Of a stretch of 64,000 nt of DNA, positions 1 through 64,000 are shown one piece after another. The stretch is from positions 580,456-644,455 of the forward strand of contig CBDEUH010000004.1 of NCBI GenBank assembly GCA_965243255.1, written 5' to 3'. Numbering within the stretch: the stretch's first letter is position 1; each line of letters begins with the position of its first letter. This DNA comes from Dehalococcoidia bacterium. GTDB lineage: Bacteria > Chloroflexota > Dehalococcoidia > Lucifugimonadales > UBA3495. The notes beneath the pieces were generated by a model, which did not search any database, was not told the DNA's origin, and worked only from the letters and a program-made list of their open reading frames with translations. The translations under genes and the position numbers were made by a program.

Positions 1-165
1 CCATGGGCGTGGTGCCGGCGTGGTCAAAGTAGATGTGGTTCTGCGTGGTCATTGCGCAAGCCAACTAGCGATATTTTAGCATAGGGCCGCGGTTGCCAGC
101 CTTGCTACCCTGACTACCGCCGGCTATATTGTGGCGCAGTCTTGACCAGTCCCGAGGTACATAGA

Positions 166-1023
166 ATGGCTCTAGCGGAAATCAACGGTTATCGGATGCA
201 CTACGAGGTCTTCGGCGAAGACGACGCGCCGGTCTTGGCGCTGATTCATGGAGGTCTTGGTGGCGGCGACGGCAGCCGCGACACCATCAACCAGCAGGCT
301 GCGGCGTTGTCGGCGGAGTACCGCCTTGTATTCTACGACCGCCGGGCCTGTGGACAGTCGGACGCGCCGCCGGATGGGTACGACATGGCCAACTGTGCCC
401 GTGACTTGAAGGGCCTGCTGGAACAACTGGGCATTGCCAGGGCCCACATCCTGGGTTCGTCGGCCGGAGGGCCGATTGCCATGCAGTTCGCCCTGGACTA
501 CCCCGATATGACCGATACGCTGATCCTGATCAACACAATGACCTATTCACAGGAGGCGCAGCGGGAAGTGCGCCGCCAGGAACTGCGCCGGCTCAAGGAA
601 CGCATGGCGTCCGAGGGCCGTTCTGCGGCAGTGGAGCGCAGCTTGTCCGACCGTTTCCCCCAGATGGCCCAGGACGACCCGGCTCGTTTTGCGCGCATTG
701 TGCAGGAGAACCTGGAGCGCCTGGATGGAATCGCCGCCACCCACCAGGCATACGTTGACATCGGCGACTCGCTGGAAAGTCGCCTTGGTGAGTTGAAGAT
801 GCCGGTGTCAATCGTGCACGGCGACCAGGACAGCCGGATACCCGTTGAGTGCGGGTACAGCCTGAACGACGGGATTCAACAGGCCGAGCTGTTCGTCATC
901 GCTGGCGCCGAGCACGGACTGATGACCAATGACGCCGCCGAGCGTACTCGTAGCGCGATTACAACGTGGCTGCGGAAGGTGCAAGGGGCGAACAAAGCGA
1001 CAGCGGCGGCCGAAACCGCATAG
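166..1023 (+). CDS. alpha/beta-fold hydrolase
   Basis: ORF 142..1023. HGGLGGG and GSSAGG (G-x-S-x-G nucleophile elbow) motifs. ATG at 166 has GAGG ~8 nt upstream; TTG at 142 is an alternative start. Confidence 0.8.
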   Translation: MALAEINGYRMHYEVFGEDDAPVLALIHGGLGGGDGSRDTINQQAAALSAEYRLVFYDRRACGQSDAPPDGYDMANCARDLKGLLEQLGIARAHILGSSAGGPIAMQFALDYPDMTDTLILINTMTYSQEAQREVRRQELRRLKERMASEGRSAAVERSLSDRFPQMAQDDPARFARIVQENLERLDGIAATHQAYVDIGDSLESRLGELKMPVSIVHGDQDSRIPVECGYSLNDGIQQAELFVIAGAEHGLMTNDAAERTRSAITTWLRKVQGANKATAAAETA

Positions 1024-1047
1024 ACACGAAAGCATGGAGGCAGTTTA

Positions 1048-1452
1048 ATGTCCACCGTTGGGATTGACCACATCGCGATGCCCACCGCCGACGCGGAGCG
1101 GCTGATTGCGTTTTACAAGAAGCTGGGGTTTGACATCAACGACGAGGAGGCATGGCGGGCCGGCACTGCCAACATCTTCTCCATCCAGGTTGGCGATTCG
1201 AAAATCAACGTGCATCCGGAGGGCTACATGGCCAACTTCCGTGGACCGACGGCGGTGCCCGGCTGTGCCGACATCTGTTTCGTCTGGGGAGGCACGGTGG
1301 AGGAATGCCGCCAGATGCTGGCCGACGCCGGGGTGGATATCGTTAGTTCCGGCCCACGCAAGGGTGGCCGACAGCGCGGCCTGGCGCCCTCGTACAGCCT
1401 CTACGCTCGCGACCCGGACAACAACCTGCTGGAATGGATGACTTACGAGTAA
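1048..1452 (+). CDS. glyoxalase/bleomycin-resistance/dioxygenase (VOC) family protein
   Basis: 134 aa. N-terminal GIDHIAMPT...FYKKLGF is typical of the VOC fold. GGAGG RBS precedes the ATG. Confidence 0.75.
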   Translation: MSTVGIDHIAMPTADAERLIAFYKKLGFDINDEEAWRAGTANIFSIQVGDSKINVHPEGYMANFRGPTAVPGCADICFVWGGTVEECRQMLADAGVDIVSSGPRKGGRQRGLAPSYSLYARDPDNNLLEWMTYE

Positions 1453-1479
1453 TCGACGAAACGAAAAAGGAGCACGATT

Positions 1480-3153
1480 ATGGCGCGGATGCTCGGCAAA
1501 CACGCATTGGCGGAGATGCTGGTCGCAGAGGGTGTTGAGTACATCTTCGGCAACCCCGGCACCAGCGAAACCCCCTTCCTGGACGGGCTGCAGGATTACC
1601 CCCAGTTGCAGTACGTGCAGGCGCTGCAGGAAGGCACGGCTGTAGGCATGGCCGACGGGTACGCCCGTGCCACGGGCAAGCCGGCCTTCGCGAACATCCA
1701 CATCGCCGGCGGGTTGGCCAACGGCATCAGCGGCCTGTACAACGCCTTCCGGGGCGGCACGCCCCTGGTGCTCACGGCGGGGAACTCGGACACGCGGATG
1801 CTGATCAGCGAGCCGGTGCTGTCGGGCGACCTGGTGGAGATGACCGAGCAGTACACCAAGTGGAGCGTTGAAGTCCGCCACGCCTCGGACATACCGGTGG
1901 CCATCCGTCGGGCCTTCAAGGAGGCCAAGACGCCGCCCACCGGCCCGGTGTTCATATCCTTCCCCTGGGACACCCTTGACGAGGAAATCGACTTTGAGCC
2001 TGTGTCGTCGTCGGACGGGTATTTTCGCATCCGGCCCGACGCGGCGGCGGTGGCGCGGGCTACGGAGCTGCTGGCGACCGCGGAAAACCCCGTCATCGTG
2101 GTCGGCGACCGAGTGGCCCAGGCGGACGCAGTGGGGCAGGTGGTGCGCGTCGCCGAACAGACCGGCGCGCGGGTGCTGGCTACGTCGTATTCGGAGGTCA
2201 ACTTCCCGACGGCGCATCCCCAGTGGGGCGGTATGCTCAACCTGAACAGCGCGGCGACGGCCTGGCAGCTTGAGAAGGCCGACGTCGTGCTAGCGGTGGG
2301 CACGGACGTCTTCGCGTCGTTCCTGTACGTTGACGAACCCTTCTTGCAGCCGGAAACGCGGCTGATTCACCTGGACAGCAACTACTGGGAGATTGAGAAG
2401 AGCTATCCCACCGAGGTCGGCATCATGGCCGACCCTGCGGCGGGTCTGGCCGACCTGGCCGAATCGCTGGACGGCAACATGACCGGCGGCCAGCGGGAAG
2501 CGGCAGCGACGCGGGCGGCCACCCTGGCGGCGGCGCGGCAGCGCGACAACGAACGCTACCAGGACCGCATCAAGGCAACTTGGGACAATCGTCCGATGCC
2601 GGTGGAGCGGATGATGCACGAACTGGCCGCCGCCGTGCCGGCCGACACCATCATCGCCGACGAAGCGGTAACGTCGCGGCCGGCGTTGAACCGGGCTTTC
2701 GACTTTGAAAAGCCTGGCGACATCTACGGCATCCGGGGCGGCGCGCTGGGTTGGGCCATGCCGGGCGCGCTGGGCGTCAAGCTGGCCCATCCCGACCGGC
2801 CGGTGCTGGCCGTGGTGGGCGACGGCGCTTCGATGTACACGGTGCAGGCGTTGTGGACGGCCAGCCGCTACAACATCCCGGTGGTGTACGCCATCTGCAA
2901 CAACCAGGCTTACCGCATCCTCAAGGTGAACATGGAAGTGTACCTGCGGAATATGCTGAAGGACCGGGAGCGGGACAGCGATTACGTCGGCATGGACTTC
3001 GCCAACCGACTGGACCTGGCAATGATGGCCCAGGCCATGGGCGTGCCCGGCGAGCGCGTAGACGACCCGGCGGAAATCAGGCCGGCCATCCAGCGGGCGT
3101 TTGAGAGCGGGAGGCCGGCGCTGCTGGATATAACGATCAGCGGGACCCTGTAG
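1480..3153 (+). CDS. thiamine-pyrophosphate-dependent enzyme (acetolactate synthase/benzoylformate decarboxylase-like)
   Basis: 557 aa. Has an N-terminal TPP-pyrimidine domain and a C-terminal GDGASMY...NNQAY TPP-binding motif. AGGAG RBS. Confidence 0.85.
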   Translation: MARMLGKHALAEMLVAEGVEYIFGNPGTSETPFLDGLQDYPQLQYVQALQEGTAVGMADGYARATGKPAFANIHIAGGLANGISGLYNAFRGGTPLVLTAGNSDTRMLISEPVLSGDLVEMTEQYTKWSVEVRHASDIPVAIRRAFKEAKTPPTGPVFISFPWDTLDEEIDFEPVSSSDGYFRIRPDAAAVARATELLATAENPVIVVGDRVAQADAVGQVVRVAEQTGARVLATSYSEVNFPTAHPQWGGMLNLNSAATAWQLEKADVVLAVGTDVFASFLYVDEPFLQPETRLIHLDSNYWEIEKSYPTEVGIMADPAAGLADLAESLDGNMTGGQREAAATRAATLAAARQRDNERYQDRIKATWDNRPMPVERMMHELAAAVPADTIIADEAVTSRPALNRAFDFEKPGDIYGIRGGALGWAMPGALGVKLAHPDRPVLAVVGDGASMYTVQALWTASRYNIPVVYAICNNQAYRILKVNMEVYLRNMLKDRERDSDYVGMDFANRLDLAMMAQAMGVPGERVDDPAEIRPAIQRAFESGRPALLDITISGTL

Positions 3154-3156
3154 GAA

Positions 3157-3636
3157 TCAATCCGGCTGCTCCGCCATGGCCAGCACTTCGGCCCATTCCC
3201 CCGGGGTTACGGGCTGGATGGAGAGGCGCTGGCCGCGCTTGGTTACCAGCATCTCGGAGAGGGCCGGGTTGGCTTTCAACTCGTTCAGGCTGACGAAGCG
3301 GGGGAGACGCCGCTCGGCCTTGATGTCCACCATCATCCAGGTGGGGTTGGCAGAGTCGGATTTGGGGTCGTAGTAGCGGGAATCGGGGTTCCAGGCCGAG
3401 TCGTCGGGGTAGGCTTCGGCGACGATTCGGGCGATGCCGACCACGCCCGGCGGTTTGGCGTTGCTGTGGTAGAACAGGACGTAGTCGCCGACCTTCATGT
3501 CGTCCCGCATGAAGTTGCGGGCCTGGTAGTTGCGGACTCCATCCCATTCGGCGGTCTGGTCGTCTTCGGATTCCAGGTTGTCGTAGGAATACGAAGAGGG
3601 TTCGGACTTGAAGAGCCAGTAGCGTGGTTCGGGCAT
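3157..3636 (-). CDS. EVE (PUA-like) domain protein
   Basis: 159 aa. YWLFKSEP...WDGVRNYQARNFMR...VLFYHSN is the characteristic EVE-domain signature. Confidence 0.8.
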   Translation of the reverse strand: MPEPRYWLFKSEPSSYSYDNLESEDDQTAEWDGVRNYQARNFMRDDMKVGDYVLFYHSNAKPPGVVGIARIVAEAYPDDSAWNPDSRYYDPKSDSANPTWMMVDIKAERRLPRFVSLNELKANPALSEMLVTKRGQRLSIQPVTPGEWAEVLAMAEQPD

Positions 3637-3662
3637 TTGCTCAGCTCCAACAACGATGCAGA

Positions 3663-4007
3663 TTACACGGCGTCGGGGCCGTGCTCGCCGGTGCGGATGC
3701 GGATGGCGTCGTTGACCGTGTAGATGAAGATTTTGCCGTCGCCGGGGTTGCCGGTGATGGCGTTGGTGCGAATGATGTCCACCGCCTTATCGGTGTCATC
3801 GTCGTTCACCACAACCTCCAGTTTGACCTTGGGCAGCATATCGATGTGGTAGGTGCCCAGGCCGCGGGCGGCGGTAACTTCCACGCCGCCCTGGGCGCCG
3901 CGTCCGCTCACCTGGGTTACGGTGAGGCCGATGATGCCAGCGTCGCTCAGGGCGTTCTTGATGCTGTCCAGACGCTCGGGACGGAATATCGCTTCAACTT
4001 TAATCAT
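3663..4007 (-). CDS. P-II family nitrogen regulatory protein
   Basis: The inner ATG (MIKVEAIFRPERLD...) gives a ~114-aa product colinear with GlnB/GlnK, including GDGKIFIY...IRIRTGE. The track ORF 3663..4115 is over-extended at the N-terminus. Confidence 0.85.
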   Translation of the reverse strand: MIKVEAIFRPERLDSIKNALSDAGIIGLTVTQVSGRGAQGGVEVTAARGLGTYHIDMLPKVKLEVVVNDDDTDKAVDIIRTNAITGNPGDGKIFIYTVNDAIRIRTGEHGPDAV

Positions 4008-4037
4008 TGGGTTCGCTCCTCGTGCCTCCCGGGTTAT

Positions 4038-4066
4038 GGATTCCGGATTGAGTCCGGAATGACGGG
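4038..4066. repeat. REP-like hairpin (GGATTCCGGA-TTGAG-TCCGGAATGACGGG)
   Basis: Perfect 8-bp stem ATTCCGGA/TCCGGAAT with a 5-nt loop, in an intergenic position. Related copies lie at 8164, 52704 and (partial) 60055. Confidence 0.7.
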
Positions 4067-4072
4067 AAAGGG

Positions 4073-5701
4073 TTAGCGTCGGATTTGAATGCCGGCGGCT
4101 TCCCGGTCGAAGCAACCGGCGATCAGGTCTTCCCGCTCCTGGCGCAGCACGTCCTTGCGCACGCGCAGGCTGGGAGTGCGGGGGAGTTCGTCGCGGATTT
4201 CAATATAACGCGGGACTTTGAAATACGCCAGATTTTCGGCGCACCAGTGGACCACTTCCTCGGGCTGCACCGACTCGCCGGGCCGGGGTGTGATGTAAGC
4301 CTTCACTTCGTCCTCGCCCAGGTCGGAGGGGACGGCGATGATGGCGCAGTCCAGGACGCGCTCGTGGCGCTTGATGACGTCTTCCACCTCCTGGGAGGAG
4401 ATGTTTTCGCCCCGGCGGCGGATGACGTCCTTCTTGCGGTCAACGAAGTAGAGGTAGTCGTCATCGTCCTGCCAGCCCAGGTCGCCGGTGAAGAGCCAGC
4501 CGTCGCGCAGGGAGGCGTTGGTTTCGGTTTCGTTGCGCCAGTAGCCGGCCATGGTGGCCGGATTGCGGATAGTGATTTCGCCGGGCGTGCCGTTGGCCAC
4601 GGGGCCGCCGGCGTCGTCCACGATGCGGACGGTGTTCTCAAAGGCCGGGTCGGGATGGCGGCGAGGTTGGCCGGAGGAATTGGGACGGCGCTGGCCGCGG
4701 ATGGCCTCGATGGTTCCGTAGCAGGTCTCGGTCATGCCGAACCCGACGATGATGTCGGTGCCGAAACGCTGCTCAAAGTCGGCGAGGAACTCCGGTGAGA
4801 AGGCCGGCGAGCCGTAGAATAGGCGGACGGTGTTGTCGGCGTCGTTGGGCTGGCGGTCGTTCTTGGCCAGGACGGGCATCATCATGCCGATGAAGTTGAC
4901 CACGGTGGCCCGGGCGTCGCGCACCTGCTGCCAGAAGCGGGAGGCGCTGAATCGGTCCTGGACGATGAGGGTGGCGCCGGAGGCCAGGGTGCCCATGGTG
5001 CTGTAGTACTGGGCGTTGGCGTGGAAGTAGGGCAGGCAGGTGAAAAAGCGGTCGTCGGCGGTGGCCTGGGTCCACAGGGCGAACCCCTGGCCGGCGGACA
5101 CGTACATCTGGTGGGTAACCTGCACTCCCTTGGGGTTGCCGGTGGTGCCGGAGGTGTACTGGAGCATGGAGATGTCGGTGGGGGCCACGGCGGGCAGTTC
5201 CGTAAGCTCGGGCGAACCGTCCAGCAATTGGCCGTAGTCCTGCCAGCCGGCGGCGGGGCTGCCGCCCACGGCCAGGCGATGCTGTACGCAGTCTGCGATG
5301 TCGGCGGCCTGGGTCGCAATGTCGGCCAGGCTGTCGTGGGCGACCAGTGCGGATGCCTCGGCGTTGTTGAGGATGTAGGCCATTTCGTCGCGGCGGTAGG
5401 CGGTGTTGATGGTAACGGCGATGCCGCCGATGAGGGACAGGCCGAACCAGGTGTAGAGCACTTCGGGCACGTTGGGCAGGAACAGGCAGACCCGGTCGCC
5501 GTGGCCGATGCCCAGGCTGCGGAACATACTGGAGGCCTGTCGGCAGCGCCGCATGAAGTCGCCGTAGGTAATCTGCCGGCCGTCAATCTCCACGAACACC
5601 TTGTCAGGATGGACGGCGGTGACGATCTCCAGGAACTCGCCCAGGGATTTCTCCCAGGAGCGGCGGCCGGGCAGGGGCTCCAGGCCGAGAACGGTAGTCA
5701 T
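4073..5701 (-). CDS. AMP-dependent acyl-CoA synthetase/ligase
   Basis: 542 aa. Has the AMP-binding signature YTSGTTGNPKGV and a C-terminal adenylate-forming domain. Confidence 0.9.
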   Translation of the reverse strand: MTTVLGLEPLPGRRSWEKSLGEFLEIVTAVHPDKVFVEIDGRQITYGDFMRRCRQASSMFRSLGIGHGDRVCLFLPNVPEVLYTWFGLSLIGGIAVTINTAYRRDEMAYILNNAEASALVAHDSLADIATQAADIADCVQHRLAVGGSPAAGWQDYGQLLDGSPELTELPAVAPTDISMLQYTSGTTGNPKGVQVTHQMYVSAGQGFALWTQATADDRFFTCLPYFHANAQYYSTMGTLASGATLIVQDRFSASRFWQQVRDARATVVNFIGMMMPVLAKNDRQPNDADNTVRLFYGSPAFSPEFLADFEQRFGTDIIVGFGMTETCYGTIEAIRGQRRPNSSGQPRRHPDPAFENTVRIVDDAGGPVANGTPGEITIRNPATMAGYWRNETETNASLRDGWLFTGDLGWQDDDDYLYFVDRKKDVIRRRGENISSQEVEDVIKRHERVLDCAIIAVPSDLGEDEVKAYITPRPGESVQPEEVVHWCAENLAYFKVPRYIEIRDELPRTPSLRVRKDVLRQEREDLIAGCFDREAAGIQIRR

Positions 5702-5881
5702 GGTGATAGCTCTATGAATTCCCGCCCCGTGCCAAGTATGGGATGAAGTGTTTGCGCGGGAATGGCGGGAGGTGTCATTGCAGGTGAATTCACGCTATCA
5801 CGCAGGCCGGGCGGGGTCAATAGCGGCGAACCGTGGCGGCGCTGGGAGAGAGGCGGGGGTGGGGTTTGGGGGTTTTCGGTT

Positions 5882-6258
5882 TCATTGGGGTTGGCTCCTT
5901 TAGCTTGGTTTGGGGATTTCGGTTTTCGGTAAGTTGGGCAGCCTGCTTGAGGTAAGGTGGTCGTTGTCAGCCCCACGGCCGGGGGAGTTACGCAAGGGGG
6001 TTTATACCCTCCGAGTGGGTGAGCCTAATGAGAGCGTCCAGTTCAGAGGTAGCCACCGTTAAGATTCGCACGGGTCATTTGTTAGCCGTACACGACGCAG
6101 TGGGTAGCGCGCTGGAACAAGCGTGGTCTTGCGATTTGGAGATGCTGACGGTTGTGGCCGTTGACGACCGAACTAACCGGGTGTGGTAGGTTCTTGATTT
6201 ACCTCGTTGCAGGCTGTGGGATACCGATGGTTTCGCTAGCGATGGGGCCATTATGAAC
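5882..6258 (+). repeat. conserved non-coding module, copy A (blocks 1-4 plus ~64-nt units)
   Basis: Blocks are shared with 43970-44415: a 37-nt identical run 5949-5985, a 31-nt identical run 6143-6173, and a 63-nt block 6196-6258 with 3 mismatches. Contains the palindrome TCGCTAGCGA at 6233-6242. Confidence 0.85.
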
Positions 6259-6383
6259 AGGTGTTCGGTAATATGTCAAGCGTTAGGTGTCACTGGATTG
6301 CCAGAATGAACGAGGTGGCGGGTTTTGGCTTGACGTGGCTGGCGTGTCATCGGCAGAATGGAAGCGGGACAATCCACAGGAGT

Positions 6384-6617
6384 ATGGCAATGGCTAGGAC
6401 TAAAGAGCAATTTTCCGGTCAGGCCTCGCCGGAGTTGCTGGCGGCAATGCGGAGCATCGCACGGGCAAAGGGCTGTGATTTTGAGGCTGCGCTGGAGGAG
6501 GCGATGCAGGAGTACGTCGCGAGCCAGAGCGCAGAGAAGGTACAGCCGGAAGCGGTAGCCCACTTCCGGGCGAGCCTGGAGCGCAACCGACGCCTCTACG
6601 AGTTGCTGGCCCAATGA
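6384..6617 (+). CDS. ribbon-helix-helix type antitoxin (partner of Doc)
   Basis: 77 aa from the ATG at 6384, with GGAG just upstream (ATG at 6390 is an alternative). Has an RHH-like N-terminus. Its stop overlaps the Doc start by 4 nt (ATGA). Confidence 0.7.
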   Translation: MAMARTKEQFSGQASPELLAAMRSIARAKGCDFEAALEEAMQEYVASQSAEKVQPEAVAHFRASLERNRRLYELLAQ

Positions 6618-6991
6618 CCCGTAATTTCCTTACAACCGAAACGGTCATCGTCATCCATGACATTTTGATTGAAGAGACCGGCGGGGCTGCCGGATTGCGG
6701 GACGCGGGAGCATTGGAATCAGCCATCATGCGACCGCAGATTGGGTACTACGACGGCATCATTGAGGAAGCAGCCGCACTCATGGAGAGCCTGGCCATTA
6801 ACCATCCCTTTGTGGACGGGAACAAACGTATTGCCCTGGCCGCTGCCGATGCGTTCCTGCGGATGAACGGGAAGTACATCGATTGCGACAGCGAGGAAGC
6901 TTACGAGCACTTCATGCATCTGTTTGATACCAACACGTTCCGGCTCGCTGAGCTGGCGGCGTGGCTCGAGGAAGCAGTGAAACCGCTCTGA
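6614..6991 (+). CDS. doc: Doc (death-on-curing) / Fic-domain toxin
   Basis: 125 aa. Carries the Fic/Doc motif HPFVDGNKR. Confidence 0.9.
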   Translation: MTRNFLTTETVIVIHDILIEETGGAAGLRDAGALESAIMRPQIGYYDGIIEEAAALMESLAINHPFVDGNKRIALAAADAFLRMNGKYIDCDSEEAYEHFMHLFDTNTFRLAELAAWLEEAVKPL

Positions 6992-7133
6992 TGAACGGCG
7001 TGGCTAGCGCAACTGCGCTAAAGTCGGGGCATGATTGCACCGGCAACCAGTAGGTGCTATGCGCGTACTGTCTCCTGGTGAAGGGGAATGCCTGGTGGAG
7101 AGGGGATTGGTGGCTTAAATTGGAGGGAAAACT

Positions 7134-8114
7134 ATGAAATCGCGAGCAAGGGAGCTTACGGACCGCGCTACATCTGCAATGTCCGCTGCAATTGAACTAT
7201 ACAACAAACCAGGATTTCCCTATCGCAGCGAATCCTTTGCGATCCTTGCTGTCAACGCATGGGAGCTATTGTTGAAAGCCAAGTGGTTGACCATTCATCA
7301 AAATAAAGAAGGTAGTTTGTACGTCCACGACTATCGAAGGAAAGCCAATGGGGAGTGGGGTCAGAAAAGTTATATTAGGAAGACTCGCTCCGGTGCGTCA
7401 TATACGCATGGCTTGGACTATTTGTCTAGCCAACTGGTTCATCGGGGCCTTCTCCATCCCTCTGCACATCGGAACATCGAGGTGATGCTGGAATTTCGTG
7501 ATTGCGCTGTTCACTTTTATACCCAATCACCGGAATTCAGAACACGTCTGCACGAGCTTGGCGCAGCCTGTGTCAAGAATTTCGCCACCGCTATGTATGA
7601 TTGGTTCGGAAGAGAACTATCCGAACTTGATCTGCACCTGATGCCGTTGGCATTCATTGACTTGCCCGCGAACGTGCATGGATCTTTGCTCAACGCCACA
7701 GAGAAGAATTTCTTGAAATTTTTGGAGGAGAAAGATGAAGATGAGGCTGATCAAATCTCTCCTTATACCGTCACCGTAAGTGTTAAAGTTAGCTTTGTGA
7801 AGTCCAAAGATAGCGATGCAATACTGGCTAGGGTTACGAATGATCCATCCGCAACGCCGATACGTCTCACGGACGATGAGTTCACAGCGAGATATCCATG
7901 GACCTACCTAACTTTAACGGGCAGGTGCGCACAACGTTACACCGACTTTAAACAGAACGCGGATTATCATTGCGTTCGCAAGCAATTGGAGCAAATACCA
8001 GGCTTTGCTAAGACGCGCTTCCTCAATCCAAACAACCCCGATAGTGCCAAGACAACCCGTTACAACCCAAGCATCCTGCAGGAATTTGACAAGCACTATA
8101 CGAAGAAAACGTAG
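7134..8114 (+). CDS. DUF3644-like protein
   Basis: 326 aa. N-terminal AIELYNKPGFPYRSESF...NAWELLLKAKW matches my recollection of the DUF3644 signature. GC is visibly lower than in the flanks. Confidence 0.65.
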   Translation: MKSRARELTDRATSAMSAAIELYNKPGFPYRSESFAILAVNAWELLLKAKWLTIHQNKEGSLYVHDYRRKANGEWGQKSYIRKTRSGASYTHGLDYLSSQLVHRGLLHPSAHRNIEVMLEFRDCAVHFYTQSPEFRTRLHELGAACVKNFATAMYDWFGRELSELDLHLMPLAFIDLPANVHGSLLNATEKNFLKFLEEKDEDEADQISPYTVTVSVKVSFVKSKDSDAILARVTNDPSATPIRLTDDEFTARYPWTYLTLTGRCAQRYTDFKQNADYHCVRKQLEQIPGFAKTRFLNPNNPDSAKTTRYNPSILQEFDKHYTKKT

Positions 8115-8163
8115 GCTTTGGAGATTTGCGGGGTGCAGCCTCGGAGAATCTGCGCCGCCCCTA

Positions 8164-8191
8164 GATTCCGGATGAAGTCCGAAATGACGGG
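8164..8191. repeat. degenerate REP-like hairpin (GATTCCGGA-TGAAG-TCCGAAATGACGGG)
   Basis: Same family as 4038-4066, with one stem mismatch. A second repeat type (ccttcgtcaggctcagaatgagcgg) follows; compare 40627-40651. Confidence 0.55.
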
Positions 8192-8223
8192 AGAGGATGG
8201 CAGCCCTTCGTCAGGCTCAGAAT

Positions 8224-8448
8224 GAGCGGTAATCAAGAGCAACAGGGTGGGTTGGTTTGACACTAGTAAGGGGCATTTTAGACTGCTGGCAGTTTTGAGC
8301 GAGGCCGGGGCGGCGGGCCGGCTTTTTTGAAGGTTATACCCCTTTCAGTTGATGAGAAATACCTGCGACTGGCTGACGTCGAGGGCAGCGAGGGAACGTC
8401 GCTGGGGATGCGCTGCGCCGACTGCGGCGTGGTGGTGTTCGGGCCGGC
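8224..8448 (+). repeat. imperfect direct repeat, upstream copy (DUF35 promoter region + first ~32 codons)
   Basis: Aligns by eye with 9457-9682 at roughly 85-90% identity. The repeat ends abruptly at 8448. Confidence 0.85.
8327..8448 (+). pseudogene. 5' fragment of a DUF35-type Zn-ribbon/OB-fold gene (duplicate of 9570..)
   Basis: Encodes ..IPLSVDEKYLRLADVEGSEGTSLGMRCADCGVVVFGP, then loses homology. The ATG of the intact copy is ATA here. Confidence 0.75.
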
Positions 8449-8823
8449 GTGGACGGTTTCATCAACTTCTTCGACGACAACAGCGGCAAGCCCAAACGCA
8501 TCATCGCCCAGGTCAAGAGCGGCCACGTCAATCGGGGGATGATTGCCACGCTGAAGGGCGACATGGAGCGGGAGAAAGCGGAGATTGGCGTGTTCGTCAC
8601 GCTGCAGCCGCCCACCGAGCCGATGCGGCAGGAGGCTGTGTCCGCCGGCATCTACACGCCGGAATACTTCCCGGACCAGCAGCATCCGCGGGTTCAGATT
8701 CTGACCATCGACGAGCTGCTGGCCGGCGCGAGCGTGTCGTATCCGCGCGGGGGTGCGCCGGCAACGTTCCGGCAGGCGCCGCGGAGGCGAAGGAGCGTGG
8801 GGCGGCAGGCTGGTTTGGTATAG
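8449..8823 (+). pseudogene. C-terminal restriction-endonuclease-like (Mrr-cat type) domain fragment of a DNA methyltransferase/REase
   Basis: VDGFINFFDD..KRIIAQVKSGHV..EREKAEIGVFVTLQPPT..YPRVQILTIDELL is colinear with the C-terminal domain seen on many N6/N4 DNA methylases. It begins exactly at the repeat boundary and has no N-terminal methylase part or credible start. Confidence 0.65.
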
Positions 8824-8873
8824 GGAGTGACAGAGGAGGGGTAACGGTATGGTGAGTTAGGCGTGGGAGTCGT

Positions 8874-9050
8874 TCACTGGACAGGCAGGGGCCGCTTGCG
8901 GATGTTAATCACCCAGAAGAGGCCGGGCCAGGTTATCGGGGCGGCGAGATTGTGAACGATAAGCTGAGCCGCTTCCGGCACGGTTACGGTTCGAGCGATG
9001 CGGAACAGGACGACACCGCAATGCGCTGGCAAACGTTCACGGAAGGTCAA
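8874..9050 (-). pseudogene. short ORF resembling the C-terminal half of a DUF5615 (PIN-like) toxin, probable remnant
   Basis: 58 codons (below the track threshold): (L/M)TFRERLPAHCGVVLFRIARTVTVPEAAQLIVHNLAAPITWPGLFWVINIRKRPLPVQ. Its TTG overlaps the DUF433 stop (TTGA). It is about half the usual family length. Confidence 0.35.
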
Positions 9051-9346
9051 GGTTCCGATTGGGAATTTCGACGTTTTTCGGCGTCCTGACGGTCTGCTTC
9101 GTCAAGTCGGGCCATGAACTCGTACCAATCGACGTTGGTCAGGGGAGCGCCTGTGGCGGCGTAGAGGCGACAGGCCTCGATGTCATCGGTGGTCAAGAAA
9201 GGCCAACTGTTCAGGATATCCTCTTCCGTCCATACACCACCGTCGAGGAGGTCCATTATCTGCTCTACGGAGATTCGCATACCGCGTATGGTTGGTTTGC
9301 CGGCGAGGATTTGTGGGTCTTTGGTGATGCGGTCCAGCAAGTCCAT
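9047..9346 (-). CDS. DUF433 domain protein (antitoxin-like)
   Basis: 99 aa. ITKDPQILAGKPTIRGMRISVEQI is the DUF433 core. Confidence 0.8.
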   Translation of the reverse strand: MDLLDRITKDPQILAGKPTIRGMRISVEQIMDLLDGGVWTEEDILNSWPFLTTDDIEACRLYAATGAPLTNVDWYEFMARLDEADRQDAEKRRNSQSEP

Positions 9347-9456
9347 GACGATTGCGACCTCCGTGAGTAAGTACGATGCGTTGCTGCGTTGCGTGCCTTG
9401 ATTATAGCATCGTGGTCAGGGACGCCGGGGTGGCAATCCTTCGACGGGGTCAGGAA

Positions 9457-9682
9457 GAGCGGTGGTCGGGAGCGACGGGGCGGGGTTTGGTTTGACACTG
9501 GTAGAGGGGCGTTTTAGACTGCTGCCAGTTTTGGGCGACGCCGGCGTTGGGCCGGCTTTTGTGAAGGTTATGCCCCTTTCGGTTGATGAAAAATGCCTGC
9601 GTCTGGCTGATGCCGAGGGCAGCGCGGGAACGCTGCTTGGAATGCGCTGCGCCGACTGCGGCGTGGTGGTGTTCGGTCCGGC
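9457..9682 (+). repeat. imperfect direct repeat, downstream (functional) copy
   Basis: Partner of 8224-8448. Contains the promoter region and 5' end of the intact DUF35 gene. Confidence 0.85.
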
Positions 9683-9986
9683 CACGTTCTGCCAGTCGTG
9701 TTCGTCGCAGCGGTTGGAAGAGGTTGAGCTGAGCGGCCAGGGTATGCTGTACAGCTATACCATCGTGCGGGTGCCGCCGTCGGGCTGGCCGGGGCCGGTG
9801 CCCTACGTGCTGGGCGAAGTGGAACTGCCGGAGGGGCCCCACGTGCTGGCCGAGGTGGTGGATTGCGCTCACGATGCCTTACGGGTGGGAATGGCGATGA
9901 CGCTGGCTTTGCAAGCGGTGGCCATGCCGGGAGTGGAGGGGTCGGAACGGATGGTGTACAAGTGGCGGCCGGTATCAGGAGGATAG
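9570..9986 (+). CDS. Zn-ribbon / OB-fold protein (DUF35 family), thiolase partner
   Basis: Has a C-x2-C...C-x2-C ribbon (CADCGVVVFGPATFCQSC) followed by an OB-fold region. Start is ATG 9570 (GTG 9561 is an alternative). A thiolase gene follows immediately, which is the usual pairing. Confidence 0.8.
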   Translation: MPLSVDEKCLRLADAEGSAGTLLGMRCADCGVVVFGPATFCQSCSSQRLEEVELSGQGMLYSYTIVRVPPSGWPGPVPYVLGEVELPEGPHVLAEVVDCAHDALRVGMAMTLALQAVAMPGVEGSERMVYKWRPVSGG

Positions 9987-9987
9987 G

Positions 9988-11142
9988 ATGACGCAGTTTC
10001 GGGCGGGCCGCGAGGTCTATGTGATTGGCGTGGGCCTGCATCCCTTTGGACGGTTTCCGGAGCAGAGCCTGTCGGACCTGGCGCGGGACGCCGTGGTGGA
10101 CGCGCTGCGGGATTCGGGCGTGCCCTGGCCGGCGATTCCGGTAGCCTACTTCGGACACGTCTATTATCACGGGATGTCGGTGGGCGAGACGACACTGGCG
10201 CAACTGGGGCTGACCGGAGTGCCCATCATCAACGTGGAGAATGCCTGCTCCAGCGGCTCCACGGCGTTCTGGCAGGCGTATTGGGGCATCACGTCGGGAG
10301 TGTTCGACCTGGCGCTGTCCTTCGGCGCTGAAAAGGTCCCCGGCGGGCCGGTTACGGTTACGGCGGAGAACAGTCCGGCCCGCTACATCGGCGGCGACCA
10401 CATGATGGCCGGCTACGCGCTGCGGATGACACGATACATGGAGGAGACCGGCGCGCCGGCGTCGGCGCTGGCGCAGGTTACGGTTAAGGCGCGGCAGGCG
10501 GCGTCGCTGAACCCGTTCGCCCATCGCAAGGAAACCTACTCGGTGGAGGACGTGCTGAATTCCCGGCTCATCGCCGACCCGCTGACGCTTTACCAGTGCT
10601 GCCCGACCAGCGAGGGGGGAGCCGCCGCGGTGCTGTGCGCCGGCGACGCGCTGGACAGCTACGGCATCGACCGGAGCCGGGCCATCCGCATCGCCGCGGC
10701 TGCGCTCACGTCCGGCAACTACAACGGACGGGGCAGCGACCATTCGGCGTTCAGTCCCTACCGCACCGAGCCGGCGGCGTTGCAGGCTTACGAGATGGCC
10801 GGCATCGGGCCGGAGGAGGTGGACCTGGTGCAGGTTCACGACGCGGCCACCATCGGCGAGCTGCAGCAGGTTGAGGCGCTGCACCTGTTCCCGTATGGGG
10901 AGGCCTGGCGGGCCACGGCGGAGGGCAGGACGGCCCTGGGCGGAGATTTGCCGGTGAACACCGACGGCGGGCTGCTGGCCATGGGCCATCCCTTCGGGGC
11001 GACGGGCATCCGACAGGTTCACGAGACGGTTACGCAGCTGCGGGGCGAGGCCGGCCCGCGGCAGGTGGAGGGCGCCCGGGTCGGCGTGGCCCAGTGCTCC
11101 GGCGCCGGGGACGTTACCACGGTGCACATCCTGACGCGTTAG
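9988..11142 (+). CDS. thiolase-like protein (SCP-x/lipid-transfer type acetyl-CoA acyltransferase)
   Basis: 384 aa. Has the NACSSGSTAF active-site Cys region and a C-terminal GHPFGATG motif. Confidence 0.85.
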   Translation: MTQFRAGREVYVIGVGLHPFGRFPEQSLSDLARDAVVDALRDSGVPWPAIPVAYFGHVYYHGMSVGETTLAQLGLTGVPIINVENACSSGSTAFWQAYWGITSGVFDLALSFGAEKVPGGPVTVTAENSPARYIGGDHMMAGYALRMTRYMEETGAPASALAQVTVKARQAASLNPFAHRKETYSVEDVLNSRLIADPLTLYQCCPTSEGGAAAVLCAGDALDSYGIDRSRAIRIAAAALTSGNYNGRGSDHSAFSPYRTEPAALQAYEMAGIGPEEVDLVQVHDAATIGELQQVEALHLFPYGEAWRATAEGRTALGGDLPVNTDGGLLAMGHPFGATGIRQVHETVTQLRGEAGPRQVEGARVGVAQCSGAGDVTTVHILTR

Positions 11143-11209
11143 GGTGGATGGTTCGACAGGCTCACCATGAGCGGCTCAGCGGTTGCGTGAGCGGGTTGGC
11201 GGGTGCACG

Positions 11210-11494
11210 ATGGCCAACTACCTGATAATGGCGGCGATGAAGGGCCGGTTCATGTCGGAGCAGGGGAACCTGTACGACAATTTCCAGATGCTGGGCTACA
11301 TGGAGGGAGGGTCGCCCTTCGACGCGGTGGCGGCGTTCTTTGACCAGCCCAAGTTTCCCATCGTGTGGGCCGACGTGGAGTATATGTGGGCTGAGCGGCT
11401 GACCGACGACCCGGAGAACGGGCATCACGGCGAATACGAGCGGGTGTACATCGCCGCCCTGCGGGAGCGCTGGGAGGGCGGCTCGCGGAACTAG
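11210..11494 (+). CDS. hypothetical protein
   Basis: The ORF has host-like codon bias. No family was recognised, and the start (ATG 11210 vs 11183) is uncertain. Confidence 0.5.
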   Translation: MANYLIMAAMKGRFMSEQGNLYDNFQMLGYMEGGSPFDAVAAFFDQPKFPIVWADVEYMWAERLTDDPENGHHGEYERVYIAALRERWEGGSRN

Positions 11495-11551
11495 AGTCCA
11501 CCCGTCTCCACAGATGTGCTATGATGACCAAAATGGAGCCGAGGATCCAAC

Positions 11552-11773
11552 ATGACCACAACGCAGCCCAGCACCCCCGACGTTTTGCGTGAAGCTGCCG
11601 AAGCTCACGGGCAAGCCGGGCGCGCCTTTGCGGCGGCGTCTGCTTCGCTGCATAGTTTGGCGGTGTCTGCGGAGGCTGCTCGCGTTGCAGTTGACACCGC
11701 GTCCAACGCCTTTATCCGTGCTGAGGCTGCCCTAATTCGCGCTGCCGAAGCGCTGGAAGCGTCCGCCAACTGA
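11552..11773 (+). CDS. small Ala-rich hypothetical protein
   Basis: 73 aa, predicted helical. GGAG lies ~13 nt upstream. No family recognised. Confidence 0.4.
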   Translation: MTTTQPSTPDVLREAAEAHGQAGRAFAAASASLHSLAVSAEAARVAVDTASNAFIRAEAALIRAAEALEASAN

Positions 11774-11797
11774 GGGCGATTACAGCAGTTGGGTTGG

Positions 11798-12580
11798 TTA
11801 CACGCTGGCTGCCTTGTTGCGGAGGCGGGTGAAGTCGGTGCGGAAGCCCTCGGCCAGGGCGCGGCGGTCGGTGCCGTGAAGGACGAAGCGAGCGCCCTGC
11901 TCAATCCAGTATTCGGAGAGTTCAGGGGTCTGGTGGTGCACCAGGGTAGGCAGGCCGCGGGCCTCACACTTGTCTATGATGCCCTTGACGGTGGTTTTGT
12001 ACACTTCCTGGTCGTAGTCGTCCGGGACGCCCAGGGAGATGCTCATGTCGTTGGGCCCGACGAAGATGGCGTCGATGTGGGGAACGTCCAGGATGGCGTC
12101 CAGGTTGTCCACGGCGGCCTGGCTTTCAATGCCGACGATGCAGATGTTGTCGCGGTTGCGGTTCTCCAGGTAAGCGCGGCTGGCGTCGCTGGGCAGCTGG
12201 TCGGACTCCAGGGCCTGCTCGGCGGCTGCGCCCTTGAGGGGGCGGAACTTGGCGGCCTTGACGACCTCGCGCACCTGCTCGACAGTTTCGCAGTAGGGGG
12301 CCAGGATGCCCTGCGCGCCGGCGTCGATGGCCATGGTTACGTAGTGAGAGTCGGGAATGGGGATGCGCACGATGGGCACCACGCTGATGGTGTTGAACAT
12401 GGTCAGATAGTCGCCCAACTCGCCGCGGCTGCGGGGGCTGTGCTCGGTGTCGATGATGACGTAGTCCAGGCCGACGTCGTCCAGGATGGGTATCCAGCGC
12501 GGGCTGCGGTTGATGCTGATCATGGTGCCGAAGATACGGCCACCTTCTTGCAGGGTCTTTTTGAGGTCTGCGCCGCTCAT
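11798..12580 (-). CDS. HpcH/HpaI family aldolase
   Basis: The inner start MSGADLKK.. gives ~260 aa. VIIDTEHSP and GPNDMSISLG motifs are typical of 2-keto-3-deoxy-acid aldolases. Confidence 0.8.
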   Translation of the reverse strand: MSGADLKKTLQEGGRIFGTMISINRSPRWIPILDDVGLDYVIIDTEHSPRSRGELGDYLTMFNTISVVPIVRIPIPDSHYVTMAIDAGAQGILAPYCETVEQVREVVKAAKFRPLKGAAAEQALESDQLPSDASRAYLENRNRDNICIVGIESQAAVDNLDAILDVPHIDAIFVGPNDMSISLGVPDDYDQEVYKTTVKGIIDKCEARGLPTLVHHQTPELSEYWIEQGARFVLHGTDRRALAEGFRTDFTRLRNKAASV

Positions 12581-12652
12581 TGGGGTGTGGGCTCCTTGCG
12601 GGGGATGGAGTGAGTATAGCACGGGGTAGTGTGCTACACTGGCGCAGTTGCA

Positions 12653-13825
12653 ATGGCCGGACAAGCCTTGTTCGGGGAACAGGAAAGTCGTTTGCCGAAT
12701 CAGTATCGTTATATCAGCAACCAGGATGAATGGGACGCCGTGGCGGCGGATTTGGGCGCCGCGCCTCGGCTGGCGTTGGACACGGAGCGCAACGGACGCT
12801 TCGCCTACCGGGAACGCATCTGCCTGATTCAGATTTCAGACGGACGTGAGACGTATCTGCTGGACCCGCTGGGAGTGGACGACCTGGCGGCGCTGGGGCG
12901 GATTCTGGCAGACGAGTCGGTGGTCAAGGCGCTGCACGGCAGCGAGGAGGACATCCGGTTTTTTGACCGGGACTTCGGTTTTCCCATCCGCAACCTGTTT
13001 GACACGGGGATGGCGGCGCGTTTCCTGGGAGTGGCCCGTCCGAACCTGGGCGCGGTGCTGGAAGAGTTTTGCGGCGTGCGCATCGCCAAGGACCCCAAGT
13101 TGCAGGTGTCGCACTGGGGGCTGCGTCCGCTGTCGGGGCCGGCGCTGGACTACGCCGCCGGAGACGTGCGGTATCTGCTGCCGCTGGTGGACGAGTTGGA
13201 GTATCGGCTGACGAAGGCCGGACGCGCTGATTGGGTGCGGGAGGAATGCCGGCGAATGGAGGCGCTCCGTTTTCCTGCCGAGGAGCCGTTGGCGACCGCC
13301 TTCCGAAGGGTGAAAGGTTGGGACTCGCTGCATCCGAGGGAGATTGCGGTTTTAAGGGAGCTGTACGTCTTTCGGGATGACAAAGCCTGCGTGTGGGACG
13401 TGCCGGCGGGACAGGCGGCCAGCAACAACGATCTGCTGACGCTGGCGCAGTCGGACGGCGTGGTGCCCCGCGGCGTGGGCGGGATGCTGGCCGGCCGCTG
13501 TTTTGGCGAGCTGATGGAGGCCATCCAGCGGGGGATGGACGGGCCCGAGGAGGCCAAACCGCCCAGGCCGGACTCGGCCGATTCATGGACACCGGAACGC
13601 AGGGAGCGGTTGAAGACGCTGAAACGATGGCGGACCAGTCTGGCGGACGAGCTGGAGCTGGCGGTGAGCCACGTCTGGCCGACGCCGAGCCTGGAACGGC
13701 TGGCCCTGCGTCCGGGAGACCTGGATTACGAGCTGGCCGGCGGGTACGGAGAAGTGAGGCGGTGGCAACGGGACGAGTTCGGCGATTCCTTGACGGCGTT
13801 GGTGAGCGTCGCCGGGTCGCCATAG
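12653..13825 (+). CDS. rnd: ribonuclease D (3'-5' exonuclease + HRDC)
   Basis: Has a DEDD exonuclease core (LALDTE..., ICLIQIS, HGSEEDI, YAAGDVRYL). Confidence 0.8.
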   Translation: MAGQALFGEQESRLPNQYRYISNQDEWDAVAADLGAAPRLALDTERNGRFAYRERICLIQISDGRETYLLDPLGVDDLAALGRILADESVVKALHGSEEDIRFFDRDFGFPIRNLFDTGMAARFLGVARPNLGAVLEEFCGVRIAKDPKLQVSHWGLRPLSGPALDYAAGDVRYLLPLVDELEYRLTKAGRADWVREECRRMEALRFPAEEPLATAFRRVKGWDSLHPREIAVLRELYVFRDDKACVWDVPAGQAASNNDLLTLAQSDGVVPRGVGGMLAGRCFGELMEAIQRGMDGPEEAKPPRPDSADSWTPERRERLKTLKRWRTSLADELELAVSHVWPTPSLERLALRPGDLDYELAGGYGEVRRWQRDEFGDSLTALVSVAGSP

Positions 13826-13870
13826 GGCGGGATAGTCCGGTGATGGCGTCGTGCGCGGGAAGCAGGCCGG

Positions 13871-15655
13871 ATGGATGAGGCCGTAGTATTCGGGGTCCTG
13901 GTTCTCTCCCTGGCGCTGTTTGTGATTGGCAAGTGGCGCTACGACATCGTTGCCGTTCTGGCCCTGCTGGTGCTGACCATCGCCGGCATCGTGCCGGCGG
14001 CGGAGGCGTACCAGGGCTTCGGACACCCGGCAGTGATCACCGTAGCCGCGGTGTTGATTCTGAGCCGGGCCTTGTATGACTCCGGCGTGGTGGACGTGAT
14101 TGCCGACTGGTATTCCCGAGTGCCCCGCTACGTTACCGCCCGCATCGTGGCGCTCACCGGCATCACGGCGTTTTTCTCGGCGTTCATGAACAACGTGGGA
14201 GCGGTGAGCCTGCTGATGCCGGTGGCCATCCGGGTGTCGAACCGGAGCCAGCATCCGCCTTCGCGCTACCTGATGCCGCTGGCCTTCGCGTCGCTGCTGG
14301 GCGGGATGACCACGTTGATCGGCACGCCGCCGAACGTGATTATCTCCAACTTTCGCCAGGAGCATACCGGCGTAGCGTTTCAGATGTTTGACTTCGGGCC
14401 GGTTGGGCTGGCGGTGACGGCGGCCGGAGCGCTGTTTATAGCAGTGGTCGGGTGGCGCCTGATTCCGACCAGACAGACGCCCGCTACGTTGGGCGAGGCG
14501 CTGGACATCGAAAGCTACATGACGGAAGTGCGAGTGCCGGAGGGCTCGCGATTCGCCGGAGGGCTGCTGCGGGACCTGGAGGAGTTTGTTGACGACGACG
14601 TGGCCATCGCCGGACTGATTCACCGGGGAGTGGTGTACGCCGCGCCGTCCAGTTACCAGATAATCGATGCCAACGACGTGCTCATCATTGAGGCCGACCC
14701 TGAAGACTTCCGCGCCTTTATCGACCAGACGGGGTTTGAGCTGGAGGGGTCGCGAGACGTTGAGTCCGAGATAGGCCAGACGCTGGGCGCGGAGGACACC
14801 GCCCTGGTGGAGGTGGTGGTGAGCCCGGAAAGCGAAGCGCAGGGCAGCAGCGCCCGGGACCTCCGTCTGCACTCTGAGTACGGCGTGAACCTGCTGGGCG
14901 TGTCCCGGCGGGGCACGGGGTTCATCCACCGGCTCAGCCATATCAACTTCCGCGTCGGCGACGTGCTGCTGATTCACGGCAAGGAGGAGATGGTGCAGAG
15001 CGCGCTGCCCAGGCTGGGCCTTCTGCCCCTGGCCGAGCGGGAGCTGCGGATTGGACAACGCCGACGCCTCTTCTTTCCCATCGCCGTATTCGCCGGGGCC
15101 CTGCTGCTGACGTCCTTCGGCGTTTTGTCGGTGCAGGTGTCCTTCGTGGCTGCGGTGGTGGTCCTGCTGGTTACCGGATTTGTCTCGCTGCGGGCAGCCT
15201 ACCAGGCGATAGACTGGCCGGTGATTGTTTTGCTGGGCGCGATGATACCCGTGGGCGAGGCGCTGGAAACCACCGGCGGCGCGGCGCGCATTGCCGCAAG
15301 TCTGGCGGACCTGGGCGGCTTCCTGCCAGCCTGGGCGATGCTGGGAGTTGTGCTGGTGGCGACAACGCTGCTGTCCGCCGTGATCAACAACGCCGCCGCG
15401 GTGATACTGATGGCCCCCATCGGCGTCGGCGTGGCGGAGACCATGGGAGCGTCCATGGACCCGTTCCTGATGGCGGTGGCCATCGGAGGGTCGTCCGCGT
15501 TCCTGACGCCAATCGGCCACCAGTCCAACACCATCGTGCTGGGGCCCGGAGGGTACCGGTTCGCCGACTACCTGAGGATGGGCTTCCCGCTGGAAATAGT
15601 GATAGTGACGGTGGCCATACCTGCCATCATGTGGGCCTGGCCCATGGGGATTTAG
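13871..15655 (+). CDS. SLC13/DASS-family permease with two central TrkA-C domains
   Basis: 594 aa. Hydrophobic N- and C-terminal halves flank a soluble ~200-aa insert with TrkA-C-like repeats. Confidence 0.8.
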   Translation: MDEAVVFGVLVLSLALFVIGKWRYDIVAVLALLVLTIAGIVPAAEAYQGFGHPAVITVAAVLILSRALYDSGVVDVIADWYSRVPRYVTARIVALTGITAFFSAFMNNVGAVSLLMPVAIRVSNRSQHPPSRYLMPLAFASLLGGMTTLIGTPPNVIISNFRQEHTGVAFQMFDFGPVGLAVTAAGALFIAVVGWRLIPTRQTPATLGEALDIESYMTEVRVPEGSRFAGGLLRDLEEFVDDDVAIAGLIHRGVVYAAPSSYQIIDANDVLIIEADPEDFRAFIDQTGFELEGSRDVESEIGQTLGAEDTALVEVVVSPESEAQGSSARDLRLHSEYGVNLLGVSRRGTGFIHRLSHINFRVGDVLLIHGKEEMVQSALPRLGLLPLAERELRIGQRRRLFFPIAVFAGALLLTSFGVLSVQVSFVAAVVVLLVTGFVSLRAAYQAIDWPVIVLLGAMIPVGEALETTGGAARIAASLADLGGFLPAWAMLGVVLVATTLLSAVINNAAAVILMAPIGVGVAETMGASMDPFLMAVAIGGSSAFLTPIGHQSNTIVLGPGGYRFADYLRMGFPLEIVIVTVAIPAIMWAWPMGI

Positions 15656-15662
15656 GGCCGGG

Positions 15663-16754
15663 CTACGCGCCGTAGGTCATCAACTCTTCGCAGAAGCGGG
15701 CGGTGTTCACGAGGTCGGGGATGACGACATACTCGTCGATGGTGTGCATCAGGTTGGTGGCCATTCCCACTACGATGCTCTCAATGCCGTTGAGCCGGAA
15801 CACGTTGCCGTCAGTGCCGCCGCCGGAGGGTTTGATGTTGGGTTGCAGGCCCATGTCCCGCATCACGCGCATGACCAGCTGCGCGGTAGCCTCGCTGGGG
15901 TCCAGGCGGTACATCTGGAACATCATCTCCAGGTTTTGGGTGATTTGGGCGTCTCCGTGGCGGGCGCGAACTTTGTCAAGAGTCGTGAGCAGCTGCATTC
16001 GCAGGAGTTCCAGTGATTCCATGTTCATGCTGCGGAACTCGCCGGTGATGGAGGCTTCGGAGGGTACGGCGTTGCGGACGGTACCGCCGGTGATGGTGGC
16101 CACGTTGAAGGTGGTTTCTTCGTCGATGCGACCCTGGGGCAACTCGGCGATCAGCTCGCTGGCGATGCGGATGGCGGAGAGACCCTTTTCCGGCTCGACG
16201 CCGGCGTGGGCGCCCCGGCCGGCTATGTTGATGTCAAAGGCCATGTAGGTGGGGCTGGCGCCGGTGATGGTGTTGACCGGGCCGTTGCCGTCGAATACCA
16301 CGGCTTCGGTGCCGCGCAGCATCGCAAAATCTAGATTGGACGCGCCCACCAGCCCGATCTCCTCGCCGCGGGTGAGCACCACTTCCAGCGGGCGACGGGG
16401 CCGGCCGTCTTCCTTGACCGCCTCCAGGGCCTCCAGGATGGCAGCCACGCCGGCCTTGCAGTCTCCGCCGAGAATGGTGTTGCCGTCGGAGGTAATGCGC
16501 TCGCCGACCAACTGGGGACGGATGCTGCGCCCAGGGTCAACGGTATCCATGTGCGCGGAGAGAATCAGGGGACGAACCGAAGGCGGTCCGTCCTCCCGGG
16601 CGATGACGTTGCCGTGGTCGTCCCGGGCGACCTGGAAGCCCAGCTTGGCCAGGCGGTCGGAAACGTGGAGGGCAACGTCCCACTCTTCGCCTGAGGGGCT
16701 GTCGATTCGCACCAGGTCGCAAAAATCGTTGATCATTCGTTCCTGATTGGGCAT
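15663..16754 (-). CDS. M20-family metallopeptidase (peptidase T-like)
   Basis: 363 aa. LSAHMDTV, GGDCKAG and TRGEEIGLVG metal/catalytic motifs. Confidence 0.8.
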   Translation of the reverse strand: MPNQERMINDFCDLVRIDSPSGEEWDVALHVSDRLAKLGFQVARDDHGNVIAREDGPPSVRPLILSAHMDTVDPGRSIRPQLVGERITSDGNTILGGDCKAGVAAILEALEAVKEDGRPRRPLEVVLTRGEEIGLVGASNLDFAMLRGTEAVVFDGNGPVNTITGASPTYMAFDINIAGRGAHAGVEPEKGLSAIRIASELIAELPQGRIDEETTFNVATITGGTVRNAVPSEASITGEFRSMNMESLELLRMQLLTTLDKVRARHGDAQITQNLEMMFQMYRLDPSEATAQLVMRVMRDMGLQPNIKPSGGGTDGNVFRLNGIESIVVGMATNLMHTIDEYVVIPDLVNTARFCEELMTYGA

Positions 16755-16822
16755 CGGGCACCTCGCGGGGTTGGGGCGGTTAGGTTGCCTATTATAGCGC
16801 AGGTTATTAGAATCAACTGGTT

Positions 16823-17281
16823 ATGGATAAGGCGTTGGAAATCCGAGTTGCCCAGGCGTCGGACGCGGCCACGATAGCCGAGTTCAATGCGGCGATGGCC
16901 CTGGAATCCGAAGGCGTGGCGCTGGACATGGACGTGCTGACGGCCGGCGTGCGGGCGGCGCTGGCCGATTCCGGCCGGGCGTTTTATCTGCTGGGCAAAG
17001 TGGCCGGAAACCCGGCCGGTCAGCTGATGGTAACTTACGAATGGAGCGACTGGCGCAACGGGTGGATCTGGTGGGTGCAGTCGGTTTATGTCAAGCCTGA
17101 ATACAGGCGGCAGGGGGTTTATCGCCGTCTGTACCGCCACCTGGAGGCGATGGCTGCCAAGCAGGGCGACGTTCGTGGGATTCGGCTGTACGTGATGCGG
17201 GACAACACCGGCGCCAAGCGTACTTACGAATCGCTGGGGATGCACCATTCGGAATACGATCTGTACGAGACGGAATTCTAG
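16823..17281 (+). CDS. GNAT family N-acetyltransferase
   Basis: 152 aa. Has an acetyl-CoA-binding R-R-Q-G-V segment (YRRQGVYRRLY). Confidence 0.8.
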   Translation: MDKALEIRVAQASDAATIAEFNAAMALESEGVALDMDVLTAGVRAALADSGRAFYLLGKVAGNPAGQLMVTYEWSDWRNGWIWWVQSVYVKPEYRRQGVYRRLYRHLEAMAAKQGDVRGIRLYVMRDNTGAKRTYESLGMHHSEYDLYETEF

Positions 17282-17307
17282 CCAGAGGAGGTTGACCGGG
17301 TCGCATT

Positions 17308-18258
17308 ATGGTGGGGGACTTACCGACTGAATTCCATTACACGGCGCGGGGTCAGCTGGCGCTGCAGGCCGGCCAGTTGAACGCTGCCGTCGCCGATTTC
17401 AACAACGCGCTGGAGCTGAACGACGAGTTTGCGCCGGCGTATTACTACCGCGGCCTGGCGTATCGCAACGGGGGCAATCTGGACCTGGCAGTGGCGGATT
17501 ACACCCGGGCGATTGTGGCGGACCCGGAGTATCCGGTGCCCTATTACGCTCGCGGCGTGGTGCGGCGTCATCTGGGATTCTACGAGGATGCCATCAGCGA
17601 TTACTCGGCGGCCATCGAACTGGAGCCGGACGACGCCGATTATTACTACGCCCGCGGCGTGGCGCGGATCTCCCTGAACCGGCATCAGGAAGCCATTGGC
17701 GATTTTCAGGCGTGCATCCGCATCAACCCGGAGCACGCCAACGCCCAATACAACCTGGGCATCGCCTACCGGGACATCGGCGAGCGGGATACCGCGTTGG
17801 GTTATTACGACCGGGCCATCGAGCTGCGCCCTCGTGAGCCGGATTACCTATACGCCAGGGGCAACCTGCGCAGCGACCTGCGTGAGTATGCCATGGCCAT
17901 TGCAGACTATGACGCCGCCATTGCCGTCGTGCCCACCTTCGCCAACGCGCTGTACAACCGGGGCATCGCCCGGCGTAACCTGGGCGACCCGCAGTCTGCC
18001 ATCGCCGACTTCGACGCGGCCCAGGCGTGCGGGATGGACACGGCGATGCTGTATCACAACCGGGGCGTGGCCCGGGCTGACCTGGGGGAGCATCAAGCGG
18101 CCATTGATGAGTACCAGCTGGCCCTGGAACGCAATGCGACCCTGGCCGACGTATATCGCTCCCGGGCGGTGTCGCATCGGGAGCTGGGCAACGAAACGGC
18201 GGCGGCGGCCGACCTATTGCAGTACGCTCAATTGACCGCAACCATCAGCCATGACTAG
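17308..18258 (+). CDS. tetratricopeptide (TPR) repeat protein
   Basis: 316 aa made almost entirely of ~34-aa repeats (A..DF..AI.L.P..A.AYY.RG). Confidence 0.85.
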   Translation: MVGDLPTEFHYTARGQLALQAGQLNAAVADFNNALELNDEFAPAYYYRGLAYRNGGNLDLAVADYTRAIVADPEYPVPYYARGVVRRHLGFYEDAISDYSAAIELEPDDADYYYARGVARISLNRHQEAIGDFQACIRINPEHANAQYNLGIAYRDIGERDTALGYYDRAIELRPREPDYLYARGNLRSDLREYAMAIADYDAAIAVVPTFANALYNRGIARRNLGDPQSAIADFDAAQACGMDTAMLYHNRGVARADLGEHQAAIDEYQLALERNATLADVYRSRAVSHRELGNETAAAADLLQYAQLTATISHD

Positions 18259-19024
18259 CCCCACGTTTCGCGGCTTGTCCGCGGGCGACCAGTTGGGCAA
18301 CCTGGAATACGTGGTTGACGATGCCCGGCTAGCAGAGTACCGGGAGTTGGTAGGTTGCAGCGGGCGTTATCCCAACTTGCTGGCCGACGACTGCCGGGCA
18401 CTGCTGCTGGCGCGCTGTGACGGCGTCGATTTGACCAGCGTGTGGCGGCGGCTGGAGTTGCTGCGTCCGCCCGTCCCCGGACGACGGGTGCAGGTGGGCG
18501 GCTGGCTGCGGGAAGTTCATGAGAGACACGACCGGCCGCTGGTGAGGGTCGCCGCCTTTGCTGTTGACGAGATTGGCACCGAGATTTTGCGTTCCGAGGC
18601 GGCGCTTGTGGTGGGTAAAGCCGGAAGATGGCAGCAGCCTGATGCAGCGCAAGCAGAGAGCCTGGCCCCGGTTATCCAAGGCTCGAGCGATGCAACGGTA
18701 GGCGCTGGCATCAACCTGGGGCGACTGAAGCTGCCGGATGGCGAAAGGGCCGATTCAACTGCCCTGCTGACAGGATGGTTGGAGGGAAGATTGGGCCATC
18801 ACTATGGCGACGATTTCCGCTGGGGCGGCCAGATGTCGCTGGCTTACCTCGCGCCTGCGCTGTCGGGCGACTCAATCGCCGGCGATGCGGTTGTCGTCGG
18901 ATGCGACCGTGACGCCTACGGAGCGGTTACCACCAGACTGGTTGTCTCCGTATTCAGTAGCGCCGCAATCCGACTTGCCGTTGGCGAGGCGGTGATCACT
19001 TCCCCCAGCCCGAGACTATTATGA
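18251..19024 (+). CDS. hypothetical protein (possible hotdog-fold)
   Basis: 257 aa. Its start overlaps the TPR gene stop by 8 nt. Only weak MaoC/hotdog-like impressions. Confidence 0.5.
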   Translation: MTSPTFRGLSAGDQLGNLEYVVDDARLAEYRELVGCSGRYPNLLADDCRALLLARCDGVDLTSVWRRLELLRPPVPGRRVQVGGWLREVHERHDRPLVRVAAFAVDEIGTEILRSEAALVVGKAGRWQQPDAAQAESLAPVIQGSSDATVGAGINLGRLKLPDGERADSTALLTGWLEGRLGHHYGDDFRWGGQMSLAYLAPALSGDSIAGDAVVVGCDRDAYGAVTTRLVVSVFSSAAIRLAVGEAVITSPSPRLL

Positions 19025-19031
19025 GGTTAGA

Positions 19032-19781
19032 ATGATGCAGCAACGCGCCGCGCCGTCGGCAGCAGTGCCCGAGAACTGGCACACTGCTTTGGCCATCGTG
19101 GCCCATCCCGACGATTTGGAGTACGGGGCGGCCAGCGCCATCGCCAAGTGGACGGCCCAGGGCAAGACCGTGACCTATGTTATGGTGAGCAAAGGGGAGG
19201 CCGGCATCGACCGTATGGACCCGTCGGTGGTGGGGCCGTTGCGGATGCAGGAGGAAATCAACAGCGCGCGGGTCGTGGGCGTGGACACGGTGGAGTTTCT
19301 GGACTACACCGACGGCGTCATCGAGTACGGATTGCCCCTGCGTCGGGACTTGAGCCGGGAGATACGCCGCCATCGTCCCGACGTGATTATTACCATCAAC
19401 CACCACTTGCAGTTTTTCAGCGGGCATCTGAACATGGCGGACCACCGCTGGGTTGGCCTGGCGGTGTTCGACGCGGCCCGGGATGCCGGCAACCGCTGGA
19501 TTTTCCCGGAACTGCTGGCCGAGGGTTACGAACCCTGGAACCACGTGCGCTTCGTGGCGGTTTTCGGCTCCACGGAACCGACCCACGCCGTGGACGTGTC
19601 CGGGCACTGGGAGACGGGGCTGGCCTCGCTGCGCGAGCACAAGGCTTATTTGGAAAACCTGGGCGACGTGGGCAACAGTCCCTTTGAGTTTTTGACGGCC
19701 CACGCTCGCGAGGCCGGGGCGGCATTCGGCTGCGATTACGCTTCCTATGCGGAGCTCGTGCTGATCAACGAGGCGTTTTAG
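19032..19781 (+). CDS. PIG-L/LmbE family deacetylase
   Basis: AIVAHPDDLEYG motif (AHPDD). Confidence 0.85.
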   Translation: MMQQRAAPSAAVPENWHTALAIVAHPDDLEYGAASAIAKWTAQGKTVTYVMVSKGEAGIDRMDPSVVGPLRMQEEINSARVVGVDTVEFLDYTDGVIEYGLPLRRDLSREIRRHRPDVIITINHHLQFFSGHLNMADHRWVGLAVFDAARDAGNRWIFPELLAEGYEPWNHVRFVAVFGSTEPTHAVDVSGHWETGLASLREHKAYLENLGDVGNSPFEFLTAHAREAGAAFGCDYASYAELVLINEAF

Positions 19782-19789
19782 GGGGAACG

Positions 19790-20443
19790 ATGGCAGGATT
19801 CAGCGAACAGTTGCGGGAAGAAGCGCAGCCGATTTGGGAGGCAATTTTCCGGCATCCGTTCTTGGCGGACATCAAGAGCGGCGCGCTGCCCTTGGAGACT
19901 TTCCAGTATTACCTGGGACAGGACTACCATTACCTGGAAGGATTCGGTCGGGCGGTGGCGCTGGCGCTGGCGAAATCGCCGGACTCGGAGCTGTTGCAGC
20001 AGCTGGCCCACCGGGTAATGACGCCGGTGGAGCGTCCGCTGCACCATCAGCTGATCGAGGCGGCCGGCCTGACCATGGCCGAAGTGGAAAGAGCCCTCCG
20101 CTCGCCGACCAACACCGCCTACGTCAACCATATGCTGACCACGGCGGCTCAGTACGGGCTGGGGCCGACGGCGGCGGCGCTGCTACCCTGTCCGTGGACG
20201 TACCACTTGCTGAAAGATGAGGTCGGGCAGTCGGAGCATCCCCTTTACGGGCAATGGACCCGCTTCTACGTGGAGGGGTTCTTGCAGTCCAGCGTGGACG
20301 CCTGGTGCGGCTTTGTGGATGAGATGGCGGAAAGGGTGGGCGAGCAGGAACGGGCAGCGATGCGGTACGCCTTCATGGTGAGCAGCCGATACGAGTACAT
20401 GTTCTGGGATGCGGCTTACCGCCGGGAAGAGTGGCCGGTTTAA
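19790..20443 (+). CDS. tenA: TenA/thiaminase-II family protein
   Basis: 217 aa. W..I..HPF...I..G.L....F..YL.QDY.YL pattern. Confidence 0.75.
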   Translation: MAGFSEQLREEAQPIWEAIFRHPFLADIKSGALPLETFQYYLGQDYHYLEGFGRAVALALAKSPDSELLQQLAHRVMTPVERPLHHQLIEAAGLTMAEVERALRSPTNTAYVNHMLTTAAQYGLGPTAAALLPCPWTYHLLKDEVGQSEHPLYGQWTRFYVEGFLQSSVDAWCGFVDEMAERVGEQERAAMRYAFMVSSRYEYMFWDAAYRREEWPV

Positions 20444-20472
20444 CTTTGGCCCACAAACTTGGAGATTGCGTT

Positions 20473-21243
20473 ATGCCTTACGCACCTAACAACGATACTC
20501 AGATGTATTACGAAAGCCACGGCGCGGGGCCGGCCATCGTGTTCGCCCATGGACGCGGCGGCAATCACCTGAGCTGGTGGCGGCAGGTGCCGGCGTTCCA
20601 GGCCGACCATCGCTGCGTTACCTTCGACCAGCGCGGTTGGGGTCTGACCAAAGGGCCGGCCGGCGCGCCGAATCCGGCGACGGTTAGCGCCGACCTGCTG
20701 GCCCTGCTGGACTACCTGGAGATTGACCGGGCGGTGTTGGTGGCGCAATCCATGGGCGGCATTTCCAGCCTGCGGGTGGCATTGCATCATCCCGAACGCG
20801 TGGCCGGGCTGGTGCTGGCCGACACCACCGGCGGCATCGGCGACGCCTCGGTGGTGTCGCTGCTGGCGGACGTCCACCCGCCCGAGGACCCGCTGCGGCG
20901 GGCGCTGAGCGACGGGTTCATATCCGAACATCCCGCATTGACGTTCCTGTTCGGCTCCATCGGGCGCATCAATCAACCGATGCCACTGAGCGTGGTGTCG
21001 GATATGTTCCGCAACCCGGAGGGGCTGCAGGCGTCGGATTTGGCGGCGATGTCGGTTCCGACGCTGCTGGTGGTGGGCGAGGAAGACGCGATATTTCCGG
21101 TGCACGTGATTGAGGCGACCCACCGGCTGATACCGGGCAGCCGGCTGGCGGTGGTGCCGGGAGCGGCTCACTCGACGCACTTTGAGCAGGCGGATGCGTT
21201 CAACGAGCTTTTGAGCGAGTTTATTGGCGGGCTGTCGGCCTGA
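20473..21243 (+). CDS. alpha/beta-fold hydrolase
   Basis: ATG at 20473 with GGAG ~9 nt upstream. AQSMGG nucleophile elbow and a C-terminal GAAHS... His motif. Confidence 0.8.
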   Translation: MPYAPNNDTQMYYESHGAGPAIVFAHGRGGNHLSWWRQVPAFQADHRCVTFDQRGWGLTKGPAGAPNPATVSADLLALLDYLEIDRAVLVAQSMGGISSLRVALHHPERVAGLVLADTTGGIGDASVVSLLADVHPPEDPLRRALSDGFISEHPALTFLFGSIGRINQPMPLSVVSDMFRNPEGLQASDLAAMSVPTLLVVGEEDAIFPVHVIEATHRLIPGSRLAVVPGAAHSTHFEQADAFNELLSEFIGGLSA

Positions 21244-21268
21244 AAACCGGCTGGAGTGCGCGCCCAAT

Positions 21269-22417
21269 TTAGAAGGGCAGGCCCTCGCCGATGTCGTTCT
21301 CGGTGCGGAAGGGGCCCCACTCCCGGGGGATGTTGAGGAGACGGTCTTCCAGGTCGTCAACGCTGTTCTGGCCGCAGTAGGCCATGGCCCGGTCGAACTC
21401 CTCCCGGAGTAGTTCCAGCATGTGGTGTACGCCCTCGGCGCCGTTGACGGCCAGGCCCCAGTAGAGGGGACGGCCCACGGCCACGGCGGTTGCGCCCAGG
21501 GCCAGGGCCTTGAGCACGTCGCTGCCGCGGCGGACGCCGGAGTCAACGTACACCTCCACCTTGCCGCCGGTGGCGGCGACGATTTCCGGTACAACCTCAA
21601 TGCTGGACATGGTGGTGTCCATCCGCCGCCCGCCGTGGGTGGAGACCAGGACGGCGTTGGCGCCGTGCTCGACGGCCAGGCGCGCGTCCTCGGCGGTGCG
21701 CACGCCCTTGAGGACCAGGGGCAGTCCGGTGAGGCTGCGCAGCCAGTCCAGTTCCCGCCAGGTCAGCGGCGGCGGCAACAGGACGTGCCCGTAGGTGGTT
21801 GGGACGCTTTCGCCGGCCTCGGCCAGCCGTCTCTGATATTCACGGAAGTTGCCCAGCTCGCCGGGCCGCACAAAGCGGTTGCGGATGTCGCGCTCCTTGG
21901 GCGTGGGAATCGGGGCGTCCACCGTGAGGACGATAGCCTTGTAGCCGGCAGCCTCGGCCCGTTTGACCAGATTTTCGGTGTGGTCATAGCCGCGGTGGGA
22001 GAGTTGCATCCACAGCGGGCCGGTGGCGGCGTCGGCGATCTCCTCCAGGCTGCAATGGGACGAGGTGCTGCACATCATCAGGGTGTTGGACATGCCGGCC
22101 CCGCGGGCGGTGGCGCATTCGGCATCGGGGTGAGCGATCCCGTGGCCGTCGGTGGGAGAGATCATCACCGGCAAGCTGATGTCCTGCCCCAGCACCGTGG
22201 TGGCGATTTTGCGCTCCGTGATGTTGCGCATGAAGCGAGGCCGCAGGGTGATGGCTTCAAAGGCGGAGCGATTGCGGGCGGTGGTGATTTCGTCCATCGC
22301 GCCGCCTTCGATGAACTCCCAATTGTTGTGGGAGAGCATCGGCTTGGCGCGGGACTCGTAATCGTAGAGGCTGATAGGTTCCAGTCGCAAAAAAATATCA
22401 TCGGCCACTTGAGGCAA
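21269..22417 (-). CDS. FMN-dependent alpha-hydroxy-acid oxidase/dehydrogenase (LldD/glycolate oxidase family), paralog 1
   Basis: STHGGRRMD and the FMN-binding C-terminus. The true start may be the internal TTG at ~22390, by alignment with paralog 2. Confidence 0.85.
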   Translation of the reverse strand: MPQVADDIFLRLEPISLYDYESRAKPMLSHNNWEFIEGGAMDEITTARNRSAFEAITLRPRFMRNITERKIATTVLGQDISLPVMISPTDGHGIAHPDAECATARGAGMSNTLMMCSTSSHCSLEEIADAATGPLWMQLSHRGYDHTENLVKRAEAAGYKAIVLTVDAPIPTPKERDIRNRFVRPGELGNFREYQRRLAEAGESVPTTYGHVLLPPPLTWRELDWLRSLTGLPLVLKGVRTAEDARLAVEHGANAVLVSTHGGRRMDTTMSSIEVVPEIVAATGGKVEVYVDSGVRRGSDVLKALALGATAVAVGRPLYWGLAVNGAEGVHHMLELLREEFDRAMAYCGQNSVDDLEDRLLNIPREWGPFRTENDIGEGLPF

Positions 22418-22451
22418 GCGGCCGATGCTCCATCGGACGTAACCGGGTCGC

Positions 22452-23573
22452 CTAGAAGGGCAAATGCTCGGCGATGTCGTTCTCGGTGCGGAAGGGGCCC
22501 CACTCCCGGGGGATGTTGAGGAGACGGTCTTCCAGGTCGTCCACGCTGTTCTGGCCGCAGTAGGCCATGGCGCGGTTGAACTCCTCGCGCAGCAGTTCCA
22601 GCATGTGATGTACGCCCTCGGCGCCGTTGACGGCCAGGCCCCAGTAGAGGGGGCGCCCCACGGCCACGGCGGTTGCGCCCAGGGCCAGGGCCTTCAGCAC
22701 GTCGCTGCCGCGGCGGACGCCGGAGTCAACGTACACCTCCGCCTTGCCACCGGTGGCGGCAACGATCTCGGGGACCATTTCGATGCTGGACATGGTGCTG
22801 TCCAGTTGGCGGCCGCCGTGGGTGGAGACCAGGATGCCGTTTACGCCGTGCTCGACAGCCAGGCGCGCGTCCTCGGCGACGCGGACGCCTTTCAGCACGA
22901 TGGGGAGACTGGTGAGACTGCGCAGCCAGTCCAGCTCCTGCCAGGTCAGCGGCGGCGACTGGGGCATTTCCCAAGTGGGAGATTCGTCGGTGCCGGTGAC
23001 TTCCGAGAGGCGGTCCTGCTGCTCGCGGAAGTTGCCAAGGTCGCCGGGACGCTGGTAGCGGTTGCGGACATCCCGTTCCTTGGGGCTGGGCGCCGGCGTG
23101 TCGATGGTGAGGACGATGGCCCGGTAGCCGGCGGCCTCGGCGCGCTTGACCAGGTTCTCGGTGAGATCGTAGCCGCGGTGGTAGAGCTGGAACCACAGCG
23201 GGCCGGTGGCGGCGTCGGAGATTTCTTCCAGGCTGCAGTTGGACGAGGTGCTGCACATCATCAGGGTGTTGGACATGCCGGCGCCGCGGGCGGTGGCGCA
23301 CTCGGCTTCGGGGTGGGCGTTGCCGTGGCCGCCGGTGGGAGCAATCATTACCGGGAAGCTGATGTCCTGTCCCAGGACGGTGGTAGAGACTTTGCGCTCG
23401 GTGGTATCGCGCATAAAACGCGGACGCAGCGTCAAGGACTCGAAAGCTGAGCGGTTGCGGGCCGTCGTAATTTCGTCCATGGAACCCGCTTCGATGAACT
23501 CCCAGTTGTTATGTGGGAGGATCTGTTTGGCCCTGGCCTCGTAGTCGTATAGATTGATGGGGTCCAGTCTCAT
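22452..23573 (-). CDS. FMN-dependent alpha-hydroxy-acid oxidase/dehydrogenase, paralog 2
   Basis: STHGGRQLD. The 3' ~300 nt are near-identical to paralog 1. Confidence 0.85.
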   Translation of the reverse strand: MRLDPINLYDYEARAKQILPHNNWEFIEAGSMDEITTARNRSAFESLTLRPRFMRDTTERKVSTTVLGQDISFPVMIAPTGGHGNAHPEAECATARGAGMSNTLMMCSTSSNCSLEEISDAATGPLWFQLYHRGYDLTENLVKRAEAAGYRAIVLTIDTPAPSPKERDVRNRYQRPGDLGNFREQQDRLSEVTGTDESPTWEMPQSPPLTWQELDWLRSLTSLPIVLKGVRVAEDARLAVEHGVNGILVSTHGGRQLDSTMSSIEMVPEIVAATGGKAEVYVDSGVRRGSDVLKALALGATAVAVGRPLYWGLAVNGAEGVHHMLELLREEFNRAMAYCGQNSVDDLEDRLLNIPREWGPFRTENDIAEHLPF

Positions 23574-23604
23574 CCGATACTCTCCTTGTCTGATTGCGCC
23601 GGCG

Positions 23605-24117
23605 TTACTCTTCTTCAGCAGCAGCCGGTCGCAAATTCAATCTCATGATGGCGTCGGCCACGTCGGGCAGCATTTTGTAGTCGTCGGACGTGGGGTCGAA
23701 GGCCATGGGATGGGGCAGGGCAACGTTGTGAACGTTTCTAATTCGGCGGACGGAATGTCCCACAGAAGACATCCGGCCGGACAACTGGCGTTCGGTCAGG
23801 CCCATGGCGTCCAACAAGGATTGTCGTGACATGACGTAACCACTGCTGTTAGCCACGCGGTGATACACTTGCTGGGCATTGGGAGCGAGATAACCCCAGA
23901 AAGTACGCACATGGTCTATTGTCCAGCGTCCTTCAGGAACGGGGGCCGGTGGCGGTGAGGGTGGGGCAGGTTCAGCTTCGGTCGGCGCAGCAACGGTGGA
24001 GTCATCATCGGCAGCAACAACAGTGGCCTGGGATACCCTATCGCCAGCAGCAAGTTGTCGAATAGCCGCAATTACATCATCGGCTTCGCCTTCAACAGTC
24101 AGGGCGACTTTTACCAT
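23605..24117 (-). CDS. hypothetical protein with Pro/Ala-rich linker
   Basis: ATG at 24117 with GAGG 8 nt upstream. No family recognised. Followed by an AT-rich flank (24136-24290). Confidence 0.5.
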   Translation of the reverse strand: MVKVALTVEGEADDVIAAIRQLAAGDRVSQATVVAADDDSTVAAPTEAEPAPPSPPPAPVPEGRWTIDHVRTFWGYLAPNAQQVYHRVANSSGYVMSRQSLLDAMGLTERQLSGRMSSVGHSVRRIRNVHNVALPHPMAFDPTSDDYKMLPDVADAIMRLNLRPAAAEEE

Positions 24118-24290
24118 TTCTTGACCTCGCAGCAATCAACTAATTGCCAAGTTTAGCATAGCAATGCGTGGGGTCAATATGCAGGCATGTATTCGTTATT
24201 AAATATACGTTAAGATAGCAGGAGCAAGAATAAGTCCCGCCCCTGCTGTTTTACTTCCGGGATGACTCGCCGGACTAGTGTGAATGCGCC

Positions 24291-25289
24291 CTAGGCGTCT
24301 TCATCGTGGGGGCCGAAGGGGACCACACCGGGCACCCACCACTTTTCCCAGGATTCGTCGATGCGTTCCTGGAAGAACTTCAGGTCTTCCTCAGTGAGGT
24401 GAGCAAAGCGGCCCTGGCGCTGGAGATACTCCGTAACCGGCTTGCGCGGGCGAATGCCCCGGGCGATGGCGCGGGACGGCCCGTTGAGAATCAGCTCGCC
24501 GTCCACGATTTCGTACTGCACCCAGATGCCGGTTTCCACGGCCAGCATTCCCAGCTCGTGGGAATACTTGGGGTCGTAGTCCCAGCCCTTGGGGCAGGGG
24601 TCGATGCTGTGGATGAATGTGGGGCCGCCGATGGTCAGGGCGCGGCGGATCTTGTTGGTAAAGTCCGGCCCGTAGGAACCGCAGGCGGTGGCGATGTAGC
24701 GCACGTCGGGATGGCCGGCGGCCAGCATGGGCGCGGTGTTCTTCTTCCAGCGGCGGTTCATGATGCGGTGAACCTTGCCCGGCGGCGAGAAGGTGGAGTT
24801 GGCCCCCCAGGGACTGGAGCCGGACACCTGGATGTCGGTGTTGGCGTAGGACTCGTTGTCGTAGCAGAGGATGAGCAGGTTGTACTCATCGTGCTGCAGG
24901 GCTGCCGAAATTGCGGACAGGCCCATGTCCACACCGCCGCCGTCGCCGCAGAAGGCGATGACGTTGATGGGCTCTTCCTGCATCTTGCCCTTGCGCATCA
25001 GGGAGGCCAGGCCGGCCGCGGTGCCGGTGGCGGCGGAACCGCTGGAACCCAGCTGGGTGTGCATCCACGGCACGACCCACGGCGTGCTGTAGTAGGTGGT
25101 GTTGGCCACGTACATGCAGCCGGTACTGCCGACCACGATGGTGCGAGGACCGGCGGCCTTGATCATGAGGCGCATGACCAGGGCGGACTCGCAGCCCTGA
25201 CAGGTGCGGTGGCCGGAGGTGAAGCCTTCGAACACCGGGATTTGTTTGACGCCCCTAACCTGGGGCAGCTCTTGGGTCATGGTAGTCAT
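24291..25289 (-). CDS. 2-oxoacid:ferredoxin oxidoreductase, beta (TPP-binding) subunit
   Basis: CQGC..., the GCMYV region and the FCGDGGGVDMG TPP motif. Confidence 0.85.
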   Translation of the reverse strand: MTTMTQELPQVRGVKQIPVFEGFTSGHRTCQGCESALVMRLMIKAAGPRTIVVGSTGCMYVANTTYYSTPWVVPWMHTQLGSSGSAATGTAAGLASLMRKGKMQEEPINVIAFCGDGGGVDMGLSAISAALQHDEYNLLILCYDNESYANTDIQVSGSSPWGANSTFSPPGKVHRIMNRRWKKNTAPMLAAGHPDVRYIATACGSYGPDFTNKIRRALTIGGPTFIHSIDPCPKGWDYDPKYSHELGMLAVETGIWVQYEIVDGELILNGPSRAIARGIRPRKPVTEYLQRQGRFAHLTEEDLKFFQERIDESWEKWWVPGVVPFGPHDEDA

Positions 25290-25332
25290 AGCGGCTCTCC
25301 TTTTGAAGGGGGCGCCCAGTTAAACGGGGCAA

Positions 25333-26553
25333 CTAGTCCCGGACTCCGATCCAGGTGTTTTCTTCTTTGACTTTGCCGGAGTCGATGGACTCCTGAACCA
25401 TGGCGGTCATCTCTTCCACGTCGCGCACCAGCACTTCCCGCCCGCCCAGGCCGGCGATGAAGCTCTGCATCAGGGGACGCTGGTCCAGGGTGTACAGCGC
25501 GGAGCGAATCTCGTTGAACAGCACGCCGCCGTAGGATGGCGAGCCGTATGAGTAATCGCGGTCAATTACGCCCACCGCCTTGCAGTGGCTGAGGGCCTCG
25601 CGGATTTCGTCGGTGGCGAAGGGTCGGAAGAACTTGACCCGAAGGAATCCAATCTTCATGCCCTGTTCGCGCATCCGCCGCACGGCGACGCGGACGGGCA
25701 TCGCCAGGGTGCCCATGCCCACCAGTACGATGTCGGCGTCTTCGGTCATATACTCTTCGATGAAGGGGCTGGGGTCGCCGCGACCGAAGACCTGCTTGAA
25801 TTCCTCATAGGCTTCTTTGATCACGTCGCCGGTGCGGCGCATGGCGTCGTCGGTCTGGCGGCGGATCTCCATCAGCCAGTCTTCGTTGACCTGGGGCGCC
25901 ACGGTGATGGGGTTGTCGGGATGGAGCAGTAGGCGTCCGCGGTCGTACTGGGGCAGGAACTGGTTGACCTGTTCCTGGGTCGGTACGTGAACGATGGCCT
26001 GGGAGTGAGTTAGGAAGGAGCCGTCACAGGAAATGGCGGCGGGCAGGAAGACCCGGGGGTCTTCGGCCACGCGCCAGGCCAGCAGAGCGGTGTCCAGCGC
26101 CTCCTGGGCGGTGCCAACCCAATAGAGCATCCAGCCCAGGTCCCGAACGGCCATGGCGTCGTTATGCTCCACACCGAAGGCGCCGGGGTCGTCCAGGGCC
26201 CGGTTGCCCACCATGGCGACCACGGGGAGACGCAGGCCGGCCGTTACGGTGATGGCCTCGAAGGCGTAAAACCAGCCCACGCCGCTGGAGCCGCAGAAGG
26301 TGCGGGCGCCCACGGCCGAGGCGTGCTTGACGATTTCAAACTGGGAGTGCTCGCTTTCGGCGACGATGAAGTCGCAGTCAAAAGCGCCGTCGGCCTTCAG
26401 CTTGGACACGTATTGCATCACCGTGTCGTAGGGCCGGATGGGGTAGGCGGTGATTACGTCAACGTCGGCGAGGGAACAGGCGATGGCGATGGCTTCGCTG
26501 CCGCTGATCAGCTCCTCGCGCTCAGTTTGGGGAGGAAGGGTTTGCGTGGCCAT
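25333..26553 (-). CDS. 2-oxoacid:ferredoxin oxidoreductase, alpha subunit
   Basis: 406 aa. GSEAIA...ITAYPIRP N-terminus typical of PorA/KorA. Confidence 0.85.
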   Translation of the reverse strand: MATQTLPPQTEREELISGSEAIAIACSLADVDVITAYPIRPYDTVMQYVSKLKADGAFDCDFIVAESEHSQFEIVKHASAVGARTFCGSSGVGWFYAFEAITVTAGLRLPVVAMVGNRALDDPGAFGVEHNDAMAVRDLGWMLYWVGTAQEALDTALLAWRVAEDPRVFLPAAISCDGSFLTHSQAIVHVPTQEQVNQFLPQYDRGRLLLHPDNPITVAPQVNEDWLMEIRRQTDDAMRRTGDVIKEAYEEFKQVFGRGDPSPFIEEYMTEDADIVLVGMGTLAMPVRVAVRRMREQGMKIGFLRVKFFRPFATDEIREALSHCKAVGVIDRDYSYGSPSYGGVLFNEIRSALYTLDQRPLMQSFIAGLGGREVLVRDVEEMTAMVQESIDSGKVKEENTWIGVRD

Positions 26554-27764
26554 TAGTCATCATCTCCCGCCAGGGCGACTTCGGATTCCGCTTCATAGGT
26601 GCCGGGACTGTGATAGCCGTGGCTGCGCGTGGCGTCCTTTTCTTTTTGGACCTGAATCAAATCGGCCATCCAGCGATGGTAGCCGTCCTTGTCCTGAGTC
26701 CAGTGCTCCCATTGGCTGTTGTTGTCGTTGAACTCCGACTCGTTGACCATGGTGATGCAGTCGGCCACCGGGCAAACAGCCTCGCATACGGCGCAGCCGC
26801 AGCAGGCTTCCATGTTGGCGTCGTACAGTCCGTCCGGCGTAACGTCAAAGCAGGTATCCGGGCACTGCAGCCAGCACAGGGTGCACTTGATGCAGGTGTC
26901 AAAGTTGATGACCGGGCGCATGGAGCGGGTGCTGAACTTCTTGAAAACGGCGCTGCGGGTGGGTTGGTAGCTGGTGTCGCCGGACGCGTTGGACAGGAGG
27001 GGATCGTAGCCATCGCCCAGGGCGCCGCCGCGGAAGCCGGTGCCTTCCTCAACGCCGCGAATAACCAGGCCTTCCTCCATGGACTTCCAGCCGGGGAGGT
27101 CAAAGCTGAAGGGTTCGTCTTCGCTGCCTTCGCCGGGTTCCACCGGGCGCAGGGCGAGACGGTCGTGGGTGTTGCGGGCGGAAGTCAGCTTGAGCCCGCC
27201 CCAACCCTGGTCTTCCAGGGCGGCCAGCATGGAGTCGAGACTGACCAGTTCCGGGCAGGCCTTGGCCAGCGCGCCCAGGATCCGGACGTCGGTGTGGTCG
27301 TCCTTATAGACCCACAGGCCCGAGAAGCTGGTGGACGCCGGCACGATGGCCAAGTTGTAAGCCGAGTCCTTCTGGTGGATGTCCTCGATGAGGGCGTCCG
27401 CGGCCTGGCGGGAGGTTACGATGAGCGTGCCGCCGGGCTTGGTGAGGGCGTTGATGGGCTGCAGGCCGTACCAGGCCCAGGACTCGATGCCCTTGCACAT
27501 GGTGTCGTCAACGTTGATGGTGACGTCCACCTCCCGGGCTTCGTACACGGCCAGGTTTTCTTCAAGTTCTTCAGGGCTGTCGGACACGATGGCGAACTGC
27601 TTGGCGGGAATGCCGTTGCGTTCCGGCGAGTCGCCGTACCGTCCGAAAGCGGTGCCAATTTTGCCCTCCTTGCGGGCGGCAAAAACGATGGTGCGGACGA
27701 TGTTCCGGGCCAGGGTTTTCTGGAATATCCCCCGGTACACCACCTCCACTGCCACAGTGCTCAT
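26553..27764 (-). CDS. 2-oxoacid:ferredoxin oxidoreductase, fused gamma + delta (2x[4Fe-4S]) subunit
   Basis: ATG at 27764 with an AGGAGG RBS. Has a PorG-like N-terminal domain and two C-x2-C-x2-C-x3-CP clusters (CIKCTLCWLQCP, CCGCAVCEAVCP). Confidence 0.8.
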   Translation of the reverse strand: MSTVAVEVVYRGIFQKTLARNIVRTIVFAARKEGKIGTAFGRYGDSPERNGIPAKQFAIVSDSPEELEENLAVYEAREVDVTINVDDTMCKGIESWAWYGLQPINALTKPGGTLIVTSRQAADALIEDIHQKDSAYNLAIVPASTSFSGLWVYKDDHTDVRILGALAKACPELVSLDSMLAALEDQGWGGLKLTSARNTHDRLALRPVEPGEGSEDEPFSFDLPGWKSMEEGLVIRGVEEGTGFRGGALGDGYDPLLSNASGDTSYQPTRSAVFKKFSTRSMRPVINFDTCIKCTLCWLQCPDTCFDVTPDGLYDANMEACCGCAVCEAVCPVADCITMVNESEFNDNNSQWEHWTQDKDGYHRWMADLIQVQKEKDATRSHGYHSPGTYEAESEVALAGDDD

Positions 27765-27924
27765 GTTGGGGAGCCCTCCTCGGTGTTTGATTGCTGCGGC
27801 ATTATAGCACGACAAGGCGGTGATTGTGTGTCGTGAAAGGCTTCAAGAGATGCGAGTCCGGTGAATGTATGTTAATGCTGTATGTTACACTGCCTGCCGA
27901 AATGCAGCAAAGGAGCGCGTTGCA

Positions 27925-29619
27925 ATGGCCGAGCGAATGAAGGCGGGGGAAGCGGTTATCGAACTGCTGCGGCAGGAAGGCGTCAGCAAGATTTTCGGCA
28001 TCGTCGGTTCGTCCTTTCTGGACGTGCTGGACCCCCTGTACGACCGCGACGATATGGAGTTCGTCGGCGTGCGGCACGAGCAGGGCGCGGCCTTGATGGC
28101 CGACGGGTACAGCCGCATCGCTGGCGCGCCTTCGGTCTGCCTGGTTACCAACGGGCCGGGCGTGCTGAACCTCACCTACGGCATCGGGTCGGCCTACGTG
28201 TCCCACTCGCCGGTGGTGGTGCTGGCTCCATCGGCGTCCCGAGACCACCAGCACCTGGATTCCACCCAGGAATTCGACCAGGTGGCGCTGTTTGAACCCA
28301 TCACCAAGGCCAGCTTCTCCATCAACAAGATCGAACGGCTGCCCGACGCCCTGCGCCAGGCCTTCCGCATCGCCACGTCGGGCAAGATGGGGCCGGTGCT
28401 GGTGGACATTCCCCGGGACCTGCTGCCCGGCGCCGAGGTTGACCTGGACCTGCTGGCCCCCAACGCCTACCGCACCGGACAGGGCCGCTCCCGGGGCGAC
28501 CGCCAGCAGGTCGAGGCGGCGGCCCGGGAGATACTGGCGGCGCAGCGTCCGGTGATCCTGGCCGGCGGCGGCGTTGAGTGGAGCCTGGCCGACGCTCCGG
28601 TTACCAGGCTGGCCGAACTGACCGGCGCGCCCATCGTTACGTCCTACGGCCGAGCCGACGCCGTGCCCAACGACCACCCCAACTACCTGGGACACCTGGG
28701 ACGCCTGGGCGCGCCAGAGGCCATTGACGCCGTGCGCAACGCCGACGTGATCGTCGCCGCCGGCACCCGGCTGGGACAGTCCACGACGTTCTATGACCAT
28801 CGCTTTATCCCCGCTGACGCCCGCATCGTCCACATTGAAATTGACCCCAAGGAAATCGGGCGCATCTATCCCATCGTGGTGGGAGTTGAGGGCGACGTGG
28901 GCGCGGTGGTTGACGAAATCAACGGCCTCGTGGCCGAGGCCGAACTGCGGCCCAACGCCGACTGGACGGCTCGCGTCGCCGGCTGGAACGCGGCCCGTGC
29001 CGCCCGGCTGGATTCCGAGGCGGCCCTGACCGGCGACTACATCAAGCCGCAGCGGGTGTACGCCGAGCTGCGCAAGGTGATGCCCCGCAACGCCATCGTC
29101 GCGCTGGACGCCGGCTTGGCCCCGAACTTCGGACAGGACCGCCTGAACTACTACCAACCGCGCAGCCTGATTATGGCGCTGGATCTGGGCGGCCTGGGCT
29201 TCAGCTTCCCGGCGTCCATCGGGGCCAACTTCGCCGCCCCGGACCGGCCGGTGGTGAACTTCAACGGCGACGGCGGGTTCCTGTTCAACGCCCAAGAGTT
29301 CGAGACCGCCGTGCGATACGGCCTGAAGAACATCTCGGTGGTGATGAACAACGACTGCTGGGGTTCGGAAAAGGCGTACCAGAAGTACGCTTTCAACGAA
29401 CGATACGTGGGCGCCGATACGGTCAACCCGCGCTTTGACAAATACGCCGAGCTTTTCGGCGGCGCCGGATTTTACGTTGACCGCCCCGAGGACATCGCCG
29501 ACGCCTTCGCGCAAGCGCTGGCAGTGGATGGGCCGAGCATCATCGAGATTCCCACCGACCCGGACGAGATGCCCCGGCCGGCGCGGCTGGCCGAAGTCCA
29601 GGCCCCGACGGAAGGGTGA
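27925..29619 (+). CDS. thiamine-pyrophosphate-dependent enzyme (acetolactate synthase large-subunit-like)
   Basis: ATG at 27925 with an AGGAG RBS. GDGGFLF...MNNDCWG TPP motif. Confidence 0.85.
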   Translation: MAERMKAGEAVIELLRQEGVSKIFGIVGSSFLDVLDPLYDRDDMEFVGVRHEQGAALMADGYSRIAGAPSVCLVTNGPGVLNLTYGIGSAYVSHSPVVVLAPSASRDHQHLDSTQEFDQVALFEPITKASFSINKIERLPDALRQAFRIATSGKMGPVLVDIPRDLLPGAEVDLDLLAPNAYRTGQGRSRGDRQQVEAAAREILAAQRPVILAGGGVEWSLADAPVTRLAELTGAPIVTSYGRADAVPNDHPNYLGHLGRLGAPEAIDAVRNADVIVAAGTRLGQSTTFYDHRFIPADARIVHIEIDPKEIGRIYPIVVGVEGDVGAVVDEINGLVAEAELRPNADWTARVAGWNAARAARLDSEAALTGDYIKPQRVYAELRKVMPRNAIVALDAGLAPNFGQDRLNYYQPRSLIMALDLGGLGFSFPASIGANFAAPDRPVVNFNGDGGFLFNAQEFETAVRYGLKNISVVMNNDCWGSEKAYQKYAFNERYVGADTVNPRFDKYAELFGGAGFYVDRPEDIADAFAQALAVDGPSIIEIPTDPDEMPRPARLAEVQAPTEG

Positions 29620-29626
29620 TTACGCA

Positions 29627-29929
29627 ATGATTACCTACGATAACGTCAAAGCAACCGAGGTTGACATCTCCGGCGATCTCATCTGCATCACTTGGGATGA
29701 CGGCAAACGGGGAACCTACTCCCACCGGATGCTGCGGCTGCGCTGCCCCTGCGCGTCCTGTGTTGAAGAGATGACCGGGCGCGCGTTGCTGGACCCGGAC
29801 AGCGTTCCCCAGGACGTTCGCGCGTTGGACTACATGACGGTAGGGCAGTACGCCCTGCAATTCCTGTGGAGCGACGCCCATTACACCGGCATCTACACCT
29901 ACCGGTATCTGCGAGCGATGTGCGACTGA
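29627..29929 (+). CDS. DUF971 family protein
   Basis: 100 aa. L.I.W.DG......LR..CPCA.C pattern. The track ORF 29435.. is over-extended. Confidence 0.7.
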   Translation: MITYDNVKATEVDISGDLICITWDDGKRGTYSHRMLRLRCPCASCVEEMTGRALLDPDSVPQDVRALDYMTVGQYALQFLWSDAHYTGIYTYRYLRAMCD

Positions 29930-29980
29930 ATCGCCTGGGGCGGGGCTCGGTCCGGCCAGCGATCGGCGGCGTGAGTGGAT

Positions 29981-30208
29981 TCAGGAGGCCGGCGCGTTGT
30001 CCGACTGACGGCCGCGAAAAGTTTGGCCGGGACGATTGCGCAGCTTGGGCGAGGTAAAAGTGTCGGACTTGAAGGAAAAGTTGGACAGCTGGCGAGCGGC
30101 CGGCCGGCCGCAGGTCTTGCACTCCATGGGGTCGTCAGCGCGGGATACGGGCCGAATGGACTCGAAAGACACGTCGCAGTAGGCGCAGTGATACTCGTAA
30201 ATTGGCAT
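29981..30208 (-). CDS. FmdB-family zinc-ribbon protein
   Basis: MPIYEYHCAYCD...ECKTCG. GGAGG RBS upstream of the ATG at 30208. Confidence 0.8.
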   Translation of the reverse strand: MPIYEYHCAYCDVSFESIRPVSRADDPMECKTCGRPAARQLSNFSFKSDTFTSPKLRNRPGQTFRGRQSDNAPAS

Positions 30209-30289
30209 AGACACCTCCGGCTCGTGATTATATCCTAACGAAAGATTACTCCTCACGCAGCCCTCTCCTTTGCCGAGAGGAAGTATGTA

Positions 30290-31444
30290 ATGGACGGGAT
30301 AGACAAAATGACGACTAACCAAACAACCGACGTTGCAATCATCGGTGGCGGCGCAGCCGGCTGCGCTGCGGCTTACTACCTGGCCGAGAACGGCATCAAG
30401 GCCACCATCATCGAGCGCGAAGGCGTGGCCAGCAAAGCGTCCGGCTACAACGCCGGCGGCCTCAACCCGCTGGAGGGGCACGGTTGGCCGGAGCCGCTGC
30501 GGCCCATGGCGTTAGAGTCCTTCCGGCTGCATCAGGATCTATGGACCTCGCTGCCGGCGGAAACGGGAATCGACTATCACGGTCGGACCACGTCGATTCT
30601 GAAGGTAGCCCTGGACGAGGAAGAGTTGGCGGATTTGCGGGAGACGCTGGAGATTTTCAACAACGCGCCGGAACCCGGCTTCTCGGCGGAGTGGCTGGAG
30701 CGTGAGGACGTGTTGGCCTTGGAACCCCGCATAACCTCCGAGGTCATGGCGGGCGTCCGCGCGGTGGGCAACGGCGCGCTGGACGGCCAGGAATTCACCC
30801 AGGCTTTGGCCGCCGCCGCCGAAAAACGGGGCGCGCGGATTGTGTCCGGCAGCGCCGTCGGGCTGCGCCTGGGCAACGGGCGCGTCGAGTCGGTGGTTAC
30901 CGACGACGGCGAGATTCCCTGCGGCGCGCTGCTGATTGCCGCCGGCCCCTGGTGTCGCACCGCCGAGCAGTGGCTGGACATCTCCATCCCGGTTGACCCG
31001 CTCAAGGGCCAGATAATCCGGGTGAAGCCCGACGGGCCGGGATTGGACTACGAACTGATTGGCGGCGGCAGCTCCATGTACGACAAGCCCGGCGGCTTGA
31101 TTTGGTGCGGCTCCACCGAGGAGGACGTGGGGTTTGACCTGTCGCTCACCGAAGAGGCGCGGACGCGGATTATGACCATGGCCGTTCGCCTGATGCCGTC
31201 GCTGGCCAACGCCCAGCAAGCGCTGCACACGGCCTGCCTGCGCCCGGTTACGCCGGACTGGCTCCCCATCGTGGGACCGGCGCCCAGCTGGGACAACGCG
31301 TACATCTGCGCCGGCGGCCAGAAGAAGGGCATCCTCCTGGGGCCGGCCATGGGCAAGGGCATCGCGGAGATCATCGCCGACGGCCAGACCGACGTGAGTT
31401 TGACCGGATGCGAGCCGGAGCGGTTCTCGCCGGCCTCCAACTAA
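30290..31444 (+). CDS. FAD-dependent oxidoreductase (DAO/glycine-oxidase-like)
   Basis: DVAIIGGGAAGCAAAYYLA Rossmann dinucleotide motif. Confidence 0.8.
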   Translation: MDGIDKMTTNQTTDVAIIGGGAAGCAAAYYLAENGIKATIIEREGVASKASGYNAGGLNPLEGHGWPEPLRPMALESFRLHQDLWTSLPAETGIDYHGRTTSILKVALDEEELADLRETLEIFNNAPEPGFSAEWLEREDVLALEPRITSEVMAGVRAVGNGALDGQEFTQALAAAAEKRGARIVSGSAVGLRLGNGRVESVVTDDGEIPCGALLIAAGPWCRTAEQWLDISIPVDPLKGQIIRVKPDGPGLDYELIGGGSSMYDKPGGLIWCGSTEEDVGFDLSLTEEARTRIMTMAVRLMPSLANAQQALHTACLRPVTPDWLPIVGPAPSWDNAYICAGGQKKGILLGPAMGKGIAEIIADGQTDVSLTGCEPERFSPASN

Positions 31445-31462
31445 CACCAAGGAGCAAATCTT

Positions 31463-33748
31463 ATGACTACCAACGGCACTTCCGGCGCGTTGCGCGACAT
31501 TCACGTGGTGGAGTTCGGCCAGTACGTGCCCGGCCCAATGCTGGGGATGCTGCTGGCCGACCAGGGCGCCCACGTCATCAAGGTGGAGCGGCCCGCCGGC
31601 GACCCGGCCCGCTCCGAACCGGCCTTCGCCACCTGGAACCGGGGCAAGCGCTCGGTGACGCTGGACCTGAAAACCGACGCCGGACGGGAAACCGCCCGCC
31701 GCCTGGCCGCCAATGCCGACGTAGTGATTGAAAACTTCCGGCCCGGCGTGGCGCAGCGCCTGGGCATCGGCTATGACGAGCTCAGCGCCGGCCATCCCAG
31801 CCTGATCTACTGCTCCCTGCCCGGCTACGGCGAAGAGCATCCCAGCCGCAACGAGCCGGGCTGGGACCCGGTCATCAGCGCGGAGACGGGTTTCTACCCT
31901 GAGACCGGTGAGAGCAATGGCGACCCGCTGTTCACGCCGCTGCCCATCGCCAGCACCTTCGCCGCCCTGCTGGGCTCGGTGTCGGTGGCCATGGCCATCA
32001 ACGCCCGGGACAAGACCGGCAAGGGACAGCGTGTTGAGGTGCCGTTGCACTCCGCGATGTTCACCGCCATGGGCAGCCGCATCATCAAGTTCAACGGCTA
32101 CGAATACGTTGACCAGTTCGACTTTCCCCGCACCGTGATGTCGCACCCCTACCAGTGCGCCGACGGACGCTGGGTGTATCACCACGGGATGTTCGAGCGG
32201 TTCGCCCGCCAGACGCTGACGGCGGCGGGCAAGACCGAGTGGATTGAGGAAGCAACGTCCCTGTTCGGTCGTCCCGTTGACGACGATACGCTGGCCTTCT
32301 GGCAGACCCGTTTCGCCGAAATGTTCAGGGAACGCATGGCCTGGCAGTGGGAAGCGGACATTAACGCGCAAGGCGGCGCCTGCACCGTCTGCAAGACCGT
32401 TGACGAGTGGCTGGTACACGACCACGCCGTATCCGCCAAAATGGTTGAACTAGTGGACGACGCCGAGCGCGGCACGATGAAGCAGCCCGGCGTCCAGGTG
32501 CGCTTGCGGGGCACGCCGGGAGCGATACAATCCCGCGCCCCCAGGCTGGGCGAGCACACCGACCAGGTCCTGGCCGAGCTGGACAGCGCACCGGCGCGTC
32601 CGGCCGGCAGCAACGGTAGCAACGGCGACGTTATGTCCGCCTTGCAAGGCGTGCGCGTCCTCGACTTGTGCATCATCCTGGCCGGCCCCACCTGCGGCCG
32701 CACCCTGGGCGAGTTCGGCGCCGACGTCATCAAGATTGACGACCCGACGCGCACCCTGGACCCGGTGGGATACATCGACGTGAACCGGGGCAAGCGCAGC
32801 ATCATGCTGAACCTCAAAACCGACGAAGGCAAGGCCGTTTTCTGGAAGCTGGTGGAATCCGCCGACGTTATCGTGGAAAACAACCGCAAGTCCGCCGTGG
32901 AACGGCTGGGCCTGGGCTACGAGGCCATCAAGAAGGTCAAGCCCGACATCGTGTACGCCTCGCTCAACGCTTTCGGCTACGATGGTCCGTGGTCGGAGCG
33001 GGCCGGCTGGGAGCAGTTGGCCCAGGGCACCAGCGGGATGCAGGTGCGGCGCGGCGGCCGGGACGGCAAGCCCATGCTCGCGCCCTACGCCGTCAACGAC
33101 TATGGCACCGGTTTGATGGGAGCCTACGCCGTGGCGTTGGCGCTGCACGAGCGCAGCCGCACCGGACAGGGTCAATCGGTGGACAGCGGGCTGGCCTTGA
33201 CCGCTGGCCTGTTGCAGTCGCCGTACTTCCTGGATTACGACGGCTATCAGCGGGAAGACATCGAAGGCGTGGACGCCAGAGGGTATTCAACCCGTTCCAG
33301 TTTGTACCAGGCCGCCGACGGCTGGCTGTACGTGCACTGTCCCGATACGGCGACCTATGGGGCGTTCCTGGCCGCGCTGAACTTCCGGGACATTCACGAG
33401 GACGGCGACGCCATCGCCGAGGCCATCGCCGGCAACACCATCGAGCACTGGATGCAGACGCTGCGTCCGCTGGGCGTGTCGGTGTCGCCCAACCTGACCA
33501 TGGAGGACTACCGCAACGACCCGGTGGTGCGCAACGCTGGTTTCATCGTCACCCGTGAGCATACCGTCTGGGGCAGCGTTGACCATTCGGGCACCACGGC
33601 GCGCCTGTCGGCCACCCCGCCGCGCCTGGGCAATCCCACCCCCTACTTCGGCCAGCACACCGACGAGATTCTGACGGAGGCCGGCTACTCGGCCGGCGAA
33701 ATCGCCGCGCTGAAAGCATCAGGAGCCGCGGTAGCGCCGGGTCCATAA
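31463..33748 (+). CDS. tandem-duplicated family III CoA-transferase (CaiB/BaiF)
   Basis: 761 aa with two CaiB-like halves. Each half opens with V.EFGQ..PGP...LAD.GA.VIKVE / V.DL...LAGP......EFGADVIKID. Confidence 0.85.
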   Translation: MTTNGTSGALRDIHVVEFGQYVPGPMLGMLLADQGAHVIKVERPAGDPARSEPAFATWNRGKRSVTLDLKTDAGRETARRLAANADVVIENFRPGVAQRLGIGYDELSAGHPSLIYCSLPGYGEEHPSRNEPGWDPVISAETGFYPETGESNGDPLFTPLPIASTFAALLGSVSVAMAINARDKTGKGQRVEVPLHSAMFTAMGSRIIKFNGYEYVDQFDFPRTVMSHPYQCADGRWVYHHGMFERFARQTLTAAGKTEWIEEATSLFGRPVDDDTLAFWQTRFAEMFRERMAWQWEADINAQGGACTVCKTVDEWLVHDHAVSAKMVELVDDAERGTMKQPGVQVRLRGTPGAIQSRAPRLGEHTDQVLAELDSAPARPAGSNGSNGDVMSALQGVRVLDLCIILAGPTCGRTLGEFGADVIKIDDPTRTLDPVGYIDVNRGKRSIMLNLKTDEGKAVFWKLVESADVIVENNRKSAVERLGLGYEAIKKVKPDIVYASLNAFGYDGPWSERAGWEQLAQGTSGMQVRRGGRDGKPMLAPYAVNDYGTGLMGAYAVALALHERSRTGQGQSVDSGLALTAGLLQSPYFLDYDGYQREDIEGVDARGYSTRSSLYQAADGWLYVHCPDTATYGAFLAALNFRDIHEDGDAIAEAIAGNTIEHWMQTLRPLGVSVSPNLTMEDYRNDPVVRNAGFIVTREHTVWGSVDHSGTTARLSATPPRLGNPTPYFGQHTDEILTEAGYSAGEIAALKASGAAVAPGP

Positions 33749-33773
33749 AGACGCTGGGCAAGCGTTTCACAGT

Positions 33774-33807
33774 GCAGGGGCGGATGATTATTCGCCCCTG
33801 CGTTTTT
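33774..33807 (+). terminator. intrinsic terminator (GCAGGGGCG-loop-CGCCCCTGC + GTTTTT)
   Basis: 9-bp GC stem with a 10-nt loop and a T-run, 26 nt after the CoA-transferase stop. The core resembles the palindrome at 36137. Confidence 0.75.
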
Positions 33808-33899
33808 GCCGTCCTTCCGATCCGCCGCGCGGATGCAATCCAATCCTGCCCGTGCTACACTGGCGCCAGTTCGTCCGTCCCGCCGGCGGGAGGTGTGCA

Positions 33900-36110
33900 A
33901 TGCTGCGTATTTACAATACCCTGACCAAGTCCGTCGAGGAAATCCGGCCGCTGACCCCCGGCAAGGTGTCCATGTACACCTGCGGGCCCACGGTGTACCG
34001 CTATGCCCACATCGGCAACCTGCGCACCTACCTCATGGCCGACTGGATTCGCCGCATCCTGGAAGTCGACGGCAACGAGGTCTATCACATCAAGAACATC
34101 ACCGACGTGGGCCATATGCGGCAGGAACTGGCCGAGGCCGGCGGCGACAAGATGATTATGGCCGCGCTGGCGGAGGGGAAGTCGCTACAGGAAATCGGCG
34201 AGTTCTACGCCGGCGTCTTCTGGCAGGACGAGGAGCGCATCAACATCCAGGCGGCCCACGTCTTCCCCTGGGCCTCGCACCACATCCCCGAAATGCTGGA
34301 CATGGTGGGCACGCTGATGAACAACGGCGCCGCCTACGAGGCCGGCGGCAACATCTACTTTGACGTGAACAGCTACCCCCAATACGGCAAGCTGTCGCGC
34401 AACTTCGGCGGCGACCTGCTGGAAGGCGTCCGCGCGGAGGCCGACCCGCTGAAACACGATCCCAGGGACTTCACACTCTGGAAAGCCGCCGAACCCGGCA
34501 GGGACGTGAAGTGGGATAGCCCATGGGGCGAGGGATTCCCCGGCTGGCACATCGAATGTTCAGCCATGGCCCACAAGTACCTGGGCGAGCGCTTTGACAT
34601 CCACACCGGCGGCGTGGACAACGTGTTCCCCCATCACGAGGACGAAATCGCCCAGAGCGAAGGCGCATTTGGACAGCAGCACGTTAATTACTGGGTACAC
34701 GGTCAGCACCTGCTGGCGGACGGCGCCAAGATGGCCAAGTCGGCCGGCAACGTGTTCTTGATTGAAGACCTGTCGTCCCGGGGATTTGACCCGCTGGCCT
34801 TCCGCTACCTGTGCATGACGGTGCGTTACCGGCACCGGATGAACTTCACCTTCACCTCACTGCGGGCCGCGGAGAAAGCCTTGACCGGCCTGCGCAACCG
34901 CATCTGGGTATGGCGCAGCGTCTCCGGCAACGGTGCGCAGCCCCACGCCGCCAGCAGCGAGGCGGAAGCTTGGCGGCGCCGGTTCTGGGACGCCGTGCAC
35001 AACGACCTTGACCTGCCCACCGGCCTGGCTATCACCTGGGAAATGGTTCGCTCGGAGCTTGCGCCCGCGGACAAGCTGGACCTGCTGCTGGACTTTGACC
35101 GGGTGTTTGGCCTTGACCTGGACCGGGTGCCAGCCCGCTACGAGATCGGTTCGGCTAACCACGCGGCCATTGAACAGCGCGCCGAGTTGCGCCAGCAAGC
35201 CTCCTACACCGACGCCGACGCAGTGCGGGCGGAAGTGGTCGCCAACGGGATGGTGGTAGAGGACTTTGGTGATGCCACCCGGGTGCGCCCGCAGACGCCC
35301 CTGGAATTGCAGGAGGCCAGGTGGTCGTCCGTGTCGGCCTCCCGGGAAGTGCCGTCCCTGCTGGACGAGCCGGACCTGTACGACTTCACCTTTCTCATCA
35401 ACGCCTACGACTACGTGGACGACGTGCGCCGCTGCGTGGAAGCAGTCTTGCGCCATACCGCCGGCGCGTCGGCCGAGGTCGTCGTGGTGGACAACGGCTC
35501 CACCGATGGCACCGCCGAATACCTGGAATCGGCCCAGGCGGAACACGACAACGTGCGGGTGATTCACTGCGACCACGTGGTCGGCGACGCCGCCGGCAAG
35601 AACATCGGCCTCAAGCAGGCCCGGGGTCGCTACGTCGTGCTGCTGGATGCGTCCACCGAGATTGTCGGCGACGTTATGTCTGCCGTTGCCGAGCAGTTGT
35701 CCGATGAGAGCGTGGGCGTCTTCGGCCCCTACGGCCTCACCACCGACGATATGCAGCACTTCCACGAGGAGGTTGACTTCGGCGACGCCGACGCGATGCA
35801 GGCGTACTGCATGGCCTTCCGCCGCGCCGCCCTGCCCTCGGTGGGTCTGATGCACGAGTCCTTCCGGTTCTATCGCAACCTGGACATCGACTACTGCTTC
35901 CAGTTCAAGAACGCCGGCTACCGGGTCGTCTGCGACAGCAGCCTGCCCATGGTGCGCCACGAGCATCGCCAGTGGGAGGAGCTGGACGAAAACCAGCGCG
36001 ACGAGCTCAGCCGCAAGAACTTCGGCCGCTTCCTCAAGCGCTGGGGCAACCGCCCCGACCTTCTCATCAACCCCTCAGCTCGCGGCTTCGATACCGGCTT
36101 CCGCCACTGA
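33900..36110 (+). CDS. cysS: cysteinyl-tRNA synthetase fused to a C-terminal GT2-type glycosyltransferase domain
   Basis: ATG at 33900 with GGGAGG upstream. Carries HIGN (HIGH) and KMAKS (KMSKS) motifs, a CysRS-like helical/anticodon region to ~aa 480, then FLINAYDY...VVVVDNGSTDGT...VVLLDAS (GT-A/GT2) in the same frame with no stop. Confidence 0.8.
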   Translation: MLRIYNTLTKSVEEIRPLTPGKVSMYTCGPTVYRYAHIGNLRTYLMADWIRRILEVDGNEVYHIKNITDVGHMRQELAEAGGDKMIMAALAEGKSLQEIGEFYAGVFWQDEERINIQAAHVFPWASHHIPEMLDMVGTLMNNGAAYEAGGNIYFDVNSYPQYGKLSRNFGGDLLEGVRAEADPLKHDPRDFTLWKAAEPGRDVKWDSPWGEGFPGWHIECSAMAHKYLGERFDIHTGGVDNVFPHHEDEIAQSEGAFGQQHVNYWVHGQHLLADGAKMAKSAGNVFLIEDLSSRGFDPLAFRYLCMTVRYRHRMNFTFTSLRAAEKALTGLRNRIWVWRSVSGNGAQPHAASSEAEAWRRRFWDAVHNDLDLPTGLAITWEMVRSELAPADKLDLLLDFDRVFGLDLDRVPARYEIGSANHAAIEQRAELRQQASYTDADAVRAEVVANGMVVEDFGDATRVRPQTPLELQEARWSSVSASREVPSLLDEPDLYDFTFLINAYDYVDDVRRCVEAVLRHTAGASAEVVVVDNGSTDGTAEYLESAQAEHDNVRVIHCDHVVGDAAGKNIGLKQARGRYVVLLDASTEIVGDVMSAVAEQLSDESVGVFGPYGLTTDDMQHFHEEVDFGDADAMQAYCMAFRRAALPSVGLMHESFRFYRNLDIDYCFQFKNAGYRVVCDSSLPMVRHEHRQWEELDENQRDELSRKNFGRFLKRWGNRPDLLINPSARGFDTGFRH

Positions 36111-36136
36111 TGGGAGATAACCGCGGCCAAGAAAAC

Positions 36137-36164
36137 GTAGGGGCGAATAATTATTCGCCCCTAC
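36137..36164. terminator. perfect 28-nt palindrome GTAGGGGCGAATAATTATTCGCCCCTAC between convergent genes
   Basis: Perfect inverted repeat. GAAAAC on the + strand gives a U-run for the minus-strand SDR gene; there is no T-run for the + strand gene. Confidence 0.65.
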
Positions 36165-36186
36165 AAATTCACTGCATGGGAGAGGA

Positions 36187-37062
36187 TTATCCTCTCCCGA
36201 ACCACTCTGGGTGCACGGCTTGCAGGCCCAGCTGCGGCCAGGCGGCCGGCGCCCCGCACTTCTCCAGCCGCGCCGCCAGGGGCAGCGTCTCGTCCCAGTA
36301 GTAGGCAATGATGCGGCGTCCGTTCCAGTCGCTGGCGTCGTCGGAGGCTATCCACACCACCGGGGCCTGCATCACCTCGGGCTGGATGAGGGCGTCGGCG
36401 CTGGCGCCCTCCGGCGGCAGCACCATGTTGGTGGCCGTCGCCCCGCCCGGGGTGAGGACGTTGGCGGTTACTCCGGTGCCTTCCAGGTCCTGCGCCATGA
36501 TGGCCACCAGTGCCTCGTGGCCAGCCTTTGAGGGGCCGTAGGGCGCGCCACCCTTGCGCCACATGGTATCCATGCTGGTGGTAACGCCGATGATGCGCCC
36601 GAAACCCTGCTCAATCATGTGGCCGGAGACGGCGTGGGACATTAGGAACGGGCCGCTGAGGTTCACCGAAATGACTTTCAGCCAGGCGTCGGGGTCGAGG
36701 CTATGGAAGTCGTTGCGGCTGCCGGAGGCGCTGCCGCCGAAGCCGGCGGTGCGGGGGTTGATGCCGGCGTTGTTGACCAGGATGTGCAGGCCACCCATGT
36801 CGCTGATGGTCTGCTGCACGGCGTTGTGGACGGATTCGGGGTCGGTAACGTCGGCGATGATGGGCAGCACGGCGTCGTCGCCGCCGATTTCGCGCATATC
36901 GTTGGCCGTCTGGTCCAGCCAGTCCTCGTTGATGTCCAGCATGGCGACCCGAGCGCCAGCGCGCACCAGGCCGGTGGTGATGGAACGGCCCATCCCGATG
37001 GGGCTAGCCGCGCCGGTCACGATGGCGACTCGGCCCTGCAGGGTGTCGGATGGCATAGTCAT
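36187..37062 (-). CDS. SDR family oxidoreductase
   Basis: TGAASPIGMG cofactor motif and YGPSK catalytic motif. Confidence 0.85.
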   Translation of the reverse strand: MTMPSDTLQGRVAIVTGAASPIGMGRSITTGLVRAGARVAMLDINEDWLDQTANDMREIGGDDAVLPIIADVTDPESVHNAVQQTISDMGGLHILVNNAGINPRTAGFGGSASGSRNDFHSLDPDAWLKVISVNLSGPFLMSHAVSGHMIEQGFGRIIGVTTSMDTMWRKGGAPYGPSKAGHEALVAIMAQDLEGTGVTANVLTPGGATATNMVLPPEGASADALIQPEVMQAPVVWIASDDASDWNGRRIIAYYWDETLPLAARLEKCGAPAAWPQLGLQAVHPEWFGRG

Positions 37063-37229
37063 GGTTGTTCACCTCGTTATTGGTACGTCCGCGCCGGGCG
37101 GATTGGGCAGGATGATAATAACCGCTGGACGGCGGCTTGTTAAGGGTGTGGGTCGCTTGACCGGATACCGGGCCGATGCTACATTTGCCGCCGACTTTCG
37201 TAACTGAGCAACGATTTCCGACGTTCGAT

Positions 37230-38192
37230 ATGGCGATGAATGATTTGGCCGGCCGCGTCCTTGACGGCGAATTGCGGGCCCTGTCCCGGACGCTATCCCT
37301 GCTGGAGCGGGGCGATGCCTCTGCCGGTCAGGTGATGGAGCGGCTGGACCCCCACACCGGGCGTAGCTACACCGTGGGAATCACCGGGCCGCCGGGCGTG
37401 GGCAAGAGCACCCTGGTTGACCGGCTGGCCGAGGGCCTGCGGGCTATGGACTTGTCGGTGGGCATCCTGGCCGTTGACCCCACCAGCCCCTTCACCGGCG
37501 GCGCGCTGCTGGGCGACCGGATTCGGATGCAGCGGCACTACCTGGACGACGGCGTGTTTATCCGCAGCGTGGCGACCCGAGGGCAGTCGGGCGGCCTCCC
37601 CCGCATCGTGAAGAGCATGGTGCGCGCGCTGGACGCCGCCGGCAAGGACGTCATCCTGGTGGAAACCGTAGGCGTGGGCCAGACCGAGCTGGGCATAATG
37701 GGCGTAGCTGATACCGTGGTGGTTGCCATGACGCCGGAATCGGGCGATTCAATACAGACGCTGAAGGCCGGCGTGATGGAAATCGCCGACCTCTACGTCA
37801 TCAACAAAGCCGACCGGGAGGGCGCGAATCAGCTGGCGGCGGCGGTTACCGCGATGCTTCAGCTTGCGGATTTGGCCGAGGGATGGAATCCGCCGGTGCT
37901 GCAAGCGCAAGCCTACGCCAACGTGGGAATCGCCGAGCTTTGGGAAAGCATCGCCGCCCACCGGCAGTTTCAAACCGACTCCGGCGAACTGCACCGGCGA
38001 CGCTCCGAACGCCGTCGCGCCGAATTCCTGGAGACGGTGCAGGAAGAGTTGTACCGTCGCATCACGGTGCAGCTGGCCCATGACACAGAGCTGGCCAGGC
38101 TGCTGGCAGATATCGACCGCAAGACGGCGGAACCCTACGCAGCAGCCATGGCGCTGCTCGCCGGCGATGGCAAGTTGTCCGAGAAGTTTTAG
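37230..38192 (+). CDS. meaB: methylmalonyl-CoA mutase-associated GTPase MeaB/ArgK
   Basis: GITGPPGVGKST P-loop, ETVGVGQ and NKADR motifs. Start could be 37230 or 37176. Confidence 0.85.
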   Translation: MAMNDLAGRVLDGELRALSRTLSLLERGDASAGQVMERLDPHTGRSYTVGITGPPGVGKSTLVDRLAEGLRAMDLSVGILAVDPTSPFTGGALLGDRIRMQRHYLDDGVFIRSVATRGQSGGLPRIVKSMVRALDAAGKDVILVETVGVGQTELGIMGVADTVVVAMTPESGDSIQTLKAGVMEIADLYVINKADREGANQLAAAVTAMLQLADLAEGWNPPVLQAQAYANVGIAELWESIAAHRQFQTDSGELHRRRSERRRAEFLETVQEELYRRITVQLAHDTELARLLADIDRKTAEPYAAAMALLAGDGKLSEKF

Positions 38193-39094
38193 CTCCGGTT
38201 CTCCTCGTCCCCGCTGGCGCCATTGCCGCCCCGGTTGCCGCCGCCGTCCTGCTGATTCATGCTGCCCATGCCCAGGAATGGGGATAGCATGGACGTGAAC
38301 TCCATGGGGAAGATGAACTTGGTGGAGGGACTGCTGCCCAGCGACTTCAACGTGTCGAAGTACTGCAGGCTCATGGTGCGAGCGTCCACGGTGCTGGCGA
38401 CGTTGTAGATGCGCTCCAGGGCGGTGCTGAAACCCTCGGCGCGCAGGACTGTGGCCTGCTGGTCGCCCTCGGCTTGCAGGATTTCGGATTCCCGCTGACC
38501 CTGCGCCCGCAGGATGGCCGACTGCCGTTCGCCCTCGGCCAGGTTGATGGCGGCCTGCCGTTGTCCTTCCGACTCGGTGATCTCGGCGGTGCGGATGGCG
38601 TCGGCGGACTTCTGCCGTTCCATCGCCGCTTTCACGCCGGGAGGCGGGTCAACCTCGTTGATTTCCACCTGGGACACCTTGACGCCCCAGCGGACGGTAA
38701 CCTCATCCATGCGAATCTGCACGTCGTCGCGGATTCGCTCCCGCTCGGACAGCGTGGTTGCCAGGTCCAGCGAGCCGATGACGGACCGCAGGGTGGCGAA
38801 AGCCAGGTTGATTACCGCAGCCTCAAAGTTCTGGACTTCCAGCACGGCGCGGTCAACCGCGTCTTCCATGACCCGGTAGTAGATGACGAAGTCCATGTCC
38901 ACCACCACGTTGTCGGCGGTGATGTATTTCTGAGTGGGCACTCGGGTGACGCGCTCGCGCAGGTCAACCTTGGTGCCGCTGTACAGGACGGGAATCAGGA
39001 AGCGCAGGCCGGGGCCCCTGGTGCCGACGTAGGTGCCGAAACGCTGGACGACCATGCGCTGGTATTGCTGGACGACGATTAGCCCTGCAGGCAT
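38189..39094 (-). CDS. SPFH/band-7 (stomatin-like) protein
   Basis: 301 aa. Has an SPFH core followed by an EA/Q-rich coiled region. Sits downstream of nfeD, the classic pairing. Confidence 0.85.
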   Translation of the reverse strand: MPAGLIVVQQYQRMVVQRFGTYVGTRGPGLRFLIPVLYSGTKVDLRERVTRVPTQKYITADNVVVDMDFVIYYRVMEDAVDRAVLEVQNFEAAVINLAFATLRSVIGSLDLATTLSERERIRDDVQIRMDEVTVRWGVKVSQVEINEVDPPPGVKAAMERQKSADAIRTAEITESEGQRQAAINLAEGERQSAILRAQGQRESEILQAEGDQQATVLRAEGFSTALERIYNVASTVDARTMSLQYFDTLKSLGSSPSTKFIFPMEFTSMLSPFLGMGSMNQQDGGGNRGGNGASGDEENRS

Positions 39095-39150
39095 GAGGTG
39101 GCCTCCTTGTTAGCATCGGTGATTATGGCGTGATCAAGCACATTCTAGCA

Positions 39151-40569
39151 TCATTCCTGGCCTTCTGGGGCGGCTGAGCCGTCAATAACCGCCACGGTAA
39201 GTACGAGACCCTCGACAGCGACCACACGGACATTACGGCCCACTGGAATCGATGAGCCGTCGCTGCTGACGCCGGACCAGGTTTCATCATGCAAGGCTAT
39301 TATTCCGCGGGGTTGCAACGGCGAGGTTACGACTCCGGTCTGCCCAACCAGGTGCCCGGCCGAACTGCGCCCGTCGCTGTCGAAGAGGCCGCCACCTGGC
39401 GCGGTAGCCTGCCGGCTGCCCACGCGTGAGGCAATGGCCTCGTAAGCAACGTACGCGGCGCCGAGGGTCAGGACGCCGCCCACGCCGGCCAGAATCCACA
39501 GGCTGACGGAAATGTCGGGGAAGTTGGCCGGCACGGGACTGCCGCCGAAGCTGCCGAAAAGCAGCACCCCGCCGATAATAAGGCTGACCACTGCGCCGAT
39601 GCCCAGCGCGCCGAAACCGGAAACGAAGATCTCCAGCACTGCCAGGACGGCGGCCAGGACGATGAAGGCGACGCCGGCCCAGTTGAACGGCAGGTTGCCC
39701 AGGGCCAGAAATCCCAGGCCCAGGCAGATGACGCCGGCGATGCCGGGACCAATTGCGCCCGGCGTCATCAGTTCGAAGATCAGTCCCAGACTGCCCAGGC
39801 TAATTAGCAGGAAGGCGATGTTGGGGTTGGCGATGAAGTCAACAAACCGCTCGTTCCAGCGCATCTTTACTTCCTGAACGTCGGTGTCGGCGAGCCGGAG
39901 GGTTCGTTCGCCGCCGGCGGTGATGACGGTGTGACCGTCCAACTGAGCCAGCAGGTCATCCAGGTCGTCGGCCAGCAGGTCGATGATGCCGGACTCCAAC
40001 GCCTCGGCGGCCGTATAAGACGCGGCGGTGCGGACCGTTTCCTCCAATGCGTCGGCGTCGCGCCCTCTTTCGTCGGCGATGGAGCGTATCAATGCGGCGG
40101 CATCGTTGGTGACTTTGTCGGCCAGGGTTTCGCCGATGTCCTCGCCGCTGCCGGACACCGGCGTAGCCGCGCCGATGTTGGAGCCGGGAGCCATGGCCGC
40201 GATATGGCCGGCGGCGGTGATAAACGTGCCGGCCGAGCCGGCCTGGGCGCCCCGGGGCGAGACGAACACCGCCACCGGAACCGGAGACGACAGCAGCGTC
40301 TCCACAATGTCCCTGGTGCTGTCGTAAAGGCCGCCGGGGGTGTCCAGCTCGATGACCAGCAGCTCCGCGTTGGCTTTGGACGCGTCGGCCACGGCCCGCT
40401 CGATCACCCGGGCCTTCACCGGGTTGATGGTATCCTCAACCTTCAGCAGCAGGACCGAGCGAGTTTCGGCGTCGGCCTGGTTATAATGCACGACGATGGC
40501 GTACAGGCCCAGGCAAATCAAGACGAGATACGCCACGATCAGGGGGATTCTGGTCAGGGAGACGGGCAT
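39151..40569 (-). CDS. NfeD-family membrane-bound serine protease (long form)
   Basis: 472 aa with a ClpP-like N-terminal domain, multiple TM helices and a C-terminal OB-fold NfeD domain. Confidence 0.8.
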   Translation of the reverse strand: MPVSLTRIPLIVAYLVLICLGLYAIVVHYNQADAETRSVLLLKVEDTINPVKARVIERAVADASKANAELLVIELDTPGGLYDSTRDIVETLLSSPVPVAVFVSPRGAQAGSAGTFITAAGHIAAMAPGSNIGAATPVSGSGEDIGETLADKVTNDAAALIRSIADERGRDADALEETVRTAASYTAAEALESGIIDLLADDLDDLLAQLDGHTVITAGGERTLRLADTDVQEVKMRWNERFVDFIANPNIAFLLISLGSLGLIFELMTPGAIGPGIAGVICLGLGFLALGNLPFNWAGVAFIVLAAVLAVLEIFVSGFGALGIGAVVSLIIGGVLLFGSFGGSPVPANFPDISVSLWILAGVGGVLTLGAAYVAYEAIASRVGSRQATAPGGGLFDSDGRSSAGHLVGQTGVVTSPLQPRGIIALHDETWSGVSSDGSSIPVGRNVRVVAVEGLVLTVAVIDGSAAPEGQE

Positions 40570-40741
40570 CGTGCATCACCTGATACCATCATCAGACCCA
40601 CGTCGTGATATGTCAATCGGTGAATCCTTCCACAAGCTCAGGATGAGCGAGTGCCCTTGACGATAGCGGGCGGTTTGACGATGGCAGGGCGTACCAATAC
40701 AATGCGGACAAATACGGAGCGCTAGAGGAGCGGAGTTTCCA

Positions 40742-41602
40742 ATGGACTACCAGTACATTCTATATGAGAAGGAACGAGTATCCCGGTTTGAGGGCAGCGG
40801 CGACCGTCGCCGGGAGAAAGTGGGGCACGTGGCCTTTCTCACCATGAACCGGCCCGAGGTGCTGAACGCGATGAATCGGCAGCTGACCGAAGAGCTGCAC
40901 GACGCGGTGCGCTGCGCCAACGAGGACGACGAAATCGGCTGCATCGTCATCACCGGCGCGGACACCCATCCGCGCGTCCCGGCCTTCACCGCCGGCGGCG
41001 ACATCCACCAGCAGCGGGAAGACCAGGCGGCGTTGAACGCCGGCTCCCTGACCCGCGAGGACATGGACGTCCAATCGTCCCGGCGTCAGCGGGGCAGCTA
41101 CGAGGTCAGCGCGTCGGCCAAGCCGGTGATCGGGATGATTAACGGCCTGGCTTACGGCGGCGGCGCGGTGTTGTCGTCGTCCTTGGACATTCGCATCGGC
41201 TCCGATGCGGCGCGGTTCCGCTTTCTGGCGGCGGCCTACGGTCGCATCAACTCCACCTGGACGCTGGTGAATCAGGTGGGCTGGCCCCAGGCCAAGGAAC
41301 TGCTGTTCACCGCGCGGATCATCGAGGCCGAGGAAGCCTACCGCATCGGCCTGCTGAACCACCTGGTCCCATCCTACCGGCTGCGACAGAAGACCATGGA
41401 AGTCGCCACCGAGATCGCCACCAACGACGTCCCGTCGGTGATGGGCATCAAGCGGCTCCTGCTGCAGCACATGGGCGGATCGCTGGAAGAACAGTGGGCC
41501 AACGAAAGGGATTTCACCACCAACGTACTCCGCGGCACGCTGGCTGAAGAAGCCTTCCCAGACTTTCTGGCCCGTCGAGGCCGGCCGGTTCGCAGCGCGT
41601 AG
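40742..41602 (+). CDS. enoyl-CoA hydratase/isomerase (crotonase) family protein
   Basis: LTMNRPEVLNAM..., AGGDI and INGLAYGGG motifs. Confidence 0.85.
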   Translation: MDYQYILYEKERVSRFEGSGDRRREKVGHVAFLTMNRPEVLNAMNRQLTEELHDAVRCANEDDEIGCIVITGADTHPRVPAFTAGGDIHQQREDQAALNAGSLTREDMDVQSSRRQRGSYEVSASAKPVIGMINGLAYGGGAVLSSSLDIRIGSDAARFRFLAAAYGRINSTWTLVNQVGWPQAKELLFTARIIEAEEAYRIGLLNHLVPSYRLRQKTMEVATEIATNDVPSVMGIKRLLLQHMGGSLEEQWANERDFTTNVLRGTLAEEAFPDFLARRGRPVRSA

Positions 41603-41624
41603 CAGCTGTACCGGAAGGTATTTG

Positions 41625-41657
41625 AAAACCCCTCCCGATAGTTTGGGAGGGGTTTTT
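41625..41657. terminator. bidirectional intrinsic terminator
   Basis: AAAACCCCTCCC-gatagttt-GGGAGGGGTTTT sits between convergent genes, with an A-run and a T-run flanking the stem. Confidence 0.85.
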
Positions 41658-41661
41658 GCAA

Positions 41662-42054
41662 TCAGCCGTTGTTATGGCGATGTTGCAAATAGCTCGGGAG
41701 CAATTCGGTGTCGCCCTCCCAGGTCAGGTTTCCATTCCCGTCGATGACCGAGTAGGAAACGGGCTGACGAACCATCGATACGGCGGCAGTGCTCTTGCGG
41801 CGTTGTTCGGGCTGCTGGGCGAGAAGCTGGGTGTTCCCTTCCCACGAGACGTTGCCGTCGGCGCCAACTACGGCGTAGGACACCGGCGCGTCCGCGACCG
41901 GCTGGCCGGTGGGAATCGCATAATCAAGGTAGCGGGTGGTCAGGGTATTGGCGATGGGCTGTACCGGGGTCATTGCCTTGATGACAATAGGCTGGTCCAG
42001 GATGGTCTCCAGCATCCGGTTCATCCGGTTGATGTTGTTCTGTACGATAGGCAT
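41662..42054 (-). CDS. hypothetical protein with an internal 22-aa repeat
   Basis: PVSYAVVGADGNVSWEGNTQLL / PVSYSVIDGNGNLTWEGDTELL. No family recognised. Confidence 0.55.
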   Translation of the reverse strand: MPIVQNNINRMNRMLETILDQPIVIKAMTPVQPIANTLTTRYLDYAIPTGQPVADAPVSYAVVGADGNVSWEGNTQLLAQQPEQRRKSTAAVSMVRQPVSYSVIDGNGNLTWEGDTELLPSYLQHRHNNG

Positions 42055-42123
42055 GGCTCCCTCCCTGCTCGCCGGTGTTAGATTTCCATTATACAGTTTT
42101 TGCCGCCGCCGTGTCAGGGTCGG

Positions 42124-42738
42124 CTAGCCGTCCAGGGTGCCCTTGGTGCTGGGAACCTGCCCGACGGCGCGGGAGTCCGGTTCCACGGCGTCACGGATGG
42201 CCCGGGCCAGTGCTTTGCAGAGCGCCTCGGCCTTGTGGTGCGGGCTGACGCCGGCCAGAACCCTGGCGTGGAGGTTGATGCGCGCTTCCATGGCGAAGGA
42301 CTCCAGGAAGTGGGCAACCAGGTCGCCGGACAGGGTTTCCACCATGGTATCGTCCAGCGTGGTATCAACCGATGCGTAAGGCCGCCCGCTCCAGTCCACC
42401 GCGACCATCACCAGGGTCTCGTCCAGGGGCACGATGGCGTGGCCCATGCGCCGGATGCCCCTGGGTTCCCCCAACGCCTGGCCGAAAGCGCGCCCCAGCA
42501 TGATGGCGGTGTCCTCAACCAGGTGGTGCCAGCCCACGTGGGTGTCGCCCTGGGCCTTCAGGTCAATGTCAAAGAGGCCGTGGCGGGCAACCTGGCTGAC
42601 CATGTGGTCCAGGAAGCCGTTGCCGGTGTCAACGTCGTAGCGACCCTGCCCGTCCAGGTTGACGGTGATCGAGATGCTGGTCTCGGCGGTGGCCCGCTGC
42701 AGGCTGGCAGTTCGGGCCGGATCGTCGGAAGTGGCCAT
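42124..42738 (-). CDS. hisB: imidazoleglycerol-phosphate dehydratase
   Basis: GNGFLDHM and GDTHVGWHHLVED motifs. Confidence 0.9.
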   Translation of the reverse strand: MATSDDPARTASLQRATAETSISITVNLDGQGRYDVDTGNGFLDHMVSQVARHGLFDIDLKAQGDTHVGWHHLVEDTAIMLGRAFGQALGEPRGIRRMGHAIVPLDETLVMVAVDWSGRPYASVDTTLDDTMVETLSGDLVAHFLESFAMEARINLHARVLAGVSPHHKAEALCKALARAIRDAVEPDSRAVGQVPSTKGTLDG

Positions 42739-42739
42739 A

Positions 42740-43834
42740 TCAGTCCACTCCCAGGGCGGCGCGGAAACCGGCGATCACCGCGTCAGTCTCTTCGCGCTTG
42801 CCCACGCTGGACCGGATGTAGTCGCGCAGCAGGTCGTTGTCGAAGTAGCGCAGGAAGACGCCCCGGCGACACATCGCTTCATAGACCTCGCGGCCCCGTC
42901 CGTCGGGCATCTTGCAGAGGATGAAGTTGGCCTGGGACGGCCACACCTTGATTCCGGGGATTTCGCTCAGCAGCTGGTACATGCGGGCCCGCTCGGTGAC
43001 AATGGCGTCAACCCGCTCCAAAAGGTGGGCGGTGTCGGCCAGCGAGGCCAGCAGGGCAACCTCGGCGGCGAGGTTGACGTTGTAGGGCGGCTTCATGCCC
43101 ATCATGGTGGCGGCCAGCTCAGTGTCCATGGCGCCGGCGCCGATGCGGAGGCCGGCCAGGCCGGCCCACTTGCTGAAGGTTCGGAGAACCACCAGGTTGC
43201 GGTACTCGGGCAGCAGGGGCATCAGCGTCTGACCGCAAAAGTCGTAATAGGCTTCATCGGCTACCACCAGCAGGCCGGTGTCCAGCAGGGCGCGGGCCTG
43301 GGCTTCGCTGACCAGGTTGCCGGTGGGATTGTTGGGACTGGGGAAAAAGATGATCTTGGTGCGGGGGGTGATCGCGCCCTGGATGGCTTCAATGTCGATG
43401 TCAAAGTTGTCGTCGCGGGGCACGGATATGGCGCGGGCGCCGGCCACGTCGGCGGAGAATGAATACATTCCGAAAGTGGGCACGGGGATGATGATCTCAT
43501 CGTCCGGGGCCAGGAACATACGCATCAGCAGGTCGATGATCTCGTCGCTGCCGTTGCCGGCGACGATGTTGTCCTCGTGGACGCCCAGGTATTCGGACAG
43601 GGCGGCGCGCAGGCGACGCTGGGCCGGGTCGGGATAGTGATTGTAGTCCCGAAAGCTGCCCAGGGCCTCCGCCACTTGCGGCGAGGGGCCGTAGGGGTTT
43701 TCGTTGCCGTTGAGCCGGATGACCCGTTCCAGGGGGATGCCGGCTTCCTCGGCCAGGGTTTCGCTGGGAGAAACGCCCTGGTAGGTCTTGAGGCGGCTGA
43801 TGTGGGGGAGCAGCAGGTCTTCAATGTCAGGCAT
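42740..43834 (-). CDS. hisC: histidinol-phosphate aminotransferase
   Basis: 364 aa class-II aminotransferase with LNGNENPYGP and TFSKWAGLAGLRIG (PLP Lys). Confidence 0.9.
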   Translation of the reverse strand: MPDIEDLLLPHISRLKTYQGVSPSETLAEEAGIPLERVIRLNGNENPYGPSPQVAEALGSFRDYNHYPDPAQRRLRAALSEYLGVHEDNIVAGNGSDEIIDLLMRMFLAPDDEIIIPVPTFGMYSFSADVAGARAISVPRDDNFDIDIEAIQGAITPRTKIIFFPSPNNPTGNLVSEAQARALLDTGLLVVADEAYYDFCGQTLMPLLPEYRNLVVLRTFSKWAGLAGLRIGAGAMDTELAATMMGMKPPYNVNLAAEVALLASLADTAHLLERVDAIVTERARMYQLLSEIPGIKVWPSQANFILCKMPDGRGREVYEAMCRRGVFLRYFDNDLLRDYIRSSVGKREETDAVIAGFRAALGVD

Positions 43835-43852
43835 CGGTGTACTTCCCGTTTA

Positions 43853-43872
43853 GCTAGCGGGTGTTGGCGGCG
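43853..43872 (+). repeat. direct repeat (left), GCTAGCGGGTGTTGGCGGCG
   Basis: Identical 20-mer to 46874-46893. Confidence 0.95.
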
Positions 43873-43969
43873 GCAGGGCTATCGCGCATTCACTTTATAA
43901 GGATTGAGGCCGGGGCGCAACTACCCATACGCTCTCATGCGAACCCGCTTGGCTACGTTGGCTTGGCGC

Positions 43970-44415
43970 TCATTGTGGTTGGCTCCTTTGGGGGTGTCAG
44001 AATCAGGATTCACGGGATTTTGGGATTTTCAGGATTTTGGGTAGCCTGCGAGAGGTAAGGTGGTCGTTGTCAGCCCCACGGCCGGGGGTTGGTTACGCAC
44101 TTCCACATAGGTGTTTTTGTGACGGCAGTCAGTTCTCCGCCAATGGCCGCAGTGGTATCGCGCCGTTGCCACTTCCGGTGTCTATGACGGTCATCTGTTA
44201 TCCGCCAATGGCAGCTGTGGCCGCACCGTTGTCACTTCCAGTGTTTGTGACGGGGATCTGTTATCCGTCAATGGCAGCTGTGACCGCACCGGCGTGCGTG
44301 ATTAGGATTTGCTGACGGTTGTGGCCGTTGACGACCGAACCGTGATGGTTCTGATTTACCTCGTTGCAGGCTGTGGGGTACCGATGATTTCGCTAGCGAT
44401 GGGGCTATTATGAAC
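43970..44415 (+). repeat. conserved non-coding module, copy B
   Basis: Same block order and orientation as 5882-6258: block 1 43970-43989, block 2 44037-44099, block 3 44310-44340, block 4 44353-44415. Palindrome TCGCTAGCGA at 44390-44399. Confidence 0.85.
44120..44312 (+). repeat. tandem array of three ~63-65-nt units (each starting TGACGG)
   Basis: Unit starts are at 44120, 44185 and 44248, and the next TGACGG at 44313 opens conserved block 3. Units 2 and 3 match at 39/43 over their first 43 nt. Confidence 0.85.
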
Positions 44416-44549
44416 GGACGTTCTACGGATTGTCAATAGGCTGGTGTCGGTGTCGGCAAGCAGGCTATGGCGCAAGCGCCGGCGTGGGTCTCCGTAAACT
44501 GGTATAGTTTGAAAGTGGATGTTCCAATCGAACCGGGAGGTCAGGGAAA

Positions 44550-44828
44550 ATGACGGCAAGCAAAAATTCCGACGGCCCGGCCCCGGAGGCGGTGAAGGTT
44601 TCGGCAATGCTGGACGAACACGCCAGGCTGGCAGCGCTTTTGAGAGCCGCTATCGCGGCGACGCCAGCGTGTGACGATGACTACTGGGTTGGCATGAGCG
44701 TTGACGAAGTTGTGGTACGTGGCGAATCGCCGGAGGCGGTGATGGCCGCTATTGACGACCGGGGAATGGGCGGCGGTACCGTGGTGCTGGAGTTCGTGAG
44801 CGCTGAACCCCAGGTAATCGTCCTGTGA
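44550..44828 (+). CDS. small protein, DUF5678-like C-terminus (putative partner of the protease)
   Basis: 92 aa. YWVGMSVDEVVVRGESPEAVMAAI...VVLEFV resembles my recollection of the DUF5678 pattern. GGGAGG RBS. Its stop overlaps the next start (GTGA). Confidence 0.6.
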   Translation: MTASKNSDGPAPEAVKVSAMLDEHARLAALLRAAIAATPACDDDYWVGMSVDEVVVRGESPEAVMAAIDDRGMGGGTVVLEFVSAEPQVIVL

Positions 44829-45253
44829 TAACTGGCGAGTTCAAGGGCATCCAGCCTTATGTTTCGGCCGTGGTCGGGATACCTCGTCTGGAAGTGTTCG
44901 GCACTGTCGCGTTCCTAGTGGATACCGGAGCCTCGGTGACGTGCCTTCACCCCAGGGATAGCATTGCGCTGCGACTGCCCTTCGACCGCCTGGAGCGCAG
45001 CGAGCACATCGTCGGCGTGGGCGGTAGATCGGAGCGGTTTCTGGAACGCGCCACACTAACGTTTTTGGACTCGGCCGGCGCGGTCACCTACGTGTACAAC
45101 GTGGACGTTCGCGTTGGCAAGCCGGAGCAGGTGGGCAGCGGACTGCCATCCGTGTTGGGGCAGGACGTGCTTGACCCTTGGCTAATGGTGCATGACCCGA
45201 CCAACCACCGGTTGCAGTTTGACGTGCGGAGCGCGGACGCGATATCCGGTTGA
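44825..45253 (+). CDS. retropepsin-like (clan AA) aspartic protease
   Basis: 142 aa. FLVDTGAS catalytic motif, a VGVGG flap-like segment and a C-terminal LGQDVL motif. The GTG start is translationally coupled. Confidence 0.8.
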   Translation: MITGEFKGIQPYVSAVVGIPRLEVFGTVAFLVDTGASVTCLHPRDSIALRLPFDRLERSEHIVGVGGRSERFLERATLTFLDSAGAVTYVYNVDVRVGKPEQVGSGLPSVLGQDVLDPWLMVHDPTNHRLQFDVRSADAISG

Positions 45254-45321
45254 ACAACCACACGCTAGCGAGATAAAGATGATGGTGGCTGTATCGCGCC
45301 GCTTGGGTCGGCGGTGGCCCG

Positions 45322-46239
45322 TCAGGCGTCGGTGAAGTAGTTTTCGTCAATTTCCTTGATTTCATAGACGGTTTTGGTAATAACGCCGACGCCGTACTCA
45401 ATCATCAGCCTGGCCAGCTTCGGGCCATCAATGAGCAGGATGGTTTTGTTGTTGCGGGCGGCGCCATCGGCAGTGCGCTTGGCGGCCTCGCTGAAGCGGG
45501 AAGTCGTGATGAATACGCCCCGGGTTGCGCCGTGTGGGTCAAGGCTACCGGAGAAGTTGCGAATTTCCGGCTCACCAACTTGGGCGGTGTCCCAACGTTT
45601 GGCCTGGACGTACACCTTTTCGAAACCCAGCCGGTCCTGGGTCACGATGCCATCGATGCCGCCATCGCCGCTGCGTCCTACTCTGCGGCCTCGGCCATAA
45701 CCAATCTTGACCAGCAGCTCGACGACCAAGTCCTCAAAGCGTTCGGGCGATACGGCTTTTACGGTTTCCAGCAGTTCGTCAGCCAGTTGAGCCCGCAATT
45801 GCTCATAGGTGACTTCAATCTGCTCGTCGGGCGAAATGTCGCCGGCAGTTGGAATCGTTGCGGCAAAGGACGGCGAATCCTCTGGTGATTCCTGTTCGGC
45901 CACCAACATATTGAGCTGGGCCGGGTCAAGGGCGTCGGGATGATCGTGGAGATACCGGCGGCCTTGTTCGGTGATTTGGTAGTGGCCTCGCTCCGGGCCT
46001 TGGGACGGGGCATCAAGCAATCCGCCGCGTTTCAGCAGGTGCATTGAGTAGCGTGTGTGCTTCTCAACCCGCAGGGCGCCGTGGGGAGTGCGTTCTTGCA
46101 GGTCGTCGTCGCTCAATGAGAGCAATGGTATCAATTCATCGAGGATATCCCGGTAGGATAACCGTGTTTCCACTTGGGCGGTAATTTCCAGAATTGGCCG
46201 CAGGAATGCCCGTTGGGGTGGTAGAGCCATTTTTTGCAA
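45322..46239 (-). CDS. mrr: Mrr-family restriction endonuclease (Mrr_N winged helix + Mrr_cat)
   Basis: FEDLVVELL..GYG, GDGGIDG and VYVQAKRW motifs. Start at 46239 or 46230. Confidence 0.85.
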   Translation of the reverse strand: MQKMALPPQRAFLRPILEITAQVETRLSYRDILDELIPLLSLSDDDLQERTPHGALRVEKHTRYSMHLLKRGGLLDAPSQGPERGHYQITEQGRRYLHDHPDALDPAQLNMLVAEQESPEDSPSFAATIPTAGDISPDEQIEVTYEQLRAQLADELLETVKAVSPERFEDLVVELLVKIGYGRGRRVGRSGDGGIDGIVTQDRLGFEKVYVQAKRWDTAQVGEPEIRNFSGSLDPHGATRGVFITTSRFSEAAKRTADGAARNNKTILLIDGPKLARLMIEYGVGVITKTVYEIKEIDENYFTDA

Positions 46240-46388
46240 CTCGGCGCAGGGATTAACGCGCGCTGAGTGAATAATCTCAGTAGGATTTCCGAGTTAAATC
46301 ATTGCGCACTCAGCCGTCATCTTAGCAAGATGCACAAGGGCTGCCAATAGCAAGAGCAGCCCTTGGAGGATATGGCTGGCCGGCCGGT

Positions 46389-46670
46389 TCAGGCCAGCAA
46401 TTCTCGAAGTTCCGGGTAGCTCCTAAACCGTTCGTCGGCGTCGTTTGGGTCAACCTTGCTTTCCGCCCGCCAGAGCGACATATCCTTTACGTGCCGGACG
46501 ACGATAGCCCGCTGCCGTTCGTTGAGTTCTTCCCATGGTTTCAACCGTCGTCCCAAAGGCTCCGCCTGATCGAGGGCGTCGCAAAGAAACCAGCTCGGGT
46601 CGTTAGAGAGTTTCCAGAGGAGAGATTTTGAGAAATCATCGGGGGATTGCGTACCGACATTGCTGGTCAT
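46389..46670 (-). CDS. hypothetical protein
   Basis: ATG at 46670 with a GGAGG RBS. 93 aa, no family recognised. Same strand as and upstream of mrr. Confidence 0.5.
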   Translation of the reverse strand: MTSNVGTQSPDDFSKSLLWKLSNDPSWFLCDALDQAEPLGRRLKPWEELNERQRAIVVRHVKDMSLWRAESKVDPNDADERFRSYPELRELLA

Positions 46671-46873
46671 AAAAGATGCCTCCTGACGATGTTGGTCCAA
46701 TCCTGAACTTTTGCGAAGTGCGTCCAGGCATTCTCCAACAGCTGGGTGAGTTGCACCTGGAGGCGCTGGGGCTGGATACCGAGCCGCTGCTGGGGCAGTT
46801 GCGGAAGATGCGTTCCAACAGCAACTGGCGGCTTTCGTAAAAGGCGGGTTGGAGGCGGGTAGCCTAGGCCGGG

Positions 46874-46893
46874 GCTAGCGGGTGTTGGCGGCG
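46874..46893 (+). repeat. direct repeat (right), GCTAGCGGGTGTTGGCGGCG
   Basis: Identical to 43853-43872. Encodes the last codons (..AANTR) and the stop of hisD on the minus strand. Confidence 0.95.
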
Positions 46894-48218
46894 ATGTGGT
46901 CGAGGCGCGCCTGGACGGCGCCGGCGTGGCCGGGCAGCCCTTCGGCCTCGGCGATGCGGACGGCGGCGGGGCCCAGGTCGGAAAAGCGCTGGGGGCTCAA
47001 CCCGACGACGGGCATGGTGCGCAGGAAGTGGTGCACGCTAAGTGCGGAGCTGAAACGGGCGGTGCCGCCGGTGGGCATCACGTGGGACGGGCCGGCGATG
47101 TAGTCGCCCATGACTTCCGGGGAAAACTCGCCCAGGAACAGGCCGCCGGCGTTGCGAATCTGGCCGGCCCAGGCCCAGGGGTCGGCGGCCATCAGGCACA
47201 GATGCTCCGGCGCGATGCGATTGGCGACGGTGACGGCTTCGTGAAAATCGTCAACCAGGACGATGCAGCCCTGCCGTTCCAGGGAATGGCGGATGGTGTC
47301 GGCCCGGGGATTCCCGTCGATTTGCACGTCCAGCTCGGACTCAACGGCAGCTACCAGGCCGTCGGAATCAGTAACCAGGATGGCGGAGGCCATGGGGTCG
47401 TGTTCGGCCTGGGCGATGAGGTCGGCGGCGCAGAAAACCGGATTGGCGCTTTCGTCGGCCAATACGATGGTTTCGGTGGGCCCGAAAACGCCGTCGATAT
47501 CCACCTGGCCCTGCACCATGCGCTTGGCGTAGGCGACGAAAACGTTGCCGGGCCCGCAAATCTTGTCCACCTTGCCGATGCTTTGGGTTCCGTAGGCCAG
47601 GGCGCCGATGGCCGGCACGCCGCCGACCTGATACACGGCGTCCACGCCGGCGATGCGCGCGGCGGCCAGCACGGTGGAGTTGAGGGGTTCGCTGCCGCGG
47701 CGTGGGGTCGCCAGGACAACCTCGCTGACGCCGGCGACGCGGGCCGGGACGGCAGTCATCAGCACGGTGGACGGGTAAGCCGCCGTGCCGCCGGGAGCGT
47801 AGAGGCCGACACGCTCCAGGGGCCGCACCAGTTCGCCCAGGCCGCCGCCCAGGTCAACCCAGTCCCGGGGCAGCGTGGCCTCGTGAAACTCGGTGATGCG
47901 TCGGGCGGCCAGCTCCAGCGCCTGTTTGAGGTCGGCCGGCGTTTCGTCCCAGGCTGCGTCCAACTGGGATTGCGGCACTTGCAGGTCGTCAAGCTCGGCC
48001 CCGTCCAGCAGCTTGGCGTAGCGGCGGACGGCGCAGTCGCCCTCGTCGCGAACTTCCCGCAGCATTTGCAGGACGGACGACTCCGGCGTGGCATCGGCGC
48101 CGAACAGGTCGCGGGTGCGCTGCAAAACCGTTTCGGGCAGCGACGACAAGTCGAGGGGGTCGATGCGGGTCAGCGCGGATTCAGCGGCGGCCGCCCCGCG
48201 AACCTTTCTAAGTTGCAC
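46875..48218 (-). CDS. hisD: histidinol dehydrogenase
   Basis: 447 aa, colinear with HisD (YAPGG.A.YPS, QAEHD, ...H). GTG start. Confidence 0.9.
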   Translation of the reverse strand: MQLRKVRGAAAAESALTRIDPLDLSSLPETVLQRTRDLFGADATPESSVLQMLREVRDEGDCAVRRYAKLLDGAELDDLQVPQSQLDAAWDETPADLKQALELAARRITEFHEATLPRDWVDLGGGLGELVRPLERVGLYAPGGTAAYPSTVLMTAVPARVAGVSEVVLATPRRGSEPLNSTVLAAARIAGVDAVYQVGGVPAIGALAYGTQSIGKVDKICGPGNVFVAYAKRMVQGQVDIDGVFGPTETIVLADESANPVFCAADLIAQAEHDPMASAILVTDSDGLVAAVESELDVQIDGNPRADTIRHSLERQGCIVLVDDFHEAVTVANRIAPEHLCLMAADPWAWAGQIRNAGGLFLGEFSPEVMGDYIAGPSHVMPTGGTARFSSALSVHHFLRTMPVVGLSPQRFSDLGPAAVRIAEAEGLPGHAGAVQARLDHIAANTR

Positions 48219-48969
48219 TGAGATACTCCCGGGCCTGGATTATGGATTCATCGATAACCCGTTGGCGGTAGTCATCAATCAATTCGTGAGGAACGCGCTG
48301 GTACACCCGCTCCAGGCTATCGGGCATCTGGGCCAGGAAACCGTCAACAACCTGCTGCACTTCTTCGTTGTCGCGGTACATGCGGTTGAGAGCGCGCTTG
48401 AGGCGTTCCCAAGTGAAATCCCAGCCGAGCAGGCGGGCAACCCAACCGCGCCACTCGTCGATCAGTTCGTCCTGCAGGAACTCCAGGGCCGGCAAGGTGT
48501 CAACGGCGGCAATGGCGTCGTTCTCGGTGGTTAGCCCGCCGTTTTCACTGAGGGCCAGGCGGTCCATATCCAACTGCAGGGCGCGATCCCAGATGTGGGC
48601 CTCCACTTCGGTGTCGGTAACGCGGTTTTCCGGCGTGAAGTAGGGCCGGAACATGGTGGTAATCCACACCTCATCGGCGATGATATGGCTGATGTAGCCC
48701 AACAGGAAGGAACGGGTTTGCGGGGTGAGAGCGTTGTCGGAGCCGGCCAGGTCGGGATACATCTCAAACATACGCTCCACGCCGGCGCCGACGTGGTCAA
48801 CCGTCAAGTCGGAAAAATGAGTACGCCCCCGGTCCCACTTGGTCATGGCCCGGATGTCCGGCGTGGTGGAACCGAGGTAGGCCGCGCCGGGGTGGTCGTG
48901 GAGATACCCCCAATCCAGTTCGGTGGCAACCTGCTGGCAGATGTATATGTGCATGGGGAGGTTAGGCAT
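48208..48969 (-). CDS. zinc-dependent phospholipase C-like family protein embedded in the his operon
   Basis: Inner ATG at 48969 with a GGAGG RBS. The MPNLPMHIY... and GYISHIIADEVW His-rich motifs resemble the Zn-dependent PLC-like superfamily. It overlaps the hisG stop (8 nt) and the hisD start (11 nt). Confidence 0.5.
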   Translation of the reverse strand: MPNLPMHIYICQQVATELDWGYLHDHPGAAYLGSTTPDIRAMTKWDRGRTHFSDLTVDHVGAGVERMFEMYPDLAGSDNALTPQTRSFLLGYISHIIADEVWITTMFRPYFTPENRVTDTEVEAHIWDRALQLDMDRLALSENGGLTTENDAIAAVDTLPALEFLQDELIDEWRGWVARLLGWDFTWERLKRALNRMYRDNEEVQQVVDGFLAQMPDSLERVYQRVPHELIDDYRQRVIDESIIQAREYLSAT

Positions 48970-49981
48970 AATTGGCCGGTCCTCCATTGAGGGCAGCGAC
49001 GCGGTTGAGAAAACAGTTGAAGTGCTGGGACTGCCCCTTGAACAGGTATGACAGCTGGGCAGCGGCGATGTCAACGCCGCCACACTCGCGCAGGTGCGCC
49101 ACGGCGTCCAGCAGCCGGTTCTTGCGTATCAGGAGGGAAACGGCGTACCAGTCCTCCTCCTCGACGCTGAACACGCGGGCCACGGTTGGCCCCTGGATGC
49201 CGGCGATTTCGGGGCGAGCCAGGATCATGGCGCTGACGTCCTCCGCCGAGCGGCCCTGCACGTTGGCGGTGATGCGGTAGTAGGGCTCGGCGCGCAGGTG
49301 GGCCTCCAGCATTTCGGTGAGGGACTGAGCCAGCTCCAGGTCGGCGGGTCGTTTGGCCAGGGTGTGAGGGTTGGCGATGAGGCACGCCTGCGAGGTCAGG
49401 ATGGTGCCGCCGTCCAGGGTCTTCAGCCGATTTTCCCGCAGGGTGGTGCCGGTGGCGGACAGGTCGGCGATGAGGTCGGCATAGCCGGCGATGGGGGCGG
49501 CCTCCAGGGTGCCGCTGGCCGGAACCAGGGTGAAGTAATTGATGCCGCGCTCAAACAGGTAGCGACGCAGCAGCCGGGGGTACTTGGTGGCGATGCGCAG
49601 CTGCCGGCCGCGGGCGTGGAACTCCAGGGCCAGGTCGGCCAGGTCGTCGATGGACGTTACGTCCAGCCAGGAATCGGGCACGGCCAGCACGTAATCGCAG
49701 CCGCCGAACTCCAGGTCGTCCATCACCGAGACCACGGCGTTTTCGTCGTGGCGGTATTCCATCAGGCGGTCCAGGCCGGTGATGCCCATTTCGGCGCTGC
49801 CTTCCTCCACCTTGGTGGTGATGTCGGCGGTGCGCTGGAACAGCACGTCGATGCCGGGCAGGGCGGGTATGGAGCCGGTGTAGCGTCTGGCGTTGGGACG
49901 GCTCACCTTGACGCCGCAGGACGTCAGGAAGCGCATGGTCGGCTCGCCCAGTTCGCCGTCGCTCGGTATTACCAGTCTCAC
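48962..49981 (-). CDS. hisG: ATP phosphoribosyltransferase, long form with C-terminal regulatory domain
   Basis: 339 aa. Has the HisG catalytic core (DLSATGTTLRENRL) plus a ~90-aa C-terminal extension. Confidence 0.85.
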   Translation of the reverse strand: MRLVIPSDGELGEPTMRFLTSCGVKVSRPNARRYTGSIPALPGIDVLFQRTADITTKVEEGSAEMGITGLDRLMEYRHDENAVVSVMDDLEFGGCDYVLAVPDSWLDVTSIDDLADLALEFHARGRQLRIATKYPRLLRRYLFERGINYFTLVPASGTLEAAPIAGYADLIADLSATGTTLRENRLKTLDGGTILTSQACLIANPHTLAKRPADLELAQSLTEMLEAHLRAEPYYRITANVQGRSAEDVSAMILARPEIAGIQGPTVARVFSVEEEDWYAVSLLIRKNRLLDAVAHLRECGGVDIAAAQLSYLFKGQSQHFNCFLNRVAALNGGPANYA

Positions 49982-49997
49982 GTCGCCACCCCAGGAA

Positions 49998-51416
49998 TTA
50001 CACGGCCACGATCCGGGAGTAGTTGGCCGCCGATTCCCGGCCGCTCACGTCCAGGATGGCGACTCCGCCGCGACTGCGTATGTCAGCGGCGGCGCGCAGG
50101 GCGTCGGCATTGGCTCGGCCCTCGCTGGGACTGACCAGCACGGCGTCGGCGTCGGGCAAAGGGATAGTATCAGACGGCATCGCCGACAGCAGGGATTCCA
50201 GCGTATAGGCGAATCCCAGGGCGGGCACGGGGTCGGCTCCGCCGAGAGCGAGGGCCAGGGCGTCGTAGCGACCGCCGCCGCCGAGAACGGCATTGTCGGA
50301 GCCGTGGGTTACGTCGAAGATGATGCCGTTGTAGTAGGCGATGCCACGGGCCAGTGAGAAGTCGATAACCAGCCGGCCGGCGACGGACGTATCCGTGCCT
50401 GCCAGTTCGACCAGCTCTGCCAGTCGGTCAATGGCAGCGCCGTCCGCGCCGGACGCGGACACGATGGCCCGAGCCTGCTGCAGCGCGTCGGCGGGCTGGC
50501 CCCTGACGCCGGCCAGTCTGCCGGCCAAAGCCAGGCCGCGCTCGATGGCATCTGAGGCGTCACCGCCGCGCAGTTTGCGGAGCAGGCGGTCAACTATCTC
50601 GTCGGGGGAACGGCGGCCCAGGGGAGTGTCCGGCGAGCTGTTCCAGCGCATAAAGCCGGACAGCACGGCGCGGGCGGCGTCATCGGGCAGGTCGGCAACC
50701 GCCGCGGCCAAGTCGGTTTCCTCGTTGTGCAATTCCCGGCCCGCGACGATGTGCAGCTCGTCGGCGCGCCGCAGAGTGGCCGCCAGGTTGTCGGCGCTGT
50801 CGCCGATGCGGTTCATGTTGGCGATGATGAAGGCCCGGGCGCGGTCGGAGAGGCCGACGGTGTCCAGCACGCTGTCCAGCACGTCCAGGTCGGCCAGGCG
50901 CAGGCGGTAATCGTCGATGCCCAGCTGGGCGGGAACGTCGGCGGCCAGGGAGAGCAGCTCGGCGTCGGCCAGGATGGTGTTGGAACCGACCAGTTCGGCG
51001 CCGACCTGGGTGAACTGTCCGCTGTGGTCGGCCGGTGGAGGGTGTCCGATGTCGTAGCGGAACACGGGGCCGGCGTACTGCCAGCGCAGCACCGGATTCT
51101 CGGCGGAGTTCGCGGCGATTTCCAGGTAGTGCCGCATGATGGCCGAGGTGAACTCCGGGCGCAGGCTGACGGCGTTGGAGCCGGGGTCGGCGAAGGAGTA
51201 CATCTGGGAGGCCAGGTCGCCGCCGGACTTGCGCAGGAACAGCTCGGTGGACTCGAGCAGGGGCACTTCCAGGGGCCGGTAACCGTAGCGTCCGATGGCG
51301 TCGGAAAGGCGACGTTCCACAGCCTGCTTGCGGCGGCAGGCGTCATTGGACAGGTCGCGCATACCCGGAAGACGGCGCACCGGGCTGGGTGTGCTGGAAA
51401 CGGTGGCGGCAATCAT
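49998..51416 (-). CDS. histidyl-tRNA-synthetase paralog (HisZ-like regulatory subunit, or divergent HisS)
   Basis: Class II aaRS-like (LRPEFT, GGGRYD), but motif 2 is degenerate (FRYDIGHPPPADHSGQFTQ instead of FRYERPQ.GR.R.F). A C-terminal anticodon-domain-like region is retained. Lies directly upstream of hisG. Confidence 0.6.
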   Translation of the reverse strand: MIAATVSSTPSPVRRLPGMRDLSNDACRRKQAVERRLSDAIGRYGYRPLEVPLLESTELFLRKSGGDLASQMYSFADPGSNAVSLRPEFTSAIMRHYLEIAANSAENPVLRWQYAGPVFRYDIGHPPPADHSGQFTQVGAELVGSNTILADAELLSLAADVPAQLGIDDYRLRLADLDVLDSVLDTVGLSDRARAFIIANMNRIGDSADNLAATLRRADELHIVAGRELHNEETDLAAAVADLPDDAARAVLSGFMRWNSSPDTPLGRRSPDEIVDRLLRKLRGGDASDAIERGLALAGRLAGVRGQPADALQQARAIVSASGADGAAIDRLAELVELAGTDTSVAGRLVIDFSLARGIAYYNGIIFDVTHGSDNAVLGGGGRYDALALALGGADPVPALGFAYTLESLLSAMPSDTIPLPDADAVLVSPSEGRANADALRAAADIRSRGGVAILDVSGRESAANYSRIVAV

Positions 51417-51492
51417 CGCCGGCTATTGTACCACCAACGGAGGGAAGGAGCAGTCAGGGAAAACGTGCGTTGAACCGTGCGATTATCGCCAG

Positions 51493-52680
51493 CTACACCT
51501 CTTCTTCGTTGCCCTCTTCAACAAAGTCGTTCACAACAGGGCTGATCTCCTCAACAAATCTCCGCACCTCTTCGGCTATCTTTCCGCCAAAGTCATCATT
51601 GAGTGTGTCGGTTCCGACATGCACTGCGATGCCATTGTCGTAAGGTTCTCGCGCCACGCCCTCAGGGAGACGGTCATACACAGCTTCGTTGCCCAGCCAC
51701 TCATTCAGGCCATCTTGATCATGCAGGAACAACACCCATTCCTGCCATTCACTCGCCCCTTTGGGGTACAGGTTCACTTGGTATGACATACCCCAGTTGC
51801 TCCATGGCGGCGACGAGTACCAGAGATGATAGTACCGCCCTTGCTGGTCAGCATGGCGTCCTGCCCAACGGCTGCTTTTATCAGGTCTAATTTCTTGCGG
51901 CAACTCGTTTATAGCTAAATCTCCCACTCGTCTAAGGAAATAGGTAACTGTGTCGTTACGGTTCCTTGCAAATGAGCGACTCAGTTTCTCACCCAGACTG
52001 CCGCCTCCGCTGGTCCCGTTGTCCTGCGCGTTGTCACCGATTCGTACAACGTAGTTGTCAATGCCAGGCAGGGGAATGATTGTCGACGCTTGCACGTATA
52101 GAATGTCGGTTTTAGAGTCATGATAGGGTGTGAGTTGGACGCACGTTATCAGGTTCTCATCGGGGGCTTTCTCGTTGAGCCAGAGCACGGCGGATGTCAC
52201 CTCTGGGGCGAATCGATGACTGGCCAGTATGATGCGTTGATCGTAATTGAGAGCGTTCAGGTCGTCAGCGCCCATGTGCTGCAACAAACGCTCAGCAGCT
52301 TCCGCCTTCGTAATTTTGCCGTCATATCTGACCAGCATGTCAACAATCTGGTCGGCATCGGCATGGTGCAGATAGCTAGCATATTTGATCGCCTGCCAGT
52401 GGGCATCAGCTCCGGTATCGTCGCGCTTCAACTCAATGACGACTAGTTTGCCGTCTCGTTCCACCGCCAATAGGTCCAACCGCTCGCTAGTGCGGTCAAA
52501 CCCGCTGAATTCCTTGCCGATTATCAGCAGGTCGTCGCCCAAAATTCCAGGGTTATCCGACACCCATTCCTGGATGTCCCTCCGTTCCTGAAATCCCAAC
52601 CTGGAGAAATCCACTTCGGCAATGGCTTCCGACGCCTGGTTTTCGGGGTTGATGCGGAACATTTTGGGTTCGCCGCTCAT
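51493..52680 (-). CDS. NucS/DUF91-like PD-(D/E)xK nuclease-domain protein with extended C-terminal domain
   Basis: RLDLLAV...LVVIELKRD is a D...E-x-K nuclease core. GC is lower than in the flanks. Confidence 0.6.
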   Translation of the reverse strand: MSGEPKMFRINPENQASEAIAEVDFSRLGFQERRDIQEWVSDNPGILGDDLLIIGKEFSGFDRTSERLDLLAVERDGKLVVIELKRDDTGADAHWQAIKYASYLHHADADQIVDMLVRYDGKITKAEAAERLLQHMGADDLNALNYDQRIILASHRFAPEVTSAVLWLNEKAPDENLITCVQLTPYHDSKTDILYVQASTIIPLPGIDNYVVRIGDNAQDNGTSGGGSLGEKLSRSFARNRNDTVTYFLRRVGDLAINELPQEIRPDKSSRWAGRHADQQGRYYHLWYSSPPWSNWGMSYQVNLYPKGASEWQEWVLFLHDQDGLNEWLGNEAVYDRLPEGVAREPYDNGIAVHVGTDTLNDDFGGKIAEEVRRFVEEISPVVNDFVEEGNEEEV

Positions 52681-52703
52681 ATTGGTTGTCCTTTGGGGTG
52701 GCT

Positions 52704-52731
52704 GGATTCCGGATCGAGTCCGGAATGACGG
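52704..52731. repeat. REP-like hairpin (GGATTCCGGA-TCGAG-TCCGGAATGACGG) followed by AATGACGGTGA reiterations
   Basis: Perfect 8-bp stem. Same family as 4038-4066. Confidence 0.7.
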
Positions 52732-52782
52732 TGAATGTGAAGGAATGACGGTGAGAGTAAAAGTCTGACGGTGTGGAGGGGG

Positions 52783-53547
52783 TTACGGGCGCGCGTTCGC
52801 TCCGCCGTCGATGTACACCGGCTGGCCGCTGGGGTAGTCGCAGTGGGGGGAGCAGAGATAGACCAGCATGGCCGCCAGGTCGCGGGGGTGGCCCTTGCGA
52901 CGCATCGGCGTGTAGCGGACGAGCAGCTCCTCCCGTTGCGTTTCCAGGGGGATGTCTTCCGCCGTTGACCAGCCGGAGCCGACGGCGTTGACCCGAATCT
53001 CGCTGCGGCCCCATTCGACGGCCAGGGAGCGAGTCAGGGACAGCACCGCGGCCTGGGTTGCGCTGAACGCCGAACAGTTGTGGATGCCGCGCTCGGCCAG
53101 ATTGGAGATGAGGTTGACGATACGTCCGTACTGCTGCCCCACCATCCGCTGCCCCACCGCTTGGCTGAGCATAAAGGTGGCGCGGACGTTGCGGGCGTGG
53201 AGTTCGTCCCATTCGTCCAGGGTAGTCTCGGCGGCGGGCTTGGCGAAGAAGCTGCGGGTGTCGTTGACTAGGATGTCGGCACGGGGATGTACGGCGTCGA
53301 AGGCAGCAAGCACGGCGTCGGCGCCGGCGGGAGTGTCCCAGCGGCCGGTGTAGCCGTGGGTGTCCTTTCCCGTTACGGCGGTTACGGCACCAAGGATGGC
53401 GTCGGTTGCGTCGGGATGGCGGGCGACGGCGAACACGGTCGCGCCGGCCTCGGCCAGGGCTGCCGCCAGCGCTGCGGTTTCGTCGCCGCCGGCGCTGGCG
53501 ACGATGGCGGTGTGGCCGGTGAGGTCGAATTCTGCGGGCAGGGTCAT
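52783..53547 (-). CDS. SDR family oxidoreductase (atypical cofactor motif)
   Basis: 254 aa, SDR-colinear. The YxxxK region is altered (FSATQAAV). Confidence 0.7.
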   Translation of the reverse strand: MTLPAEFDLTGHTAIVASAGGDETAALAAALAEAGATVFAVARHPDATDAILGAVTAVTGKDTHGYTGRWDTPAGADAVLAAFDAVHPRADILVNDTRSFFAKPAAETTLDEWDELHARNVRATFMLSQAVGQRMVGQQYGRIVNLISNLAERGIHNCSAFSATQAAVLSLTRSLAVEWGRSEIRVNAVGSGWSTAEDIPLETQREELLVRYTPMRRKGHPRDLAAMLVYLCSPHCDYPSGQPVYIDGGANARP

Positions 53548-53557
53548 TGGTGTTTGC

Positions 53558-54367
53558 CTACGGTTCCAATGGGGCGACGGGAGCGTGGCCGGTGGGGGCG
53601 ATGCCGGCGGCCAGTCCGGCGCCGTCCAGGATGAACATCTCGCCGGTCATGTAGTCGGAGGCATCCGAGGACAGGAACACGGCGACGGGGCCCAGGTCCT
53701 CCGGTTTGCCCAGCTTGCCGGTGGGCAGGAAGTCGCCCGATTGCGGCAGGGTGCGGTTGATTTCGGCGCCCGGGTCGATGGTGGGAATGAAGCCGGGGAC
53801 GATGCTGTTGGCGGTGATGCCGTAACGGGCCAGGCTGAAGGAAAGGACGCGGGTGAGCTGGATGACGCCGCCCTTTGAGGTGCAGTACATATAGATGTCG
53901 CGGCCACCGCGCAGTCCGAAGCCGGAGGCGACGTTGATGATTTTGCCCTTGCCGGCGTCGGCCATGGGCTTGGCGGCAGCGCGGGCGCAGTAGAAAGCCC
54001 CGTCCAGGTTGACGGACATGGCGGTATGCCAATCGTCATCGGTGATTTCCCAGACGGGTTTGAGCACGTTGTCGGCCACCATGGCGGCGTTGTTGATGAG
54101 CACGTCGATGCGCCCGAAGTGGCCCATGGCGGCGTCGATGAGGGCGTTGGCGTCGGCGGATTTGGACACGTCGGTGGGCACGGCGATGGCGTCCTGGCCG
54201 GCGGCGATAACCTCGTCGCGTGCGGCCTCGATGGGGCCGGGCCGGCGTCCGGCGATGGCCAGGTTGGCGCCGGAACGACTCAGGGCGCGTACCATCTCCA
54301 GGCCCAGGCCGGTGCCGCCGCCGGTGATGACGACGACCTTGCCGTCAAGGTAGAGGTTTTCGAGCAT
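53558..54367 (-). CDS. SDR family oxidoreductase (FabG-like)
   Basis: ITGGGTGLG, NNAA and YCTSK motifs. Confidence 0.85.
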   Translation of the reverse strand: MLENLYLDGKVVVITGGGTGLGLEMVRALSRSGANLAIAGRRPGPIEAARDEVIAAGQDAIAVPTDVSKSADANALIDAAMGHFGRIDVLINNAAMVADNVLKPVWEITDDDWHTAMSVNLDGAFYCARAAAKPMADAGKGKIINVASGFGLRGGRDIYMYCTSKGGVIQLTRVLSFSLARYGITANSIVPGFIPTIDPGAEINRTLPQSGDFLPTGKLGKPEDLGPVAVFLSSDASDYMTGEMFILDGAGLAAGIAPTGHAPVAPLEP

Positions 54368-55169
54368 TTGGGACAGGTTCTCCTGAGGCTGGGCGAAGGG
54401 TAATGTCTCCGGCGGTGAGGGTCAACAGTTGGCCGGCGTCGGTGCGCAGGAGCAGGTTGCCCTGCGCGTCGATATCCTCGGCCAGGCCGGTGTCGGCGCT
54501 GCCGTGATGGGTTACGGTTACCCGCTGGCCCAGGGTATCCAGCCAGCGCCGCCATTCCGGTATGGGAGAGCGTCCGCGCCTGAGGTCCAGGTACAGGGCG
54601 TCCAGGTGCTGCAAGATGCGGCGCAGCAGTTCGGCCCGGTCAACGTCAGCGTCGGCCAGCAGGTTCAAGCTGGCGGCGGTGGCGGCGATTTCCGGGTCGG
54701 CGGACGTGTCCAGCGCGATGTTGACGCCGACGCCAACGATGGCGTGCTCAATCCGCGAGCCGGACATTGTCGATTCGGCCAGGATGCCGGCGACCTTGCG
54801 TCCGTCAATCATTATGTCATTGGGCCACTTGATTGAGGGGTAGAGCCTGGCCGCCTGGCGAATGGCGCGGGCGACGGCGACTCCGGCCAACGGGCTGAGC
54901 AAGGGCAGAGCGTCGGCATCCGGCCGGAACAGGACGGAGAAATACAGGTTGCCGGAATCGGAAACCCAACGCCGGCCCAAACGTCCCCGGCTGGCGGATT
55001 GGGTTTCTGCGACGACCACCGCCCCCTCGTCGGCGCCGTCCATGGCCCACTGCGCGGCGTCGTCCATGGTGGAGGCGGTGGACTGGTAGTAGCGGACGCT
55101 GCGGCCGATGATGGCGGTGTACAGGCCGGCGCGCAGCATTTCAGCGACGACGGAGGCGGGCATGGCCAA
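54345..55169 (-). CDS. birA: biotin--[acetyl-CoA-carboxylase] ligase
   Basis: Has the GRGRLGRRW signature and no N-terminal HTH (group I type). Confidence 0.85.
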   Translation of the reverse strand: MAMPASVVAEMLRAGLYTAIIGRSVRYYQSTASTMDDAAQWAMDGADEGAVVVAETQSASRGRLGRRWVSDSGNLYFSVLFRPDADALPLLSPLAGVAVARAIRQAARLYPSIKWPNDIMIDGRKVAGILAESTMSGSRIEHAIVGVGVNIALDTSADPEIAATAASLNLLADADVDRAELLRRILQHLDALYLDLRRGRSPIPEWRRWLDTLGQRVTVTHHGSADTGLAEDIDAQGNLLLRTDAGQLLTLTAGDITLRPASGEPVPNARKPLP

Positions 55170-55208
55170 CCTGGCACGGATAATTGGTGCTGCGTGAATA
55201 TGCGACGG

Positions 55209-55658
55209 TCAGGGTTGCTCAGACGAATCTGCGAACGGGACGCCGCCGGTGTATTCATCGGGGAGCAACTGCCACAGGATTTCGAGCAGGGGCCGTACAT
55301 CGGACAGAGCGAATGCCGCGCCGTCGCGGTCCAAATGGACTTCGTAGAAATTGCCGTGCAAACCCTCGGCAGCGCGCAATCCACGGTGAATTAGCTCCGC
55401 CTGTTGGGGCATCTCGCGGGCGAGAGCCTGGACGGCCTCTTGTACTGCCACGTGGTCGTAGTGTTCCCAGCCCCGCAGGGTGGCGACGGCCTTGGTCAGT
55501 TGGGCCACGGTGCCCCAGCCCTTTTCGCCGGCCTGGCACAAGTCGCCCTCGGCCAGGTGCGCCGGCCATTTTGACCAGTAATCCCGGGCCTGGCTGATGT
55601 GCTTGCGGATGCGGACGTCCCGGCGGGCCGGGGTCTCGCGTCTGGTGCGGGGCGGCAT
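55209..55658 (-). CDS. PaREP1-like (HEPN-fold) protein
   Basis: LAEGDL.QAGEKGWGTVAQ..KAVA...GWEH..H and LHGNFYE match my recollection of the PaREP1 pattern. Confidence 0.55.
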   Translation of the reverse strand: MPPRTRRETPARRDVRIRKHISQARDYWSKWPAHLAEGDLCQAGEKGWGTVAQLTKAVATLRGWEHYDHVAVQEAVQALAREMPQQAELIHRGLRAAEGLHGNFYEVHLDRDGAAFALSDVRPLLEILWQLLPDEYTGGVPFADSSEQP

Positions 55659-55675
55659 GATGACAGCAGTATAAC

Positions 55676-56995
55676 CTACCAGCCGTGGTCGTAGCGGTCT
55701 TGCAATACGTCCAGCAGGCGGCTGACGGGGATGCGCTCCTGGGCCATGGTGTCGCGGTCGCGGATGGTTACGGCCTGGTCGTCAATGGTATCGAAGTCCA
55801 CGGTTACGCAGTAGGGGGTGCCAATCTCGTCCTGGCGACGGTAGCGGCGGCCGATGCTCTGCGCGTCGTCAAACTGGGCGCGGAAGCGGCGGCGCACCAG
55901 GTCATACACGCTGCGCGCGGTGGGAGCCAGACGCTCGTTGCGGCTGAGGGGCAGCACGGCCACGGTTACGGGAGCCAGGGAGCGGTGGAAGTGCAGCACG
56001 GTGCGGGTGTCCTTGCCGTCCGGTTCTTCGTCGTAGCTGTCCAGCCAGAAGGCCAGCGTCGCCCGGTCAACGCCGCCGGAAGGCTCGATGACGTAGGGAG
56101 TGTAACGCTCGTGGATTTCGTCGTCGAAGTAGGACAAGTCCTCGCCGCTGTACTGGGTGTGGCGGCCCAGGTCGAAGTCGGTGCGGTCGGCGATGCCTTC
56201 CAGCTCGCCCCAGCCCCAGGGGAAGCGATACTCGATGTCGTAGGTGGCCTTGGCGTAGTGGGCCAGTTCGTCGCCGGCGTGCTCCCGCAGGCGCAGGTTC
56301 TCGCCACGGATGCCATAGCTCACGTACCAGTTGAAGCGGTCTTGCACCCATTGCTGCAGCCACTCCTCGTCGGTGCCCGGCTTGACGAAGAACTCAATCT
56401 CCATCTGCTCGAACTCGCGGGTGCGGAAGGTGAAGTTGCCCGGGGTGATTTCATTGCGGAAGGCTTTGCCGATCTGGGCGATGCCGAAGGGCAGCTTCTT
56501 GCGGGTGGCGGTCTGCACGTTCTGGAAGTTGACGAAGATGCCCTGGGCCGTTTCGGGACGCAGGAAGACCTCGTTGCTGGAGTCCTCCACCGGCCCCATG
56601 AAGGTGCGGAACATGAGGTTGAAGCGGCGCGGTTCGGTGAAGTCGCCGCCGCAAACCGGGCAGACGTCGGTTTCCAGCTGGTCCTGGCGAAAGCGGCGGT
56701 GGCACTGGCGACACTCCACCAGCGGGTCGCTGAAATTCTCCACGTGGCCGCTGGCCTCCCAGACCCGGGGGTGCATCAGGATGGCGGCGTCCAGGCCCAC
56801 CACGTCGTCGCGCTCGGAGACCACGGAGCGCCACCAGGCTTCCTTGACGTTGCGCTTGAGTTCGACACCCAGAGGGCCGTAGTCCCAGGTTGACCCCAGC
56901 CCGCCGTACACCTCGCTGGACTGAAAGACGAAACCCCGTCGCTTGGACAGGGAAAGTATTTTATCCATATCGGCGTAGTGAAGGGTGCGCGGCAT
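55676..56995 (-). CDS. glyQS: glycine--tRNA ligase (dimeric alpha2 type)
   Basis: 439 aa. [13 protein letters not shown], class II motifs and a C-terminal anticodon-binding domain. Confidence 0.9.
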
Positions 56996-57026
56996 AGGGG
57001 TTCCTCACTGGCGGTTGGTGTTAGAT

Positions 57027-59111
57027 TTATGGTAACACAGCGGAAGCAGCCACCTCATTGGGTAGTTCGCGACGGACGGCGTCGGCCAGGCTTTCGGCGG
57101 CCAGGTCGTCCAACTTGATATAGCGGGCGGACATGGCGTCGGCGATGCCGTGGGCCAGTTCCAGCTTGATGAAATCCTGCTCGGTGTCCACCACTACCGC
57201 CGGTATTTTGGCGTCGGCAATCATCCGCGCAAAGTCCTGCACCTCGCCGTCGGAGGACGCAATCCGCGCCGACTGTTCGCCGGCCAGGGTTACGTTGGCC
57301 CGCCCGTCGGACAGCAGCACCAACAGGGGCAGCACGTCCCGATCCTTCAGCCGTTCAGTCTCCAGCGTTTCCATGGCCAGATACAGGGCGCGCGCCAGGG
57401 GAGTCCGCCCTCCGGTGGGCATCTCCTGCAGGCACCACTGCGCCATTTCCACGCTGCCGGTGGGGGGCAGCAGCAGTTCGGCGCCGGTTCCACGAAAGGC
57501 GATCAGTCCCACCCGGTCCCGGCGTTGGTAGGCGTCCAGCAGCAGCGACATCACCGCGCCCTTGACGGCTACCATCCGTCGCTGGGCGCCCATGGAGCCG
57601 CTGGCGTCCACCACGAACAGAATCAGCGAGCCGGTATGGGTTTCGCGGACTTTCTCGCGGATGTCCCACGGCTCAATGAGCAGGGAGGCAGCGTGAGTGT
57701 CCGGGTCCGGGCCGGAGTTGCTGCGGCGGGCCTGCTGATGGGGCGCGGCAGCGCGCAGGGTGGCGTCCAAAGCCAGGTCGGCGGCCGGCCCTTCGGGTAC
57801 GCGCGCGCCGACGTAACGGCCGGCGGAGGTGCCGCTGACGGTGGTGGCGCGGCGGCCCGAGGCGCGACGGGCCCTGCGGTCGGGCGGCTGCACTTGCAGG
57901 TTCTGGACGGCGTAGGGGTCGCCGACCTCAAACCACTCGTCTCCCAGGCCGGAGTCGGTAACCGGGTCGTCGGTTTCAGGTTCGGAAGGTTCCGGGTCTC
58001 TATCGCTCTCCGCGTCGTTGCGCTCGTCGCCGGGGGAGTCTTGGGCGTCTGCCGGCTCGCGGTTGCGGGGCTGGTTCTGGAACTCGTCCAGCATCTGGTC
58101 CAGCTGCTCGGTTACCAGGTGGGGCTGCTGGAAGGGCTGGCGTCGTTGGCGGTGCAGCAGGGCCATCAGCGCGGCTTCGCGCACGTCGTCAACCTCAACG
58201 ACGGTGCGGCCTTCGTAGGCGGCGATGGTGCTGGCGGTTTTGTACATCACGATGTCGCCGCGTAGCCCGTCAACTTGATACTCGGCGCAGATGTCGGTAA
58301 TCAGCTCCAGAATGTCATCGGGAACCACCACGTCGGCCAGGCGTCGCTGGCTGTCCAGCAGCCGCTTGCGTTCCGTCTGCTCCGCATCCGCCCAGGCGTC
58401 CATGAAGGCGAAGGGATCGCCCTCAAAAGCCATGCGGCGGCGGACGACTTCCCGGCGTTCCGCCGGCTCGAAAACGCCGTCCACTTCCACGGCCAGCCCG
58501 AAGCGGTCCAGGAGCTGGGGGCGCAGGTCGCCCTCTTCCGGGTTCATGGTGCCCACCAGCATAAACTCGGCATCGTGGCTCACGGAGATGCCCTCGCGCT
58601 CCACGTAGTTGCGGCCCATGGCTGCCGCGTCCAGCAGGACGTCAACCAGGTGGTCGTTGAGCAGGTTAACCTCGTCGATGTACAGGATGCCTCGGTGCGC
58701 CGCCGCAATCAGCCCCGGCTCGAAGTTCTTTTCGCCGGACTTGATGGCCTGCTCAATGTCCAGCGACCCTACCAGCCGGTCCTCGGTGGCGCCGACGGGC
58801 AGGTCAACGATGCGAACCTGGCGCGCCGACGGACTGCCGGTAGGTCCCCCGTGATGGCACCGTTGGCAGACTTCCTGGGGCGCTCCCGGCTGGCAGCTGT
58901 ACAGGCAGCCGGGAACCACGGGAACCTGGGGCAGCAGCGCTGCCAGCGAGCGGACGGCGGTGCTCTTGGCCGTGCCCTTCTTGCCGCGCACCAGCACGCC
59001 GCCGATGCGCGGGTTGATCGCGTTCAACAGCAACGCCCGTTTCATCGGCGTCTGGCCGACGATGGCGGTGAAGGGAAAACGCGGTTCGCGTCCGGCGGCG
59101 GGCTGGGTCAT
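57027..59111 (-). CDS. fused ChlI/ChlD-type AAA+ / vWA chelatase subunit (putative cobaltochelatase partner of CobN)
   Basis: Walker A GKKGTAKS, an acidic/Pro-rich linker and a C-terminal vWA domain with MIDAS DASGSMG. Confidence 0.85.
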
Positions 59112-59123
59112 GGCAGGTTTCCC

Positions 59124-59906
59124 TCAGTCGGCGGCTGAAGGTTGCGGGTAGGCGTGGGCGTCGCGGTCACGGTACAGGCGATAGCCGACAGTGGCGAAGG
59201 CGATGCCCATCCAGAGCAGCAGGTGTCCCACCGCGGTGAAGGTGCGGAACATGATGGTCAAGCCCGGCGGCAGCCACTCGGGCGCAGCATCACGCACGCT
59301 GGGGACAGCGTAGGCCAGCAGCAGGGCGACCACCGCGTAAGCGATGCCGATGCCGGCGTATGGCAACCAGCGGGCGCCGCCGGCTTTGGTGCGGTTGACC
59401 AGACCAACGCCGTAGATGACCAGGGCCACCGCGACGCCGGAAACGAACATGAACAGGAACTGGAAGCCCTGGCGTGCCAGCAACGTACTGTCTTCGCCGA
59501 TGCCCGGCGGGTTGAGCGGGAACTTGAGCTGAGCGTACATCGACACGCCCCAGAAGCCGAGCAAACCGGCGATGGCCGCCCAGGCCCAGGGGCTCCAGCC
59601 CGGCGTGGCGTTGCGCATCAGATGATAGAGGCCCGTGAAAACTGCTCCAAAGAGAATTCCGATCACCGCCAGGCCAAAGCTCATGCCAATCCGCTGCACC
59701 CCCAGGCTGGTCAGAAAGGCCAGCGGCAGGGGATCTTCTTCTTCAGCCTCGGCCAACTGCTCGGCGCAACCGGCCCGGTCTCGGTCGCAGCCTTCCAACT
59801 CAATCGCCCACTCCATCACGGGGACGTTGAAGATGTTCATGTAGGCCGCGACCAGGAGCCCTACTAGGACTCCCATCACTATCGCAGTGGGTAATATACG
59901 CGTCAT
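59124..59906 (-). CDS. cbtA: CbtA-like cobalt transporter membrane subunit
   Basis: ATG at 59906 with a GGGAGG RBS. ~260 aa multi-TM protein downstream of cbtB in the cobalt-chelatase cluster. Confidence 0.6.
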   Translation of the reverse strand: MTRILPTAIVMGVLVGLLVAAYMNIFNVPVMEWAIELEGCDRDRAGCAEQLAEAEEEDPLPLAFLTSLGVQRIGMSFGLAVIGILFGAVFTGLYHLMRNATPGWSPWAWAAIAGLLGFWGVSMYAQLKFPLNPPGIGEDSTLLARQGFQFLFMFVSGVAVALVIYGVGLVNRTKAGGARWLPYAGIGIAYAVVALLLAYAVPSVRDAAPEWLPPGLTIMFRTFTAVGHLLLWMGIAFATVGYRLYRDRDAHAYPQPSAAD

Positions 59907-60118
59907 GGAGGACCTCCCGATGCAAATCTGTCTGGTTAGCTTCACCGGCCGATTATCAGCCAGCTTGGCAAAGATGGCGAAACCACTCAGGCAGATTCGC
60001 GGCGCACTCCTCCCAACGCTTTACAGCGTTCGCGCAGCGAAAAACGCCAGTTGTGAGTCCGGAATCCCGGACGTAAAAGCCGGTCCGCACCCCATGGGAG
60101 TCGTTCCGGCGCTGGTGC

Positions 60119-60319
60119 CTAATGGCACATGAACGCGACGTGGCGCGCGTGGTGGAAGAACTCGTGGACCGTGCCCAGGATGCCGGGCGATCCGATGGAA
60201 GCGGCGTGCACTCCACCGTCAACGTAGCCCACCAGGTACAGGGCGATGGCGCCAACGACGAGCCACGGCGCCCATGCTGCCGTGTCGGTGGCGGATAGGA
60301 AGCGGTTCAAGATACCCAT
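60119..60319 (-). CDS. cbtB: CbtB-like small cobalt transporter subunit
   Basis: 66 aa with one TM helix and a His/Cys-rich C-terminus (HEFFHHARHVAFMCH). Confidence 0.7.
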   Translation of the reverse strand: MGILNRFLSATDTAAWAPWLVVGAIALYLVGYVDGGVHAASIGSPGILGTVHEFFHHARHVAFMCH

Positions 60320-60434
60320 TTTTCTCTCCTCTTGTGGTGATACACGCTTTTCGTGGTATCAATAGCAGGCATTGTAGTACCTTACCGAAGGTTGCACAAT
60401 ACCGGCGGGCGGACATTATCGGCAGATATGCCGA

Positions 60435-60845
60435 TTAGCGTTCCACGAAAATCAGGTCGTCCTCCTTGCCGACCCAGCGGTCGCGGGCTTCCTCAAAAGC
60501 CCGCAGTTTTTCGGGCTGGAACTCGGTGCGCTTTTCGTCGTCGTCCAGGTATGGATTGGGGAAATAGCAGCGCACCAGGGTTTCGTCCCAGTTGCGAGAG
60601 AACCGAACGTAGTAGGACTTCATGTTGCCGTGGCTGGTGGCCTCCACGAACTGGATGCCGTCAATCTGCTCCAGTTGCAGGTGAAAGTGCCAGTTGTCGG
60701 CTTCAATGGTGGCCCAGCCGTTGTGCACTTCCGGCTCCCGGATGCCGTGGCCGTGATTTTCGCTGACCACGGAGCCGCCGCCGACGACCCACATCATGGT
60801 GGGATCGCCGGTCAGTTCCTTGAGCAGGTCCAGTGTGTGCTCCAT
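60435..60845 (-). CDS. hypothetical protein in the cobN cluster
   Basis: 136 aa with good codon bias. Its start lies 17 nt downstream of the cobN stop. No confident family assignment. Confidence 0.55.
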   Translation of the reverse strand: MEHTLDLLKELTGDPTMMWVVGGGSVVSENHGHGIREPEVHNGWATIEADNWHFHLQLEQIDGIQFVEATSHGNMKSYYVRFSRNWDETLVRCYFPNPYLDDDEKRTEFQPEKLRAFEEARDRWVGKEDDLIFVER

Positions 60846-60861
60846 CGTTATCTCCTCCTGC

Positions 60862-63999
<3,138 letters not shown>

Positions 64000-64000
64000 C

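Follow-up and report, generated by a model that had tools for sequence, protein, structure and literature searches.

A cysteinyl-tRNA synthetase joined to a GT-A sugar-transferase domain in SAR202 bacteria: a candidate tRNA-Cys-guided glycosyltransferase

A marine or sponge-associated SAR202 bacterium carries, within the 64-kb stretch of DNA analysed here (the window), a gene in which cysteinyl-tRNA synthetase (CysRS) is joined to a sugar-transferase domain of the GT-A fold. Comparison across genomes indicates that this GT-A domain is evolutionarily tied to the anticodon-binding mini-domain of CysRS, since the two also occur together in proteins that have no other part of the synthetase; that hundreds of genomes encode such a small protein on its own suggests an undescribed enzyme acting on or with tRNA-Cys. 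We propose, with a probability of roughly 0.45, that the domain is a tRNA-Cys-guided glycosyltransferase, carried in SAR202 on the housekeeping CysRS. The appended enzyme appears to be bound by evolution to the anticodon-reading part of CysRS and not to the whole synthetase, and a combination of reader and enzyme is the pattern to be expected of a tRNA-specific modification or a tRNA-dependent enzyme. To our knowledge, a second, unrelated catalytic domain is rare on aminoacyl-tRNA synthetases (aaRS), and no enzyme built from an aaRS anticodon reader and a GT-A domain has been described. The literature searched for a CysRS–glycosyltransferase architecture, including one paper on aaRS evolution, contained no description of it, which agrees with the view of an earlier note on this DNA that the arrangement is non-standard.

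The gene occupies a single frame on the forward strand that is open without interruption from GTG 33852 or ATG 33900 to 36110 (Table 1). We place the start at the ATG and not at the GTG, because a GGAGG lies upstream of it and homologues of 732–736 aa begin MLR(I/L)YNTLT. The open frame, the Pfam domains and the homologue lengths confirm the earlier report of one 736-codon fusion of CysRS and a GT2 domain, and the motifs quoted there are present (HIGN, aa 37–40; KMAKS, aa 277–281; VVVVDNGSTDGT, aa 527–538; VVLLDAS, aa 579–585), although we place the end of the CysRS part at about aa 463 and not near aa 480. The full-length AF2 model has a pLDDT of 83.1 and a pTM of 0.82; in some relatives the short C-terminal tail is replaced by long His-rich tails. 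A GC-rich palindromic hairpin occurs in only two copies in the window, where none would be expected by chance, and these flank the fusion gene on both sides; eight related SAR202 loci carry the same element with its relative positions unchanged. The downstream copy is probably a bidirectional terminator. A role in defence or as a toxin was dropped when PADLOC returned no matches for the fused protein, the standalone proteins or the small overlapping downstream ORF.

Table 1. Coordinates of the fusion gene, its domains and its flanking elements within the window
Feature	Position	Strand	Basis or remark
Hairpin GGGGCGGATGATTATTCGCCCC, GC-rich, palindromic	33777..33798	.	Between CoA-transferase stop and cysS start
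Shine-Dalgarno GGAGG	33889..33893	+	6 nt upstream of ATG; seen directly in the sequence
Whole gene: CysRS, linker and GT-A domain	33900..36110	+	736 codons plus stop; Pfam, HMM scores, homologue lengths
CysRS class I catalytic domain, aa 1–325	33900..34874	+	Pfam PF01406, 1e-94; TIGR00435
CysRS helical region (stem-contact / anticodon helical bundle), aa 326–416	34875..35147	+	Colinear with solved CysRS structures
CysRS C-terminal anticodon-binding mini-domain, aa 417–463	35148..35288	+	Alignment to 1li5/1u0b
Structured linker, 32 aa, aa 464–495, motif ...S.S.EVPS.LDEPD...	35289..35384	+	Conservation and models
GT-A (GT2-like) domain, aa 496–722	35385..36065	+	Pfam PF00535, AF2, Foldseek, conservation
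C-terminal tail, short and variable, aa 723–736 (...GFDTGFRH), and stop codon	36066..36110	+	Low pLDDT
Hairpin, second copy, 13-bp stem	36140..36161	.	30 nt past the stop; common to the convergent SDR gene

Pfam tRNA-synt_1e (PF01406) covers aa 16–325 of the protein (1e-94), and its catalytic and zinc residues (C28, H37-I-G-N40, W216-H217, C220, H245-H246, E249 and K277-M-A-K-S281) are 100% conserved in the 120 + 119 fusion clusters. They include the class I signatures HIGN, a variant shared with the Borrelia CysRS 3SP1, and KMAKS, both invariant in the 239 clusters, as well as an invariant zinc/cysteine site (C28, C220, H245/H246, E249 and W216) that aligns with the E. coli residues, which we take to be C28, C209, H234, E238 and W205. 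The protein passes the CysS equivalog model TIGR00435 (409.9 bits, cutoff 340) and fails the MshC equivalog model TIGR03447 (217.9 bits, cutoff 485.1). Its best PDB matches are CysRS structures, at 269–322 bits, while MshC (3C8Z/8HFM) reaches 167 bits in alignments that end at aa 377–381. Helices occupy 318–403 of the AF2 model, which Foldseek superposes on tRNA-bound E. coli CysRS (1U0B_B) over 461 residues with a TMt of 0.80. Because these scores, the ranking of structures, the superposition and the invariant catalytic and zinc residues all agree, we assign the CysRS part to the CysS type and not to the MshC type. Judged by its conserved residues, the gene product is a catalytically complete CysS-type CysRS, and the fusion is probably the working CysRS of the cell.

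The fusion is not peculiar to one assembly. The best 80 loci of a genome scan in which 491 GTDB genomes were positive are all SAR202 fusions, and in 79 of these 80 SAR202/Dehalococcoidia species genomes, closed chromosomes included, the frame is open and synteny is conserved; the sole exception (L053) has a frameshift inside the gene. Complete SAR202 chromosomes with the fusion include OZ220464.1, OY843611.1, OZ244795.1 and OY764869.1. The fusions fall into two deep clades with about 240 protein clusters (120 + 119) of the same length, in which every key residue is kept, and full-length fusions are found down to 42–48% identity. Hence, from the open, syntenic frames and the depth to which full-length forms extend, we conclude that the fusion is real and old. 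A single 745-aa fusion, P0147, has ruined HIGH, WH and KMSKS motifs and was considered as a pseudo-CysRS scaffold with a role in tRNA binding only. This was rejected: a dedicated search left it a singleton, with only 55% identity to its nearest relative, it adjoins a transposase and a recombinase, and it has also lost the GT-A invariants R659 and D662, all of which mark it as a decaying duplicate.

The linker that follows the CysRS part is 78% identical within the clade, has a pLDDT of 82–94 in both AF2 models and includes two nearly invariant residues, S486 and L488. The region 35300–35400, where a missed stop or frameshift had been suspected, falls within it, and this conservation, with the open frames in related genomes, clears the junction. 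Beyond it, Pfam Glycos_transf_2 (PF00535) matches aa 499–610 (3e-19; 69.9 bits against a gathering score of 23.3), an AF2 model of aa 410–736 has a pLDDT of 92.3 and a pTM of 0.83, and Foldseek returns GT-A enzymes at E about 1e-12, the top 50 matches all being GT-A enzymes. Fourteen polar or glycine positions are invariant (R511, G562, D583-x-S585-x-E587, G590, R642, Y658-R659, D662, H687-x-H689, S704 and N707), and a basic C-terminal helix at 697–715 (ERxRLSKRNFYRFL) is conserved. The nucleotide-binding D-x-G-S-x-D loop is found after strand 2, as D531-N-G-S-T-D536 in the window protein and as DNGSxD in 117/120 and 117/119 of the fused clusters. A DXD motif is lacking: D583-A-S585 aligns with DSD in K4CP and DAD in 6P61, and every member has D-x-S in its place, with a Ser that is invariant family-wide and followed by the invariant E587. 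The confirmed fold, the invariant positions and an identity within the clade of 82%, against 88% for the CysRS catalytic core, make the domain look like an enzyme. Of the suggestion that this might be a bona fide CysRS with an appended, unrelated domain, the first half is probably right, whereas an unrelated or inert domain agrees neither with that level of identity nor with the tie to the mini-domain.

This tie is best seen in the residues that contact tRNA. In E. coli CysRS, R423, R427, W432, D436 and R439 read G34 of tRNA-Cys (PMC12684709, PMC13449415). The window protein has R427, R431, Y436, D440, R443, G450 and D455 at the positions of E. coli R423, R427, W432, D436, R439, G446 and D451; Pfam CysS_C (PF23493) is weak on this copy (aa 417–463, 18.6 bits, under the cutoff of 23), though all contact residues are kept. 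The equivalents of R423, R427, the aromatic residue 432, D436 and R439 show 100% conservation in all 126 free-standing and all 239 fused proteins, as do those of G446 and D451, which may also take part in reading G34. The rest of the mini-domain is only about 50% conserved, and one divergent fusion, P0193, has no mini-domain.

The conserved unit thus consists of the CysRS mini-domain, a linker of about 30–37 aa and the GT-A domain. As free-standing CysS_C + GT2 proteins of about 310 aa (644 matches at ≤1e-10), it occurs in other Chloroflexota and in Actinomycetota. Their N-terminus lies 14–17 residues ahead of the R423 equivalent, at the domain boundary of CysRS, and they are without any adenylation domain. 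PF23493 exceeds its gathering score of 23 in proteins devoid of the CysRS catalytic domain (28.0 bits in P0397, 31.3 in P0402), and precomputed annotation assigns it to some three quarters of the 120 free-standing matches listed. In a rough NJ tree the fused and free forms are interleaved. The free-standing genes adjoin cysS in none of the loci examined (two actinobacterial, three Limnocylindria-like and one other). Most free-standing members have A-N-A-P-x-F in place of DNGSxD, and since the uridine-binding Asp (D531) is Ala in these, their donor or their chemistry may be a different one. With a pI of about 5 the units are acidic, so that charge as a test of RNA binding is uninformative or mildly negative.

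In the mechanism that we propose, the mini-domain binds the GCA anticodon of tRNA-Cys exactly as it does in CysRS, judging from conservation and homology, and this would set the GT-A active site beside the anticodon stem-loop of the bound tRNA. With a nucleotide-sugar as donor, the GT-A domain would then glycosylate tRNA-Cys or Cys-tRNA-Cys at a position outside the buried bases G34–A36. In SAR202 the reaction would run in cis, with the tRNA still on the synthetase, while in other lineages a separate protein would perform it. More specifically, the CysS_C reader and GT-A unit could represent the first bacterial tRNA glycosyltransferase family, selecting tRNA-Cys through an anticodon-binding module taken over from an aaRS, placing a sugar on the anticodon stem-loop or the cysteinyl moiety and, in SAR202, combining charging and modification on one enzyme; we regard this as possible but somewhat short of probable.

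Several observations favour these proposals. Invariance of the G34-contact residues in free-standing proteins, in a mini-domain that is otherwise about 50% conserved, argues for a tRNA-Cys reader unit, and a sugar transferase on tRNA would have a precedent by analogy in QTGAL/B3GNTL1, filed in family GT2, and QTMAN. In the seven gene contexts inspected (one from SAR202, two from actinobacteria, three Limnocylindria-like and one further) we saw no recurrent gene for sugar nucleotides, thiols, cysteine or the modification of tRNA; flanking sugar or thiol genes are lacking in every lineage examined, glycan clusters are absent, and no relevant tRNA gene lies near family members, the one found being a tRNA-Met in L005. 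Solitary placement is typical of tRNA-modification genes, and we count the position of these genes outside glycan clusters for a tRNA-Cys glycosyltransferase. Against a tRNA glycosyltransferase we count the D-x-S in place of DXD and the change of D531 to Ala in most free-standing forms, the acidity of the units, and the existence of P0193 without the mini-domain. Position 34 of tRNA-Cys is G34 and not queuosine; we know of no glycosylated nucleoside in bacterial tRNA-Cys, which also weighs against the proposal, nor of any sugar modification described in a bacterial tRNA.

The same domain facts also fit a genuine CysRS in which the GT-A domain adds sugar to something other than RNA (a protein, a small molecule or a lipid), with the reader recruiting or sensing tRNA-Cys as a regulator or scaffold, for example in coupling to cysteine or charging status. 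The closest solved relatives work on glycans, teichoic acid or peptides, and both the acidity of the proteins and the lack of known precedent for bacterial tRNA sugars point the same way. However, unless tRNA binding were essential to function, G34-contact invariance in deeply diverged free-standing proteins would go unexplained, and the loci examined show no conserved gene for a partner, acceptor or transporter near family members; we consider a non-RNA acceptor unlikely. A catalytically dead GT-A domain, serving as a structural, oligomerisation or tRNA-handling appendage like other non-catalytic aaRS additions, would account for the D-x-S and for the missing DNGS Asp of most free-standing forms. 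It is improbable given that the 14 invariant positions gather where GT-A enzymes usually have their catalytic elements (D583/S585/E587, Y658-R659, D662 and H687/H689) and that nearly all fused clusters keep the DNGSxD loop, while the decaying P0147, where GT-A invariants went along with the CysRS motifs, is what relaxation looks like.

It had also been suggested that the protein is an MshC-like cysteine ligase and glycosyltransferase making a cysteinyl-glycoside thiol, in connection with the PIG-L and GNAT genes of the window. CysRS paralogues can indeed act in this way, MshC ligating cysteine to an amino-sugar acceptor, and in two related actinobacterial loci the free-standing gene has a PIG-L gene 4–5 kb away. 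Nevertheless, the MshC model fails where the cysS model passes, the full anticodon-binding apparatus is kept whereas MshC, of about 410 aa, has none, the free-standing units have no adenylation domain at all, and the thiol-pathway transferases MshA and BshA belong to GT4/GT-B and not to GT2. The PIG-L ORF of the window lies some 14–15 kb off among unrelated genes and, with 64 bits, stays far below the 182.5 required for BshB1; across this ORF, the GNAT and neighbouring ORFs no score reaches the BshB, MshB or Mca cutoff. Since neither the SAR202 relative L001 nor the free-standing loci L006, L007, L090 and L092 have PIG-L close to the gene, we treat its presence in the two actinobacterial loci as lineage synteny. 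A thiol pathway is thus very improbable, and the proposed PIG-L link falls with it. Finally, an assembly or sequencing artefact joining two genes, for which nothing speaks beyond the frameshift in L053, is already refuted by the comparative data, that is, by one open frame in the other 79 independent species-level genomes, the uniform length of the clusters and a linker that is conserved and confidently modelled.

Were the tRNA-Cys-guided glycosyltransferase borne out, it would constitute a new class of tRNA-modifying enzyme, bringing with it a modified nucleoside not described before (or else a novel role for Cys-tRNA), and would clearly illustrate how the recognition domain of an aaRS can be reused as a module. 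Even if the acceptor were not RNA, the enzyme would be a tRNA-Cys-gated glycosyltransferase, which is likewise undescribed.

Among known systems, canonical CysRS (E. coli CysS, 1LI5/1U0B) is colinear with aa 1–463 of the window protein and shares HIGN, KMAKS, the zinc/cysteine site, the helical domain and the mini-domain, the closest subgroup being the Borrelia type (PRK14536/3SP1). The G34-contact residues count as identical, with E. coli W432 corresponding to Y436. The window protein differs in the conserved 273-residue extension of linker and GT-A domain after the mini-domain, and we know of no characterised CysRS with such an extension. MshC, the cysteine:GlcN-Ins ligase of mycothiol synthesis, has a homologous class I core, but is without the anticodon-binding domains kept here, and mycothiol gene context is absent here.

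The GT2/GT-A enzymes, among them the WrtF fucosyltransferase (9OM*), E. coli K4 chondroitin polymerase (2Z86), TarP (6H1J), the ppGalNAc-transferases and a Leptospira GT (6P61), share the fold and PF00535, together with a DNGSxD-type loop in fused forms and an Asp (D662) in the usual catalytic-base region. The family studied here is set apart by the invariant D-x-S-x-E, the H-x-H after the last strand and the basic C-terminal helix, and by being tethered to a tRNA-anticodon reader outside glycan gene clusters in the loci examined. Animal QTGAL (B3GNTL1) and QTMAN (GTDC1) are sugar transferases whose target is the anticodon loop of particular tRNAs (PMC11755703). They differ from the proposed unit in being eukaryotic, having no reported aaRS-derived reader domain and using as acceptor queuosine-34 of tRNA-Tyr/Asp, whereas tRNA-Cys has G34. 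GluQRS (YadB), a GluRS paralogue that glutamylates the queuosine of tRNA-Asp, shows an aaRS piece reused for tRNA modification and not for charging, as we propose for the unit here; GluQRS, however, has kept the catalytic domain and lost the anticodon domain, whereas the present unit keeps the anticodon reader and joins it to an unrelated catalytic fold.

The best-supported reading of cysS-GT, the gene joining a cysteinyl-tRNA synthetase (CysRS, residues 1–463) through a linker (464–495) to a GT-A/GT2 glycosyltransferase domain (496–722), is a bona fide CysRS whose anticodon-binding mini-domain may target a GT-A enzyme to tRNA-Cys or to something that tRNA-Cys presents. The uninterrupted frame and its Pfam matches (see table) bear out the fusion described in the earlier note, each of whose quoted motifs lies in the protein where it had been placed, and a GGAGG Shine-Dalgarno sequence 6 nt upstream of the ATG at 33900, together with homologues of 732–736 aa beginning MLR(I/L)YNTLT, sets the product at 736 aa. 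The CysRS identity proposed there also holds, judged from sequence: the protein passes the cysS equivalog HMM (409.9 against a cutoff of 340), the solved structures closest to it are CysRS 8QHP, 3SP1 and 1LI5 (269–322 bits, MshC following at 167 bits), and an AF2 model of the full-length protein (pLDDT 83, pTM 0.82) superposes on tRNA-bound E. coli CysRS 1U0B across all 461 residues (TMt 0.80). None of the 239 fusion clusters examined departs from C28, H37-I-G-N40, W216-H217, C220, H245-H246, E249 or K277-M-A-K-S281, as expected for a working, probably essential, CysRS.

Features of cysS-GT and of the surrounding window (nucleotide positions unless marked aa)
Feature	Position	Strand	Remark
cysS-GT open frame	33852/33900–36110	+	single uninterrupted frame
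CysRS catalytic domain	aa 16–325		Pfam, 1e-94
CysS_C anticodon-binding domain	aa 417–463		Pfam, weak match
Glycos_transf_2	aa 499–610		Pfam, 3e-19
Gene upstream of cysS-GT	31463–33748		761 aa, two tandem CoA-transferase family III domains
22-nt GC-rich palindrome	33777–33798; 36140–36161		one copy either side of cysS-GT
FMN-dependent alpha-hydroxy-acid dehydrogenase genes	21269–22417; 22452–23573	-	tandem paralogues
PIG-L gene	19032–19781		flanked by TPR, TenA and hydrolase genes
G+C dip	6001–8000		0.53
G+C dip	44001–46000		0.59

The glycosyltransferase domain looks catalytic but atypical. An AF2 model of residues 410–736 (pLDDT 92.3, pTM 0.83), in which the linker is modelled confidently, matches exclusively GT-A glycosyltransferases in Foldseek (WrtF, ppGalNAc-Ts, K4CP, TarP and 6P61; E ~1e-12). 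Invariant across the family are R511, G562, D583-x-S585-x-E587, G590, R642, Y658-R659, D662, H687-x-H689, S704 and N707, and the domain also carries a basic C-terminal helix. D-x-S replaces the canonical DXD, facing the DSD/DAD of K4CP and 6P61 in alignment; fused forms retain the DNGSxD loop, which in free-standing ones is mostly A-N-A-P-x-F. The suggestion that a bona fide CysRS merely carries an unrelated, inert domain stands as to the synthetase, which passes the cysS cutoff, and fails as to inertness: within clade 1 (the 120 fusion clusters nearest the window protein) identity is 82% in the GT-A domain against 88% in the CysRS core, so the former is no inert passenger. His-rich C-terminal tails (for example HDHPRHVQGTHAHAP...HTHTHQHWPDHSHEHPHYH) occur in the fused P0162 and P0183 (802–818 aa) and the free-standing P0220, P0155, P0195 and P0268; with the invariant H-x-H and D-x-S-x-E, they hint at a metal-binding need unlike the usual DXD-Mn site.

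An exhaustive search with residues 464–736 returned fusions, ordinary GT2 proteins and a third, recurring group of ~300–345 aa that aligns from about query residue 424 and consists, by alignment, of the CysRS C-terminal mini-domain, the linker and the same GT-A domain. These free-standing proteins begin 14–17 residues ahead of the equivalent of E. coli R423, at the CysRS C-terminal domain boundary. A profile built on them found 644 proteins at ≤1e-10; most have precomputed PF23493 and PF00535 and are labelled either glycosyltransferase or, mistakenly, cysteinyl-tRNA synthetase. P0397 and P0402 score above the PF23493 gathering threshold. The free-standing proteins are encoded by MAGs of Actinomycetota, Limnocylindria and other groups. 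Their genes never adjoin cysS or lie within a sugar/thiol cluster in the seven contexts examined, and are hence independent rather than split fusions; a rough NJ tree built on the GT-A domain intermixes fused and free forms, which points to fusion or fission having happened more than once. In two actinobacterial loci (L005 13573–14295, L091 4824–5549) the gene overlaps an upstream alpha/beta-hydrolase gene, and FtsH, an ECF sigma/anti-sigma pair and a PIG-L deacetylase follow within 5 kb. Limnocylindria-type loci have a 98-aa ORF (L007 8918–9214, L008 6226–6522, L092 6915–7211) overlapping the free-standing gene's 3' end by 4 nt, with one faint below-threshold Pfam match, nothing meaningful, and none in PADLOC; an HTH_17 gene lies divergently upstream.

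Window residues R427, R431, Y436, D440, R443, G450 and D455 align in 1LI5/1U0B with E. coli R423, R427, W432, D436, R439, G446 and D451. In 1U0B, R427 and D436 hydrogen-bond G34, W432 is its stacking partner and R423 belongs to a water network, while R439 is an anticodon-pocket residue among those mutated to alter anticodon specificity (PMC12684709, PMC13449415). All seven positions (W/F/Y at the stacking site) are 100% conserved in 126 free-standing, 120 clade-1 and 119 clade-2 proteins, whereas the mini-domain overall is only ~50% conserved within clade 1; this is strong sequence evidence that the free-standing proteins would bind the GCA anticodon of tRNA-Cys. The CysRS mini-domain may also serve to target a GT-A enzyme, which would most likely act on tRNA-Cys, or on something presented by it. 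The analysis establishes what the domains are, how they are conserved, that the free form is independent and that it keeps the residues contacting G34; we infer the tRNA binding and its geometry, the sugar transfer, and the acceptor and donor.

An MshC-like role in a thiol pathway, raised in the same note, is not supported: the MshC HMM scores 217.9 against a cutoff of 485, and an adenylation domain is missing from the free-standing units. The window PIG-L protein once linked to it reaches 64 bits where the BshB1 cutoff is 182.5. Elsewhere, in the loci examined, the family has no thiol-type gene companions save PIG-L 4–5 kb away in the two related actinobacterial loci, which we regard as lineage synteny; the remaining loci with called genes listed (L001, L006, L007, L090, L092) have no PIG-L close to the family gene.

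A missed stop or frameshift is excluded, as more than 120 clusters (71–89% identity, many on 2–5 Mb contigs) share the length and both domains, and 79 of the best 80 loci keep at least 721 codons open; these 80 stem from a scan of one genome per GTDB species, in which 491 genomes encode a relative of the C-terminal part. In L053 (SAR202 chromosome OZ253540.1, ~4775–6162) a frameshift, either assembly error or pseudogene, splits the gene into two tblastn segments in different frames. Each of those best 80 comes from a Dehalococcoidia, SAR202 or Chloroflexota MAG, the closest being 'Chloroflexi bacterium SB0666_bin_1' (95%), and several appear sponge-derived from isolate labels. The widely kept order CoA-transferase III / cysS-GT / (SDR) / MeaB / Band7 / NfeD indicates vertical inheritance. 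Clade 2, a second deep SAR202 clade (119 clusters), is 54–59% identical to the window protein, and more distant full-length fusions reach 42–48%. Public MAGs contain the fusion in abundance, auto-annotated merely as cysteine--tRNA ligase; full-text literature searches on the architecture and one aaRS-evolution paper described neither it nor the free-standing unit. P0147 (L089 8001–10238), a lone, strongly diverged fusion with CysRS motifs and GT-A R659 and D662 destroyed, appears to be a duplicate in decay; its neighbours are a DDE transposase and a serine recombinase. The 355-aa P0121 (cluster of P0085) is a piece of the fusion from a bacterial symbiont, catalogued under the name of its sponge host as 'Glycosyltransferase GlyG [Geodia barretti]'.

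Within the window, the palindrome GGGGCGRATRATTATTCGCCCC has exactly two copies (0 expected by chance), and recurs at the same two relative positions in related SAR202 genomes (L011, L013, L031–L033, L039, L041, L044); it probably represents a terminator or REP-like element specific to the lineage. The upstream CoA-transferase gene corresponds in L001 to three shorter CoA_transf_3 ORFs (195, 164 and 306 aa). Both dehydrogenases are LldD- or MftD-like, yet under every equivalog cutoff. The G+C dips, against a usual ~0.61–0.67, may represent islands or else RNA or intergenic stretches.

That the mini-domain and GT-A domain form a categorically new bacterial tRNA glycosyltransferase is a tentative proposal, to which we give roughly one chance in three; against a tRNA-Cys glycosyltransferase stand the atypical donor motifs, the acidity of the family proteins and one fusion, P0193, without the mini-domain. 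We know of no glycosylated nucleoside in bacterial tRNA-Cys, nor of tRNA glycosyltransferases other than animal QTGAL and QTMAN. The substrate of these two animal enzymes is queuosine (PMC11755703). We class cysS-GT as a variant on two known themes, the aminoacyl-tRNA synthetase with an appended domain and the GT2 enzyme.

What the first reader, a model, noticed from the sequence alone, without database searches (positions are those of the whole stretch)
43853..46893. Integrase-less 3-kb islet inserted precisely between hisD and hisC with a perfect 20-bp direct repeat
GCTAGCGGGTGTTGGCGGCG occurs at 43853-43872 and 46874-46893. On the minus strand the right copy encodes the last hisD codons (..AANTR) plus the stop. 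The left copy is followed by a 19-nt spacer with a GGGAAG RBS and the hisC ATG (43834). Removing 3,021 bp therefore recreates a seamless hisD-hisC junction. That pattern points to site-specific integration into the 3' end of hisD rather than transposition, for which a 20-bp duplication would be unusually long. No frame in the islet encodes a tyrosine or serine recombinase, a DDE transposase or an HUH enzyme. The insertion also breaks the hisZ-G-D / hisC-B operon, so hisC and hisB must be transcribed through or out of the islet.
Basis: seen in the sequence. Interest (0 to 1): 0.75.

Follow-up and report, generated by a model that had tools for sequence, protein, structure and literature searches.

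The report
Recombinase-less defence islet splitting his operon
A 3-kb piece of foreign DNA carrying a restriction enzyme, and no gene for its own insertion, sits exactly between two histidine-synthesis genes of a marine SAR202 bacterium, and related bacteria carry different cargo at the same spot with the same short end sequences.

Summary
The 20-mer occurs exactly twice (43853-72, 46874-93). One copy is the last codons plus stop of hisD. Deleting one copy and the 3,001 bp between them leaves stop, 19 nt, hisC ATG. The two closest relatives found (hisD 95% and 93% identical) and about 15 further SAR202 genomes have this empty junction.

The islet has lower GC than its flanks. It encodes a type IV Mrr nuclease with a conserved 93-aa partner, and a retropepsin-like protease with a 92-aa partner. 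No recombinase or transposase was found, including in leftover ORFs.

It is not a one-off. Three other genomes, in two further lineages interleaved with empty ones, hold unrelated cargo at the same junction. None has a recombinase. All four share a 30-nt promoter-like motif facing hisC, beside a displaced hisD-tail copy of 20 to about 105 nt.

Best reading: a circular DNA carrying a hisD-tail copy inserted by one crossover in that tail, probably using host recombination. An unlinked integrase (CIME-like) is a serious rival. The islet appears to supply a promoter for hisC-hisB.

This resembles known restriction-gene insertions with target duplication and core-gene defence hotspots. Interest is moderate, and the mechanism is unresolved.

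The parts
46874..46893 (-). Direct-repeat copy 1: the real 3' end of hisD (AANTR, stop, plus 1 nt). It forms the attL-like junction with the islet's left end.
43853..43872 (-). Direct-repeat copy 2: a displaced hisD-tail copy just upstream of the hisC ribosome-binding spacer. It forms the attR-like junction.
   Evidence: Homologous displaced tails occur in L009 (20 nt), L010 (about 105 nt) and, decayed, in L085.
46875..48218 (-). hisD (histidinol dehydrogenase), intact, 447 aa.
   Evidence: PF00815, 1.8e-150
42740..43834 (-). hisC (histidinol-phosphate aminotransferase). It is separated from hisD by the islet. hisB follows at 42124-42738.
43835..43852 (-). Native-type hisD-hisC spacer with the GGGAAG ribosome-binding site.
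43892..43921 (-). Conserved right-end motif GTTGCGCC-N7-CAATCCTTATAAAGT. It reads as a promoter (TTGCGC, 17 nt, TAAAGT) pointing at hisC. It is invariant in its two blocks in all four occupied genomes and absent from the 85 other loci searched.
   Evidence: The promoter reading is an inference.
43997..44045 (-). AAAATCC(T/C)G repeats containing ATCCTGAAAATCC. They are shared with the L009 right end and with a hairpin between orf93 and mrr in L084.
44094..44291 (.). Non-coding tandem repeat of 63 bp, 2.8 copies.
44407..44436 (-). Strong sigma-70-like promoter match (TTGACA, 18 nt, CATAAT; 11 of 12) reading through the repeats toward hisC. Short stretches of its downstream leader (77 nt at 77% and 40 nt at 92.5% identity) are conserved in the L087 islet at another locus.
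44550..44828 (+). orf92, a small protein matching no family. It overlaps the start of the protease gene by 4 nt (GTGA).
44825..45253 (+). Retropepsin-like aspartic protease, 142 aa, with a DTGA motif.
   Evidence: PF13975, 1.9e-6; weak match to PDC-M08B
45322..46230 (-). Mrr-type type IV (modification-dependent) restriction endonuclease with Mrr_N and Mrr_cat domains.
   Evidence: PF04471, 7e-36; mREase_IV, 2.5e-61
46389..46670 (-). orf93, a conserved small partner gene upstream of mrr, with an AGGAGG ribosome-binding site. It matches no family.
46794..46844 (-). Conserved left-end 51-mer (50 of 51 identical to L009) that folds into an imperfect hairpin about 30 nt after the hisD stop.

Best explanation
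The 3-kb segment is a recently acquired defence islet with no recombinase gene. Its cargo is the type IV restriction enzyme Mrr with a 93-aa partner, plus a retropepsin-like protease with a 92-aa partner. It belongs to a family of islets in SAR202 (Dehalococcoidia) genomes that occupy the hisD-hisC junction. Shown: the islet is an insertion, other family members carry unrelated cargo, and all share a short right-end module. That module consists of a promoter-like motif followed by a copy of the hisD 3' tail. Inferred: a circular DNA carrying the hisD-tail copy integrated by a single reciprocal (Campbell-type) crossover within that tail. This duplicates the tail, so hisD keeps its stop codon and hisC keeps its ribosome-binding spacer. 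[quoted passage not shown] After insertion, orf93 and mrr lie co-directional with hisD. hisC-hisB are then transcribed from the islet's outward promoters: the conserved motif at 43892-43921 and the TTGACA/CATAAT site at 44407-44436. The 20-bp repeat would also allow precise loss of the islet.
For: The site is empty in the closest relatives: L081 (hisD 95% aa identity), L082/L083 (93%), and L001-L008 and L011-L017. GC is 0.55-0.61 inside against 0.65-0.73 in the flanks. No recombinase was found in the window islet or in L009, L010 or L085. Occupied genomes fall in three separate branches of a his-gene tree, interleaved with empty ones. The islets share only their ends. The 30-nt motif is in all four, about 100 nt of right end in three, and about 90 nt of left end in two, including a 51-mer identical at 50 of 51 positions. 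The flanking his genes are only 82-85% identical. Flanks next to the window's islet follow the species tree: hisC 5' end is 96-98% and hisD 3' end 92-95% identical to empty L081, with no tract resembling L009, L010 or L085. This points to precise insertion without co-transferred flanks. The duplicated hisD segment varies in length: 20 nt in the window and L009, about 105 nt at roughly 88% identity in L010. It always starts at a GCCGCC motif. A 34-nt (88%) duplication of another gene's 3' end flanks a 0.6-kb insert at an unrelated locus in L084. This suggests a general mechanism not tied to one att site. Precedent exists for restriction genes of types I-IV inserted with long, variable target duplication and no mobility genes (PMC2853133).
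Against: Twenty bp is short for RecA-type recombination and lies within the range of integrase att cores. It is also below the 30-bp cut-off used in PMC2853133. In L009, L010 and L085 the current hisD tail (AAVQGR, AAVQGC, AARTG) diverges from the displaced tail right after GC(C/T)GC. A fixed crossover point like this is what a site-specific recombinase would produce. Conserved repeats near the right end could be arm-type binding sites. No circular form, empty-site read or recombinase dependence could be tested. L009's displaced tail and spacer nearly match L081's empty junction although their flanks are distant, which neither simple model predicts. Promoter function is only a sequence inference.
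Confidence: 0.42

Rival explanations
1. CIME-like element. The islet is flanked by attL and attR made by a site-specific (probably tyrosine) recombinase that targets the hisD 3' end. Its attP carries a hisD-tail mimic. The recombinase gene was lost or lies elsewhere, so the islet is integrated and excised in trans.
For: The perfect 20-bp repeat covers the 3' end of a conserved gene, with the gene end restored. Empty sites in relatives are clean. The same site is occupied in three lineages without co-transferred flanks. The hisD tail is replaced right after GC(C/T)GC in L009, L010 and L085, consistent with a fixed crossover. Non-coding ends are conserved and carry short direct repeats that could be arm sites. 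The CIME concept is established (PMC5704250).
Against: No integrase-bearing element was found at this site in about 110 hisD loci examined, including four occupied sites and five smaller insertions. The duplicated segment varies from 20 to about 105 nt. The end motifs and the 20-mer are absent from IMG/VR. The two right-end motifs are absent from JGI metagenomes. The islet has no match in the plasmid and phage collections.
Confidence: 0.3
2. Hotspot allele exchange. One ancient insertion created an occupied hisD-hisC allele with a tail duplication. That allele spread and changed cargo by homologous recombination in the flanking his genes. The 20-bp repeat is a relic and plays no role in mobility.
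For: The same junction holds different cargo in different genomes. A second variable slot between an adh_short gene and hisZ, 5 kb away, has no repeats at all. Tail and spacer alleles are mosaic relative to the gene tree. Core-gene defence hotspots without mobility genes are known (PMC10250203 and PMC10121019, listed).
Against: No tracts of raised identity between occupied genomes were seen next to the islets at 120-nt resolution. The sister genomes L009 and L010 differ exactly from the hisD stop to the hisC ATG. Recombination across 15-18% divergence would be inefficient.
Confidence: 0.17
3. Transposition or casposon-like insertion producing a 20-bp target-site duplication.
For: The perfect direct repeat equals a single copy at the empty site.
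Against: No transposase, Cas1 or HUH gene was found. No terminal inverted repeats were found. Homologous islets in L009, L010 and L085 lack identical flanking repeats.
Confidence: 0.04
4. Assembly artefact: a false join through a shared 20-mer (k-1 for k=21) placed an unrelated sequence between hisD and hisC.
For: The repeat length equals k-1 of a common smallest k-mer. This rests on my own knowledge of assemblers.
Against: Homologous islet ends lie at the same junction in independent assemblies, including chromosome-scale ones: L010 (OY763072.1) and L085 (a 3.7-Mb contig). A chance 20-mer shared between unrelated DNA is very improbable.
Confidence: 0.03

Closest known systems
[quoted passage not shown]
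   Same: A restriction gene sits in a small insert with no mobility genes. It is flanked by direct repeats that are single-copy at the empty locus of a related genome. Type IV systems are among the reported cases.
   Different: The window's repeat is 20 bp, below that study's cut-off of more than 30 bp. Here several islets with unrelated cargo share conserved non-coding ends and the same target. The repeat is the functional 3' end of a gene inside an operon.
CIMEs (cis-mobilizable elements), such as decayed ICE/IME relatives at the 3' end of a housekeeping gene (review PMC5704250)
   Same: They retain attL- and attR-like repeats, have lost or lack integration and transfer genes, target a gene's 3' end that stays intact, and often carry restriction cargo.
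   Different: No cognate integrase-bearing element was found at this site in any relative. Repeat length varies among family members. No tandem accretion with an ICE or IME was seen.
Core-gene defence hotspots (P. aeruginosa cDHS, PMC10250203; E. coli hotspots, PMC10121019)
   Same: A fixed position between conserved core genes holds different defence cargo in different genomes, often without mobility genes.
   Different: The position is inside an amino-acid biosynthesis operon. Occupancy is rare: 4 of 23 close genomes compared. The islets carry a conserved outward promoter-like end and a duplicated target tail.

Membership tests
CIME (cis-mobilizable element) | [quoted passage not shown] | tested here: met
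   A 20-bp perfect repeat equals the hisD tail, and the empty site has one copy.
CIME (cis-mobilizable element) | [quoted passage not shown] | tested here: met
   No recombinase, relaxase or transfer domains were found in any ORF.
CIME (cis-mobilizable element) | Derives from, or is mobilised by, a related integrase-bearing element with the same att specificity | tested here: inconclusive
   None was found at hisD in about 110 loci. The source genome outside the window and the full public data could not be searched.
CIME (cis-mobilizable element) | [quoted passage not shown] | not testable with these tools
   This needs reads or experiments.
Restriction-gene insertion with long target duplication (PMC2853133) | Insert under 20 kb containing restriction genes and no mobility genes | tested here: met
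   The insert is 3.0 kb with an Mrr type IV enzyme and no mobility genes. That study's intraspecific screen required both R and M homologues, and a type IV enzyme has no M.
Restriction-gene insertion with long target duplication (PMC2853133) | Target duplication longer than 30 bp | tested here: not met
   The duplication is 20 bp in the window. The related L010 islet has about 105 nt at about 88% identity.
Restriction-gene insertion with long target duplication (PMC2853133) | Repeat aligns to a single copy at the empty locus of a related genome | tested here: met
Core-gene defence hotspot | Same core-gene-flanked slot carries different cargo in different genomes | tested here: met
   Window: Mrr and protease. 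L009: type II R-M. L010: IS5 fragment and an unknown gene. L085: four other genes.
Core-gene defence hotspot | Cargo is predominantly anti-phage defence | tested here: inconclusive
   Two of four islets carry clear restriction systems. The others are unknown.
Integrase-encoding integrative element (prophage, ICE, IME) | Encodes its own tyrosine or serine recombinase | tested here: not met
DDE or HUH transposon, or IS | Transposase gene, terminal inverted repeats or hairpin ends, and a short target-site duplication | tested here: not met
   No transposase. No terminal inverted repeats. Related copies lack matching duplications.

The most novel reading that the evidence does not exclude
The hisD-hisC islets are a family of recombinase-free, homology-guided cassettes. 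Each has a minimal non-coding backbone: a hairpin after hisD, and an outward promoter plus a copy of the target gene's tail before hisC. The backbone carries interchangeable defence cargo. It excises and re-integrates through its tail copy using only host recombination, and it insulates the split operon with its own terminator-like and promoter ends. If the duplication of a gene's 3' end seen at a second locus reflects the same process, this could be a general route of gene-cassette mobility in SAR202.
Probability: 0.2. Interest if true: 0.7.

Novelty: new variant of a known kind. Interest (0 to 1): 0.42.

Why it matters
It shows how defence genes can enter, and probably leave, the middle of an essential biosynthetic operon in an uncultured marine and sponge-associated lineage without any element-encoded recombinase. 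The insert keeps both neighbouring genes intact and appears to bring a promoter for the downstream genes. The conserved 30-nt end motif gives a simple search handle for more members. A wider survey could settle whether such islets move by host recombination or by a hidden integrase. That question also bears on how integrase-less defence hotspots arise in general.

Tried and rejected
- Exact-sequence look-ups of the window's hisD, hisC and Mrr found nothing, so the source genome is not in that index.
- IMG/VR scans for both right-end motifs, the left-end hairpin, the AAATCC-repeat motif and the 20-mer all found nothing.
- BLASTN of the islet against PLSDB plasmids and INPHARED phages gave no match.
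- Rfam scans gave no hit at gathering thresholds on the whole window, nor at E up to 1 on the islet. No tRNA or tmRNA was found.
- I considered that the Zn-phospholipase-C-like gene between hisG and hisD is a second insertion. I rejected this because it is conserved in nearly all SAR202 relatives examined.
- I considered that the 63-bp repeats are a CRISPR-like array. I rejected this because whole units are 86% alike and have no variable spacers.
- I looked for donor-derived recombination tracts in hisD and hisC next to the islets and found none at 120-nt resolution.
- I looked for a 3'-end duplication at the neighbouring adh_short|hisZ variable slot and found none.
- A dif/Xer (IMEX) or integron attC reading was rejected by inspection. 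The 20-mer has no dif-like palindromic arms, and the ends have no inverted core sites (plus my own knowledge).
Full report
**Observation.** The 20-mer GCTAGCGGGTGTTGGCGGCG occurs exactly twice in the window, at 43853-43872 and 46874-46893. No third copy appears even with three mismatches, and none of 100 shuffles gave two matches. On the minus strand the right copy is the end of an intact hisD (46875-48218; Histidinol_dh, E = 1.8e-150) and reads AANTR, stop, plus one base. The left copy is followed by 18 nt (a 19-nt stop-to-ATG gap) containing GGGAAG and then the hisC ATG at 43834. The 3,001 bp between the copies have GC 0.55-0.61 against 0.65-0.73 in the flanking his genes.

**Contents of the islet.** On the his-gene strand:
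- a 93-aa ORF (46389-46670) with an AGGAGG ribosome-binding site, matching no family;
- an Mrr-type type IV restriction endonuclease (45322-46230; Mrr_N and Mrr_cat; PADLOC mREase_IV, 2.5e-61).

On the opposite strand:
- a two-gene operon with a 4-nt overlap, made of a 92-aa ORF and a 142-aa retropepsin-like aspartic protease (PF13975; weak PADLOC PDC-M08B match).

About 680 nt next to hisC are non-coding. They hold a 63-bp tandem repeat (2.8 copies), AAAATCC repeats, and an 11-of-12 sigma-70-like promoter match (TTGACA, 18 nt, CATAAT; 44436-44407) reading toward hisC. Pfam, PADLOC, NCBIfam and PHROGs scans of the four real ORFs showed no recombinase, transposase or HUH domain, and Pfam scans of seven further leftover ORFs of 50 aa or more also showed none. 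Rfam and ARAGORN found nothing.

**It is an insertion.** A hisD-based scan of one genome per species returned 80 loci, all Chloroflexota and mostly SAR202/Dehalococcoidia MAGs.
- L001-L008 have hisD stop, then 20 nt, then hisC ATG.
- L011-L017 have about 35-55 nt between the genes.
- The closest hisD proteins in the large protein collection (95% and 93% identity) lie on contigs with the same empty junction and a 19-nt spacer.
- The reconstructed window junction has the same architecture as these empty sites.

The Zn-phospholipase-C-like gene between hisG and hisD is present in nearly all SAR202 relatives examined, so it is ancestral.

**It is one of a family.** Three other genomes carry insertions at the same junction:
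- L009, 3.0 kb: a type II restriction enzyme, an N6/N4 methylase and a 160-aa ORF;
- L010, 2.0 kb: IS5-family transposase fragments and an unknown ORF;
- L085, 3.9 kb: four genes including DUF805 and a LuxR-type regulator.

None encodes a recombinase apart from the IS fragment.

The cargos are unrelated, but the ends are not.
- All four islets share GTTGCGCC-N7-CAATCCTTATAAAGT, 55-95 nt upstream of hisC. Both blocks are invariant and the spacer varies.
- The window, L009 and L010 share about 100 nt of right end.
- The window and L009 also share about 90 nt of left end, including a 51-mer identical at 50 of 51 positions that folds into a hairpin (z = -2.0).

For comparison, the flanking his genes of these genomes are only 82-85% identical. 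The 30-nt motif occurs in no other fetched locus (88 at the time), nor in JGI metagenomes or IMG/VR.

In a neighbour-joining tree of hisG, the phospholipase gene, hisD, hisC and hisB, the occupied genomes fall in three places. These are the window (sister to empty L081), L009 with L010, and L085. Empty genomes lie between them.

**The duplicated tail.** Every islet has a displaced hisD 3' fragment between the conserved motif and the hisC spacer.
- The window and L009 have 20 nt.
- L010 has about 105 nt at about 88% identity to its own hisD.
- L085 has a decayed trace.

The fragment always begins at a GCCGCC(GCC) motif, which occurs both about 105 nt and about 20 nt before the hisD stop. In L009, L010 and L085 the working hisD tail (AAVQGR, AAVQGC, AARTG) differs from the displaced tail, and the two diverge right after GC(C/T)GC. 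Only the window has two identical copies.

Next to the window's islet the flanks follow the species tree. The hisC 5' end is 96-98% and the hisD 3' end 92-95% identical to empty L081. Neither shows raised identity to L009, L010 or L085. The insertion therefore looks recent and precise, and I can detect no co-transferred flanking DNA.

**Where the cargo comes from.** The orf93-mrr pair (79-83% nt and about 90% aa identity) lies at other chromosomal sites in related genomes.
- It is upstream of panB in L084 and L092; L089-L091 carry mrr there, with the orf93 homologue uncalled and apparently disrupted in L089.
- It is between prs and relA in L087 and L088.

The module therefore moves within the clade. 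In L084 a 34-nt (88%) duplication of the 3' end of the neighbouring DUF2520 gene flanks a 0.6-kb one-gene insert. This is the same signature at an unrelated gene.

A second variable low-GC slot lies 5 kb away, between an adh_short gene and hisZ. It holds different cargo in almost every genome but shows no such duplication.

**Mechanism.**
- *Transposition.* Effectively excluded. There is no transposase and no terminal inverted repeats, and family members lack matching duplications.
- *Ancestral architecture.* Excluded by the empty relatives.
- *Allelic replacement by recombination in the flanking his genes.* This explains the mosaic tails and the general hotspot behaviour. It does not explain the lack of donor tracts, nor the fact that sister genomes L009 and L010 differ exactly from the hisD stop to the hisC ATG.

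Two models remain. In both, a circular DNA carrying a hisD-tail copy inserts by a single crossover in that tail.
- *An unlinked site-specific recombinase (CIME-like; definition in PMC5704250).* This fits the fixed divergence point and the conserved ends. However, no integrase-bearing relative was seen at this site in about 110 loci.
[quoted passage not shown] It fits the variable duplication length, the diverged copies in L010, the second-locus example and the absence of any recombinase. Its weakness is that 20 nt is short for this route.

I rank host recombination slightly ahead (0.42 against 0.30). The data here cannot settle it.

**Expression.** orf93 and mrr are co-directional with hisD and could be read from the his promoter or from a weaker site at 46347-46319. 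hisC-hisB need a new promoter. The motif conserved in all four islets reads as TTGCGC, 17 nt, TAAAGT. Its pattern of two invariant blocks around a variable spacer of fixed length is typical of promoters. The stronger consensus match at 44436-44407 lies upstream of it. Both readings are inferences. The left-end hairpin may mark the end of the hisD transcript.

**Unexplained.**
- L009's displaced tail plus spacer is almost identical to L081's empty junction, although their flanks are only about 85% identical. L010, which is L009's sister, has a quite different spacer.
- The window's tail and spacer are more diverged from L081 (about 78% identity) than the adjacent coding sequence (96-98%).
- The motif ATCCTGAAAATCC recurs in intergenic positions of other SAR202 loci: 12 hits with at most one mismatch in 1.76 Mb, against about 2 expected by my estimate. 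Its role is unknown.

**Verdict.** The finding is a variant of known phenomena: restriction-gene insertion with target duplication, CIMEs and core-gene defence hotspots. Its distinctive features are the conserved non-coding ends, the promoter-like end and the position inside an operon. Interest is moderate.

Noticed in passing
window 51417-52782: A second low-GC variable slot (GC 0.57-0.59) lies between an adh_short gene and hisZ. It holds a 395-aa ORF with a weak NucS-like nuclease match. The same slot is empty (55 nt) in L014 and L015 and holds different genes in nearly every other relative, for example an AAA_15/AAA_21 ATPase plus DUF4276 in L085. No flanking duplication was found.
   Followed up: partly
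window 6000-8000: A third low-GC region (GC 0.49-0.57) contains a 326-aa DUF3644 protein at 7134-8114 (+). It may be another islet.
   Followed up: partly
window 48208-49083 (minus strand): A Zn-dependent phospholipase-C-like gene sits between hisG and hisD and overlaps both. It is conserved in this position in nearly all SAR202 relatives examined, which makes it an odd fixed member of the his operon.
   Followed up: partly
window 44094-44291: A 63-bp non-coding tandem repeat (2.8 copies, each with an ATGACNGTCAT-like palindrome) lies downstream of a strong promoter match. The 63-bp period is about six helical turns (my own calculation). Its function is unknown; it could be operator sites, iteron-like sites or an RNA.
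   Followed up: partly
window 44023-44035; L084 7796-7829; L009 14155-14167; L022 7912-7924 and 11359-11371: The motif ATCCTGAAAATCC / GGATTTTCAGGAT recurs in islet ends, as a perfect hairpin between orf93 and mrr in L084, and in intergenic spacers of the his operon in a distant relative. It is enriched over my rough chance estimate.
   Followed up: partly
L084 6764-6797 and 7346-7379: A 34-nt direct repeat (88%) of the 3' end of a DUF2520/F420-oxidoreductase-like gene flanks a 0.6-kb insert carrying one 103-aa gene, just upstream of orf93-mrr. L089 shows a more decayed version of the repeat, by eye.
   Followed up: partly
P0001-P0120 and loci L001-L086 (hisD C-termini): The last 3-5 residues of hisD after the invariant LDH(I/L)AA are hypervariable in sequence and length among close relatives (TQTR, MQTR, AHTR, IHTS, NTR, NAP, RTG, VQGR and others). 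The preceding 35 residues are nearly invariant. This may simply be an unconstrained tail, or it may be scars of repeated recombination at this site.
   Followed up: partly
L085 11785-12190: Three partial copies of the sequence just upstream of the conserved promoter-like motif (TGATCCGG...TAG(C)GTTGC) lie in the 400 nt before hisC. This might reflect serial insertions or local duplication.
   Followed up: no
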